Shown here: positions 1 to 64,000 of the stretch, piece after piece
Numbering within the stretch: the first letter of the stretch is position 1
Layout of the letters: each line of letters starts with the position of its first letter
Assembly (NCBI GenBank): GCA_965645245.1
Contig: OZ287067.1
Coordinates: 1,364,001 to 1,428,000 of the forward strand
Source of the DNA: Massalongia carnosa
Lineage: Eukaryota
DNA: 64,000 bases
Reading direction: 5' to 3'
Notes under the pieces: model-generated
What the model saw: the letters and a program-made list of their open reading frames with translations, nothing else
What the model was told of the DNA's origin: nothing
Database searches by the model: none
Made by a program: the position numbers and the translations under genes

Positions 1-324
1 ATCGTAGATATTTTCTGTCCAGTTGGATCGGCCAGTCTACTAGCAATAAATGAACTCGAGTTCTGAGTGGCCTCGAACGTTTCAAGAAGCCGTCAGAGGT
101 CTCTGGAGAGCGCACCGCGGAGTCTCGGCGAAACGTTTGGTAACTAGGGGTAAAGTGGGGGTCAATGCTTATTAACCAGCCAATCGAATTCACTTTTGAA
201 TCTCCTTGTTAAAGTTTTCTTTCCCTTACAAACGCCCTAACAGCTGCAATCTAGAACGTACAGTACTTCGTTAATCTTCTCGGGCATCATAGAATAACCG
301 GTCAAAAAGAGCCAAATCAAAGCC

Positions 325-1029
325 ATGTCCGCCTCGCCATTATCCTCAGCTGGTGGTCAGGTTGCAAAAGACCAAGAACAGATTACATTTCGCTTCTGTC
401 GCGAATGGTGCGTCAACTTTTGCCTCAGTGATGGACGGTCTTACAACGCTAACATTTTGCAGCTCTAACATGCTCTACCCCAAAGAGGACCGAAATAGCA
501 ACAAACTCATGTTTGCATGCCGGACCTGTCAGTTCAGCGAAGAAGCCAAATCCTCGTGTGTTTTCCGGAACAACCTATATAACATCACCGGTGAGACGGC
601 TGGTGTGACTCAAGATGTTGGATCAGACCCTACGGTTGGTTTTCTCGATTTGTGTACACTCTGCGGTCTGGAGATTGGATGTCTCTTTTGTGGAGCAGGG
701 GACAATAGCTCATTGGAAAATGACCTGACAGAGGACGATATTTTGCCAGAGAAAATCAGGTGGAGGCGTCAAGAGCGGAAGGAACCGGTGGAGGACGCCA
801 GTCATGAATCTTAGCTGACATGGCTTTTGCTACAGCTGCCCCGGTCGAACAAGCGATGTCCAAACTGCAACGAAATGGAAGCGGTGTTTTTTCAGTCGCA
901 ACAGCGATCGGCGGAGACCGGAATGGTGAGGCGATTTCTTTCTTGGTCCACCTAATGCCCGGATGCTTATTCCCTGGGTTATAGAAACTCTTTTACGTCT
1001 GCTGCAGCTGTGGGAAGATTTTCCAATAG
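325..1029 (+). CDS. RPB9: RNA polymerase II subunit Rpb9 (4 exons: 325-407, 463-634, 836-925, 985-1029; 129 aa)
   Basis: Spliced product [73 protein letters not shown] has both Rpb9 zinc ribbons. Introns are GT-AG and the exon lengths sum to 390 nt. Confidence 0.96.
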
Positions 1030-1220
1030 AGCACGACATACAGCTTCTCTGGGGTTTGAAACCGGGGAGGGTTGGGCGTTTTGAGGATCTCTTTTAAATT
1101 GATACCAGGCTCGCGAGAGAAATAGGTGAAACAGCGTAGGATAGAATCAATCACTTTGCATGAGGTCCCAGCTTGAAACCTCCATGGCAAAAATGGCTGC
1201 TCTGGGTAGTAACCTATCTA

Positions 1221-1860
1221 TCATACATGCATTGCCGCAAGTGACAAAATCTTTGACCACTGTTTATCTCGAAGCTCGGAACCAACAATGCCTATGATGT
1301 CGTTAGTCCTTGTCTTTCCTCTCAGATATGCGTTGCAGTTCCTTCTCTCGCTTGAAAGATGTACGGGTGACGGCGGAGATGGGTTCGGGCAAGTTCACCA
1401 TTTATTCTAGTGCCCAAGGGCTCTCCGTTCTTGCCAATCAAGGCGCACGCATTATCATCGAATCTTATCACCATGCCATCCTTTCTTTGCAGCTTCTTTT
1501 TCGTTCGAACCACTATCGCATGCCTGATATCCCCTCTCCTGACTTTGTTCCCTGCCGCCGCAGACATTCCACCAATACTACCGAGAGTAGTATCACCAAG
1601 AGACCGCGACTTCTGAACCACGACAATTATTCGATCCCCTTCTAAGCCTTAGCAATTGTGTCTAATCCCAGTATAGAATGATGGTGGAACTGTTTCTACC
1701 GATCTTGGCATGCCGCTTCATGCGTAAATTCGCGACACATTCTACAAGCGTGGCGCCTGAGTTGTCGACACAGTTAAGTATAGTCTGGATTGATAACTCA
1801 TCAGTAAACTCGAAAGCTTACAAGGAGGTCATGTCGCCGATATACCTTGAGTTGTATCAT
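1221..1860 (-). CDS. MRPL38: Mitochondrial ribosomal protein uL14m (4 exons)
   Basis: MIQLK|TILNCVDNSGATLVEC..KIG|DRIIVVVQK..KVRRGDIRHAIVVRTKK..IRFDDNACALI..PLGTRING|IVGSELRDKQWSKILSLAAMHV matches the L14 signature motifs. Confidence 0.93.
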
Positions 1861-2361
1861 CGCGGTAGCATAAAGCTATGATGGCTGACTGTGGACTCCA
1901 AGTGTTTGTCTCCGAAGCACCCGTTCTGCCAAGTCGAAACAAACCGGAGGCTGGCGACAACACGGGAGATCAACACTGCATGGCTAGTGCATCTCAGCCT
2001 CGCTGTAAGGTTGATTTGGTACTTTCTATCCAAGTTTTATTTCTTCCGTCTGTTCCTGCATGAAAGCATGAGTGACAATAACACTCATCATACGAAGTGT
2101 TGATGCGCCCTCATCCTATTCAGCTTCCTTTCAACGAGGGTGCGCTCACCTCGACACAATGGTCCTACGGATTCACTATTGCTATTGTCGATCATATTAG
2201 GCGATTATTTCCTATTGTTTTTCTTAACGTCAATAGCTTAGACCATGTCTTGCCCACTCCTTATAAATCTTCCAGCAACTTCAATTCCAGTCTTTTCCTC
2301 TCTTCAGTACCATCATTCATCTTTGCATCTCCTGCTCAAGAAACCGTCTCAAGCATTAGAC

Positions 2362-4448
2362 ATGCCACGATCAACCGGCCCTTACAAAAAGCAGCGTCTA
2401 ACGCTCGCACAGCTGGCAAAATACGATGACATCTTGACAGATACACTTGTTGATCATGTACGTGGCTTCTGAAAGACATTTTTCTAGAAGTGCGACTAGC
2501 AACTGACCGGTGGTAGGTGTACTTCTGGACTATCATTCGCAAAAACCGCCCCAAATACACTCTCACTCGTGGAATCTCGGAGGAAGACGTTCCTGCTATC
2601 CTACTACATGACGTGATTGTAGCCAAAGATCTGCAGAAAGCCGAAGCATCATTGCTCAAACTCGCAGGGCTTCGAAAATATATCGATGGTCTGAAGACTG
2701 ACGGCGAAAAGGAGAGCTTTAAGCGCCATCTGAGCAAATACATTAATATCTGGCTTCCGGAATGTTCGTTTGAGGTCTCTACCACCAATCGTTATACAGT
2801 CGTGACTCATGAGGCAGCGATCACAGCTCGACGATTTATCAAGAAAAACGAAACCATCAAGTACCTCTGTGGATGTCTAGTGTCGATGACGGAGGAGGAG
2901 GAGAAGGATCTGGACCTGACTCGTCGCGACTTTAGCATTGTAATGTCTAGTCGCAAGAAAACGCCATCGCTTTTTTTGGGTCCAGCACGTTTTGCAAATC
3001 ATGATTGCAATGCCAATGCAAGGCTTGTCACTCAGGGGACAGATGGCATGCAAGTGGTAGCAGTACGGGAGATCCAGGTTGGTGAAGAGATTACGGTTAC
3101 CTATGGAGACAGCTATTTTGGAGAAGGGAATTGTGAGTGTCTCTGTTTGACGTGCGAGAAGGAAGGACGCAACGGGTGGCCTCCACGTGTGCCGAGCGTT
3201 GGATCGAGCGGCACAGCTACTCCCTTCGCAGAATCGGAACTAGACGCAACGCGGCCTTACTCATTTCGAAGAACACGGAAGCATGCACAAATCACTGGAA
3301 GTCCTATGTTGGCAACTCCAGAAACAGATCGCGGAAGTCCGAGGAAGCGGAGAAAAGTCAGTGACATTAGAAGTCCCTCGTCTCTCAGTCTCGGTTTCAC
3401 GGACGGCCAGGTAGAAGGTACTGCCATCAAGACCGAACCTTCTAAGTCTGCCTTGAGACATGAGTTTTTAAGTGTTGGTAGCATTGCCAATCCTAGTCCT
3501 GAATCTAGCAACCTTGAACAAAAGATGGGGCCACCGTCTTTAGAGATTAATATTCGTACAAAAACCATTCACGAAGAAATACGATCAAGCGTACAAGCTG
3601 CTTTTGCAATTGAGCAAGAGCGCAGCTTTCAACAAACTCAACGAGACCGTCAATCCAGTGTCAACGCTGCGCTGCAGCCAGAGATCGATGTTAAAACGTC
3701 AGAAGTGCGCGGGAAAGCACCGACTCTTTTGAACACTCCCGATCAGACACCATCGGGATTGCAAACTCCAAGCGCTCCCAGCGACGTCGTCTCGATCTTC
3801 GACCGCGGCATCGTCAACTCCAGCTCCATCACAACCCCAAGCGCCAGCCTTGAAGTAAATGAAATATGGAAAGCCGCCATCGCAGTCTCAGATCAAGGCT
3901 CTGCCTCCGATAGCGAACTATCCGACTTATCTGACGCTGAGGACTTCGACGACGTCAATCACGTCATTATTCGAACATTCAAGCCTCGTCCTAGGCGCGC
4001 CAAGAAATCTAAGATCATACCAACCATTGAAATCGAGAAACCTATCACCACCCGCGTGCCAGGCGACTACATCCGCACCTCGCTCCTTCTGGGTGAGTCA
4101 TATAGCCGCTGGGTCGATTGCCGTACGTGCGCTGGCTGCTGGGTGCAACCTAACGGCTACTTGACGCGAAAGGAATGCCCGCGTTGCGAGCGGCACAGCA
4201 AGCTTTATGGGTATCAATGGCCGAAGACGGAGAAGACCGGAAGGCGCGACCCCGAGGAACGCGTCATGGATCATAGGACTGTCCATCGGTTTGTTCGGCC
4301 GGAGGAGGAGGCGTTGGTCAAGAAGCGGGGGAGGGGCGTTGAGAAAGTGGAGGATAATATTCACACCGAGAGGAGGCCGAGTTCGGGTTTAGAGGGTGAA
4401 AAGGGAAGCACGGGAAGAAGGGGTCGTGGATCCGGGGTTGGAACTTGA
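2362..4448 (+). CDS. SET9: Histone H4K20 methyltransferase Set9/KMT5 (exon 2362-2457, intron, exon 2517-4448)
   Basis: LAKYDDILTDTLVDH|VYFWTIIRK N-terminus, SET motifs RRDFSIVMSSRKK, LFLGPARFANHDCNAN and EEITVTYG..YFG, post-SET CLCLTCE, and fungal C-terminal CPRCERHSKLYGYQWPKT. Confidence 0.95.
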
Positions 4449-4904
4449 GAGTTCGGATAATGGTTTACTTTTCTTTGGCGAGTTTTTTCAGCAGGAGAGC
4501 AGATTGTTTTGCAAGGAATGCATGCCGAAGATGGGTAAGTCAACAAACACTGGATTGGAGGAATCGCCTATTCAGTTTATTTTTTCGCGGCTCACACAAC
4601 TCGGATGCTGGCATCCAGCTTGTTTGATCACACTGCCAAGCGGTCTCGCTAGGCGTTGGTTATTGCACAACCCTACCTGATATTGGTGGTTTGGGTTCTA
4701 ATCTCGTTTTCTTTCTGTTTCTTATTCATGAATGGTAGGGAAGCGCAGGGAAGCGAAGCGGGGCGTTTTCGAGAAGAAGAAGAAGAGACAGAAAATATAT
4801 GGTCGGATGAACGACGTGTTTATGGAAAACTAACTCTCATACCTCGGCTTCTTAGGAGAACGGGGAAAAGGGGCTAAATGGAGATACCCTATTTCGATTT
4901 CATA

Positions 4905-4968
4905 TTGGAGCTAGATACTTTTGGAGCTAGATACTTTTGGAGCTAGATACTTTTGGAGCTAGATACTT
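4905..4968. repeat. 16-bp tandem repeat TTGGAGCTAGATACTT, 4 copies
   Basis: Read directly from the sequence downstream of SET9. Confidence 0.9.
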
Positions 4969-5350
4969 TGGTAGCGACGAGGACACGAAGCATCAATCTT
5001 TCCATGTTTTTACAAGGGCAGATTGAGACTGGAGAATCTGGGGGGTTTTTCCCCCTTATTCTTTATCGTTGGTTGGGTTGGGTTGTTGGTTTGTTGATGA
5101 TTGGATTAGTAGTTAGTCGCTGAGGTTCTTTTCTTCCCCTTCCTTTTCCTCCCTTTCTCTTTTCTCCCCTGCTGTCTGTTGCAGATGAATATAATGTTTC
5201 TGAAAGTAATAGAATCAACTATAACATGTATCTATAACTATGTACACACCTCCTTCCTCATCACATCTATAATCACGCGGGATATCTTGCCGAAAGCAAA
5301 TGGAAGTTTGTTCATTATTCATTTTCTCCTTTCCTTCAAATCCCCCCCTG

Positions 5351-5942
5351 CTACACCATCGGTCCTCCTCCTTCTACACCATCGGTCCTCCTCCTTCTAC
5401 ACCATCGGTCCTCCTCCTTCTACACCATCGGTCCTCCTCCTTCTACACCATCGGTCCTCCTCCTTCTACACCATCGGTCCTCCTCCTTCTACACCATCGG
5501 TCCTCCTCCTTCTACACCATCGGTCCTCCTCCTTCTACACCATCGGTCCTCCTCCTTCTACACCATCGGTCCTCCTCCTTCTACACCATCGGTCCTCCTC
5601 CTTCTACACCATCGGTCCTCCTCCTTCTACACCATCGGTCCTCCTCCTTCTACACCATCGGTCCTCCTCCTTCTACACCATCGGTCCTCCTCCTTCTACA
5701 CCATCGGTCCTCCTCCTTCTACACCATCGGTCCTCCTCCTTCTACACCATCGGTCCTCCTCCTTCTACACCATCGGTCCTCCTCCTTCTACACCATCGGT
5801 CCTCCTCCTTCTACACCATCGGTCCTCCTCCTTCTACACCATCGGTCCTCCTCCTTCTACACCATCGGTCCTCCTCCTTCTACACCATCGGTCCTCCTCC
5901 TTCTACACCATCGGTCCTCCTCCTTCTACACCATCGGTCCTC
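5351..5942. repeat. Perfect 23-bp tandem array CTACACCATCGGTCCTCCTCCTT, about 25.7 copies
   Basis: Read directly; the periodic translations of ORFs 5179..6033 and 5300..5992 show no variant copies. Confidence 0.97.
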
Positions 5943-6126
5943 ACTACGGAGACGCCAAAGGCCTCACCGTGGGGCAACCGTCAAACATATAGATTTGCTC
6001 CCATCTCTTCGCATCAAAACAATGCTAATTTAACGCGTTCACACGCGTCGCAGACGTACGTACGGAAGAGGATTCGAAGGCCAACCGCCGGGGGGTCGCA
6101 TGCGCGCGTCCCTGCACCATGCTTCT

Positions 6127-6852
6127 AAGGGTTCAAGTCCCTTCATGCAGTCATCAGCTGGAAGAAGATGTGGACCAAAGGAGCCGCATCACCCCCACCC
6201 GGGCACAGTCGACACGCGTTCTAGCTCCTGAGAGTTCAAGTCTCCCCATGCAGTCATCAGCTGGAATCAATAGAACGCGTACAGGCACCGGGGCGAATGC
6301 TGCCACCTCAAAGAAAACTCCATCACGGAGCGGAATAACAATATCTCAGTTAACAGGCCCGGCCTGTTAAATAAAATCGAGGAAAGCACAGCGTCACAAA
6401 ACAAAGTCACAAAGCACATAGTCATAAATCACACAGTCACAAAGCACACCGTCATCAAACACACAGTCATAAACACACAGTCACAAAACACACAGTCACA
6501 AAACACATAGTCACAAAACACACAGTCACAAATCAATAACACGTCCCTGTGTAGGGGTTTCTGCGGGGGCTCGTTAAGGCAGATCTGCATCCCGTTAATA
6601 TCGGAGTACATATTTTTAGAGGTTCAAGTCCTTTCTAGCAGTCATCAGCTGAAAATAATGCATTTTGACACGGGCATGGTGTGGATTTGACACGGGTAGA
6701 CCTCGATGGATCACAAAACGAATGAAAAGAGTTCAGCGGAACTTCGTTAATATTGTTCTCGAAGACCTCGTTAATAAGATTTTCATAGACCTCGTTAACA
6801 ACGTTCGGTCATACCCTTAAAGGTTCAAGTCCTTTCATGCAGTCATCGACTG
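6127..6852 (+). repeat. Four dispersed 34-bp repeats (6127-6160, 6230-6263, 6618-6651, 6819-6852): purine 5-mer + TTCAAGT + pyrimidine 5-mer + CATGCAGTCATCAGCTG-like tail; B-box/T-arm-like
   Basis: Aligned by eye. The core matches the Pol III B-box GGTTCRANTCC in three copies and is AGTTCAAGTCT in copy 2. Confidence 0.85.
6384..6532. repeat. Degenerate 15-bp minisatellite (CACAGTCACAAAACA), about 10 copies
   Basis: Read directly. Confidence 0.85.
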
Positions 6853-7680
6853 AGAGCTAGAGACGTACGACACGGGTCAGCTATGTCTATCACACGGGTC
6901 TCCTTCGTCTACAACACGGAGCCCTCCGGCTGAAAGAAATAAAACATATAGACACATAGTGTAGGGTCACACCCTACACGATACAAGGGATTTGGGTTAT
7001 GAAAACCATCCGATTGATGGCTACCGTGAGCAACACGGCCCGAACCGGAGTCGTACCGGGGATGGTGGAGGCAACCTAGTCATCAAATAGGACACCCTTA
7101 GGGCAAGAAGAGGGCAATATACGAGGAACCCGTTAATTGATAACAGTCTAGGCCCTGAGCTAATAGACGAATTTCAAACGAGCACCCCTCCGAGTTGTCC
7201 TCGACTCGTTTTGGTTAGTAGGGACGGAAAATCGATACTATACTGCCTGGTCAGGAGCATAGTGGTCGAAATCCCTGGGAGACATGGTCGGTTCATAAAC
7301 GGGAGACCTTTATGATTAACGCGAAGGGGGCGTAAAAAACCCGTGAGGCGTGGTATGCAATGGCGGCCACCGTACGGAGACCGTCTGCATAGCCCGAGAG
7401 GACAGTATGCGCATGTCGGTGTATATAGAGCAGGGAATGTCTATCTCGCTCATAACGAGACCCCGTCGGTTCGCCGGCGCATTGGCTACGGCTAGACTCG
7501 CCCTTGATATATGCTTAAGGAGTAAACTGGGTTTGACCTGGGCGAAAGGGACGTCGTTCACCCCAATCGTAGAATTCATCAATAGTCTTGGGCCGTAAAA
7601 CGCACCAGTGAGATGAACGAAAACTGGGATAGAGACTTCACGAAGGAGATGTCAGCTCTATTTTATCATTCTTAGCCCGC

Positions 7681-10504
7681 ATCCTACTCGGTAGTGAGTC
7701 GCAACCAAAAAGTAAACGCAGGGCATGGAAACTTCTGAATTTGGAAAACTTAAGGGAAGCCGAGCGCCACGCACCTCCACCGACGTCTCCCTGCACACCT
7801 GCCGAGATAGATACGAACACAGAATCGATTCAAAAATTCCTACAAAATGTCATCAATGCAGCCGTTCCATGGACGAAACCTAGCGAATATGCTAAGCCTT
7901 TCTGGACAGAAGAATGCAAGATCCAGCGGACTGGTCCAACTACATTGAATCTAATGACAAGAAACAGAAAATTATCCAAAAAGCAAAGAGGACAAATTTT
8001 CGTCAAGAGATCAGTAAGGCTACCGAAACGCCTCAGGGTCTGTGGCGGCTAGCGAAATGGGCCAAAGACAAAAGTCACTCAGCTAGAGAAGTACCCAAAA
8101 TGCCGACTTTAAAGTTCAATAATCAAACAGCAGACACGTTCGATAAGAAAGCCGAAATGCTGAAAAGCATTTTCTTTCCCGCACCACCGGCCGATATAGA
8201 AGGATCCTTCTATCCAGCATCGCCGCACTGTCCAATGATCATCACCAAGTCAGAAGTGTCGAAGGCCCTGCATCGGCTCAAGCCCGATAAAGCACCGGGT
8301 CCTGACGGCATATCTAATAGAGTACTCAAGGCATGCGCGGAAAAACTTGTTGAATTATTAACACCTCTGTTTCAGGCGTGCGTTACACTTTCGTACCATC
8401 CCCGAGCCTTCAAAATGGCAAACACAATAGCATTAAGAAAAATAGACAAAGGAAATTACACCACGCCGAAGGCTTACCGACCAATTGCATTACTCAACAC
8501 GCTCAGCAAAGTAGTGGAATCTATCATAGGATCAAAAATAACCTATTTAGCGGAAACACATCGGCTCCTACCCGACACACAGATGGGAGCGAGAAAGGGC
8601 AGATCTACAGAATCAGCTCTTGAGTTACTAACCGAACAGGTTCACACGATTTGGGGACAAGGAAAAGATAAAGTAGCCACACTTTTAAGCATGGACGTCG
8701 CCGGCGCGTTTGATACAGTTTCACATCAAAGACTAACGCACAATCTACGTAAAAGAAAAATCCCGAAATGGATTACTGATGGCTAAACAGCTTTTTAAAT
8801 GATCGCAGCACAACTCTAGCTATAAATCGAAAAGCGACCGGACGATTCGCGGTGAGAACTGGCATACCACAGGGCTCTCCTCTCTTATCCATTCTTTATC
8901 TATTCTATAATGCAGACCTATTGGAAATATGTGAGCGGCCAGGCACAAACACAAGTGCCATAGGATTTGTAGACGATGCCAACATTTTGCCATACGGAAA
9001 AATCACCGAAGAGAATTGCAAGACTCTGGAGTCAATACACAGACAATGCGAAAAGTGGGCTTCCCGACACGGATCTCTATTCGCTCCGACGAAGTACGAA
9101 CTCATTCACTTGTCTAGAAATCCCAAAAGATTCAATATGGCTGCATCTATCAACATTGCAAGCACCGAAGTTGAACCAAAAACGGACATTAGAGTCTTAG
9201 GCTTGCAAATTGACACCAAATTGAAATGGGGACCGCACGTTCGCAAAGCGCAAAAGAAAATGGTCAAACAATCCATGGCATTGACAAAAATCTCCACATC
9301 GACTTGGGGTGCCACCTTCACCAAAGCAAGGCAAGTTTACAGCGCCGTAGTGCGTCCGGTCTGACATACGGGTCAACCGTATGGCATATGCACAAAGAAG
9401 TCAAAAAGTCAAAAACGTCAACGAGCAAGCTCTCCGTTATGCAAAACTGCCTTCGCAACATAGCCGGTGCCTTTAAAGCCACTCCCATTCCAGTTCTTGA
9501 AGCAGAGACATACATAGCACCCATAGATGTACACCTCGACACGCTACAGGCGCAGGCCAGACATCGACTCCGAGCCGGAGGTCAATCGAAGGTCATTTCT
9601 TCCGCATGCAGCAAAATAGTTAACAAACTCCGAGGCAAGGCAGGTCGCAAACGCCTTCAAAAATCTACTCCGGGAGAGCTGAAGCACACCTAGGCCAAAA
9701 ACTTACTGATCGACGCAAAAATCGTTCAACCACCCAAAGCACACCCACCATGGTCCGACCCCTCCCAAGCGCATCTCCGCGAAGTCTCCGTAGCAGCGTT
9801 GGCTCGTCAAAAACAAATGCAGACAATTAAAGCACGACAGCTGAAAGTCTGGAACGACTCGTGGAGCGCATATCAAAATCGCGTCACCGAACCCTCCATA
9901 GCCCAATCGGTCCCACTGACCAAAAAACGACTGAAAATACACACGCTGCTAAAAAAGGCAGAAAGCGCCCTGAAAACACAGATCCGCACCGGTAAGATCG
10001 GTCTAGCTGACTTCCTCTACCAGCGACGGGTCCCCGCCGTCACCTCACCGGCCTGCCCATGTGGCTGGCACAGAAAAACTCCAGAACACGTAATTATGTT
10101 CTGTAGACTTATTGACAATAGAGAACAGATGTTTCGCGCCGCTGGCACGAACAACTATCAACAGCTGACCGAAGCATCAAAAACTCTAAAGATATTAACT
10201 ACTTGGCTAATGAAAACAGGTCTACTGACCCAATTCTCACTGGCATCTACACTATTGTACAATTAACAGTAGTTTCACTTCTCTTTTCCTTCTTATCTCA
10301 CAAGGCGTCACAGTTCTCACATGATTTTCGCTCTGCGTCTCCAGTCCGACGTCGACCCGGTGTCACATCGGACAGGTATCAAGGGATATGGTTTTTACAC
10401 CTGAAAAAGGTTTTCCATGTAATATAACCTAGATAGCTTTGCCCGCATGGGCCGGCCTACGGCCGGTGACATATCGGAGTATGAATACATCATCATCATC
10501 ATCA
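7681..10504 (+). mobile_element. 5'-truncated, defective non-LTR retrotransposon (Tad1-like LINE ORF2: RT plus C-terminal CCHC; no endonuclease or RNase H visible)
   Basis: RT motifs KAPGPDGI, YRPIALLNTLSK, QMGARKGRST, MDVAGAFDTVSH, GIPQGSPL, GFVDD, IRVLGLQID, followed by FKATPIPVLEAET and CPCG..TPEHVIMFC. Frameshifts near 7920, 8781 and 9359, stop at 9691. (CAT)5 tail at 10488-10502. Confidence 0.93.
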
Positions 10505-11899
10505 AATCCCCCCCTTTTCCTAGCTTTTCTTCTTCCTGCATTTCGCTTATTTTTCCTTTCCTTTTCTTGTTCCCCCCGGGCTTACTTCCTTACGACCTTG
10601 CCTACTCTCCCCACTATTTTTTCTCATTGTCTGTTGCTAGTCGTTTTTTAACCCGCTCACTTATCTATCGATCCCTTCCTTCCTTCCTACCTTCCCTTCC
10701 ACTCAACTTTACCCGTTTCTTCCACTTCCGCTTAATATAGCTGGATTGACCTGAATAGTAGAACCCTAGCCTTAGCTAGTCAGTTAGCCACTCACTAGAC
10801 TAGAAGTGGCGCTTGCTTTTATTCTATCTTCTTCATCTTTCTATAAGTGCCTGTTGTTGGGGGGGCGGGATAGCTTTTATATATGTATGTGTTGTATGTG
10901 TGTCGGGGGGGAGGGGAAGGGAGGGTAGGGCTTATTGTTTTGTTTTATTTTGTCACTATTTATTATTTTACTATATGCAGCTATCTGCCTCTTTATCTAC
11001 CTATATAGCTATAGACACATAAAATAACACGGTATCTACCTAAACCACCCACACCCTTCTTCTATCCACTTCTCTTCTAACACACCTGTCCCACCCACAT
11101 TGCTCCCCTTAATCTACCTTCTACCTTCCACTCTCTACTCTACACCTTTCCCCCCTTCTTCTCTTCCTTTCTTTTCTTCCTTTCTTCCTTTCCCCCTCTC
11201 TTCCTTTCTTTTCTTCCTTTCTTCCTTTCCCCCTCTCTTCCATCGTACCGTTCCATCCTATCAAATTCTACTCCATCTCCTACGTACGTACACGATCATT
11301 CCTCCCCCCCCCCACATGAAAGACACCGACAATCCGTAACACGAGATGAGAATGGTGCTGGGTGAGCTTGGAAAAAGGGTTGGACTTTCACGTTGGCCTT
11401 TTGGGGGCCCAACATCTAGGAATCGATCAGTTGGGATGGGTGGGGACGATACAATGAAGATCGAGTTACAAGGTACAAGGCACAGCTTAACTAGTTGTGC
11501 CCAATCTTGACGTAGGTACTCGCCACTGCTGGGATAGCTAGGATTTTCTCTTTCCCTCATCTAATTGAAATAATTCATACATGTCCAAGGCCAATCTTAC
11601 TCCTCGAAACTCCTCTCGCTGTATATGTGTAATATTTCTCAATCGAGGGATTTGGATTGAGATTGAAAACGTCGAGAGACCTGCTGATCATTGTGTATTT
11701 AACTGACTTTAACGTGAAAGTTAAAGTTTATAAAGACAACACTCCAACACTGTACTTGAAGCGATATGCCGATGAATACACAACACTTGATTGAATCAAG
11801 AGAGTTATGAATCACAATGATTACCATGATATAGGTACGTGTTATACCTCTGAAAACATGACGAATATGTTGAAGAGACAAGCTCCCTTATGAAAATCA

Positions 11900-12965
11900 A
11901 ATGGTGACGCCGCGGTCTGTTGCTACGAGCCGAGTCTCGCATTCCGTGATGCTGCACTTTGCTATGTCAAAAATAGTCGATCAAAAGGATGATTCATGTG
12001 TTATGGTCAATGGGGAGGGTGTGCGAATAATATGTATTTTTATTACTGGACAGAGGCCCAAACTTGTCTCAGCCCCAGAGCAGCGATGGAACAGTTTCTA
12101 GCCAGTCATACAAAATGAATGTCCAACACTGATTTTCACATTGGGACGACAGAATCAAGGCCGATGGTGTGGCGAAATTATTCACGATCGTACAGACGGG
12201 TTGGTTTATCCTTCAGTGTTTAGCGCGGCTGATACAGCAAATCAGCCTAAGGACGCTGGAGCTCAGGACTATGGCATTTTTCATGTGCACAATCGCACGA
12301 ATATCATGTGGTGGGCCAAGCCAAAGGATGCTTTTTCCCGTCATCCTTAAGATCGATTGCACGCTTAAGGACCTGTTGGCGCTGGCCGGACCTCAGATCT
12401 TAGATGCAAAATCGGAAGCAGCTCGTTGGAAATGGTCACCGTTGGAAAAGTTCAACGACCTGCGGCCGAATTCCCTGGCTGATGTAGGACAGTATCTCCC
12501 CGTATGAGCAGTTTTCGGTTCTCCCAACCAGCTCAGAAGATTGGTTTTCGCAACGATCGCTTGCCACCGCTCGAGAGTGATTGGCTCCTGAATCACTTTC
12601 GCACCGTATCGTCCCTCCTTTTAGGTACTATCCATGTTGTAGGATGGAACATTAGCTTTCCAACACGAATAGAGCATATCATCTGGCGCGTCTGTAGTCA
12701 TAATGTTTTCCTTGGTTGTTGCGTTTTGGGCCGTTGATGCTGGTGTAGAGCTTTATTAGAGGAAGAGGAGAGTGCCTGGACATTAAATGGTTGCTGTCAC
12801 GCCCGTCAAGATGGTACATTAATGCGGTTATCGTAATATTGTACAATACGTGACTATAAGGATATATATCCTGATTGAGCTGTTTGTATGCTTACGCTCG
12901 TTACCGGCGGTTGCGTTTAAAACGGTTGACTGTTGACTGGACCTTTTTCATTCCTCATTTATGAC
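11900..12965 (+). pseudogene. Degenerate gene of an uncharacterised fungal multi-pass membrane protein family
   Basis: Fragments in shifting frames: KADGVAKLFTIVQTGWFILQCLAR..LELRTMAF, WWAKPKD, LGTIHVVGWNISFPTRIEHIIWRVCS, IELFVCLRSLP. Several frameshifts and stops; boundaries are approximate. Confidence 0.7.
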
Positions 12966-13363
12966 TGGTTAGGAAAATACGCTCACTTCGTTTGTTCTGT
13001 CCCCTGCGAGAGAGAGCTGTTGTGTTGCATCTGAGACCATAATCGCTTTCGCCCGAGAAAAGCGAAACTTTTTAGTAGCAGGATCATTTTCCACCTACGT
13101 ATCACGCTGCGGCACTGCTATATGGCGCCTGGTTTCAGCCGCGAAGTTAACTACGACTTTTGAAAGAAGCTCGATGCCTACTCCCCCTGAGTTGTTGCAA
13201 CTTTTCCAGAACCCTACCCGTGATGATGCTCCGACCTCACATTTTGAGAACTCCGCTAGCAGACTTTAAACCTTCACTCATTGAGTTCCGCTTCTTCCGA
13301 TGACTAGAAAGGCCATGTCTTGACGCATTTCTCCATCTTCGCCTCAACGCAGCCGAAATCTCA

Positions 13364-14336
13364 ATGCTAGACCTTGTTCCCGTCCCGCCCTTCCTCCGCG
13401 ATGCCATCAACCCCCTAACTAACCTCCTCCATCTCCACACCCTGCCCCTCCACATCCATGAAGTCGTCCTCAGCTACATCTTTTACACCTTCCTCAACGC
13501 CTTCCTCGCGCCCCGCCTCTCCGCATACCTGTTCCCCATCACCTACGCCGAATTCCCGTCACGCACGAGACTGCAATGGAACATACACGTCACGTCGTTC
13601 GTAAACGCGACCGTCGTATCCGCGGCCGCGCTGTATGTGCTCTACGCGGATCGGGATCGGGTGAGCGACACGTGGGAAGAGAGGATGTGGGGATATACGG
13701 GGTTGGGGGGGATGGTGCAGGCGTTCGGGGCGGGGTATTTTGTTTGGGATGTGCAGGTGTGCGCTACGCACGTTGAGACACTGGGCGTAATGGATCTGTT
13801 GCATGCTGTGGTTGCGCTGAGTATAGCAATCTTGGGTTTCGTATGCCACGCTGACGCATTCCCCTCAACGTCCTTTCTATTGAGCTAGCATGCTGACTGT
13901 GCGCTAGCATCCTTTTGGCTTGTACTATGGAATACAGTACGCCTTGGTGGAGCTCTCCACCCCGTTCGTCAACATCCACTGGTTTCTTAACAAGTTGAAT
14001 AGAGCAGGCTCGACCTTTCAGATCATCAACGGCATGCTCCTCATCGTGACCTTTGCATGCTGCCGGCTTATATGGGGGTCTTACCTTACCATTGTGTTTT
14101 TCCGCGATGTGTGGACGGCGCTACATGCGCCACAGTCCTCTTGGACGGAGTATGAGTACTCGCCGTTGGAGAGGCCTCTCATACTTGAACACCAAGCGCC
14201 TTGGTGGCTTGCTGTCATGTTTATGATTAGCAATGCGGTTATTATGTCGCTGAGCGCCTTCTGGTTCACGAAGATGATTGCCGCGATACGGAAACATATC
14301 GAAACGTCTAACAGAAAGAAAATAAGGTCTAACTAA
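13364..14336 (+). CDS. TLC (TRAM/LAG1/CLN8) domain membrane protein (intron 13841-13907)
   Basis: LHLHTLPLHIHEV, WNIHVTSFV, ERMWGYTG, GYFVWD, ELSTPFVNIHWFL, FACCRLIWG and FWFTKMI are typical of the fungal TLC/DUF887 family; the splice is in frame. Confidence 0.9.
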
Positions 14337-14602
14337 TCATGATTGTGGCCTTACGTGTTACAAATGACTTTAGCAAAGTAAATTCCAGCCACATACTGCG
14401 CTAAATAATACTTGTCTCACAAGATGAAACTTTTTTTGGCTTACCAAAATCCGTGAAATCTACGTGGCTAGAAAAGGGGTTGTGATTACGTGAAGGGAAT
14501 AACGGCCCAAGTAGCTGCTACAAAAGTGTAACTAGCGTAAGCAAAGGGAATGATTTGACCAAGACCCTACAAAACCATAATCCCAACTCCTCTCCACCGA
14601 AC

Positions 14603-15664
14603 CTATTCCATACCCATCCCCTCACCCCGCCCCCGCCCCCTCCCCATCCTCCTTTCTCCCCCTCTAATCCCACCTTCCCCCCCCCCAGCACCCAGTCCTG
14701 CCATCCCGAAGCCCATTCCCATTCCCGGCGGCATCTCCCCAATACCTCTTTCCACGCCCTCTTCCCCCCCAAACCCTCGCATGCGTTCCCCGCCTACACC
14801 GTCGTCATCGCCTAGACCGCCTGCCATGAATATTCCTGGATCCGGTATGCCCGGTGGCATGCCCGGTGGCATTCCGGGCTGCATCTCTGATGAGCCCCCC
14901 CTTGGCTGTCTCCTTCGGCTTCCGCCCTCTGAGCCAGACTGGCGTCGTGAACGTCGAGGGGCTTGCAGAGGTGATGGGGGCACGCTCGGGTACGCGGAGC
15001 CGGCAGAGAAGGATCGCTGGGATTCTTCCACGCTGCGGGCATAGGCATGGCGGGGCGCACGATTAGGTTCTGAACGACGGCTACGGGCGCGGTGATGGCT
15101 TTGGGTATGTCGTGCGGGGGGATAGTTTGGCGGGGGGTTAGGCTGATCTAGAGCGATAGTTAGGGAGGAAAGAGATTCGGGTTGAGAAGTGAGCGCACGG
15201 TTTCGGTTGGCGAGGTGTGGAGTTTGTCGGCGGCCACCACTGTTTAGATGTTCTCCATAAAGGGGTGCATTTAATCCTTCATGTAGGTATCGGCCACCTC
15301 GAAGTCGATCCGCTTCCTTGCGGGGATCTCGGTAGTCAAAACCCCGATTCTGAGGCCTATCTCCCTGCCGATTTCGATGACCTCCCCCTCGCCGGTTTTG
15401 GTAGTCTCCTCCTTCATATCCACAAGCCTCTCCGCCTCGATTCGAACGACGGACGTTGAACCTTGGATGATTTGGGTGTGCTTGATGTGCTACCGCAGCT
15501 CGGAAATCTGCTTCTCTTTGGTGGCGTCGGTGTTCTGATTGATCCTTACGATATTTTTGATATTCGCCGTGATGGCGAAGACACTCCGTTAATTGAATGG
15601 TAAGGTTTTTAATATGTTCGTGTTCCAGCACTTGTCTAGTCTCGCGACTGTTTAGGTTTCCCAT
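14603..15664 (-). CDS. Hypothetical low-complexity R/G/P-rich protein (353 aa)
   Basis: Uninterrupted ATG-initiated 1062-nt ORF with no recognisable domain. Confidence 0.6.
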   Translation of the reverse strand: MGNLNSRETRQVLEHEHIKNLTIQLTECLRHHGEYQKYRKDQSEHRRHQREADFRAAVAHQAHPNHPRFNVRRSNRGGEACGYEGGDYQNRRGGGHRNRQGDRPQNRGFDYRDPRKEADRLRGGRYLHEGLNAPLYGEHLNSGGRRQTPHLANRNRALTSQPESLSSLTIALDQPNPPPNYPPARHTQSHHRARSRRSEPNRAPRHAYARSVEESQRSFSAGSAYPSVPPSPLQAPRRSRRQSGSEGGSRRRQPRGGSSEMQPGMPPGMPPGIPDPGIFMAGGLGDDDGVGGERMRGFGGEEGVERGIGEMPPGMGMGFGMAGLGAGGGEGGIRGGERRMGRGRGRGEGMGME

Positions 15665-16498
15665 GAAGACAAAACTCTTGCTATACGGAAGAGCGAGAAT
15701 GAAGGAAATGGTTTAAGGAGAGCAGACTGGAAATTTCAACAATCTTTGTTGTCGCGCAAGGATATTGTGACTACATGCACACATTGTTTGACTATCAAGC
15801 TTGCTCCTGCCGCATTCTAAACATGGACCTTATGACGTCGCCCTTGACAAACTTTGGAAGTGTTTGCTTCTGAGCGATCTGCGCAGGTCACAAGGTGAAA
15901 GCAAGCGGCCCAAGTTGACGTAGCGCAAAAATACCGAATTGAGATTTTCAATATCTCGAGAAAGGGTTTTCAATAAATTTGCTAACAGGTTTTCCGCACT
16001 GCAGCCGTAACTTGGTTACTTTTAGGATTATGTAGCTTCACCATAATATACGATAATGCAGTAAGTTGATGGTTCAAAGTGCATGTCCAACTTCGGGCAT
16101 CTGAACGGTAGAATGAAAACGGTGAGTTTCCACCAAATAAGTTATCAAAACAATGAGATCAGCATATTTTGTGCATTAGCATAAGATAGACAAATAATAG
16201 CCTCGATAATCTATAGGTCGCGGAAGCCAAGAAACAAATACAACCCAGGCCTAAGGACCGATGGGAACAGTCAGAATCCCTCCTCGACTTTAAATGAATA
16301 ACCACACCAAGAGATTGTTAAGATAGACCTAAAAAATGAGGATGAAATTTATATAGGCAACTTGATAGAGAGGTGGAGATCTTGGAAGACAATTCTGAAG
16401 TCCTTACTTTCGAATGTTGGCAACTTCTTTTAGCTTTCTGAACATGGATATGGTCTATTCTCATCGGGTTTTCTACCATACTTAGGATTCGATGCTCA

Positions 16499-17954
16499 TT
16501 AGTTAGGTAGCAGGTCTGCCTCAATGATAACTCCAACCTTACGAAGCCTGTCAACAAATGGCTGCCCTAACATGGCGGGAGTCAATAGACCACCTCCAAG
16601 CTCCTTAATGAGGCCGTCGTTTTGAATGAGTACCATCGCTGCTTCTGCAAGAAGTAATCCCGTCAGGTAATATATACCTCCGTCATATCTAAATCTGGCT
16701 AGGGCACGCTTTGGTGTAGGACTATTTTGGTCAGCTGTTCCTACGGCACGGTATTCGATTGATTCATCTTTGGTTAATTCCTTCGGAGGACCTTGGCCAG
16801 GAGCGTAGACGAGCTTTTTCAATAGCCATCGGATAAGGGGAGATGCCAAGGCAAGGCTAAGCAAGCAGACGACAAAATGTAGGGCGACCCCAGTAGCCTT
16901 GTTAGGGACCTTCGCATACTCTTCATATGTAAATTTGGGCCCGTAAACCTTGCCACCATCTAGCAAGCCCCAGCTTCGCTGTACAATCACCGCGTTTGGG
17001 CCTGCAAAAATAGAGGTTGATAGAGTCCCAAGTGGCGGAACAGAGCGAACGCCAAATATCTTGGTCCCTAGCGACGTTGGTTTTTGCGGCTTCGAGCCTA
17101 CGATTGGGGATAGTGCCCAAGGTTTCATTGAATCGCCCACCTCCTTGAGACTATAGTGATCAGCTAGACCCAGAAGAGTTGCGAGTGTTCCACCAGAAGG
17201 CGCCGACCTATATTTTGAGTCAAAATCTCCACTCTCTATGTGCAGATCTGGAAGTACAGACTTCATTTCGTGGAGGCAGGAAATAACGTCCTTTGTGCCG
17301 ACAGAAAACTTATCTCTAATCAACTTGACCACCGACCAAGCAACCAAGTCTGACGGAGCAGATTCGACACCGATTTCTGGTATAATCTACGTGTATTTTA
17401 GCTTCCCCTGAGATCACGCATCCTAGCTGAATTTCTTACAATTGCCTTATTCCGTTTCGCAGTCTTATGATGTATCTTAATCATATCAAGAACCCAAGGG
17501 GATTCACCGGTACTACCACTAGTTAGTGGGATGGTATTAGTGAAAGAGCTTCTAGAGGCTAACACATCTAGGTAATGAGTCCCATTCTTCACGCAGGCTT
17601 CGACAACGTTGTTACCATAAAGGTGGTATGGGCCAATAGTGTTAATGAGAACCCGAGTTTTTCTTGTGAGAACATCAAGATCTTCTAGTGTCAGAGCAGT
17701 CACTTCGACTCCTAGATTTCTTTAGCCAATATTGCAGCATAATTCTGCATATGTTGCTTACCAGGTTGGTATCGGCCAAGCTTGAAGGACCTCAGCTCAT
17801 CCACAAGTACGGCTAGCTTGGCCTTAGAGCGACCACTGACGGCCCATCTCAGATCTGCAGGAAGCTGGAGAGTGATGTGCTCTGCGCATAACTTGCCTGT
17901 GTATCCCGTAGCACCTAAAAGAATTATCTCATACTCTCTTGTTGTAGAGCTCAT
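16499..17954 (-). CDS. Saccharopine dehydrogenase-like oxidoreductase (SCCPDH family), 4 exons
   Basis: Rossmann motif IILLGATGYTGK, then WAVSGRS, VLINTIGPYHLYG, VEACVKNGTHYLDV|TGESPW, GVESAPSDL, PSGGTLAT, YYLTGLLLAEAA and GGLLTPA. Confidence 0.9.
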
Positions 17955-18384
17955 CTTGACTCCGTTGAAGATGCGAATTCAAAAGAGGAACTCGAGGTCA
18001 AAGCGCCTAGCTTCACATACGGTAACTGGGCAAAAAGAATCGGAGTCCAGGAATAATACCTCATCCTTATATAGAGATTATATCATATATCCAGCAGCAA
18101 AAAACCTTACTCGGATCAATGATTGGTCCGAGAACAAAAGCTCTCTAATGCTACCTATATCATGTCGGAGTGCCTTCTCTTTTCATCATGAATCGTCTTT
18201 CTACTCTGGTTTGGATCTTTGGTAAGGATGCACGGATGGTATTCGAGGATGAAGAAATCGAACTCGGAGCGCCAAGGCTTCTATCCCGCTTAAGCGAGGG
18301 CTAGTCAAGATTCAACGCACCACATCAATCCACTTTTTAAATACAAAGAAAGCCATTCCCACGTCCTTTAAACCACAGGCAAAG

Positions 18385-18880
18385 ATGACGAAGCGTACAA
18401 AGAGTATGTATACAGGATTGGAAATGCGTGAGGAATCTTTGTGATGCTAATTGTGCTACAGAGGTTGGTGTCACCGGTAAATACGGAACCAGGTATTTCC
18501 ATCGCAAACCCCACAGCGCGCGCATCTTTGGTCCGCCATTTCCATCAACGAGCTAACATAATGCAACAAGATATGGTGCATCTCTGCGCAAGCAGGTCAA
18601 GAAAATGGAGATTACACAGCACGCTCGATACACATGCACGTTTTGCGGGAAAGTTACGGTAAAACGACATTCAGTTGGAATATGGAATTGCCGATCGTGC
18701 AAGAAGACTGTTGCTGGTGGTGCTTGGACTGTGTCGTAAGCGCAAGAATTTCATATTCAACTTGTTAAAAGTACATAATTTGGCAACACGAGACGAGCTG
18801 ACATATTTTTGGACAGGACGCCTGCAGCTGCTGCTACGAGGTCTACCATCCGTCGGTTACGAGAGATCGCAGAAGTTTAG
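18385..18880 (+). CDS. RPL43: 60S ribosomal protein eL43 (4 exons; not visible in the ORF track)
   Basis: Spliced: [92 protein letters not shown]. Confidence 0.97.
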
Positions 18881-19809
18881 TAGAGGTACAAAGGAGGTCA
18901 GATCGCATTTCGATTAGGATCATCGATACGCTCCCTTATGGACGATCGAATCGATAGTCGGTAGCAAGCGTTACTTCAATCAAATCAAATCTAGCCTTTA
19001 CTTATCGATGTCTCCCTTCCACAAAGATCGAAGCTGCAATGCCGGGTCTCAGCCTGTGGAATTAGGGAATATAATATAATGACTTAAATGTGAATTTGAA
19101 AATAAAGCCATGAAAATTGGATTGGCTGAAATAGCGGGATACATGTCTGCAACAGAGTGGTCGCTTTGGTGTTTTAAGCCATTCATCCACTTCAGTCTCA
19201 ACCGTTTCCAATCAAACATCAAGATTTTTGGGTTAGAAACAGTTTGTGTCCATCGGACGACTATTTAGGATTATCGAAGGCGAGCCTTTCTTTTACCTAC
19301 CCTAACCTTATCCTCACGCGACGATACTAGAGGTTGATTCAGCAAGGAAGCATTTCATACATGATTTGCGATGTACGGCAACAGCGGGAGAAGTCCTGAC
19401 CAAATCCGCTTGCAAAGCATGGACACAGATTCTAAGCTTGTTGCAGGTCACCTGATTGTTTTTGCTCCGTGCTGTGAACCTTCGAGAATAAGAGAGCTGC
19501 CTGGTGCAAATCCAAGAAGTGATGGACATCTGACTGACAGACATCATTTACAGTACCTATTCACTTTTATTTCTAACTCCAACCTGCTTACATTAAGCTC
19601 AAATCATTCGCCTTTCAGATCTTAAGCTTCTTCGGAGAACGGTGCATGACCTCCGCTAGCGCTGTTGGCGTTCTCGCTTCGTACAAAACGTACGAATCGC
19701 CCATTTCAACCTTCTCTCTTTCATCCTTCACTCGAAATCATTTACCAGTTTAACTCTATGACTTTGGCTCTAACCTTATTCTCTATAAATTCCTCTAACG
19801 ATCACCAAT

Positions 19810-21739
19810 ATGGAAGAGACGTGTATTGTCTGTTTAGGCGACCTAGGCGAAAGCGCCAATGAACTTCCCCGCCCTGATGTACCAACCTGTGAGCCAGTTG
19901 ACAGCCCCGATAGCTACCTTTTTACGACCAGTTCTAAGTCTCTACCGTACTCCGGTGCTTCCGATGATGGAATGATTGCACACCTCTTGCCCTGCGGCCA
20001 CAACCTCCATAACGACTGCTTGAAACCGTGGGTGGAGCGAGCAAACAGCTGCCCCATTTGTCGCCAGAACTTTAATTTGGTGGAGCTTAGTGTTCAAGTT
20101 GGAGGTTCGTGGAATAAGATTCTGATTTCTCGGCATAAATTTACTAATATAACATACCTCATAAGGTTCTGTCATTTCGTCTTATCCAGTCGATGATCGA
20201 ATCCAAATCGCCGAAGTTGATCCCTCTATGCTCGTTGAAGATTTTGACGACTATCTAGAGTCCCAACCATGTCCGATATGTGATGATGACGACAATGAAG
20301 AAAAACTTCTTGCCTGTGATGGCTGCAGCGTGGAGTATCATATATACTGCGTAGATCTAGAAGAAATCCCTGTGGGTCATTGGTTTTGCGAAGCATGTGC
20401 TACCCAGAGAGCTATTGAGAGCGTGTGCCCTACACGACCGACTCGGCGGTTGCATAATTCAGCAGACAGGCGTACCCGGGGCCAACGACGACAGTTGCGA
20501 AATCGAAGCCAAGTATCATCATCGAGTTGGGCCCGCGTCTGGCAGTCTGTTTGGGATAGGCTCAATCTCGATCTGGACTTTCCTTTCGACGACAACTCCG
20601 CCACATCCCAGTCAGACAGGACCCAACGGGCACAGTCTCAACGCCGTGATTTCCGACAATGGGAGAGGCGGTTTCAGGTTGCTGAAAGACAAGGTGGGAC
20701 AAACAGATTTCGAGATACTGCTTCCACCCTTCTGGACCTTCCAAATTCTCGCCAACGTCCTGACCCTAGAGAACCAGAATCAACGGAAGAGATTCGCGCA
20801 TGGAATGCGTTGGACAAAGCAAAGGAAATACAACGCGATCCAAATTCCAACAAAAGAAAGCGAAAGTCTGCGACCTCCTCACCACGCGACATTGACCCCT
20901 CCCCTCAGCCTCAGCGCCTTTTTAAAAGACCTCGAACTAGACGCGCACTGGATCTAGCTGAATCATTATCATCTGATGCTGCTACTGAGGTACCCTCAGC
21001 AAGGAGGGCTGCAACGAGACCTGCTGATCCGCCAAGACCCGAGATGTCGAATCTAGGCCCCCTCGGTTATGGTCCGAGTTTCCTTCAGTCACTCCTCAAG
21101 GAGGTTGAGTCATCTGCGGCTCCTGACGAAACGAAAGGCCAAACCCGTCCCTTGTTATCAGCCACTGGCCATAATTCTCCTCAAATCTCTTCCCCCGGCG
21201 CTTCGCCTACCGTTTCAAACCATGCCAGTCCTCGCGCGCTGTCGGCAACTCCACCCCCTTTCTCATCAACCCGTCCAGGTTCCCCGTTTTCCTTAACATC
21301 CAAAGTCGAACCTATCTTTCCTCCGCCAGAATTCTCTCCCACAAGATCACCAACCGAACCTACTCTTACGAACCGTGCGCCTCTCGATTCCCGACAACCC
21401 TTCAAAGATCTTCGCCAACCGCGGCCTCGAACCCAAGTATCCCTAGGCTCCTCATCTCCCCTGCGATCCGAAGATACGTCACCCAGCCGTATCAACATGA
21501 CCCTTTCCGCGAAGTCCGATGTGCAGCGCATGGTCAGCGCGGCATTAAAGCCGCACTACAAAAGCAATATCGTATCCAAGGATCAGTATACAGATATCAA
21601 TCGCAAAGTCTCCCGCATGCTATACGACAAGGTTGGTGACACGAGCAACATCAACGGCGACACAAAAGAATCGTGGGAGCGCCTTGCGAATGAAGAGGTG
21701 GCCAAAGCCGTCGAGTCCATTAAACCTGCTACTACATAA
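19810..21739 (+). CDS. RING-H2 and PHD finger protein (Asr1-like E3 ligase family); intron 20105-20165
   Basis: [29 protein letters not shown] (RING-H2), CPIC..LLACDGC..HIYC..WFCEAC (PHD), and a C-terminal helical domain [13 protein letters not shown]. Confidence 0.9.
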
Positions 21740-22682
21740 CTTCTTCTTAGTCGTTGTGTATAATGGCTCATGTTCTTCTACGACGAGCTCTTAGTATAAG
21801 CAGGTGGTGTCAGATTCAGCGCGGCAATTTCTGGGTTTTTCTCTGATCGCGAATGTGATACCCCAAGGTGTTCAATGTCCCTTCTCCGAATAAGCGAATA
21901 AGCGAAAGCTTCGGGCCATGTAACTATATTCATACTGATTTAAGCGGTCGAACTAGGGGATATTAGTATTCGTTGGGTTACCTGACCGTTTGCTGAGGAG
22001 TCGTGTAGGTTAGGGGGGTTCGATAGGTTATATTCCGTTCACGTTCTTGTAGATACCTAAGGTACTGGTCTCACCTAACTTGCCTTACTCAATCTTAGAT
22101 ACCTTTGCATTTTAGATTGTTCTCGATGAATTTGCTCGATGTACGGAGCACATTTGGAGTTACGTTGTACTCTGTCACGTCTGTATCCCTTTCCGCATCA
22201 TGCAAGCGGTAATTAGTAAATCCCCACATTTCTTGCTCGCCGTACCCAACCGGAGCAAGTATACTCCCGTGCCTTCCTATGTTTTTTGCTTTTCGGCAGG
22301 AGTCGTCAACAGTTGTTGAGATCACCACTTTTGGGAACGGGAAGACTTCAGGCGGTTCATTTCGGAGTGACACGACGACATGCGTTGATGACGGGGGCAT
22401 GCTACAAAGCTGGAAAAAGATATTCTTGTCTTTTTGAAAAGTAGTTACTTTGTAGGTAGCTAGTAACTAAGCGCGACATTGAAATGCCATCTATGTGCCA
22501 AGCGGCTCTAAAAACGCAATGCGTACAGGTTTGTTTCACTTAATTTTAATTTTTTCAAGAAACCTTCAAACCGCCTAGAGATTCATTGCTTTGATTCCTC
22601 CACTGTTCTGAATTAACCATTTCTTGCCGTACTGCAATGTAGGTTCCCTATAAACGGCTTACATTCATGCAAGAGTGCCCTT

Positions 22683-23416
22683 TTATGGCTTCGGCGTGGG
22701 CGTCACCCTGACAAACGGCAATGTGAGCTCCGCCAGCGGCGCGATAGATGTTACGAGTGGGGCTGTCAGGATAACGGAGGTTGTGCCGCCCACACTGGCG
22801 ACTTTACTCGCCACTTCCGCAGCAGCGCACACATCCTTCTTCACCAAATCGCCCAGCAAGCCGATGGCGGAGGCAGCCTTGACGTCGATGATCTCGCATA
22901 GCTTATTCACGTTACCCTGCACAGCGCCGATGGCCTGCACGATCCAGATTTCGGTCGAGACCTCAGTGGTCAAGTTGCGGATGAGGGGTAGCGGGGTGAG
23001 AGCCGGCGGTTTGGCGCCGGCGCAGATAATGTTCTGCATTAGCGTGACGTTGTAGAATTGCGCTTGCAATCGGGCGTAGCTGAAGCTGTCGCATAGAAAG
23101 TGTAGCTGGTCTTGCGAAGTAGCGGCTCCGACGATCTGGACAGCTACGAGCTCCGAGACAAGTTGCGCCACCACTTCAATTGTACCAGCTTGGTAGCCAG
23201 CTTCTTGGCGGAGGTAGTTGAGACTGCGGGCCGCTAGGAAGAGGTATCAGCGTATGAATGTGATGGGGGAAATGTCAGATTTGACAGAAATTATTGTCAT
23301 TTACCGGCTGAGTTCTGTAAGGGTTCGTTGGCTTCTTCGATAGGGGAAGCTCCGGTAGTGATCCCGCTTGCCAGGAGCATGAGACCAGCCGCCTCGAATA
23401 TGGATTGGAACTTCAT
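22683..23416 (-). CDS. Small secreted protein of unknown function (exons 23416-23305, 23233-22683; 220 aa)
   Basis: Signal-peptide-like MKFQSIFEAAGLMLLASGITTGA-SPI. A GTAAAT..GCTGAT..TAG intron joins the exons in frame. Four Cys; T/P-rich tail. Confidence 0.75.
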
Positions 23417-24857
23417 CTTTTGCTCGTTGAAAGTAGGATTTTTTTTTACAACTGTTGAGAGAGAAGGCTGGGAAATCTAGAATGAAAGTAAACCAAGTTT
23501 CTAAATGAAGAAAGAACACCAATAGAAATGCAAATGAACTTTGGAGATTAGCTGTACTTATATTCATGCTGGTGGGTTTAGGTGGAGTAATAAAGCCAGT
23601 AAGTGCTGGAAGGTAATCCTTGTAGGTCGTATACGATATTACGATGTAACGAGAAGAAATTTCCCGACAAGCTATGTTGCCGGACGACTTCAGTTAGGCC
23701 TGAGAAGAGTCGGGAGTGCATAGATTCTGGATTAGCAGGATTCCAATCAGGCTAAAAGGTGTAACTCTGATCGTCAAATGGATTCGTTAGTTTTGCGTAG
23801 CAATTTACGTGCTCAGCGAAGTCCTCGTATAGAAGCTAGCCTCATGGCCCCAGTACGAAAATACAATAGCGGTAGCGCCATATTGATTAGGGGTTTGCAT
23901 TGAGCGGTCAAAAGCCACACAAGTTGCTTTTGCGTGTAGGTTGTTGTGTAGTGAGTATTGTAAGAGGAGAAAAAACTGTGAGTAATAGAATTCCTCCCTT
24001 TGTAGCATCAAAATGAGAAGTCGGGACTAGAACACAAATTGCTCGCTCCAGAGCGTTTTACACGTAGCACCACCCACATGTAGCCTGGTCCGTACGCTGT
24101 AACGTAACGGCTAAGAGTATGTGCCAACTGATTCGCATGAGAAAACAAATAATAAACAGATCAGATCAAAAGGGATGATGATGTGACACTTGGCTCGTTT
24201 TTTTCGGACTATTTGTATTTGAAGTCTATTTGCGAAGGCATACCTTGCTCTGTGGATATGCGATGGTACGAGCCGCAGATAGATCAACTTGCAAGAAACT
24301 TACCAAAATGCCTGACAATGATCTTCCTCCATATGTAGTACAAAGAACGGAGTACGGTGTAGAGGTTACACTCTGCCTGCATGAGCCTTGGTGCATCCCT
24401 TAGGCTCTTGGGGGCCGAGCAGCCAATTATCTCGAAGGAAGATAGAGTACAAGCCGGAGCCAAATTCATCAGCGTCTCTGAATGGCGTACCAATGCTCTA
24501 TTTCTGAGATTCAACACAGACTGGTTTAAAAAGGAGTGGAGAGGCAAATAATCATGTTAAAGGCACGTGACAAAATTCTTCAACCATCATATCACCCGCC
24601 TAAGCCTTATATTTTCTATCTTCGCGCTTGTAGATCCGGACACCCGGAATGGAACAACTTTAGCACCCTGATAGCTAACGGAACAACTTCTCGGGCCGCA
24701 AAATGCCAGCTTCATTACGTAATCATGAATTATCACAAATCACCTTTAAACGCTGCTAATCGAGTAAACATGTCTACTTATGATATACAAGCTTGTTCTC
24801 AGCCTCCCTGGCAGCTGATATTGTGCCGTTTCTAAAGCTAACCCTCATCCAATCTTT

Positions 24858-27800
24858 ATGATGGCACGTCTTGGCAGGTTCGGCTTTTTGGTGTTGGCGG
24901 TGGTATTTCATTTGGTTTATATCTATTCCATTTTCGACATTTATTTTGTCAGCCCTATCGTTAGTGGCATGAAAGCCTTCGAAATCGAACGAAGTAGCAA
25001 TATCGAAGCCCCTGCGCAGAGATTGGTCCTGTTTGTTGGTGATGGCTTGCGGGCTGATAAGGCTTTCCAGTCCTTTGCAGACCCCTCACCATCGGCTCCT
25101 CACGCGCCTGGAGCTCTTGAACCCCGTCCTCTAGCGCCTTTTCTTCGGTCTTGCGTCCTACGACGTGGGACTTTCGGGGTATCCCATACGCGTGTTCCGA
25201 CTGAATCAAGACCTGGGCATGTAGCACTGATCGCTGGGTTATATGAGGATGTCTCCGCGGTGACTACAGGCTGGAAGCTGAATCCAGTGAATTTCGACAG
25301 CGTTTTTAATCGGAGCCGGCATACATGGAGTTGGGGAAGCCCTGATATATTGCCGATGTTTAAGGAAGGTGCTGTTCAAGGACGAGTAGACGCTGATGTC
25401 TATGGAGAGGAGGCGGAGGATTTTACCCAGGGTATACTCCCTCGGAAGAGGTTACATTATAAATGAAAACTGACACTTGGCAGATGCAACGCAGTTGGAC
25501 ACATGGGTATTCGAGAAGGTCAAAGAGATGTTCAGCGCTGCTTTAAAGAATGAAACCCTTGATACTGCACTTCGGCAAGATAGAAACATTTTCTTCCTGC
25601 ACTTGCTGGGTTTAGATACCACCGGTCATGCATATCGTCCATACTCTAATGAATATTTGCACAATATAAAAGTTGTGGACAAAGGACTGAAAGAAATGAC
25701 GAAGCTAATAGACGAGTTTTATGGTGATGGTAAAACCGCTTATGTTTTCACTGCAGATCATGGTATGACCGATTGGGGAAGTCACGGAGACGGCCATCCA
25801 GATAATACTCGCACGCCTTTAGTTGCATGGGGCTCCGGCGTTGCAAAGCCCATTCTCAACTCAACGGGAAAAGCGCTAGGTCACGAAGATGGGTTTTCTT
25901 CGGATTGGGGGCTGGGTCATGTTCAAAGACATGATGTCTCGCAAGCAGACATTGCGACATTGATGGCATATCTTGCCGGACTCGAGTTTCCAGTCAACTC
26001 GGTGGGTGAGCTCCCTCTTTCATATCTTGCTGCAAATCCGAAAGAGAAGGCAGAAGCAGCTCTAGTCAACGCTAGAGGCGTATTAGAGATGTATCGTGTT
26101 AAAGAGGAGGGGAAACGGGCTACCGAGTTGCGTTATAGACCTTTTTCACCACTGGGTGATGAGAAGCATTCGGTAGAGCACCGCGTGAATGAAATAAGAA
26201 CCACGATCGATCAAGGAAAGTATGATCAAGCAATAGCCATGAGCCAGGATTTACTTCATCTTGGACTTGATGGACTACGATATTTACAGATATATGACTG
26301 GCTTTTCTTGCGAGCCCTAGTCACGACTGGATACTTGGGATGGATCGCTTTTGCGCTTACAACTGTCATAGATCTTCATGTACTCCAAGGAAAATCTCGG
26401 ACTTCCCGAACTTCTGCGACATCTGCAGTCTTTGGCGCATTGGTGACCTGTTTCTTCTCGTTTTTATGGATTCGTAAAGCGCCAACAACATTCTATGCCT
26501 ATAGTATATTTTCCCTGGCGCTCTGGGAAGAAGTAATTGCAAGGAGGGAGGCAATACTTCAAGGAAGCCGGGTGCTTCTACAAAAATTTCAATCTAGGAA
26601 AGATCTCATACTGTTGGCATTGAAGACGCTTGCATTTTTTGGGCTATTGGAAGCTCTTGTAAGTATTGTTGCGTCTGTCTTCATCCCTTAGTATCCGGCG
26701 CTAATGTCAACGATCTAGGTGTTATCATATTTCTATCGTACAGTTTACACATTGTGTTTCATAGCGGCAGCAGCTTGGCCAGCGTTTTATGGGTGGAAGT
26801 TCGTCAGTCAGAACAGAATTTTAGTTGCGACTTGGGTTGTCGTTTGTCACTCAATGAGCATTTTCACTCTTTTGCCTGTCATCAAGGTAGAGAATACTGC
26901 GATAATGTAAGTTTAGAAAATCCGCTCCCTTCTTATCTCTTTTTACATCCGAAATGACGTGAGGCTTGCTAAGGAACCAAACCACAGATTGTTAGGAGGC
27001 GTGTTAATGCTCTCTGTCGGTATATTGTATCTTCTCTTCGAAAAAAGCATTTTGTCTTCAATAGGTTCACCATGCGCTGCGATCGATTCTCTCTCAAAAA
27101 GCATCCTTGGAGTACAGATAGGCCTGATTTTGTTAGCCATGATAGTCACGCGCTCCAGCATTGCATCTTTGCAGGCGAAGCGTGGCCTACCGCTGGGTAA
27201 TCAAGTAGTGGGGTGGCTGGTTCTCAGTACGCTGATTTCCCACATCCTTTGATTCATCCATTTACAACCGCTGATTATAGAACTCGATAGTTGGGTCCCT
27301 CTCCCTTCCCTTTCTCCACGGCCTCCGGCCGAACAACCATTATCTCCACCGGCTCGTCATAATCTTCCTAACCTTCTCCCCCGTCTTCATCATCCTCACC
27401 ATTTCCTATGAAGGTATCTTCTACTTTGTCTTCTGCGCCACCCTCTTCACCTGGATCCGCCTCGAACACCACATCCATGCATTCCGCACCTCCTACCACC
27501 CGTCCCCGCTAACCCCACTTTTAACCCCCGAACCACTCACTGCTATCTCTGCCGACCTCCCATCCTCTCCTTCCTACCGCACCCTCTCCCTCGGCGAGCT
27601 CCGCCCCTCCCTCTTCTTCCTCTTTCTCCTTCAATCCGCCTTCTTCTCCACCGGTAACATCGCCTCCATTTCTTCCTTCTCCCTCGACTCCGTCTACCGG
27701 CTCATCCCGATCTTCAACCCTTTCTCTCAAGGCGCTCTACTCCTGCTCAAGCTACTCGTTCCCTTCGCCGTCATCAGTGCCCACCTAGGTATCCTTACCC

Positions 27801-28198
27801 GCCGCCTCGGCGTCCCGCCCAGCTCTCTCTTCATGCCCGTCATGGCCTTTGGCGATGTACTGACCATGAATTTCTTCTGGATGGTGCGCGACGAGGGGAG
27901 TTGGCTGGATATCGGCACGAGCATCAGCCATTTTTGCATCGCGAGCTTGTTGTGTGCGTTTGTAGCTGGATTGGAATTCTTAAGCGAGGTGTTTGTCAGC
28001 GGGGTTGAGTTTGGGTTGGAGGTTGAGAAGGTGAAAGGAGAGGAAGAAGCTGCCATGAGGCGTGATACGGAGGAGAGAATCCAGAACGGGGCTGCGATTG
28101 GAATTCTTCCTGGGAACCCGGATCAGGATGAGGCTGCGCAAATCTCCTCTCCCGTGAAAGGAGGGAAGGAGGAGAACAGGGGGCGGAAGATTATGTGA
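24858..28198 (+). CDS. MCD4: GPI ethanolamine phosphate transferase 1 (PIG-N), 5 exons
   Basis: [64 protein letters not shown], and the PigN C-terminus [30 protein letters not shown]. Confidence 0.96.
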
Positions 28199-28768
28199 AA
28201 GACGAGATGGATGCGAATGAAATTCGGGTTGGGGAGGTGCCAGGGGATGCTTCAACTAAGCTTGTTTCACGTTTGCCCCATTAAGTAGATAGATAGTTGA
28301 ATCTAGGTTGGGCTTTTTGCATTATTTTCCCTCTCGGGCGCCTTTTCTCCTAAAAATAATCCGATGCGAGCGGTCAAGCCGATGCAAATAGATAGTGTAT
28401 GAAGCAGTTGCCCCCTCCCTCCCATTAGACTTTCAGTTAAGGGGAAAAAAGTAGTATACAAAGGTACATAAACAACCTATAAGCGAAACTGCTGTTGTTA
28501 TCCGGGGGTAACAAAACATAGGTATCCCACCACATCATCGCATAACCCTGATAAACATACCAGGCATAACGCACCCCAGAGCAAATAAGCATGGCCTACC
28601 CTATAGAGATCTCAAGACCATTTCGCCTAAAACGCCCCCTTTCCCCTCATCATTCCATTAACAAGAGCCCAGCGAATAACCGCCCCCCCCCCTCCCTTTC
28701 CTTCTTCCCTCCCCTCTCCCCACCCAAAGCCTAACAAAAATACCTACTGACCAACTCAACAAAAACCC

Positions 28769-30566
28769 CTATCCATCCCTCCCGTCCTCTCGTCGGCGCT
28801 TCGTCAAAGTCTCCACGACGCGCCCATAAAACATAGCAGCGTTGACGCGCGAGAAAGCGATCTCCTCACTCAGGTAGTCGGGCAGCAGCTCTAGCAGGTC
28901 GCGGTCACGGTTGGCGTCCAGGCGCGGGGTGTAGAGGAAGGTTGTGTCTTCGTAGTGGACTTTGGCATCCGTATCGTTGGCGACGGCTAGGTGGAAGTGG
29001 AGAGCTAGGAGTGTGAAGGGGAGGTTGTGTTAGCGTTTTGAATACGGGTTTGCAAAGAGGTTCTGTTTCTGCGGATATTCTGGGTGGGGGACTTGAGGTG
29101 GTGCTTACTTCCGTTACGTCCGGTTTGGATGCAGTCGTAAATGTCAGATTCCTCGCCGCGCTCCACGCCACGTAGGATCAAGCCGGTGAGATCGCTGTAG
29201 AGGTCTTCCTTTAGTAGGGCCACCTGCGCCGCTTGTGCCGCCTCGGCGCTGCCGACCATGATGGTTCGCGGCTGGCCTTTACCCTTTATGACGCTCCCTG
29301 GTGTCTTTGCGTGCACGCTCTCAACAGCAACGGAGGCGCTGCGGGAGTTGGCGAGTTTGACTTGCAGGGCCTTAATCTCGCTTTGAGCTTCGGAAAGGGA
29401 GGTAGTGAGCTCCGCAGCGTGCTGTTGAGATTTTGAGAGCGCGGCATCGCTGGCTGTGAGCTGTTTCTGGAGGGAGCGCGATTCTTGGGCGATGGATTTC
29501 TGGGTCGCGAGCTCCTTCTTCAGGGAGATTATGAGCTCATTCGCGGCTATATTTCGGTTTAGCAACTTTTTAATAATCTAAATCGCGAAACAGTTTTACC
29601 ATTCGCTTTAGCTTCAGATTCGGTCTTTAGCTTTTCGAAATTTACTTCCGCTTGTTTGATACCGACTTCTCGGAGATTTCGATACCTTGTGTCCAAGCTC
29701 TCCAGCTCCTTGGTTATTTCTCCAAGCCTTCTCCTTGTCGCGGGGTCACCAGTTATTACTCGTTCAGCATCAGAAGCACTGCCACCTCTTCTTCTGGCTA
29801 GAAAAGGTTGGGCTTGCCGTGAGTTTGATCGTTTATTACTTGATCGGCGGAAGACTGATTGTGGAATGTCATCCTCAAGATCTTCGTCGTTCAAAAATGT
29901 AGGCACGTCAAGATCCATTGGCTCTTCTTGGGTTTCTGGGATGATTTTCGGTGCATGTTGAGGCTCTCTGGACAAATTGCGCCGATTAGCGACCAGCGGT
30001 TTCGTCGTTGCAGTAGCTTTTTTCGTGAGTGTACTTTGGCGGGCAATAGTTGGAGTATACTCAAATTCTCCATCGTTTTCTGCTACCATGGTTTGTTGAG
30101 GAAGTTCTGGTTTCTGCGGTTCGGTGGCTTTTTCGGCCGGCTTCCCTCGCTTTTTAGGTTGCTCCTTCAAAACAAGTTCATCCATTGACACCGCAGCTTC
30201 TTCTCCTTCAAGCTCCTTTTCCATCCGTTCATCCGTATTGGCCGTCTCTTCAACACCATTGTGATGTTTATTATTCGCCTGTTCTTTCAAAGCCGTTCGC
30301 TGAGTCGTGGCAGCCTTCCGAGGAGCTCCTCTCTTTTTTGTCACGGCTGGTTTACCAATTCCACCTTTGTTTGTTTGGGCTCTCGTATTTCTTGTAGCTA
30401 CAGCCTTTGGTCTTCCAGGAGGTCGTCGTTCTTTCGGAGCAGGGATGGAGTTTTCTTGGTTCGACTCCGGCGTAAGAAGAGCGTCTCGATCACTATTATG
30501 CTCGTCTTCCTCCATTTCTGAGTCGATCAAGTTCGAGAGCGATGCGACAGCTTTTGGTTTTGTCAT
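28769..30566 (-). CDS. Monopolin subunit Csm1/Pcs1 family protein (3 exons)
   Basis: Disordered N-terminus and coiled coil, then KEDLYSDLTGLILRGV..YDCIQTGRNG|LHFHL..FLYTPRLDANRDRDLLELLPDYLSEEIAFSR (Csm1 C-terminal domain). Confidence 0.88.
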
Positions 30567-30626
30567 AGCGAGATAGCGCAATGTAGAGCTTGAAATGGAC
30601 CATCCAGCACACACAGTGAACACAGG

Positions 30627-30658
30627 GTAAACGCGAAAGTAAACATGTGGAGTAAACA
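30627..30658. promoter_or_regulatory. Putative cell-cycle element cluster: ACGCGAAA (MCB/SCB-like) plus two forkhead GTAAACA sites in the CSM1/MSP1 divergent promoter
   Basis: GTAAACGCGAAAGTAAACATGTGGAGTAAACA lies 60-90 nt upstream of the Csm1 ATG; motif match only. Confidence 0.5.
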
Positions 30659-30799
30659 CAAGCGCATTAATAAATTACGGGATAACGCCGGGGATAGCGT
30701 TAGCGTAAGTTTTATTTCCATTCAGCAACTTCATCATTCTGTGCACATACGTATCTGGGTCAGGCTTCAATAACACCCAGAGGCTATATCAGTTCCAGA

Positions 30800-32136
30800 A
30801 TGTCTACAAGAAAATTAGGCCTTCTCCAGGATATAATCCTCATCGCTGCCGCTGTAAGCAAATATCAAATCTTTAAATTTCCAAAGCTTGACGCTTTACT
30901 GATCTGCTTACCTCAGAACGTATCAGCATACTACTTGGTTCGTTACGCGTTGTCAAGGCTGGAATCTGAGGGGGATAAAGAGCAAGCTACCCGCAAATCT
31001 GCTGCTGCGGCTATCCTCCGCAGGTTAGATATCAAGCCGCATCACGACGAAGAAAAAAATACGGACGACGGCAGAGCTCGAAGAACTAGGAAGGAAAACC
31101 TTGTCTTAAATCAATATGAAAATACGATTGCCATGGATGTTGTTGCTCCCGAGGATATAGCCGTAACTTTTGAAGGTTAGCTAACTTTATACCCTACTGG
31201 GTGGGACGGGCAGAACTGACTGAAACAACCTGCGTAGATATCGGTGGACTTGGTGATATAATTGAGGAACTCAAAGAATCTGTCATTTATCCTTTGACTA
31301 TGCCCCATCTCTATTCAAATACTTCCTCGTTGTTATCAGCACCTTCGGGTGTACTGCTATACGGACCCCCAGGCTGTGGGAAAACTATGCTCGCCAAGGC
31401 TTTGGCGCATGAGAGCGGCGCAACCTTTATCAATCTACACATATCAACACTGACAGAGAAATGGTATGGAGACTCGAACAAATTGGTAAACGCAGTTTTC
31501 TCATTGGCAGCAAAGCTAGAGCCAAGTATTGTTTTCATCGATGAGATCGATGCTGTGCTTGGTACTAGGAGAGCTGGAGAGCATGAGGCGAGCGGGATGG
31601 TCAAAGCCGAGTTCATGACATTGTGGGATGGATTGACCTCTGCTAGCACATCTGGCCAACCGCAGCGAATACTTGTTTTAGGCGCTACCAACCGGATACA
31701 AGCAATCGATGAAGCCATATTACGACGGATGCCCAAAAAGTTTGCAGTCTCCTTGCCAACAGCACCACAACGTCTACGAATTCTGGGCCTCATTCTCAAG
31801 GATACAAGGATCGACAAGTCGAACTTTGACCTTGAGTATTTAGTTCGAGTTACGGCTGGAATGTCAGGTAGCGACATCAAAGAAGCTTGCCGCGATGCAG
31901 CCATGGTCCCTGTTCGAGAATTTATCCGGCAAAAAAGAGCTTTGGGCGAACAAATGGGAGCAGTAAATCCCGGTGAGGTGCGTGGTTTACGAACGCAGGA
32001 TTTCTTCGGATCGGCTAGTGGCGCTCAGGGTCAGTTAGAACGACAAGAAAAGCCTACGGAAGCAACGGGATTGATAGCAGCCTCGGAAGCCTCGGAACTA
32101 TCCGAAGGTTCGGATGGAGCAGAGTCCACGGATTAA
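30800..32136 (+). CDS. MSP1: Mitochondrial outer-membrane AAA ATPase Msp1/ATAD1 (3 exons)
   Basis: LNQYENTIAMDVVAPEDI.VTFE|DIGGL..ELKESVIYPL, Walker A GPPGCGKT, TEKWYGDSNKLV, Walker B IVFIDEID, EHEASGMVKAEFM and ILRRMPK. Confidence 0.95.
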
Positions 32137-33163
32137 AGCATGATACCCAAAGTAATGATTATGGCGTCAAGGGGCTCCATGGCGTGAAGCCTGGGTTTGG
32201 CGTATCTCCTCCTAGTCTGCGTAGATCATACACTGTCTATCGAAACGGACATATTTCTGGAGCTCTATGCAAGTTTCTCGCAGACATTCATGCTTCCTGG
32301 GCGTGTGGCTCGCTCAGAATGAGGTTCGGCACAGACTCGGTCAGTTAATTCGATCTCGGGCTCGTGGTGAGGATCTGATGACAGTTATTTCATTGAAGTA
32401 GCCAAGGGTGGTAAGTTGGTTCGGAATCTTGTATGAGTAATCGAGATCGATTTAATGGCATTCAGGTTCGTTCTTGTTTCTCTGCGTTTCACGACAAGGA
32501 ATATTGAAGCCGATTGTGGAGAAACATAATATTGAATACTGGAGTATGGAGCACGTTCTATGTACTCGGTATATAAACTACATATGACCAACCAATGTCG
32601 ATACATGCAGTGGCTAGGTGAACATAAGTGCTTGATGCGATGTTGCGTCTTCGCTCTCCCACCAATTTGTATGAAAAGGGTTACAAAGGAATACAAGTCA
32701 TCGAGGACTCCACACAATGCATTAGGGCTAGGGCTGCGTTCAGCAAGCCCTATTAACAGCTTCATTATGTAACTAGACAATCAACAATGGCGTGATTAGC
32801 ACATTTCTAATCATTATGTAAGCATTAACCCATGCCTGCGAAAACTCGCCATATCATTCGTACCTCGCATGATGATTGATGATATTTGCTAACATTGTAC
32901 CACCAGTATTTGCTGGTATTCGCTGGTATTCGCTGTCATCTGCTGAAGCGTATTGATCTGGTTCGACACGGAAAGCCGAGAAGAATGATCTATTTCTTAA
33001 AAACTTGATTACCACGAGCAATCTCAGTTGAACATGACTGTGGAACAGCGTCTTGAAGCCTTTTTTCTCGTTCTTCACCCATTTCCAAAAAGCGGTCAGA
33101 CTGAAGAAGCTTAGGCGGTGCGCTTTTACTCAACATATCAGACCTGTCATTCAGTTCTACACC

Positions 33164-34668
33164 ATGTCCGCGCCAAGTGCAAGTAAGGATTCCTTGTCGA
33201 GCTCGTCGACTGGTCTGAAATCGCTGGGGAAAGCGTTCGCGAACGTCGATTTGGATGGTCATAACCTACCGCCCTCACCCGCACCTTCAAGCCCCCGGAA
33301 TGGCAAGAAGTACGCATTTGCGACAGAGTTGGTCTATACAGAGAGCAGTGATCAGTACAATGCCAGCAGTGTGCCCATATACCAGGTATGGAGCAAGTAG
33401 AGTCTTCAGGGGTCCTTCGAGGCGCCCCCGACACTCTGTCTGAGCTAATCTTTCCTTCGTGCCGCAGTCCGCCACATTCAAGCAAAGTCCCGGTGGTGGA
33501 GAAGGAGAATATGATTACACAAGATCTGGCAACCCTACACGAACACACCTCGAGCGTCACCTGGCGAAGATCATGTCGGCGGAACGCGCTCTCGTTGTAT
33601 CTTCTGGGATGGGCGCTCTGGACGTAATCACCCGCTTACTCCGGCCAGGAGACGAGGTGGTGACTGGGGATGATCTGTACGGCGGTACGAACCGCTTGTT
33701 AAACTATCTTGCGACAAACGGAGAGATCATTGTCCATCACGTCGACACCACGGTTCCAGAATCTGTTAGGCAAGTCCTGGGACCCAAAACTGCCATGGTG
33801 CTTCTAGAGTCACCCACCAACCCTCTGATCAAGATCGTTGATATCCCGGCAATCGCCACGCTTGCTCACGATGCAAATCCGAATGCGTTGGTGGCGGTGG
33901 ATAACACCATGCTGTCGCCTCTTTTACAGAACCCTCTCGATCTGGGAGCGGATATTGTATACGAAAGCGGCACAAAGTACCTGTCAGGTCATCATGATCT
34001 TATGGCTGGAGTCTTGGCGATCAACAACAGCGCTCTAGGGGAAAAGCTTTACTTCACAATCAACTCTACCGGATGTGGCCTGGCCCCTTTCGACTCGTGG
34101 CTGCTTATGCGAGGCATCAAGACGCTCAAAGTCCGGCTGGAACAACAGCAATCCAACGCTCAGCGGATCGCCGAGTTTCTGGAAGCCCGCGGCTTCCGGG
34201 TGCGATATCCCGGCCTCAAATCGCATCCCCAGTACGAACTCCACAGTTCGATGGCTCGGGGCGCCGGCGCCGTTCTTTCATTCGAAACAGGCGACACCGG
34301 CACCAGCGAGCGAATTGTAGAGGCGGCACGGCTGTGGGCCATTAGTGTGAGTTTTGGATGCGTGAACAGCCTGATCAGCATGCCGTGCCGGATGAGCCAT
34401 GCCAGCATCGATAAAAAGACCAGGCAGGAACGAGCCATGCCGGAAGATATCATTCGATTATGTGTGGGGATTGAAGATGTAGATGATTTGATTGACGACC
34501 TGAGCCGAGCTGTAAGTTTGCTTTGTTTGCTCACCCTCCGTCTGACTTGGGCAGTTCGCTGACGATTCAATGAAGCTGGTGCAAGCGGGTGCAGTGCGCC
34601 TGACGCCCGACGGCGGATTCCATGCGGTTGGCAGGGGAGAAACTTTCAAGGCGTATTGCCATAGATGA
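33164..34668 (+). CDS. STR3: Cystathionine beta-lyase (3 exons)
   Basis: DQYNASSVPIYQ|SATFKQ..YDYTRSGNPTR, DDLYGGT, LESPTNP, VDNTM, PLP-lysine motif YESGTKYLSGHHD, ISVSFGCVNSLISMPC.MSHASI and IIRLCVGIED. Confidence 0.94.
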
Positions 34669-34935
34669 TGATGTATGCCATTTGATACAAATAAAAAGCT
34701 ACTCGGTGTGTTTTTCTATCAGCATCGCATCAGATATCCTAGTTCATTATTATACGTTCTTCCCCTCCACCCCTTTCCCCCGGGTTCTTGTCGCTTCAGC
34801 TTTCGCTGATCGATAATATTTTCTCAGCGTAAACATTAAATGCTTCTAACCATGGAACTATGTAACGGAAATGTCCTGATAAAAATCCGAACCCCACAAC
34901 AAAAGCAGTTTGTACTTGGTTACATATTATATCAT

Positions 34936-35039
34936 TTCTTCTTCTTCTTCTTCTTCTTCTTCTTCTTCTTCTTCTTCTTCTTCTTCTTCTTCTTCTTCTT
35001 CTTCTTCTTCTTCTTCTCCTTCTTCTTCTTCTTCTTCTT
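34936..35039. repeat. (TTC)n microsatellite, about 34 units with one TCC interruption
   Basis: Read directly. Confidence 0.97.
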
Positions 35040-36752
35040 ACTTTTTAAGCTATGTAGGTACGTAGGCAGGTACGTAGGTACGTATTTCCAGCAACGGACA
35101 ACGACGACGACTTAGGAGGTGTCTAATGAATATATATGTAAAATTTTCGTTCTTGGCAAAAAGCTTCTATATATACACGTCCAAATCTTCTCTCTCCCCT
35201 TTCCCTTTGGCTCTCTCTCCTCTCTCGCTCTACTTTCCCCATCCTCAACCCTCCCAAAAATCCACCTACCACCTTTCTTGCGAGAGAAATCTACCTACAA
35301 TACCTCTCTACCTATCTTAGATATCTTAAATATTCCAACTTCCATCTTCCCCTATCCTTTATGTGTATGTAACCTCCAATCATCAACACCACCATCACCA
35401 CCATCACCCACAAATTCTCTCTTACCCAAATTAAAAAAACCCCCCAGATTCTTCCTTTACCCAGGACTAGAAAGCATCCTCGTAACATAACATAGCATAT
35501 CATAGCATTAAATTCACCAAGATTAAAAAAACAAAGCAAAGCAGTCAACTGTTTAAAAGTTCCGAAAACTGGAAATCGGTAAGGGTTTGAAGGGAGAGGA
35601 GGGAAGTGAAGGGAAGGGAAGGGAAGAGTAAAGAGAGAAGGCAAGTAAGTAGGCGGATAAATGGATGAATAGATAGATGAAATTGACCAACTGTTCAACT
35701 TTCTTGTTCTCTTAGTTTGATTTAGCCTAGCTCGACTCTTTCTTCCGTTTTTTTCCTTCTCTTTCTTTCGTTAAATCCATCCTCTTTTCCAATCAATCGT
35801 TCACTTTTTTCTTCGTCTTCTTCTCCTTCTTCGCCTTTTCTCAATCTTCAACCCTTAACTCCAAAATTCCAATCCACAACCCCTTCAACCTACAAACCCC
35901 CTCCCCTCTCTCATTCCCCAGATCCCCTCCCTCTCCCAAACCCAGATCTCGGAGGTGTTCGCTTTTGGTTGAAGGCGATGTTTATGCTAGCGAGCGAGCG
36001 AGCTAACTAGAGGGATGGATAGATAGGATCATGTGGTGGGATTAATGGGGAGACAGAGAGGTGGGGTGGGGGCTGGCAGGAGGTGAAATAAATGGAAGGA
36101 GAGGGAAGCTGAAATAGATGGGAAGAAACAACACCGGACGAAACGGAGGGCTGGCGGCGATGGACAAGTGGGTGAGTGGGTGAAGGGAGGAGCGACATGA
36201 GTTCGGATGGGAGGAAGGGAGGCATGGAGAGAGATGTTCTAGAAAAATAGATCGAGCAAGGAAATTAGACGAGAAGGGGAACGGGAATAGGAGATGGGAG
36301 TTGAAAATGGAAAAGGGAATGAAGGAATAGAAAGGGATGGAAGGGGAGAAGTTGTCTCATCATCATCATCGTCGTCGTCGTCGTCAGCGTCAGAAAAGTC
36401 ATTCAAACATGGCATGAGAACAAACCAATCCGTTAGTCAAAAAAGGGTTTCCTGTGTCAAACTAAATGAAACCAAGTCTATAAACAAGCCCCAGCGAACC
36501 AAATCCATCCATCCATCCAATGTCGCCGAGCTGCCGCGATTAATGTTCCCCCCACATGAATAGAAGAAGGAGAAGAAGAACGCGAGTAAAATAAACTCAT
36601 TCTAAATCAAACCCGAAGCCCGGCACCCGTCCTGCCTGGAGAAAGATCATCGAGGGATGAGATGGAGTTCAATCCTACGAGATAGCGTGAGGATTATAGA
36701 AGGGCTTCACGATCATCTCTCTCTTTAGGTATAAGTTCTCTGAGATTGGCTT

Positions 36753-37582
36753 TTAGTGTTTGGAGTGGATTTCCATTAACTCGACCTCGCTAAAGGATAG
36801 ACAGGCCTGCATTAGCATCAATAGCCGAAGAGGTGAGCGCGCTAAAGAGCGATAAGGAGACCAGCCAAAAGAGTTGGGGGCGAAAGATGAAAAATGGCAT
36901 GAAATAAGAGTCTCAGTGATGCAAGACGGGCGGACACTTACAACACAAGGATGGAATTTGGCGGGATGAGACCAGGAAAGCCACTGATAACCCGGATAGA
37001 TCCTTGTCAGTGATTTGCATATCGATAGAGGTGGAGACGTGACGTCCGGATTTGAAATTGGAACATGAGATTGTTCGCGGAATGAGCTTACCGATCGCCA
37101 TAGGCGTAGTCACTAATTAGTTTCATCGATGTCAGCCATGTAGTTTAGAAATGTGGTGAGTGGGCATTTTCGAAACCGGGCGAATGCAGAATGCTTACCC
37201 TGAAATCGTCAAGATGGACTTCTCCCCCAGAGACATTTCTAAAACACCCTCGTCCCATCCTGAAGTTGGTCAGTTCCTTGTTCTTCTTGACGAAACAGTG
37301 ACCATAGGATCCGCCGCACCTTGAATGACGGAGCCAACGCCAATCCTTGTCTTGAATGGTCCTCGGCCACTGGAAGAGTCGAACCTGGGGAGGGGGCCTT
37401 GGGTTAATGATGGTGGTGCATGAAAGAACCAGGCTAGTGGATGCCTACTGCGATCCTCTGTAGTTGTTGCCGGCAGCCTTCTCGTCATAGAGATTGCCAG
37501 TGTATTCAATAATGACTTCGTCTCCCTTCTTGGGCTTGTCTCTACCATTGCCATCTCTGAGGACTTTTCTTGTAACACCCAT
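36753..37582 (-). CDS. FKBP12-type peptidyl-prolyl isomerase (FK506-binding protein 1B-like), 6 exons
   Basis: Spliced: MGVTRKVLRDGNGRDKPKKGDEVIIEYTGNLYDEK..RGSQ|FDSSSGRGPFKTRIGVGSVIQG|WDEGVLEMSLGEKSILTISG|DYAYGDR|GFPGLIPPNSILVF|EVELMEIHSKH. Confidence 0.94.
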
Positions 37583-39986
37583 TGTGCTGTCAACGATGAA
37601 GGTTGCTCGCTATTGGGAGTGAAGAGAATTACAACGATGTGACGAGACGAGCGGAATCGAAGAACGTGAGAATTGAAGACCGAAGAGGAGCAAGCAGCTA
37701 GCTCATGTATAGGTGAGTCGAATCCTTAAGCTAACCAACGACGGTCCACTAGCAAGCATGAAGTCACGAAAGTGGTCTTAGAGTACCGCGGATCCGGGAC
37801 GGGAAGGGGAGGTCCTGAGCGGTCACCGTTAGTGGAAGACGAAAGACGAATGACGAAAGAGACGTGAGAGGGGAGGAACGTAAAAGGAACGTAAAAAGGG
37901 AGAGAAGGTGAGGCATCCATGGGGAGGGGAGGGGGTCGGCAAGGAGCATGAATGATTGTGTTCTTGCGAATACAGAATCTAGCTAAGGTATTGAGGGTAA
38001 CGAATGCTTGTGCTAGTGAATGTTTGTTTTTACTCTGTAGTTGAAAACGCATCATTTATCGGTTGTCAGCGGGTTTGTCCTTTGGTTGCACAGCCAATTG
38101 TCCACCAATTGTCCACCAGTTGTCCGCCAATCGTCAGCGAGCCACATCCCACTCCGTGCGGTCCAAGGCCCAATTCTGCGTGATGAATGCCGTTCGCCTG
38201 CTTCCTTTAGATAAAGTATTGGTACAAGCTCTCTTTTCTAATCCGAACTATGCGTCAAAAGAAAACCATCTGAAAACCAGTTCAACACCACTATCAAGTC
38301 TGATCACTAGCGGTAAGGCATGTTTAAGGTTGACGGCGATTGAGGTAAAAAAGAGAAAGGGAAAGGAAAAAGAAAAAGAAAAAAGAGAAAAAAGAAAGTC
38401 CAAGCTGACAGGACCAAACCATCCCCACTTCGTCTGCTGCTAGATAGAAACGAGCATGGATCCTTCGTCCATTCTCTCTGGCTACTATTCACCGTTTTCC
38501 ATCAACTCATTTTTGTTTTTTCGCCAGTACCCGAACACTGACCATGTGCGCGCATGGAAAACCCAAGACACGCATGATACCCTCGTGTGCCACCTGTTCG
38601 TCTTGAATGGGTCTATTCGCTGACTGTAAGACCATCGTCCCGCTGACAGAAGCCAAAAAGTCTTCCCGAATGTTTGGATCTCGCTCGCTCGCTGTTGATG
38701 CAATCAATACTTTTGGGTTTCGATGTTAAATTAGCCTCTGGTGTAACTTGTCCTTGCAATACTTCGAAACGCCTTGGAAGTCGCCTTGGGTGTACAGTAC
38801 CGACTATAGTTGGGTCACAACTCTGGCCACGGGGTTCGGCAGATGGCCGTAGTGGGAGGTAACTCCTGGCGCTTGATATCGCACCTGGCCATAATTAAGG
38901 CGCCGCCGAGCTGTCAAGTACAAGCGAGCATCATCCACCGGTAATTGTTCAGGTTGTTATCGCTCGTAGGAAATGGCAGTGTCACGATAGACAGCAAAAC
39001 AAATGGTGCGCCTTCGTGGATTTCACCATCGGCCCCTGCTCCCATCCCCTGAAGAACGAGTGCATTTGCCGTATGCATATGCATGCAGTCTGCAGCTAAA
39101 TTGCTTCCGCTGCCACTCACGGCTAGCCCTCGGATCTAAGGCAGAACCCGTGATACGTCCGGCATCAACAAGGTGCATCGCCATTGTCTAAATGTTTTGT
39201 GGCTACAGAGTACACCTCATTCACGATGGGAGCATTCTACATACAACCGAAAGGGAGTCCAGAAAGAAATCGAAACGTCCTATGTGGGATGTGCTGGCAG
39301 CCTGCAACTTGCGTTTACTAGCGTAGACAAGATGTGGGATGCCGGTGGTTTCTACCCATTCTCCATATAATTGGGATCTTAGGCGACTGAATTGTTGTAT
39401 GCATTGGTCATGAAATGAGGTCATGTCGATCCGAGACGCGAATGAGTTGGGAACCCAAAAGACCACATGACCTTCCGTCTAGTCCGGATTTCTGGAAGTA
39501 ATCACTTGCTGCAAAAAATTGCTTGTTAAAGGGCGCTTGAACTGAATCCAACTAGACCAGCTATGGCGGCCAATAGAACGTTGATATGGATCATTATACA
39601 AGATTCGATTATTTTAATCTCATACCCAGAGTACGATCTCAGCGCAAAAACGAAAATCATGGACCCCTTTTGTCAGTAAGACTGCGAAGAACTTCGCCGA
39701 AGGTGTAATGACCAGAAAAAATTGAGAGCGCCGGTCGTTTAATGGGCAAAGGTATATGTGGATGTTCACTTTGAACGCTCTTTCTGAACTGCAACCCAAT
39801 CTATGGATGATCTGGAATCTCTGTACTCCCTCTTGAAGGCTGCACCATTGATGTTGCAACGATTAGGCAAGTGTGACCGTTGGATGGACCGATCAGGAGA
39901 AAATGTGGAAATACCTTCAAGATTTGAGACATCTCAAATATTCTGATTACCAAAATGTTGATGTAACCGAAGCTTCCGTATAAGTT

Positions 39987-41005
39987 TTACCTGAAGAACC
40001 TTTGACCTTGTACTTCAAGCAAACTGATTGTGCGGTATGAAATACCCCAAAACCGATTATCTTTTGAGGAGTCACCTTTTTGGAGACACTTAAATGCTTC
40101 AATGCCGACGTTTTCGGCAAATTGTAAAAGTTGGCTGTAGTTTGCTCCCACTTGCTTGACGTTGTGGCAATCGTCCGAAATCGTGAATTGGCCTTGTTGG
40201 GCCAGGAACAGCTTTAGTGAGATCAGCAATGGACCAAACTGTTGCCCCAAACCAACACACCTCGCAAATTGATTTGGCGGGATATGGTTCGCTCAGGCCT
40301 TTTCGTAACGCTGCTGAGCTCAGTTCCAAAAGACCTCCATACCCAACAATGAACTCAAGATTTCTCGTTACCTTATTTCGTACAGCTTCCCATTGCAGAC
40401 AATCCGCGTTTGGGTCATCGCTTTTTAGCCGGATAAGGTCAAAGTGCCCAACAACAGGAGGCTTCAAGGCCTGTAGCATCTCAAACTGTAAATCAAAATA
40501 ATCTTCGAATAGCTTTGCGTCTGTGCCGCCAGATCTGCGTCGAGCTTCCGCGTACATCTCGTGATCAAAGTCGATAGGGATGGCATGTACATGGTGAACA
40601 GATCCTATGAAGAGATCGAACCGATGACTTTTCAGCACGTCATTGACCCAGAGCAACGATGAGGGTCGGATCCAGTCGATTTCCAAGCCGATGAAGATCT
40701 CAATATCCGATGCATATGCCGTTTGCAATCGGGTGGCTTCATCGACGTAGGCATCAAAAAGTTTCCGAAGCGTGTCATCCGTCGTAAGTGCTTCAAGCTG
40801 GATGAGGGATATGAGCTGCAGAGCACAGCCATCGGGTCTTTGAAATCACCTCTTCCGGGTAGAGGTCACGCTGCTCTCGAGGCATGTGCTCCGTCAACGC
40901 CAAGACTAGCATTTGCTTTTTGATAGCGCTTTGAATAACCTCTTCCAGTGTGTTATCTCCATGGCTGCAAAATTGGCCGGAATGGCTGTGATGAGAGAAC
41001 GGCAT
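39987..41005 (-). CDS. HIS2: Histidinol-phosphatase, PHP family (3 exons)
   Basis: MPFSHHSHSGQFC.H, LALTEHMPR, IGLEIDWIR, IGSVHHV..IPIDF, VVGHFDLIRL, AALRKGL.EPYP and FTISDDCH. Confidence 0.93.
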
Positions 41006-42068
41006 AATGCGTCGAGAGAGTTAAAGGAATGCTTATTGGATACTCAATGAGATACTAGGTCCGCCACGCAGGAAACCTGCTAAATAACCAAAAAGTAGGC
41101 GTGAGTTTAACGAAGTGAATGATCTGATCCCGATGGAGCCGGTTAGTTATGTTTACAGAGTAGAATTTGTAGTAAAATACAAGTGATGGGAAACAACGCA
41201 GTTGTTTTCCAGCGTAAAGAAGGAAGGAAGACGTATAAGTCACGATTACTCTGTAGAGGTTAATCTATGGTTTTTATAGGCGCAAAATTAGGGAGGCTTA
41301 TACTACACGAATATAATGATAAATTCGTCACAACAACGAGAGAGGAATAGGCAAGAATTTTATTTATAGCTGTTATTGTGCATGATCTCGAAGCCTTGTA
41401 GATTTCTATATAATCGTTTTCATAATTCCTGATCTGGAGAATTGATTGATGAGGACCCGGATTGGTTTGAGCGAAAACCCGCTTGTGAGATGAACATTCA
41501 ATTTGGGTTGTTTTACGGTAAGACATGTTAGCTGTATAGATCTTGTTATCTTACTTCTCTTCACTCATATTTTTTGTCCTTCTTGACCACTTCAAAGAGT
41601 AAGCATCGCATTGAGCATTGGAGAAGGATTTGTGCGAATTTTCCATCCAGCAAGCATTCGGAGTGACCGACCACAATCATACGTACTTTCGTCTTTCATC
41701 CTTTTCTCAGACCCGTATCCTGGAAGAGTATACCACGGAATGACAGAAAAGGTGAGGCCATCTTGGAGGAAATTGGTGAAGTATAAAAGACCGTCTAAAT
41801 CTCGTCCCGCTGATGCATCTAAACCTAGTTAAGGTCGTCCAAAAGACCATAGAGGCAACTTTTAGTTGGATTAGAGAAGATCAGAGACTTTATGCACGAA
41901 CGATGTACCCTAGCCAGTCGTCAACAAGAGACTCGCCATGAATTCGAAGACAGCTTTGGACTAACATCCGTTATGAGGACTCAATATGTAGACGAGGGTG
42001 GCAGGAAGATAAGTTAGAACCCGAAAATTTTAGTTTCCGTCTCTTAACCTGTTTTCGAGACGAATGGA

Positions 42069-42980
42069 TTATTCCTCCTCGATAACGTGATCCTCTAGTT
42101 TTTCGCAAAAGCCTTTGTCACCCCACAAGGGCTCATGGATGGGATCTCCAGAACCGTCATCAGTGATTTGTTCAGAATCCATGTCGTCCTCTACACGTGT
42201 CTCGTCTATCGCCATGCATACTGCAACAGCATATCCACCATCATGGCTAAGGTTGGCCTCCACGATTTGTCGGTCCTCCGCTTTGACCAGGCCCGACCGG
42301 ATGAAAGTACGATTCATAGCTGGTAATATTCGGATGTCTTGGTTTGGATTAGTGGTAAGGTCTCGCTCGGCCAGGAAAGCACCTGGCTGCATGTTTGGTC
42401 TATTTGTTGATTCTAAACCTCTAAAAACGGCCACACGGCTATCCATAGCGATATCTCGACAGCGAGGGTCTACGAGAACTATAGGTTTGCGCTTCAAGCT
42501 TGTTCTTCCTTTCATCACTGAGATCTGACGGTACTGAACTGTACGGTTTCGATGCGCTTTGAGTACTGCCTCCTTCAAGGCCCACCTAGCATACGTGACC
42601 CTCGTCAGCGACTACATCATTCTGAAATTTTGTGTGACAAACCTTCCAGCCAGGAACTGCGCTAAATTAAAAGTAACTTCAGACATTGAATGGATTTTAC
42701 CAAATGCCCAAACATCAGGTAGAACGGGCGAATGGAAAGAAGTTGGGCCTTGTCTGGTGTTTGCATGAGGATTAGAATCATTTGCAGTTCCATCTATACT
42801 CCTAATTTGACGCGCCGCGGGTTGACATGCATGTAAGATCTGGGGCCACTCCAGTCGGCTGAAGACCCTTCGCGCCCATTGATTGAATCTTTTCTCATCC
42901 TTCAGGATCCCTGCTAGGCGTGAGATTTTGACAATATCAATACCAATACCTAGCGGAAATGGAAAAGGCTTAGGCGGCAT
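42069..42980 (-). CDS. AcpS-type 4'-phosphopantetheinyl transferase (Ppt2/PptB-like), 2 exons
   Basis: PFPFPLGIGIDIV, FLAGR|WALKEAVLKAH and NLSHDGGYAVAVC are AcpS motifs. Confidence 0.87.
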
Positions 42981-43484
42981 GAGAGCCGACTTTCACTCAA
43001 TACCCGCGGTAATTCAGCTTCCGTCAAGGACGACCCAACGATTTCGGGATGCAGATCCAAAATTTTTGACGAAAGTAATAGAGGGGCCAACCTTACAGAG
43101 TAGACTACGTGGGAGCTGGATCTCGTACATTTACAAATAGAGTATTGTATGAGGAGAGTGGGTGAAGAAAGTATATTCATTTCCTATTCAAGTTAGCGCG
43201 CTCTGACATATTCAGCAGATTCTTTAAACAGCGAGATGAGCAGCCAAAGATTTATTGAAAGATTTTATAGTAACAAGATGAATTCTCACAATGCTATAAT
43301 ATGGATTCGAGCACAGTGTTTATGATGATGACAATGATGATGATGGTGGTGATGATGAAACGAAACATCTACCCATACTAACCCGAAAAGTGAATTAGGC
43401 GAGCGGGGACAACCTCCCTCGGTTCCGTACCGCCTTGTCGTCGATATTTTCCTACCCTTCTACCACTTGATTTAATTCTAGAGA

Positions 43485-45311
43485 ATGATAGGGACACAAA
43501 ACGAGTCTGTTGGGTACGTATATCGTTGCCATCGCCGCTTTTTTTTGGACTGCCTATGGTGTCGTCTACCGTCTCTATCTTCACCCTCTCTCCCACTTTC
43601 CCGGCCCGAAACTGGACATCATCACCTATTGGTATGAGTTCTACTACGATGTAATCAAGCATGGAAGATATACATGGAAGCTCAAGGAACTTCATAAGCA
43701 ATATGGTAGTACAAAGAGAGAACCTCCATAGTTATCAACGAGTAAGCTACTCACGATTCTTCTTCGAAAGTCCCATCGTTAGAATCAATCCCAATGAGCT
43801 ACATGTTAACGACCCCGATTTTTATGATGTGTGCAGCCTTGGAGCTGGCAGAAGGACTGAGAAGCCAAAGGCATACGTACAGTCCCTTGGATCTACGCAA
43901 ATGGGCTTTGCTACCACGCCTCACGAGCACCATAAGTTGCGGCGCAATGCTATAACCCCGTTCTTTTCTAAGCGGTGCATAAACACGTATGCTCCGTTGA
44001 TACAAAACGTGATCGACAAGTTTTGCAGAAGGCTAGAAGATGCAAAACGGAAAGGTGAAGTCATAAATGTCAAGTGCGCATATGCGGCGTTGACAACAGA
44101 TATCATCAATGAGTACTCCTTTTCTAGAACACATGACGTGGTACTTGAGCCGGATTTCAACGTCGAATATTATGATCCGACGATGGCGCTGTCTCAGTTC
44201 TGTCATGTGGTAAGCAAATCATCAATTGGTCAGGCCTTCTAATGATCCTTCAAAGCTTAAGCAAATGCCATGGGTTTTCCGTTTGCTGGATTCATTACCG
44301 GTATAGTTCTCACGTCAAAGGCGCTGTTTGATACCCTTCTGATACCCACAAGGACTGGTTCATCAAAACAACGGATCCGAATCTCTGTAAATTCCTTGTC
44401 AATGAGAGGGTAAGCTTGACTACGTACCATGCTCGCCCGCCGGCAAGCTTACAAAATGTACTAGAGCTATGCCATTGACATTGACAACATCCCATCTGGA
44501 AAGGACACATCCTATCTGAACTCTGACACTTAGCCTATCCTCTATACTTTGCTGAACAGTGACCTCCCACCTGCGGAAAAGGAGTCTAAACGTCTGGGTG
44601 ACGAGGCAAGAGGTTTGATCGGCGCGAGTACAATGACAACGTGAGCATTTTCATTGTTGCTTCCCTAATGGGATGCCTAAAACTGCTTCCTCTTCTTCGG
44701 TGCCTCATACATATAGTTATCCCACCAGGGCCCACATGCTGAAAATTACCACCTACCACATCATCGCCAACCCATCCATTCATGAAAAGCTCACCACCGA
44801 GCTAAAAACCGTCAGCCCCTCCCCTTCATCTTCCGCATCCCTCACTGAGCTCGAACGACTTGCGTACCTGTCAGCGATGATCCAGGAAGGTCTGCGCATC
44901 TCCTATGGCATCAGCCATTGAATTTGCCGCGCCTCGCCCGACCTGGCGCTCAAGTTCCATGATCAAATCATACCCGCCGGCACTCCTGTCTCCATGTCCA
45001 GCGTCTTGATTCACGACAACCCCGAAATATTTCCCCAACCGTTTGAGTTCCAGCCGGAACGTTGGTTAGCAGAGGATAGCCAACGACGCCTGCTACGGTA
45101 TCTGGTCCCTTTCGGGAAGGGAACGAGGATGTGCGCCGCGGTCAATCTGGCGACGGCGGAGGTTTATCTTACGCTTGCGAGCATGTTTCGCCGGTTTAAG
45201 CTGGAGTTGGTGGATGTGGAGAGAGAAAGAGATGTGGACGTGACGCACGATTTCATCAACTCGAGTCCGAGTTTGGGCTCCAAAGGCGTAAATGTTCGAG
45301 TCGTAGGCTAG
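43485..45311 (+). pseudogene. Cytochrome P450 pseudogene (trichodiene-oxygenase-like)
   Basis: LHPLSHFPGPKL, WYEFYYD, PIVRINPNELHV.DPDFY, EGLR, PFEFQPERWL and heme motif FGKGTRMCAA. In-frame TGA at 44919-44921, the nearest ATG (43485) is out of frame, and the middle exons are disrupted. Confidence 0.85.
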
Positions 45312-45556
45312 TCAGTAATGAAAATGACCAGCCAAACACATTGTTACGTTCTTACTTACATACCTAACTATGCACAATAACAATTTATCGATAACCACCT
45401 AATAGATCAACGAAAGTAAAGCAAGCCCACCGAAGCACCCGCCCAACCAAACTTTCACGTTAGAAAAGTGTACCCACTCGTTCCAATTCTCGCAGCAACC
45501 AATTCCGGCAGGGTAAATAATGCCAACCGGTCAAGTCCCCTCATCGTGGGACCAAA

Positions 45557-46676
45557 CTACTGATCGTCCAGCAGAGGCTGCCTCTCCCGGTCTTGATCGA
45601 CCACATCCCCATCTTCCCGTGCCGAGAGCCTCTTGCCAAACAGGCCCGGAATTGCAAACGAGAGCGTCGCCACGAACAGCAGCGCCATGATGACGAAGGC
45701 AAAAATCCACTGAAACGCAACCACCTTGATGCCAAGCTGGTGCACCGCGAGAGCTGTAATATGTTCAGATCCTGATATCAGAAACCCAAAGAAAAGATGA
45801 AAAATGGAAAGGCGAATGGAGGGGTGTGAGAGGGAAAGAGAAATCAAGCTCACCAGCCGAGAGGATGGTCAATTCGAAACCCATGGTGTAGTCCTTGAAG
45901 GCAACCAAGAACAGCAACCCAAATACAAAAATGGCCCAAACGACCACGTTGGCCAGGATGCGCGCTGGCAAGCTATGTGCCCCCACCATCGCTGCGCCGT
46001 TCCACAAAATAGCGATAAATGTCCACGCCAACGGGCCCGACACCACGGGGATATGCACGAAGCGAGGGGTGGTCGAGTGGCGCAGGTAGAGCGCCGTCAG
46101 ATTGAAGAAGTTCACGATGAGCGCCGCCTCGGCAATCCAGAAGCGTCCGTGCACCCATAATAGCACGAACGCGGCTTGGAGCAGGTTATTCACAATGAAG
46201 TGGCTGCCCACATTGGCGGCCGAGTTGGACCATTCCGCGTTCGACGAGAAGAGGTGCCAGATGTACCCTCCTTGAAGGATCAGCAAGGCAATCCTGGGTG
46301 AGGAAAAAAAGGTTTTTTTAGCTTTTGATTGGTTTCCTCGGTTTTACAGAGGCCTTTGGGAGGGGGGAACTAACCAGTAAATGTCCGTAATGAACGGGTT
46401 CAATGAGAAAGGCGTGGGATGTGCCTTATTCTGGCCCCATATCGTCCTACGGCCTTCCGCCGAGAAGCTGCACGAGATGCTCACGGCCACGACTAGGAGC
46501 CATGTGAGGATGGTGAACACCTTGTAGATCAGTAGGGAGCGTCTATCGTGCGATTCGCGGCGGGCGAAGGGATTGTCTGTGGGTTGTATATGTCGAGATT
46601 AGCTATTACACTGGCTTCTCTTGTTTTGTATATCTCCATGGATGGTCTTAAACTCACAAGCTTCCGTATTTGCCAT
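45557..46676 (-). CDS. Fungal multi-pass membrane protein, DUF1774-like (4 exons)
   Basis: NPFARRESH..IYKVFTILTWLL, TIWGQN..TPFSLN..IYW, VGSHFIVNNLL, FVHIPVVSGPLAW, ARILAN, FKDYTMGF, QWIFAFVIM and DRERQPLL. Confidence 0.82.
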
Positions 46677-47713
46677 TGCTGGACGATTGGCTTCAAAATG
46701 ATATTAAAAGCCGAGGGAGGGGCACTGGAGAGATGATTGATCAGAAAAAATTGACGCCCCAGGCTGAGAGAATCAATGGGAAATTAATTTGTAGAGCTTT
46801 GGATCTGAAAAAAAAACAATATCGCTTGGATCAGTCAAGAAGAAGCCAAGACGTTTGCACAAGCTAAGGGTTGATGGCGAGCTGAAACGGAGGAGTTGAT
46901 GGTGGGTGTAATCTCCGAGCAAAATCGAACGCTCAAGGAGTTACTCGCACCTTAAGTCAACGTAGGTAGCAACAACCCCTTGCTCAATTCCCTTCCTGCA
47001 GTATGTACAATTAATGTTAAACGTCAACGCTTCATTCACCCAAGTGCGGCTGCTATGTATTATGTACTACGAAAGCAATGGAACAGAAACAGCGAAAGCC
47101 CGGTTACTTATTGGCTAGCCATAGATTTTCCCCTATTCATAGCCTCTTGACCACATAGGTGAGAGAATCAGGCTTGTGTGAAGGAGGAGGAAGCGCTTAT
47201 TGGGAAAGGATGCGTGTGATCGCGATTTCAGGAGGGGACGGATCACATGGGCATGTACATTGGGGGACATGTCATGCGGTACGATATGGAAGGCGGGGCT
47301 TGGACGTCTAAGTCTAAGGACTGAATTGGCATGATTTGAGAGGAGTGCTCCTGGTTCAACAAGATCTTTTATGGCGGGGTTTGGGGCAGATCGTAAAGAA
47401 TAAGGATCGGTACAAGGCACATTGGCTTTGGGAGCTGTGGCTAGCGAGGTGCTAGTTATGGAAATCCATGAAGGATACAGAGTAGAGCAATGAAACTTCG
47501 TTATCCGTTGACGCCCTGTCAAGCGATCGGTCCCCCATTCAAGCCCTTTCTTTACTTGCATTTGGGAGACGAAATATATAATAGTTCATGTAACGGAAAA
47601 CCATCGTACTACATGCTTTGACCTGAGTTGCTACGCTGGCGCTTATGGGCGCTGAACGTGAGCTGAAGACATGTAATTCGGCCAAATTATCTCAAAACCT
47701 AGCCAAGAAATTT

Positions 47714-49043
47714 TCAATCAAACGTAGCAAAGGCCAGTTCATACACCAAACCCAGCGTCAGCCGCGCATGCTGCAACATATGTTCAAAACTCAGATACTT
47801 GATCTTATCTTCCGTCGTATGGATCTTGGCGTCGGAATAATCGAAATCCGATTCAATGACGAAGGCGGCAGGATAGCCTGCTTTGGACGCCGACGCATGA
47901 TCGGAGCAAGCGTATCCGCACTTGGTCAGGACGTAGGGAATGGTGCAGTACTTCGAGTTGACGTCAGCATGATAGACTAGACCTGTTAGTGAAATGTCAT
48001 CTTACTTGAGTTACGATTTCTTTAATGAACTCAGTCAGTCCTAGATTGACATAATCCGTAATTATGCCGACGCTCTCCGGTTTGCCCGCCTCGAGAGTCT
48101 TCTGCACATAGCCTGTCATATCCTGCTGCAACATAGCTTTCACATTTCGGCCTTGCTTTGCGTATGCAGAGAAGATGGCCTGACTGCCGAGCAATCCGCC
48201 TTCTTCGGCAGAATACCAGTGGAACTCAACAGTATTGGAAGCGTTGCCCTGGACGACAGCCTTGGATTGAAGCAGAACGCGCAGAGCTTCCAGGATTGTC
48301 ACGGTGCCGCTTCCATCATCATCTGCCCCAGGCGCCGCCAAGATTGAAGGGAAGAAGAGGTTGATGCTGTCTTGATGTGCACCAATGACCACAGTTTTAT
48401 CGCTCTTCCCGGGAATCGTGGCAATGATGCTATTTTGACCCCAAGGATGTTTGAAAGCTTCAACATGAGCACCGTACTTGCCGGCGCCAGACTTGTGAAC
48501 GGTTTTATTCACTTGGTCCAAGAGCCAGGCCGAGGATTGCGCGCCGTAAGCTGATTTATAGTACCTAGTGTGGAAGGCTGTGAACGTCTCCAAATGCTTA
48601 CGCATGTTTTCCTTGGACAGTTCCTTCAAGAGTGGAGCCACACGGTCGTAGTAAGCAGCTTTTGGTGGATACGTTACAGTTGTCTTTTGATTAGCAGCTG
48701 ATAACCTTAACTCGCCGAGATCAGGGGTGTCGGTTATGTCCATGAAATTGATGCCTTCCTATGAAACGGGGTCAGCAATGAGCCAGCTCTTTATGTGAAG
48801 GTCACCGCCAAATCGTACAAGGTAAGGATTAAGAGCGCAAGGCGTTTAAGAATGTCATACTCGTCGAAGCGCCCATTTTTCCTCTTCCACTATCCATTTT
48901 CTGTCTCCCGGGCCCAACTCAATCAGGAACTGCTGCTCTGAGTCGGAATTGTGACCGAGAGCAGCTTGACCAGGGGTAGCGATAGACAATGCAGAAATCA
49001 CTGTTGCAGCTAATATCGCTGCGAATAGGAAGTTTACCATCAT
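47714..49043 (-). CDS. LAP1: Secreted leucine aminopeptidase 1 (peptidase M28), 3 exons
   Basis: Signal peptide, EEEKWALRR|..[46 protein letters not shown] and [11 protein letters not shown]. Confidence 0.95.
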
Positions 49044-49189
49044 GAGATAGATGAAGTCGAAATATAAAGGAATATGCTGCGGATGAGCTTCTAAGGTACG
49101 GAGTCCTAGGGCGACCATCAGGCCATTAGACTGCATGACTACCAAGCCACGCTAGCTGCATAAGGACACAAATCACGTGATGCTTGATG

Positions 49190-52029
49190 CTATGGGTTGA
49201 CAACGAAGCCTGCTACGGATGCTGGACAGGAAATCTTTTTACTCAAACCTTTTACAGACTGCCATATCTGCAGTATTAGCAAAAGAAAATTAGCTCGTTG
49301 GAAAGGAATAATGTGGGTATCCACGCGAGATACTGTGCAAAAGGTTACCTCAAAGACATGGAACACTGTCAGCATGGCTGGTGCATCGTTTCGATACTGG
49401 CTATCCGTGATGCAGGGCCAGCCATTGCAAACACGCAAACAAACAATCGCCTGGCTAGAAGGGAGCCAGCAAATTGTCCCAGAGATTTTGTGTTTCCGTA
49501 CTGTTATACACATAGAACAAAAATCCATCTGAAAAATTTGCTTGAACTCCTTTCTCATTCTACTCAGTTGTAATTTCTTATCTGTCCTGTACATCGAAAC
49601 CTTGCTGCTTGCTTCAGAGGACCCAAGCAACTCTCTTTCAACAATGCTTTGCTCAGATGTCTCTACAATGTCACTGCTCCTGGGCCTTTCTCCCATTGGA
49701 CATTTGCTAGGAGTAACAACCGAATCCACTGGGTTTGAAGCCCTCGGTTCGGCCATTCTTGGACAGGCCCAAGGCCCGCAGCAACAATATCGAATTCGCA
49801 CTTCATGGAAGGTTCCGGAGCTAGGGGATATGTGCGCCACTGACGAACTCAGGCGCCATCCAGAACACAAATATCAGACTGCATTTGATGCCGAACAGCT
49901 TGGTGATTACTTTTTCAGCGTGTATTTAAAGATGTTTGCCGATGAGGACTGGAGTGCAATAATGTCTCCGAACACTTTGAGTTCCGCAGCGCGCCGGATG
50001 ATGTTACCGTTATCCGGTGACCTAAGATATTATACACGCCTGGGCCTTGTGTTTCTCTTGCGTCTTGTCAAAAATTTTTTATCACCGACTGGGCCAGGTG
50101 CATGTCCCGTTTCATAGAGAAGATTCGAAATGACCGTCAACTTCCTATTGACGGAACAGTATGCAAGAGCTGTTGCTCCACCTGCACATCTATGGGATCT
50201 GGGAAGACGTAACTTTAAAATTGTCCCCTCGAGATCTTGATAGAGCCGCTAACAGACCTGCAAGCGTAAACCCATTCTTTAAAATCTTCTATCAGACTAA
50301 CGATCTTCCGTCTGTAGTTCATATTGCTCTTATAGTTCCGCGAAAACAACTCGAGGTTTTCACAACAGCGTCACTATCTCAGATCGGTACTCCTGGGTTT
50401 CATATTTCAGTTTCTCACGATGCTGAGGGAGCCCACAACCCTTTCTTTGCCATTCAATCGTTTTTTGGAAAGCTCAAACCATGTCTCGACAGCGCCCTCT
50501 GCAATGTAGACGAAGACACCTTAGGCTAGGCTGGCTCGGCGGACCTTATTGTGACGTGTCGCGTTCCTGCGTATACTCTTTTCATAGGACGAGCAGAGCA
50601 TGTTAGGGTTTCTTTAGTTGTCAACGCAAGCCCATCAACGATTTACTACACGCAGAAATTAGGTCTTGAAAATGTTGTCTTTGAGTGTGGCTTAGAAGAT
50701 GACAAGCACCTTTGGCTCCTTGAAAAATCCCCTGGCATGTGTGATTCTGCTCCTGCGCAGCTGCAATCGTGGCAGCTAGATATGAAGGGCCCGAGCACCG
50801 GACATGCCGTTTTTGTCAAATTAGATAATAAGCTTGAGGCTAAAAGTCTTCACTATCACATTGATTTCCCGAAAGACTCCGTTAAATCCGAATCTTTAGC
50901 AAGTGGTGCGAGGGTCTTGGTCGCTCAGGCATCGTCATGCACCATGTCTGTTCAGATTGGAAGCGCCAAACCTCTCATCCTTGTGTATCCTTTTTAAGTG
51001 GACGGACTTGTTTCAAAATCCAAGGTCGCTAGAAAACATTCATGGATTGAAGTCAGTGTCCCGATAGCACCTTTTCTGTATAGTGAAGGGTATGTGCGTA
51101 ACATCTTTCCCATTGCCTTGGATGCTTGCTACAGTCCAAGAGTCTGGGGCCTATCGTACGTCAATATAGCGCAACAGCCAGCTATCACAGCCACTGATAA
51201 TTGTATCTGGCTAAAAGCGCATATGAATCTTGCTTTCAGTGCAAGTTAACGAGCTTCAAATGTTCGACGCTCATTAAGTCAGCCACCAAATGGCTTGCTT
51301 GACCTGAAGCTTTCGTTGAGCATTATGTTTCAAAGTTTTGGTGGCTGCAACGAAGTCGCCCGCTGCAGACCCATGAAGGCTTTTCGATTCTTGCTGAGCA
51401 AAGATTGCGATACCGTCATCTTAGCTACTGCTTTATATCATGATCGGAATACAAGTTCGATCGTGATGGATGGGTATGTTGTTTTTCAGAGTGACCCGCG
51501 TACACAGGAGATGTTGCAAAGCATGCCTCAAGACGAATTTCTGAACAGATTGCTTTCGAAAGAGGAGGTTGTACGTTGGAAACAGCTAATGCCATGCCTT
51601 GTAGAAAAATGCCGGCAGTCTTGGGCTCATAGAAAGGACTGCGAGTACCGACTCCAGAATCAGATTCCCCTTTCAACTTCTCAAGGAGTGGCACCGCTTT
51701 GCTCCTGCGGGGAAGGAAAATCACTGGACTGGTATCCGGCCGGTGCTCGATACAGAGGACTTGCGCGATATGCTACACGGATTGCCATTCCGCCAGTTTT
51801 TGCTGTACCGTACGTAGAGCCACTTATCTTACCTAGCGATGCGCCTCCTCCAAGGCAAGGTCCAGAAACTCCAGGGCCTGGCTATGCTAGCACCATCGGA
51901 AAGTGCGGCGCTTGCGTAGCAAAAAAGACGAATCTCAAGGCTTGTGTCCGATGCCATGTTGTGCAGTATTGCAATCATAAATGCCAGAAGTCAGCGTGGA
52001 AGGAGCACAAGAAGATCTGTAATAAGTGA
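49190..52029 (+). pseudogene. Disrupted MYND zinc-finger protein (large fungal family often carrying DUF4470)
   Basis: VHIALIVPR, SKVARKHSWIEV, WKQLMPCLVEKCRQSWAH..CEY..IPLS..PLCSCG.G, ATRIAIPPVFAVPYVE and MYND CGAC..CVRC..YCNHKCQKSAWKEHKKIC. In-frame stops at 50527, 50995 and 51247 plus frameshifts; the 5' end is uncertain. Confidence 0.85.
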
Positions 52030-52472
52030 AATCCAATGTTATTGTACAGGCTGTTTTATCTGCTTGGGTCTAGCCTTCGAGAAATCCTCGTTACAAGGAT
52101 ACAAATGTGGAGGGGGAAAAACAATTCGACATCGAAAGGGCACGATACTTATAGCCGCAGTCTCTTTACATTTACTGCTTCTTCAGCGATGGAACCCATC
52201 TAACATTCTTAAAATAAAGAAGGGGAATTCTACAAGAAGAAGATGAAGCAATATCGGATCGTGGACAACTATTGGTCTATAAAAAGGGGTATGCTAGGCC
52301 GCGCCCAAGAGCTTGTTGCTTGGCCTTTAAGAAAAGGTTCATTCAACCGCCAGTTCATCCGTAACGTTAATCTAATACTTGCTACGATACTTTGATAATA
52401 TGCCCCTTTGAAGCACTGTACTCCGTACGGAGTAGGCATTGACTCGTTGGAGTGACGGGATACGGGGAGCTA

Positions 52473-52516
52473 ACGTAATTCACTAGTCAACGGGACAAAC
52501 CGCTCAACGGGACTAA
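52473..52516 (+). repeat. Left TIR ACGTAATTCACTAGTCAACGGGACAAACCGCTCAACGGGACTAA (contains TCAACGGGAC twice)
   Basis: Exact reverse complement of 54771-54814. Confidence 0.97.
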
Positions 52517-52642
52517 GAAAATCCGAAAATATCAATATTTGGACTATCTTACATGTTGAAGCCTTTTCATCATACATTTTCCATACAAAAGTAGCTTCAA
52601 ATAATAAAACTAATCAATATCATCTTATTAAACAGTATAATC

Positions 52643-54654
52643 ATGGCTGTTTGTAAAAAATCCACCTCTAAAAAAACCTCCAAGCTTCCTTCTTCCCACC
52701 CCACCTCCGCGTATCAACAACGATTACAATCAGCTTTTCTGGCCTGGAAACAGACCGACAAGACTCTTTCCATCACGAAGGCAGCTGCTCTGTATGGCGT
52801 TTCAAAGTCCACCCTTCATGCTCGCATTCAGGGTCGTCAACCACGATTTTCATCCGATCAAGTCAGACAGCTGTTGACACCTGAAGAAGAGGACGCTTTG
52901 AAGGACTGTGTTTTACAATTGTACGCCTGGGGCTGGCCTGCTAAAGTCGCTCAATTGCGTCAAATGGCCATCGAATTATTGCGAGCAAGGGGAAATCATA
53001 CTGCCCTGGGAGTTAATTGGCAACAGCATTTTTTACATCGTCATCCCGATTTGCAGGCCAAATATAGTCGCACATTGGATCAGGAACGATTATTTGCGGA
53101 GAACGAAGAGATTTTTAAACATTGGTTCGAGCTTTTTCTTTCCGTCAAACAAAAACACGGAATTCTTGATGAAGACATCTACAATATGGATGAAAAAGGG
53201 TTCATGATGGGGGTGGCCGCTAGTGCTAAAGTGGTAATACCTAAGCACGAAAAGCAGGCCTTTTCAGCACAATCAGGTAATCGAGAATGGGTGTCATTAA
53301 TCGAGGCCATTTCTGCTACTGGACGCAGTCTACCCCTCTTCGTCATTTTCAAAGGGGTAAACAAACTAAAGGCCTGGTTTGATGTTCTGGAAGATATTCA
53401 CAGCGAAATTGCCACCAGTGAAAACGGATGGACAGATAACGAACTAGGTGTCGATTGGTTGAAAAGATGTTTTGAACCTGCTACTGCAAAATATTTACAT
53501 GGTGATTATCGACTTCTGATGGTAGACGGTCATGCTTCTCATATTCTACTGAATTTATCAAGTTTTGCAATGAAAAGAAAATAATTCCTCTATGTCTACC
53601 TCCTCATACTACACATTTACTACAACCTCTAGACGTGAGCGTTTTCGGTCCCCTGTCTCGGGAGTATAAAAAACAACTGGAGGCCGTCACTCGATTCAAC
53701 GTTTGTTCGATTGACAAGGTGGACTTTTTGAAGATCATACAAAAAGCAAGAAAAGAAGCAATCAACACAAAAAACGTGCTCACTGCGTGGAGAGTCACCG
53801 GATTAGTGCCATACAATCCTTCTCTAGTTCTTCAGAAACTCTCTAATAAACAATCGGTGTTGCGAAAGACTGACAGCATAATTACCACTACCATCACCAC
53901 CACTACCACCACCACTACCACCACCACTACTTCCACTTTTACGAATGTCGGAATTGATCCGGAGACCACGTCGGTCTCTGACCCTGACACTCCGATAATT
54001 CAGAGTTCTCAGAAAGCTGTCATCGAGGTGGAAAAGACACCTGCAAATATCGATCAATTAGATCAATTGATTCGTCGAATTCGATCTGATGAGAATTCAG
54101 ACTCGACACCCGCCCGAGCGCTAAACAAATTGATAAAGGGGGCCAAATACGCCTTTGCCGACTCTACCTTGCTACGAATTACCAACAACGAGCTTCTTCA
54201 GGCCAATTTACGGCGGCATCATCGAGCCAATCGTAGCGGGGCTCACTATGGTGGAAAGGCTCGAGTCCTGAGCCTCGAAGACGTTCAACAAAGACAGCAA
54301 TGGGCTAAAACTCAACAGAAGGTGAAGGATGACAAAAAGAAGGCCGCTCAGTTGAAACGAGCGGAGCAGGATCTTATCAAAACCTTCAGAGAAATGTGTC
54401 GATTTGGGCCTGATTTACTAGGACAAACGTCTACACCCCCTACGAAAAGTCCTCAAAAAATTCCCTGTAATTCACAAAGAAGGCCTGTAAGTCCTTCAAA
54501 AGAGTGTTTGTTACCCCCCTTCATGCTTCATCCAATCACGGAGGTGACAGAGACGGTGGAAGGGGCAAAGGAGGTGGTGGAGGTGGTTGAGGTGGTGAAG
54601 GAGGTTCAAACTACCAGACGGGGTCGTATTGTTCGTCCACCACGTAAAATGTGA
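52643..54654 (+). pseudogene. pogo/Fot1 DDD transposase with one apparent 1-nt deletion near 53545
   Basis: HTH-psq (ITKAAALYGVSKSTLHAR), CENP-B-type HTH (LTPEEE..GWP..GVNW..FL.RHP), YNMDEKGF, NGWTDN, LMVDGHASH, then after the frameshift STEFIKFC..LPPHTTHLLQPLDVSVFGPL. Confidence 0.93.
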
Positions 54655-54770
54655 TTGTTTTAGTAAACTTACATGCAGATGATCATCATTTTTACAATTA
54701 TTAGACATTGAAGCCGAAACTGTATGTAAAATGGGTGGGAGGGAGGCTTCAAGAATTAAGCGAAATTTAA

Positions 54771-54814
54771 TTAGTCCCGTTGAGCGGTTTGTCCCGTTGA
54801 CTAGTGAATTACGT
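54771..54814 (-). repeat. Right TIR of the Fot1-like element
   Basis: Exact reverse complement of 52473-52516. Confidence 0.97.
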
Positions 54815-55099
54815 TATCTCCGGACGATCTATTTCCGGCATCGCGTGTTAAATTTCGAGCCTTTGATTGGTCAGAACTCCCAAATGTAGCTTTGGGTATG
54901 ACTCCATCATTCCTGACTCCCATCCTCCTGACTCCTGAGTCCATCACTCATCCCAATAAACAGGTATATAATATTCTTTGAGCTTCTTTTGTGAATTCGT
55001 TCCTCGACAAAATTCGACGCTTTACAAATTATTCTAGTCCTTGTCTTAATCTTATCTCCGACCCAACCCAAGTAGCAAGTTTCGTCAATACTAGACAGA

Positions 55100-56252
55100 A
55101 TGGCCATCTACTCAAAACTGGGCGCTTATCCCAATAACAGCGCTTCAAACACTGCGCCTCATGACCCCCTGAACATAGAAGCTTGGGCTGACGAAGCTGC
55201 GCAATCCTTGGGTACAATCTCTCCGTCCTTGCCGAGAGGAGTCCGAGGCACGGCCGCGTCCCTTACGATCCCACTTGAAGAGACCTCTCATTTGCGTCGA
55301 GCTGATGAGATAGCGGCATCCCGTTCCGGGAATGACTCTGCTCTGTATACATCCCATCGCGAGCCTGTTCGGCGCGACAGTCTTAAACGCCGCGAAGCGC
55401 TTCTTAAGGGCAAGGAAGGCTCTCGCCGTCGCCAGAGATGGGAGAACGGTTCGTGTGAACGCTAAGCCTAGCTTGTATATCCTGGCATTAACGGTTCGCG
55501 GCTGCTGCAGATCGGTTGTTGAGTAACCCATGGGCGCAGCCGCCACTCCCAAGCGATTGGGAGGTGCATCCAACCTACCCCAAGCATGCGGTGCCTTACT
55601 ACCTTGCACCGCTTTGGGATGCGAACTTGGCTGTCAGGCAAGCGGCCGAGCAGAAGAAACGTGAAGCTGCAAGGCAGCACACTGAGGGGAAAGATAAGGC
55701 GCATGGCACGGTGCCGAAAGAACTCCGGGAAAAGATGAAGAAGGCCAAGGCTTCGAAGGGTCTGTTGCAGGCATTGGAAGAGGAGGTGAGGAAGTTTGTC
55801 AAGAAGTGGGAGGAGAACTCCAAAACAGTAGAAAAGGAAGCCCCGCGTGAGTTCGACTCGGAGGATGAGGAGATCGTCTTCGTGGGCCGGAACGGGCAAA
55901 TGTACGATATGCCGCCATCCCCGAAGCTGCAAAAACACCCGGATGAAAATCGCATCCAGAAGGATCAGCTTATATTCGATAGCCCGGCTGATGACCATGG
56001 AGCATGCTTTGGGTAATTCTCATTCGTTCCTTCGTTCATCCGTTTATCGCTCTCTTGCTGACTTCCATTACCTCGTCTAGGCGCTGGCTCGTACATTCGA
56101 TTGGATCCTACTACGGTCTTCGCACCTGGTCCGTCACGGTAGGCGATCCGGCAAGACGAGAAGCGTACGTGGGGATCAAGCAGCAGGTGGGGAGACCTAG
56201 CTCACCCATGGGAGGAGGAGGCCTGCCCCGTCCGCTGTGGGGGATGGTTTGA
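55100..56252 (+). CDS. R3H-associated N-terminal domain protein (3 exons)
   Basis: RRDSLKRREALLKGKEGSRRRQRWEN|DRLLSNPWAQPPLPSDWEVHPTYP..VPYYLAPLWD, DSEDEEIVFVGR and FG|RWLVHSIGSYYGLRTWSVTVGDPARREAYVG. Confidence 0.88.
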
Positions 56253-56910
56253 GTCTAATGACGCCATTGGTACGGTTCGCATTGCTACAGCTACAGAGTA
56301 CCAGTCTCGACGGTTATTGTATGGGTAAACTTCTCTTCGTGAAAGTCCGAGGGCTAGATTTAATACAACTTATATGCCCATTCATGTTGAGCCGAAATAT
56401 TTTAGCGTCTTACTAAGGGAGCTATGCTGCAGGACGCTGTGCAGTCAGAGCCCCATTTCAAGGAATCTTTTGAACTTACGCCGAGTATACTCTAAACTAG
56501 ATAACTCGTAGTCGAACCCGGAAGGTATTGACTGGTTGATGGTGGCAAGCTATATTCGGTCCATAACTAGGTAGCTACTCTATACACTCTCCTGTACGCG
56601 GAAAACGACAATTCTTTATCGGGTTATTCATATACCATATTTGGTTTCCTATGTTCATACCTAGGCTCGATATGGTAGCTATAAAAAAAAGGGGGGGTTA
56701 TCTGTTTACTCCGTCACCTACTCCACTTGTTCATTATTATCCACAGCTAACAAGACAACAGATAATCTGAAAATGATTGACGGGATGACCTAAAATATCC
56801 CTCTATCCCGGCCTCTTCCTCCGTGTTTCGCAGTCGCAGATAGATAGATTTGGCTCTGCTGCTTATTTATCCTTTTTTTTTGGCACCTAATTGCGCTTCG
56901 TTTGACATTC

Positions 56911-58130
56911 ATGATGAACAGGATGGGAGCGGACGAACAGATTGATTCACAGCGGAACAGGTCTTCAGCGGCCAATTTCAATGCCAAGGTCTTCCGCAAG
57001 TTACCAAAGGCATTTGCAGCTAGCCCGGATGCCAACCTGCTCTCCATATTTTCTAAAGAGTCTTCTGCCCGCCTGAGCAAAATGAAGGAGCAAAAGCGGG
57101 CAAGGGTGCTGGGCTCATATTCCACACTGATAGATAAAGTTTTAGAAGTCGACGTTGTCGCAGCTGTCCACCTCCCTGAAGAGCAAGATTCCGTAATTAG
57201 CCGCCGCATGCGTGAATTGGCATTGGCTATTGGTGCAACAACAGTAGTGTTTCCATTATCAGAGTCTGTTCAAGATCTTCTAGGAGCGCACGCTCATGAC
57301 ATCAACACTATACGGTCTCGATCTTTGCCAATCATCCTTACAAATGCCATCGAGTCCAGCCAAATTATCTGGCAGTCCACAGCATGCTCCGGCCACGTCG
57401 TCGTCAGATGTAGCATAGATATAGCTACTAAGATCATCCCCAAAATTGACGATTATACAGAATATACTACCATGCAATGTCTTCCGCAACACGCTCCTGA
57501 AATCCTAGCACCAAAGCCTCTCGGCTTGATTGTTTCGAACAGGACGTCTTATATATTTATGTTCTTTGTTCCAGGCTTGACTATCAACAAAATATGGCCG
57601 GAGCTATCTAAGGAGCAAAAGGTCTCTATTAATAATCAGCTTAATGATGCACTTCTCAAATTAAAAGGAAACTGAATGTGCCTGACAATGTGTCTCTCGG
57701 CGGTGTATGTGGCGAAGGATGCAAAGAGACCAAAAATCACACCGGGATTTGTCAAGAACGCATCAGCACCTGTACAGAATTCGAGGACTTCAAGTTCTCC
57801 AATCCACGCTTTGGGAGCGCCGAATACATTGCTCTCCTACGTGGCCTTTCACCGAGCCACACAGGTACAGTAGTTTTCTCACATGGAGACCTTCGAGCAG
57901 AGAACGTTATCGTTCAACTTAATAATCATGGCAATTACCTCATCGCTGGAATCCTTGACTGGGAGAAGAGCGGATTCTATCTAGACTACTTCGAATGTAT
58001 CAAGGCGACTAGCAACATGTCAAGCTCAGACGTCGACGATTGGTACCTGTATTTACCAATGTGCGCCTTGCCAACAGCTTACCCTTTGGATTGGCTAGTG
58101 GATCGAGTTTGGGACATTCATATAGCTTGA
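56911..58130 (+). pseudogene. Aminoglycoside-phosphotransferase/choline-kinase-like protein with a frameshift near 57665
   Basis: EYTTMQ..PKPLG..YIFM..PG..IWP, then in a new frame LGGVCGEGCKE..VFSHGDLRAENVIV..GILDWEKSGFY. The break lies in an A-rich stretch and could be a sequencing error. Confidence 0.78.
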
Positions 58131-58838
58131 AACAGGTATTTCACGATGTGGAGAGTCCTTCGACCTCGTCCCTAAATTCCTCCTACCGATGCAAAGTTAG
58201 TTCCAGTTGGGCACTAGGTTGCCAGTAGCACCGTGTTCCCTAAATTTTCCATTCATGACTCAATTAGCGATCATTACTTCATCACGAATTCGATAGTAGT
58301 GAAAGTTAAAGGTCTATGGGCTATGGCTTGAACAGCTTGAGGGCGGGTAGAATGTATACATGGGCGACCAGAGTAAGCCCCATTGAAGGAGCCTTTAATT
58401 AAGTAGCTATGTGAGCCAGATCCACGGTGTCGTAGAAGCCCTGAAGAATATCCATGGAAGCTTTGCGCTCCTCGCGCAGCATCAAGCTTGTTAGGAGCTG
58501 CTGGTGCTCAACACCATTGGGCGATTCACGGCCTTCAGAATGCTGCCAACTCTCCGCTTCATGGAGTCTGTCAGCTTGGCTAGGCTTCTCGCAAGACTAA
58601 AAAATTCCAGGAGGCTAATGTGCCTGCTCCGTATTATTTCTCGATACCGGCAATTTTCCGTAAAATGATTTGATCGCAACGTAGATAGTGGTTTCCGATA
58701 ACTCTGGAGAGGAGAGGTTTTGAAAAGCCTGCACATCGATAATGGGACACTAGCAGGAATTGTCACGTGTAAAATGTCGCAGGTGGCTGTTGGGATAGGA
58801 GAACGCCACAATTACTCCGAGAGTACTTAAACGCCAGA

Positions 58839-58844
58839 ACGCGT
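58839..58844. promoter_or_regulatory. MCB element ACGCGT upstream of thymidylate synthase
   Basis: About 95 nt upstream of the ATG; MCB control of yeast TMP1/CDC21 is established. A CACGTG also lies at 58764-58769. Confidence 0.55.
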
Positions 58845-58935
58845 CTTTCTATCAACGTCAATACTCCATACCGAGTACCCTGTACTGCCTACAACATAGG
58901 TAGCTTAGCAGTACTCTATCAAATCTTATAAGACG

Positions 58936-59967
58936 ATGGAGAAAACCCCTGCTGTTACCCCATCCCATGAAGAACATCAGTACCTTACTCTGATAAAAAG
59001 CATCCTTGAACGTGGCGAGCATCGTCCCGACAGGTTTGAAGCCCCTTATATATTGAATTCATCTCCAGTCTAAAGGCTTTTTAGGACTGGGACAGGCACT
59101 CTTTCGGTCTTCGCTCCCTCTGCGCTTCGCTTTTCCCTATCGCGACAACCTATCGATCAATCTAAAAGCCCAACCCCCATCCTCCCTCTCCTAACCACTA
59201 AAAGGGTCTTTCTCCGCGCAGTTATTGCTGAACTGCTTTGGTTCATCTCAGGCTCAACATCCTCGCTTCCATTATCCAATGCAGGTATCAAAATCTGGGA
59301 TGGCAACGGGAGCCGCGAATATTTGGACAGCGTGGGCTTGGCGCATCGAGAGGTTGGAGACCTAGGGCCAGTATATGGTTTTCAATGGCGGCATTTCGGC
59401 GCGGAGTACGTCAATGCGAAGACCGACTATACTGGTCAAGGAGTCGATCAGTTGGCTGAAGTAATCGACAAGCTGAATAACAAACCGTATGATCGGCGAA
59501 TCATTCTCAGTGCGTGGAACCCTGCAGACCTCAAGAAAATGGCCCTGCCTCCTTGTCATATGTTTGCACAATTTTATGTCTCCTTTCCACGCTCTTCGTC
59601 TGTGAATAGCAATGGCAACCAATCCATCAAGCCACGTGGTATTCTCTCTTGTCAGCTCTATCAGCGCTCGTGCGATATGGGCTTAGGCGTACCCTTTAAC
59701 ATTGCGTCTTACGCCCTCCTCACCCATATGCTTGCTCATGTGTGTGACTTAACCCCAGGAACGTTCATACATACAATGGGAGACGCCCACATATACCTCG
59801 ATCACGTGGATGCATTAAAGGTTCAACTGGAGCGAGAGCCAAGAGAATTCCCTGAACTAACTATCGAAAGGGAAAGGGGGGGCAAAATTGATGGGTGGAA
59901 GGCGGAAGACTTTGAGATCAAAAACTATAAGCCGCATCCAGGAATCAACATGAAGATGAGTGTGTAA
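58936..59967 (+). CDS. CDC21: Thymidylate synthase (2 exons)
   Basis: [84 protein letters not shown] and GDAHIY. Confidence 0.97.
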
Positions 59968-60762
59968 TTTGATTGCAACAACAATCCCAAATATGCGCCA
60001 TGCTACAAAGTCTAGCGTCGCTAAGAACCCGGTGTTCCGCTTTACAAACATAAAGTCTCTCATGGATCAGGAACCCGTACGGCTTTGACAGTGTGTCCCC
60101 ACAAACCAAATACATATCGTGCTGGACTCTCCCAATACCTCCCCCTGCTGACCGAAACTTTTTGTACGAGACTTTGGCGACAGGCGAACCATCTCATTCG
60201 CAGCATCCGCATCTTTCTGCAACTTAGAAGCTGGTAATGCATGGAGTAGCGCCCTACAGTACAAGGCCATTTCTGAAATCCAGCATATGCTTGGATCCAC
60301 ACCGGCGGCTGATTCTATCAACCTACGTTACCACTCTGCTTTTTCGGCGCGCCCTTGGGGCTGAGCTCGTCTCGGGAAGTCTTTGTAGCATTACCAACGA
60401 CAAGACCTACCTATGTGGTAAGGGGTGTCTCTATGCTGATCGTCTTCGAAGAACTTTCGCCTATACGACGAAAGAGCGGCGCTGGCCTTTTCGGCCGTGA
60501 AGCTGATGTTCTCGAGCTACCGGTTCTGGGTTTGACGACTAAAAGCGATGCTGAGTGAGGCGTTGAGAGATCTTGTTAGACTAAATTTAGAGATGGAAGG
60601 GGATTAGCACAAATCAGGATAAAAGCCCTCGGAGATCTTTTTCGTCTTTCGATGACCCCGCTAGAACTAAAAACTAGGATCCCAATAAGAACGCCATCGC
60701 TATGCTTTAAGTTAACCCTATCCCCACCCAAAACACTCTCCCTTCTCGTCAACCCACATTTC

Positions 60763-61725
60763 TCACACCTTATCCAAATCGCTCAACGCAGGCCCCACCC
60801 CCCTTAACAAAACAACGGTGTTCCCATCCCCCACCACATCCCCCAACCTCTCCCCAAACCCTAGCATCCTTCCCCCTTCGACGTGATATACCCGTAACTT
60901 CTCCTCCTCCCCGCCGCCTCGATTATTCACGTTCTGCACCTGCAAGCCCCGCGCCGCCGCATCCAGCATCCGCCCTACACTCCACTCCTTCCCATACCAG
61001 AACTCCCCCTTGGGCAGCTTGGACGTGGTCGAGCGCGCCTCCGCTTCGACGTGAACGTAGACGCGCTTCTCGGGGGGCACTTTGTCATCGCCTTTCGCGG
61101 CGCGCTTCAGTGCGTGCAGCGCGGCGATCTGGCTCGCCGCCGAGGACGGTTTCGGTTTCGGCAGCATGGCCGTTTGCCGCTCCTTGCCCCAGGAGCGGAG
61201 GCGGCCGAGCGCTGCTTTGGCCTTGTCAAGCCGCTGCTGGGCTTGCTGCGAGGCGGCGGTAGAGGATGCGGGCACGGCGCCGATGGGAGTCAGGCTGGCG
61301 CATGCGTGGTCTTCCCGTAGCCGGTGTTTGAGGCAATAGCCGCGGTTGCAGGTTGGGCAGGACACGCCCACAGAGGTGAGGGTGTGAATGTAGGTTTTAC
61401 AGCTCGGGTGCGAGCATTGCGTTCCCGTGAGCAGCGTCGGTTTCTGCGTGGTTGGCGGGGACGAAGACGAAGAGGCGTCGCGACGGCCGGCGGCGGCGGC
61501 GGCAGCCCATTCCCCCGCGCGGGGGCAGCGGTGCGCGGATTCGGTTCGGTGGTCTAGGCAATAGGTCCCGCGGCAGGATTCGCAGCGGAAGGGCAGGAAG
61601 TCGAGTTGGTTGCAGTAGGCTTGTTGGCAGTGAGCGCCGATGGCTTCAAGATCTTGGTCCATGGTTGTGTAGCTGGCTTCCTCTGAGGAAGGGGGCGCCG
61701 GGTGGGATGAGGATGAGGATGCCAT
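60763..61725 (-). CDS. AN1-type zinc finger protein (two AN1 fingers plus C-terminal ubiquitin-like domain; Cuz1/ZFAND1-like)
   Basis: IGAHC..CNQLDFLPFRCESC..YCLDHR..HRC, second finger C..C..C..C..YCLKHR..HAC, AKGD..P.EKRVY and WSVGRMLD.AA. Confidence 0.92.
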   Translation of the reverse strand: MASSSSSHPAPPSSEEASYTTMDQDLEAIGAHCQQAYCNQLDFLPFRCESCRGTYCLDHRTESAHRCPRAGEWAAAAAAGRRDASSSSSPPTTQKPTLLTGTQCSHPSCKTYIHTLTSVGVSCPTCNRGYCLKHRLREDHACASLTPIGAVPASSTAASQQAQQRLDKAKAALGRLRSWGKERQTAMLPKPKPSSAASQIAALHALKRAAKGDDKVPPEKRVYVHVEAEARSTTSKLPKGEFWYGKEWSVGRMLDAAARGLQVQNVNNRGGGEEEKLRVYHVEGGRMLGFGERLGDVVGDGNTVVLLRGVGPALSDLDKV

Positions 61726-63076
61726 TTTTGGAGGTGTTCAGGGAGATTTATATGAGGCCGAAAGAGAATGTGGGAAAGGCCACCTGGTTGCAGGCAGCTG
61801 GGGAGTTCGTCAGCTTGAGGCCATTCGCGTAAATGATGGGGGTTGGGCGTGAGGCTCGGGTGTGGCTTGGAAGCTGCCAGAAGGAGATCGCTAAGCGGGG
61901 ATTAGGGTTAGATAAGCAGTTTCGGGCCGAGATCCGTTTTGCATATTCTGTACAGAGTAATGTAACTAATTAACTAGTATTGGATTGCTCTTCAGTGCCC
62001 CACGGACATCTAGGTATGTTAAAGAAGTCTTTGTGAGGAAAATGGCAAAATTCTTCAGCGGCTTCATTTTCTTATCTAGTGTGAATCTATCATCTGCACT
62101 GCCAGCAAGAACCGAGCTTTGCCCCACCAAGAGTCCAAACTGGAAACATTTATCCATCCTTCATAATCAAAGATCTGCTAGGTCGACTGCTGCGTTCTCC
62201 TCGAACATAGAAATAAAGACCCCGAGTCTATGACCTAGATACACAGTACATGGACCGATTGAGCTTTCTGTGCAACAAATTTTCCAGGTTCCTTGTTAGA
62301 TTCGAGTTCGAGAACGGGCCGGCTAATCGGTGGGGATGCATGACCACTGAGACTCTAAAGTCAATCCAAATGCCATTCTTTCTTTGCTCGCATCTATAAT
62401 ATCCGGCTTGTTGGTCACAATGAGATTTTTTTAATGGAGGTGATTTCTTCTATATTTACTCCACGAGGGCTAAACGTGAGCTGGTTCTTCTCCTTTTTGG
62501 AAAGGAGATGGGCAGTGTAAGGAAGCATTTGCGTCATTAGGATTAAGAATTACGGATCAATTACAGAGTACTGCGGGTGGAATTATCTTGCCATTAACAA
62601 ACTGTTCTTCATAATCCTAAATGTCATATCTGCAAGATTTGCAAGGACCAAAAACTTGACTTTGGGGAACCACGAGCTGTTTGAAATCTCAGTTTCCACT
62701 TCACAGCATGTTAAAAATGAAAATGTCGTTTCCAACCTTCATAACCCCTAACGCCCTCAGATCGCTTGTAGAGATAGAGCTTGAAGAAACATCGGCCAAG
62801 CTTCCTCTAAAGTAACAATTACTAAGGTAGATAAATTAAGCAGCAGATTTTGTGAAAGTGAGGCTCGTAACGAATTTTTATATCCTGGAGCAATAAAACA
62901 TAGCGGGTTTCGGAGTACAGGCGGAGTTAGATGCAATTGATACACCTAACTCTTGTTTCAATAATTGTGCCATAATAGTTTCTATAGCTCTATCCCCATT
63001 CCGTAGCTTCTACCACCGACTATGACGCCGTTATTATACAGCTCCTGTATGTGTCTTTCCGTTATCGTTCATGGGC

Positions 63077-63458
63077 TTAGTGCTTTGACTTTTGCTCCTC
63101 CGCATTTGCGTTTCGTATAAACTCCCTAGAAGCAACGCCAGTCAGTATATTTACGTCGAGACTAAACCTCCAAAAATCCCTATTCAAGGCGCAAGCATAC
63201 TGAATAAATTCCTCCTCCTCCTTACTCTGAGCGTTAATTACTGGTCCTGGTTGCTTCGGTTCTTTCTTCCCTCCTCTCAATGCTAATCCGGCGCCCGCGA
63301 ACGTAGCACCAAGTGTAATCATTGCCAGCTATAAATTCATTATTGTCAGCTTCTACATCCTTTAGAAAAGGTATAAAGGTCACGCAACAATCCTAGTATT
63401 GGAGACTCACAACATGGGAGCCAACTTGACGCCCGAATACGGTGTACTGAGCAACCAT
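63077..63458 (-). CDS. ATP19: Mitochondrial ATP synthase subunit K (3 exons)
   Basis: MVAQYTVFGRQVGSHV|LAMITLGATFAG..GPVINAQSKEEEEFIQ|EFIRNA.. Confidence 0.92.
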
Positions 63459-63682
63459 ATTGAATGTAATGCGACTTCTTCAGATTAGGTGAATATATTG
63501 AGAGATCGTGAAGTTCGAATATGCAATTGGGAGCTCTTGTCATGTACAGTATGTAACGGGTTACTCCTAAAAGTGTATTGTAAGGCGGGCTGTGTATTGT
63601 AAATTTCCTGCAACGTCATTCCTCTTCGGTCCGGAAATATATCTGAGCTTTTAGCTTCTACATAATTTGATGTTCCTTGATC

Positions 63683-64000
63683 ATGCCCAAAGGAAACGAT
63701 TCGAAAGCTTTGGCCCAAAGTGCAGCCCAGTCTGCTGAAGTAGACAAGCCGTTGCTTCGAGAAAAGCTTCCCAAGGAGCTGCAGAAATTAGTTGATGATG
63801 AGGATACACTGCTAGAGCAAATATATGACGGGAAGTAAGTGCTTCTGGAAGCTGAAGATTCTCCAGACACTAGGATGACTAAATTTGTAGTGCCAATCCA
63901 ACTACCGACTCCAACCTCCGCTATGCAGCGTATGCCTCCAGGTTTCGGACCATTCTTCTTAGTGCTCATCGATATGTTGCGTATACCTCCGACATTGGAG
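63683..64000 (+). CDS. MTFP1: Mitochondrial fission process protein 1 (MTP18/MTFP1 family), 5' part running off the window
   Basis: REKLPKELQKLVD..IYDG|..TTDSNLRYAAYASRFRTILLSAHRYVAYTSDIG. Confidence 0.88.

Follow-up and report, generated by a model that had tools for sequence, protein, structure and literature searches.

A conserved in-frame module in intron 2 of RPB9 as a probable alternative C-terminus of a Pol II subunit in filamentous fungi

The RPB9 gene and its second intron

The window analysed here (64,000 nt of contig OZ287067.1 from Massalongia carnosa, positions 1,364,001 to 1,428,000) carries RPB9, which encodes a subunit of RNA polymerase II (Pol II), in four exons on the forward strand. 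The features of the locus, numbered from the first letter of the window, are as follows.

325..407, + strand: RPB9 exon 1, 27 residues and then the first two bases of a Cys codon; the N-terminus matches aligned full-length relatives
408..462, + strand: RPB9 intron 1, 55 nt, GTGCGT...CAG
463..634, + strand: RPB9 exon 2, the remaining Zn1 ribbon and the linker, ending in ..GSDPT; Pfam Zn_ribbon_RPB9, PF02150, E 1e-6
635..835, + strand: RPB9 intron 2, 201 nt, GTTGGT..TACAG; spliced out of the canonical mRNA, an alternative C-terminus if retained
635..640, + strand: donor of intron 2, GTTGGT, non-consensus, doubling as Val-Gly codons
635..694, + strand: Cys4 module, 20 residues, in frame and conserved; Cys codons at 653-655, 662-664, 680-682 and 689-691
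695..811, + strand: acidic tail, 39 residues, under weak constraint
812..814, + strand: TAG stop of the retained-intron frame, from sequence and translation
814..819, + strand: GCTGAC, branch-point-like (CTRAC), 16 nt upstream of the acceptor; its first base is the G of the TAG stop
836..925, + strand: RPB9 exon 3, 30 residues, first part of the TFIIS-type C-ribbon; Pfam Zn_ribbon_TFIIS, PF01096, E 6e-9
926..984, + strand: RPB9 intron 3, 59 nt, GTGAGG...TAG
985..1029, + strand: RPB9 exon 4, 14 residues and TAG, second knuckle of the C-ribbon; conserved in the related loci

In the N-terminal zinc ribbon of Rpb9, the first CxxC straddles the junction of exons 1 and 2. Once intron 2 is removed, LPRSNK.. 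follows directly on ..GSDPT, and the product is the canonical Rpb9 of 129 aa, made up of the Zn1 ribbon, a linker and the TFIIS-type Zn2 ribbon; both the N-terminal ribbon (PF02150) and, after ..DPTLPR.., the C-terminal TFIIS-type ribbon (PF01096) are recognized in the spliced product. An earlier, sequence-only reading of this DNA had placed intron 2 between the two ribbons, after DPT, and the Pfam matches in exons 2 and 3 agree. Its further observations, an intron of 201 nt with a weak GTTGGT donor and a frame of 59 open codons whose stop at 812-814 overlaps GCTGAC, are all borne out by the sequence and its translation. The role of GCTGAC as a branch point is our assumption from the fungal consensus.

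The frame of exon 2 continues into intron 2 and stays open over positions 635-811, ending at the TAG. Exon 1, exon 2 and the intron frame together give a retained-intron product of 28 + 57 + 59 = 144 aa, the length that the same reading had predicted, and the TFIIS-type C-ribbon is absent from it by construction. In the intron-encoded part, a module whose two CxxC(G) knuckles are separated by four residues comes first and the acidic tail second. The stop lies upstream of the spliceable intron 3, which could expose a retained-intron mRNA to nonsense-mediated decay.

The suggestion that intron 2 is unusually long was checked among the RPB9 introns of this gene and its relatives, and it holds there: its length has a median of 211 nt (range 169-526, n=53), whereas the medians of introns 1 and 3 are 53 nt (n=43) and 56 nt (n=46). 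The donors set intron 2 apart as well, since 45 of the 53 distinct intron-2 donors read GTNGGT; G at position +4 is likewise found in 45/53 of them, compared with 1/43 for intron 1 and 3/52 for intron 3. Position +5 is G in all 53 distinct intron-2 donors and in all 52 intron-3 donors. As judged from this comparison, the intron 2 donor is a conserved, sub-optimal, non-consensus GTNGGT. For rpb9 of S. pombe, four introns are given in the accessible part of PMC13300194.

Conservation of the intron frame and competing explanations

Relatives were recovered by whole-query and HMM searches; a word search with the intron peptide alone matched only the window's ORF call, the relatives being missed because too few exact words are shared. 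For the comparison of introns, 67 related loci were retrieved by exon-2 peptide patterns only, a procedure blind to intron content; 58 of these allowed intron 2 to be delimited and contributed 51 distinct introns. An AG acceptor followed by canonical exon 3 is found here and in 58/58 delimitable loci, and the canonical C-ribbon exons are intact downstream of intron 2 in the relatives. Two stop-to-stop ORF calls, P0002 from the window's contig and P0003 from the contig of a close relative, are not intron-aware and were excluded from support.

CxxCG occurs in the exon-2 frame in 47 of the 51 distinct introns and in either of the other frames in none (0/51). Among the loci, the distance from DPT to the first Cys ranges from 5 to 34 codons, with indels that keep the frame; over 343 distinct post-DPT continuations, a collection whose retrieval was biased toward the module and which shows 31 different spacer lengths, it ranges from 5 to 69 residues. 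Among the distinct introns, the open run has a median of 53 codons in the exon-2 frame versus 27 and 18 in the other two. Chance, in so long an intron, might account for the length of the open run in the window, as 59 or more open codons arose in 2.9% of 200,000 shuffles of the intron interior, a rate that is no surprise given how many introns a genome holds. The arrangement CxxC-x3-6-CxxC arose in only 0.0035% of the same shuffles, and the motif recurs in frame in the great majority of independent introns (47/51). Chance has a negligible probability as an explanation and is ruled out by the comparative data.

Over 18 codons around the motif, entropy averages 1.23 bits at the first, 1.00 at the second and 1.61 at the third codon position; the invariant Cys, Cys and Gly codons change at position 3 only, and all four Gly codons are used. 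Omega was estimated by the Nei-Gojobori method in a lichen-type and a Helotiales-type set, giving 0.064 and 0.041 for exon 2, 0.30 and 0.15 for the module (~20 codons), and 0.58 and 0.65 for the distal tail. Reading the module in a shifted frame raised omega to 0.58-1.97. By this measure, clear constraint is limited to the first ~20 residues (~30 in some lineages), and the distal acidic tail is weakly constrained and nearly neutral. In a close relative the distal tail is frameshifted (P0003), and tails after the module have median fractions of 0.29 for D+E and 0.08 for K+R (n=287). The comparison that the sequence-only reading had proposed, of frame, cysteines and dN/dS below 1 in orthologous introns, thus came out in its favor, with 47/51 introns in frame and module omega of 0.15-0.30. 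Taken with the frame and codon data, these values make it likely that intron 2 of RPB9 holds a real, selected, protein-coding alternative C-terminus.

The same data bear on whether the conserved stretch could be an RNA or DNA element, such as a structured RNA close to the donor or an enhancer or silencer of splicing, whose resemblance to a protein is incidental. The conserved block does begin at the 5′ splice site, and its Val-Gly belongs to the donor. The codon evidence speaks against this: most variation falls at third positions, all four Gly codons are in use, and the module read in shifted frames has an omega of 0.58-1.97. In many lineages, moreover, the block stands 12-69 codons from the donor and is nevertheless in frame. 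We regard such an element as very improbable.

Another explanation is unproductive splicing. Retention of intron 2, whether regulatory or leaky, would expose a stop that leads to mRNA decay and tunes the level of Rpb9, and the peptide would have no function; a weak donor and a long intron in all lineages, a stop upstream of intron 3 and a nearly neutral distal tail are what such a device would show. As in decay-coupled splicing elsewhere, retention adds a premature stop ahead of another intron. For that purpose, however, a stop codon alone would suffice, which leaves unexplained the invariant Cys and Gly with synonymous-only change, the module omega of 0.15-0.30, the 31 frame-keeping spacer lengths and the median of 53 open codons versus 27 and 18. 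Decay-coupled introns are expected to be otherwise unconstrained, whereas in the RPB9 intron frame purifying selection acts on the protein sequence. Overall, we consider unproductive splicing unlikely.

The module could also be an internal insertion between the linker and the C-ribbon, produced by a downstream in-frame donor or by full in-frame retention. Deposited models from Cryomyces (217-235 aa) and Rutstroemia (P0160) carry both module and C-ribbon, and splicing from an in-frame GTGGAG at 788-793 of the window would reduce the intron to 48 nt. GTGGAG has A at +5, however, where all 53 intron-2 and all 52 intron-3 donors have G. An in-frame downstream donor on a par with real donors was found in 1/49 loci, the same count as out of frame, in what is a rough test with a donor score matrix over-fitted to reference donors from two conserved exon contexts. 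Full in-frame retention is opposed by intron lengths that vary modulo 3 (207, 223, 217, 185, 269 nt and others) and by a stop that precedes the acceptor in almost all loci. An insertion is, in our judgment, quite unlikely. An alternative C-terminus that ends within the intron is the reading pursued below, and the best explanation of the data is that RPB9 encodes two proteins here and in much of 'leotiomyceta'.

Predicted metal site, distribution and variants of the module

The window carries all four cysteines of the module as two CxxC knuckles, and they are predicted to bind one zinc. Its intron peptide matched no Pfam family; for the module members as a group, the best Pfam E-value was 0.003, with hits spread over 25 families and none significant. 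A PDB profile search of the module gave no significant chain (best E 0.14), the best entries being rubredoxin, archaeal RNAP subunit P and the XPA zinc finger (E 0.14-0.9). With rubredoxin-type and zinc-ribbon knuckles the module has the CxxCG signature in common. Its spacing, C-x2-C-x5-C-x2-C, is shorter than in the folds of rubredoxin, RNAP subunit P and XPA, and, unlike rubredoxin-type sites, many module lineages keep just three or two Cys.

In an AlphaFold2 model built on a 60-row alignment, the 20-residue knuckle reached pLDDT 83-87, with 56-71 elsewhere, and Foldseek with this model returned nothing below E 2 (best E 2.1). The full isoform (P0013, 37 rows) was modeled poorly, at mean pLDDT 59 and 52-60 over the module, and was left out of the fold search. 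Comparison of the module with the canonical C-ribbon in hhalign gave a probability of 4%, both sequences being very short. The tail of P0013 had ESM Atlas scores of 0.79-0.83, below threshold, and the matches listed were all Ascomycota RPB9 clusters.

The C-terminal ribbons of TFIIS, of A12.2 in Pol I and of C11 in Pol III are paralogous and occupy an equivalent position on their polymerases. These are likewise Cys4 sites with CxxC knuckles, but their knuckles lie ~25 residues apart around a beta-hairpin, whereas those of the RPB9 intron module are separated by 4 residues. Relative to canonical Rpb9/POLR2I, the isoform comes from the same gene and keeps the entire Zn1 ribbon and linker, and it trades the Zn2 ribbon of exons 3-4 for the ~20-aa module and the acidic tail.

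A module profile of 35 positions, run against 1.84 billion representatives, gave 40 matches at E<=1e-3; with the exception of P0318, these are ORFs or fragments of RPB9 that begin within the intron. The longer consensus drawn from these matches reads ..P-x-F-CT[LM]CGQEI-x-C-x-x-CG-x-x-[TS]D-x-G-x-x-LE[VA]-x-D. Named records place the module in Lecanoromycetes (Lobaria, Xylographa, Teloschistales and others), Leotiomycetes (Botrytis, Sclerotinia, Rhynchosporium, Cadophora and others) and Dothideomycetes (Macrophomina, Elsinoe, Trichodelitschia, Cryomyces and others), as well as in Coniocybomycetes and Thelocarpales. The frame, the Cys and Gly residues and the synonymous-only variation are kept over at least four fungal classes, and the sampled relatives lie outside Sordariomycetes, Eurotiomycetes and the early-diverging classes. 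Evolution has thus kept the module as a protein in many filamentous fungi, which probably make a second form of Rpb9.

The Cys4 pattern is not universal in the sequences compared. Among the 343 post-DPT continuations, four Cys are found in 160 and three in 113, the latter including the whole Helotiales type (CLLCG-x4-C-EGR); a further 29 keep CxxCG only (two Cys), 28 have no Cys, and 13 are spliced canonical proteins. Four loci (L055, L057, L061 and L062) have lost the module, with a stop after 6 codons of the intron, and at L053 a decayed module adjoins a consensus GTGAGT donor. Such repeated loss is a further point in favor of unproductive splicing.

Cys-rich tails on predicted fungal Rpb9 proteins, which the sequence-only reading had mentioned, are present in many deposited gene models. 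Models that end in the alternative tail include Botrytis cinerea Bcrpb9, Sclerotinia SS1G_08937, Macrophomina EKG10879.1 and one from Lobaria immixta. The Bcrpb9 record of Botrytis cinerea B05.10 is the alternative form; for Sclerotinia, the older SS1G_08937 is alternative and the later sscle_14g100710 canonical. Public annotations are therefore split between both Rpb9 forms, so that orthology tables and comparative studies of Rpb9 mix two proteins.

Traces of expression and a possible second form of Pol II

None of the sequencing runs listed for positions 250-1150 of the window is of RNA; the four compared (X1-X4) consist of DNA-like contigs with all introns present and no joints or differences, and they carry no information on expression. 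In a JGI/IMG protein, P0123, from contigs of at most 985 nt, exon 1 is joined to exon 2 and the intron-2 frame follows. P0123 is identical to the translation of a related locus (L041) whose 891-kb contig contains intron 1, and six more IMG proteins (P0131, P0150, P0224, P0238, P0240 and P0241) have the same make-up. Gene calling at IMG presumably involves no splicing; two IMG ORFs, P0075 and P0252, run straight through intron 1, which is consistent with this. These records are indirect support for retention of intron 2 at the RNA level, and the retained mRNA would presumably be translated.

In the searchable supplementary table of a genome-wide splicing survey of Sclerotinia sclerotiorum, Sscle14g100710 is listed with a single transcript of 387 nt, the length of the canonical CDS. 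The canonical transcript standing alone in that table speaks against the isoform and would suit unproductive splicing. The accessible supplements of two Botrytis splicing papers contain no 'rpb9' entry, and gene identifiers may be used there instead. No description of the alternative tail was found in the literature on Rpb9 isoforms, alternative splicing and fungal intron retention, and no paper naming Bcrpb9 was found. On the comparative evidence, the retained-intron Rpb9 isoform is probably real and ancient, and it is apparently undescribed.

Rpb9 is linked to start-site choice, transcription fidelity, the response to TFIIS and one branch of transcription-coupled repair, and its Zn2 ribbon is tied to fidelity, TFIIS response and turnover of Rpb1. 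We propose that splicing of intron 2 would give the canonical 129-aa protein, and that on retention the ribosome would continue past DPT into the ~20-aa two-knuckle module and then into an acidic, largely disordered tail, stopping within the intron (at 144 aa here). With Zn1 and the linker retained, the isoform would presumably still assemble on Pol II, where the mini-knuckle and acidic tail would substitute for Zn2. According to yeast work cited in PMC9638876, Zn1 and the linker (residues 1-52) are enough for the Rpb9 functions tested there and Zn2 (C75/78/103/106) is dispensable. The resulting polymerase may differ in properties that depend on Zn2, namely fidelity, TFIIS response and Rpb1 turnover, or may gain a new docking site. 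For this specific Pol II-variant mechanism we find the case evenly balanced.

A broader proposal, which we hold more tentatively and with some doubt, is that of an ancient splice switch in Rpb9, going back to the common ancestor of Dothideomycetes, Leotiomycetes and Lecanoromycetes, in which Zn2 would be swapped for a mini zinc knuckle and an acidic tail to give a second, condition-dependent population of Pol II. At the Pol II jaw and funnel, the new tail of such a switch might act as a nucleic-acid mimic, as a competitor of TFIIS or as an acidic dock for a repair or initiation factor. Pol II subunit variants are rare. If a second form of Rpb9 is conserved across several fungal classes, one gene and one splicing decision could create two kinds of Pol II in many filamentous fungi, well-studied plant pathogens and the majority of lichen fungi included.

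In fungi, alternative splicing gives rise to cryptic C-terminal extensions, for instance in the peroxisomal forms of glycolytic enzymes. There too, one gene gives two C-termini through an unused splice site, kept across fungal classes. The glycolytic enzymes gain a short targeting signal, whereas the Rpb9 isoform would exchange a folded domain of a core transcription subunit.

RPB9 and the reading frame of its second intron

RPB9 lies on the + strand of the window in four exons, and its fully spliced product is a 129-aa Rpb9, the canonical form, in which a first zinc ribbon (Zn1) and a linker are followed by a TFIIS-type ribbon (Zn2).

RPB9 in the window
325-407, +, exon 1
408-462, +, intron 1, 55 nt
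463-634, +, exon 2, Pfam Zn_ribbon_RPB9 match
635-835, +, intron 2, 201 nt, GTTGGT...GCTGAC...TACAG
836-925, +, exon 3, Pfam Zn_ribbon_TFIIS match
926-984, +, intron 3, 59 nt
985-1029, +, exon 4, stop codon included

Intron 2 is open in the exon-2 frame over 59 codons, up to a TAG stop at 812-814, and its retention would therefore yield a 144-aa protein, the alternative form. The sequence-only reading had described a 201-nt intron with a 59-codon frame, a Cys4 pattern, a stop and a 144-aa product, all of which are present. The length of the frame is by itself unremarkable, since 2.9% of 200,000 shuffles of this intron were open for at least 59 codons; the Cys4 pattern was rare, appearing in 0.0035% of them.

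Querying proteins with exon 2 joined to the intron ORF (P0001) gave 652 matches, and many of the 120 listed had alignments reaching far past exon 2. In an alignment of 24 proteins, the tail following DPT, the last exon-2 residues, is conserved as V-G-(L/I)-P-D-F-C-T-L-C-G-x-E-I-x-C-x-x-C-G, with C64, C67 and G68 invariant. Because proteins found using the tail itself are a biased set, we scanned DNA with patterns from exon 2 alone (SE[EDP]AxS[SA]CVF and M[FY][AS]CRTCQ), obtaining 67 loci. Both ends of intron 2 could be placed in 58 of these (not in the other nine), giving 51 distinct introns, and canonical exon 3 (LPRSNK.CP.C...AVFFQ) follows an AG acceptor in every delimited locus. One locus, L065, has no introns at all and is either a cDNA or an intron-less gene. 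CxxCG occurs in the exon-2 frame in 47 of the 51 introns and never (0 of 51) in either alternative frame, with a median open length of 53 codons against 27 and 18, which bears out the conserved frame proposed for orthologous introns. Spacers of 31 different lengths, 5 to 69 residues, separate DPT from the first Cys, and all are in frame. A chance open frame is excluded. At the level of conserved reading frames, one RPB9 gene encodes two conserved C-termini, with removal or retention of intron 2 as the predicted choice between them. Conserved retained-intron isoforms are a known phenomenon, here in a core Pol II subunit; in open full text, we found no description of this Rpb9 tail.

Selection on the module and splicing signals of intron 2

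The intron-2 frame comprises a Cys4 (CxxCG) segment of about 20 residues, the module, and a distal tail. Omega was computed by the pairwise Nei-Gojobori method for 11 lichen-type and 15 Helotiales-type sequences, the pairs not being independent.

Omega by region (lichen-type; Helotiales-type)
Exon 2: 0.064; 0.041
Module (about 20 columns): 0.30; 0.15
Distal tail: 0.58; 0.65
Module frame-shifted +1: 1.56; 0.66
Module frame-shifted +2: 0.58; 1.97

With an omega of 0.15-0.30, the module is clearly under purifying selection, in line with the dN/dS below 1 to which the sequence-only reading had looked. Change in the invariant Cys, Cys and Gly codons is confined to the third base, all four Gly codons being used, and mean entropy around the motif is 1.23, 1.00 and 1.61 bits at codon positions 1, 2 and 3 (43 distinct segments, L065 being canonical exon 4 and L064 anchored on the second knuckle). 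The alternative that the conserved stretch is an RNA element does not fit, being at odds both with this third-position pattern and with the variable-length in-frame spacers.

Constraint on the distal tail is weak. The tail is acidic (median D+E 0.29, K+R 0.08, n=287) and shifts frame after ..ILPEK in P0003, from a close relative of the window. A motif ..F-D-L-(S/N)-E-M-S-(H/R)-M-E-E-E.. is common to P0094, P0096, P0119, L016, L023 and L049, a Parmeliaceae and Lepraria-like sub-group in which CxxCG alone remains; some stretches of the tail are therefore kept within lineages. The Helotiales-type tail frequently closes with ..(A/M)(K/R)MQKL and a stop (L034, L044, L045, L054, P0128, P0131, P0140, P0141 and others); this may reflect the branch-point region, with the stop within CTAAC/CTGAC, rather than protein selection.

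In every locus, intron 2 is three to four times as long as its neighbours (median 211 nt, range 169-526, versus 53 nt in intron 1 and 56 nt in intron 3). The intron-2 donor reads GTNGGT in 45 of 53 distinct sequences and doubles as code for the conserved Val-Gly. G at donor position +4 is found in 45/53 second introns, 1/43 first and 3/52 third introns, and T at +3 in 27/53, 0/43 and 4/52, respectively. A conserved poor donor and a long intron are as expected if some transcripts must retain intron 2. Decay-coupled unproductive splicing would account for the weak donor and the stop but leaves the amino-acid constraint of the module unexplained.

An insertion isoform, with module and Zn2 in one protein, is suggested by gene models in Rutstroemia and Cryomyces; those of C. 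minteri and C. antarctica (P0325, P0338, P0340, P0341; 217-235 aa) combine the Cys module, a strongly acidic segment and the canonical C-ribbon within a single frame. This arrangement is not general, because intron phase varies, stops lie upstream of the acceptor and in-frame donors further downstream show no enrichment (1/49 loci in a rough test). In Cryomyces, rock-inhabiting Dothideomycetes, the segment may be constitutively included, or an open intron may have been read through during gene calling.

Distribution, variation and predicted nature of the module

A module-only profile (A3, 35 positions) run against 1.84 billion representative proteins gave 40 matches at E<=1e-3, of which 39, by inspection, are RPB9 reading frames or fragments beginning inside the intron; the other is P0318, a repetitive 532-aa protein. 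On this search, the module is specific to RPB9. Divergent matches extend the consensus to (I/V)P-x-F-C-T-(L/M)-C-G-Q-E-I-x-C-x-x-C-G-x-x-(T/S)-D-x-G-x-(W/F/L)-L-E-(V/A)-x-D, and in one sub-group ..E-(K/R)-R-E-R-A-L-S-G.. occurs as a further motif in the distal part; in the window, a degenerate ..SSLEND.. stands where the consensus has ..WLEVED...

Named carriers of the module
Lecanoromycetes: Lobaria, Pseudocyphellaria, Xylographa, Pleopsidium, Lepraria, many Teloschistales
Leotiomycetes: Botrytis cinerea B05.10 'Bcrpb9' (ATZ58655.1, 112 aa), Sclerotinia SS1G_08937, Rhynchosporium, Cadophora, Lachnellula, Hymenoscyphus, Amorphotheca, Clarireedia
Dothideomycetes: Macrophomina phaseolina, Elsinoe, Trichodelitschia, Acrodontium, Cryomyces, Eremomyces
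Coniocybomycetes: Sclerophora, Chaenotheca
Thelocarpales: named members present

All fall within the NCBI clade 'leotiomyceta'. The sole sordariomycete protein among the records, P0214, is a spliced model with the intron hidden. The Cys-rich Rpb9 tails that the earlier reading mentioned do exist in public protein records, some named rpb9. Its four conserved cysteines held in part: among 343 distinct continuations after DPT, 160 have four Cys, 113, all Helotiales, have three (VGLPLCLLCG-x4-C-EGR), 29 have CxxCG alone, 28 have no Cys motif and 13 are canonical spliced proteins, proportions that are not prevalences because most proteins were retrieved using the module.

Loss takes several forms. 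L055, L057, L061 and L062 stop after six codons (VRLLSF*) and have a GTTCGT donor, and in L053 the motif has decayed beside a consensus GTGAGT donor; module loss may accompany donor change. Among protein records (P0124, P0189, P0200, P0218 in this group), those of Pseudogymnoascus likewise have an early stop, a Cadophora record has Tyr for Cys, and powdery-mildew records are without the motif.

The window intron peptide matched no Pfam family, and the A3 members were spread over 25 zinc-finger-like families (best E 0.003). Against PDB, the module profile reached the knuckles of rubredoxin, archaeal RNAP subunit P and XPA at E 0.14 or worse, and hhalign with the canonical Rpb9 C-ribbon gave 4% probability. 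AlphaFold2 modelling of P0322, a fragment starting at the module, with a 60-row alignment picked to hold four-Cys forms, returned pLDDT values of 83-87 over residues 1-20 and 56-71 elsewhere; Foldseek with this model returned nothing below E 2. The module is probably a compact CxxC(G) knuckle pair binding one metal ion, followed by a tail predicted to be disordered and acidic.

Indirect evidence of expression, proposed mechanism and neighbouring genes

The four sequencing runs matched to the window's RPB9 stretch are DNA-like contigs, and the signs that the retained form is expressed are indirect. P0123, a JGI/IMG protein whose contigs do not exceed 985 nt, joins exon 1 to exon 2 and continues into the intron-2 ORF; its sequence equals the translation of L041, which lies on an 891-kb contig carrying a 52-nt intron 1. 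IMG gene calling does no splicing, which fits the IMG ORFs P0075 and P0252 running through intron 1 unspliced, and the simplest source of P0123-type proteins would therefore be cDNA-like contigs that have lost intron 1 and kept intron 2. Another six IMG proteins share this arrangement (P0131, P0150, P0224, P0238, P0240, P0241); since some genomes have no intron 1 (L016-18, L021, L023-26, L037, L049, L051-52), P0123 is the only controlled case. P0206 represents the opposite state, lacking introns 1 and 2 and still carrying intron 3. Against expression of the retained form, a table of a Sclerotinia splicing survey gives one 387-nt transcript for the RPB9 gene and no second form.

Deposited annotations are mutually inconsistent. 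The alternative form is annotated in Botrytis B05.10 and the older Sclerotinia model SS1G_08937, the canonical form in the later sscle_14g100710 and several other Sclerotiniaceae records; in Clarireedia, one assembly annotates rpb9 at 132 aa together with a 129-aa 'variant 2', and the 113-aa alternative form stands in another record.

In Rpb9, elongation and repair are associated with Zn1 and the linker; Rpb1 degradation, fidelity and the TFIIS response are associated with Zn2. The alternative protein would keep Zn1 and the entire linker up to DPT, which in yeast are enough for the Rpb9 functions tested in one study, the Zn2 cysteines being dispensable there (PMC9638876); it should therefore still bind Pol II. 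The mini-knuckle and acidic tail would then stand in for Zn2 at the jaw/funnel, giving a Pol II without Zn2-dependent properties and perhaps with a new interaction surface. The isoform could also act away from the polymerase, for example as a competitor for the Rpb9 site.

Other features of the window
1322-1648, -, on upstream to about 1817: L14p/L23e-family ribosomal protein gene (Pfam E 1.7e-23), adjoining RPB9
2517-4448, +: SET-domain protein gene near RPB9
7896-8786, +: mobile-element remnant, reverse-transcriptase ORF (RVT_1, E 9e-14)
25474-28198, +: intron-split PIG-N GPI-anchor transferase
33444-34562, +: Cys/Met-metabolism PLP enzyme
52595-54654, +: mobile-element remnant, pogo/Tc5-like DDE_1 transposase
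59074-59967, +: thymidylate synthase

The L14p/L23e-family gene is probably that of mitochondrial uL14, apparently with one or more introns. In Chaenotheca gracillima, an alternative-form RPB9 record (P0212) bears the name 'Histone-lysine N-methyltransferase set9', which looks transferred from an adjoining or fused gene model and hints at a conserved RPB9/SET-domain gene order. The DDE_1 domain is split over two overlapping ORFs, so the transposase is probably broken by a frameshift; the thymidylate synthase, PLP enzyme and PIG-N genes are ordinary housekeeping genes.
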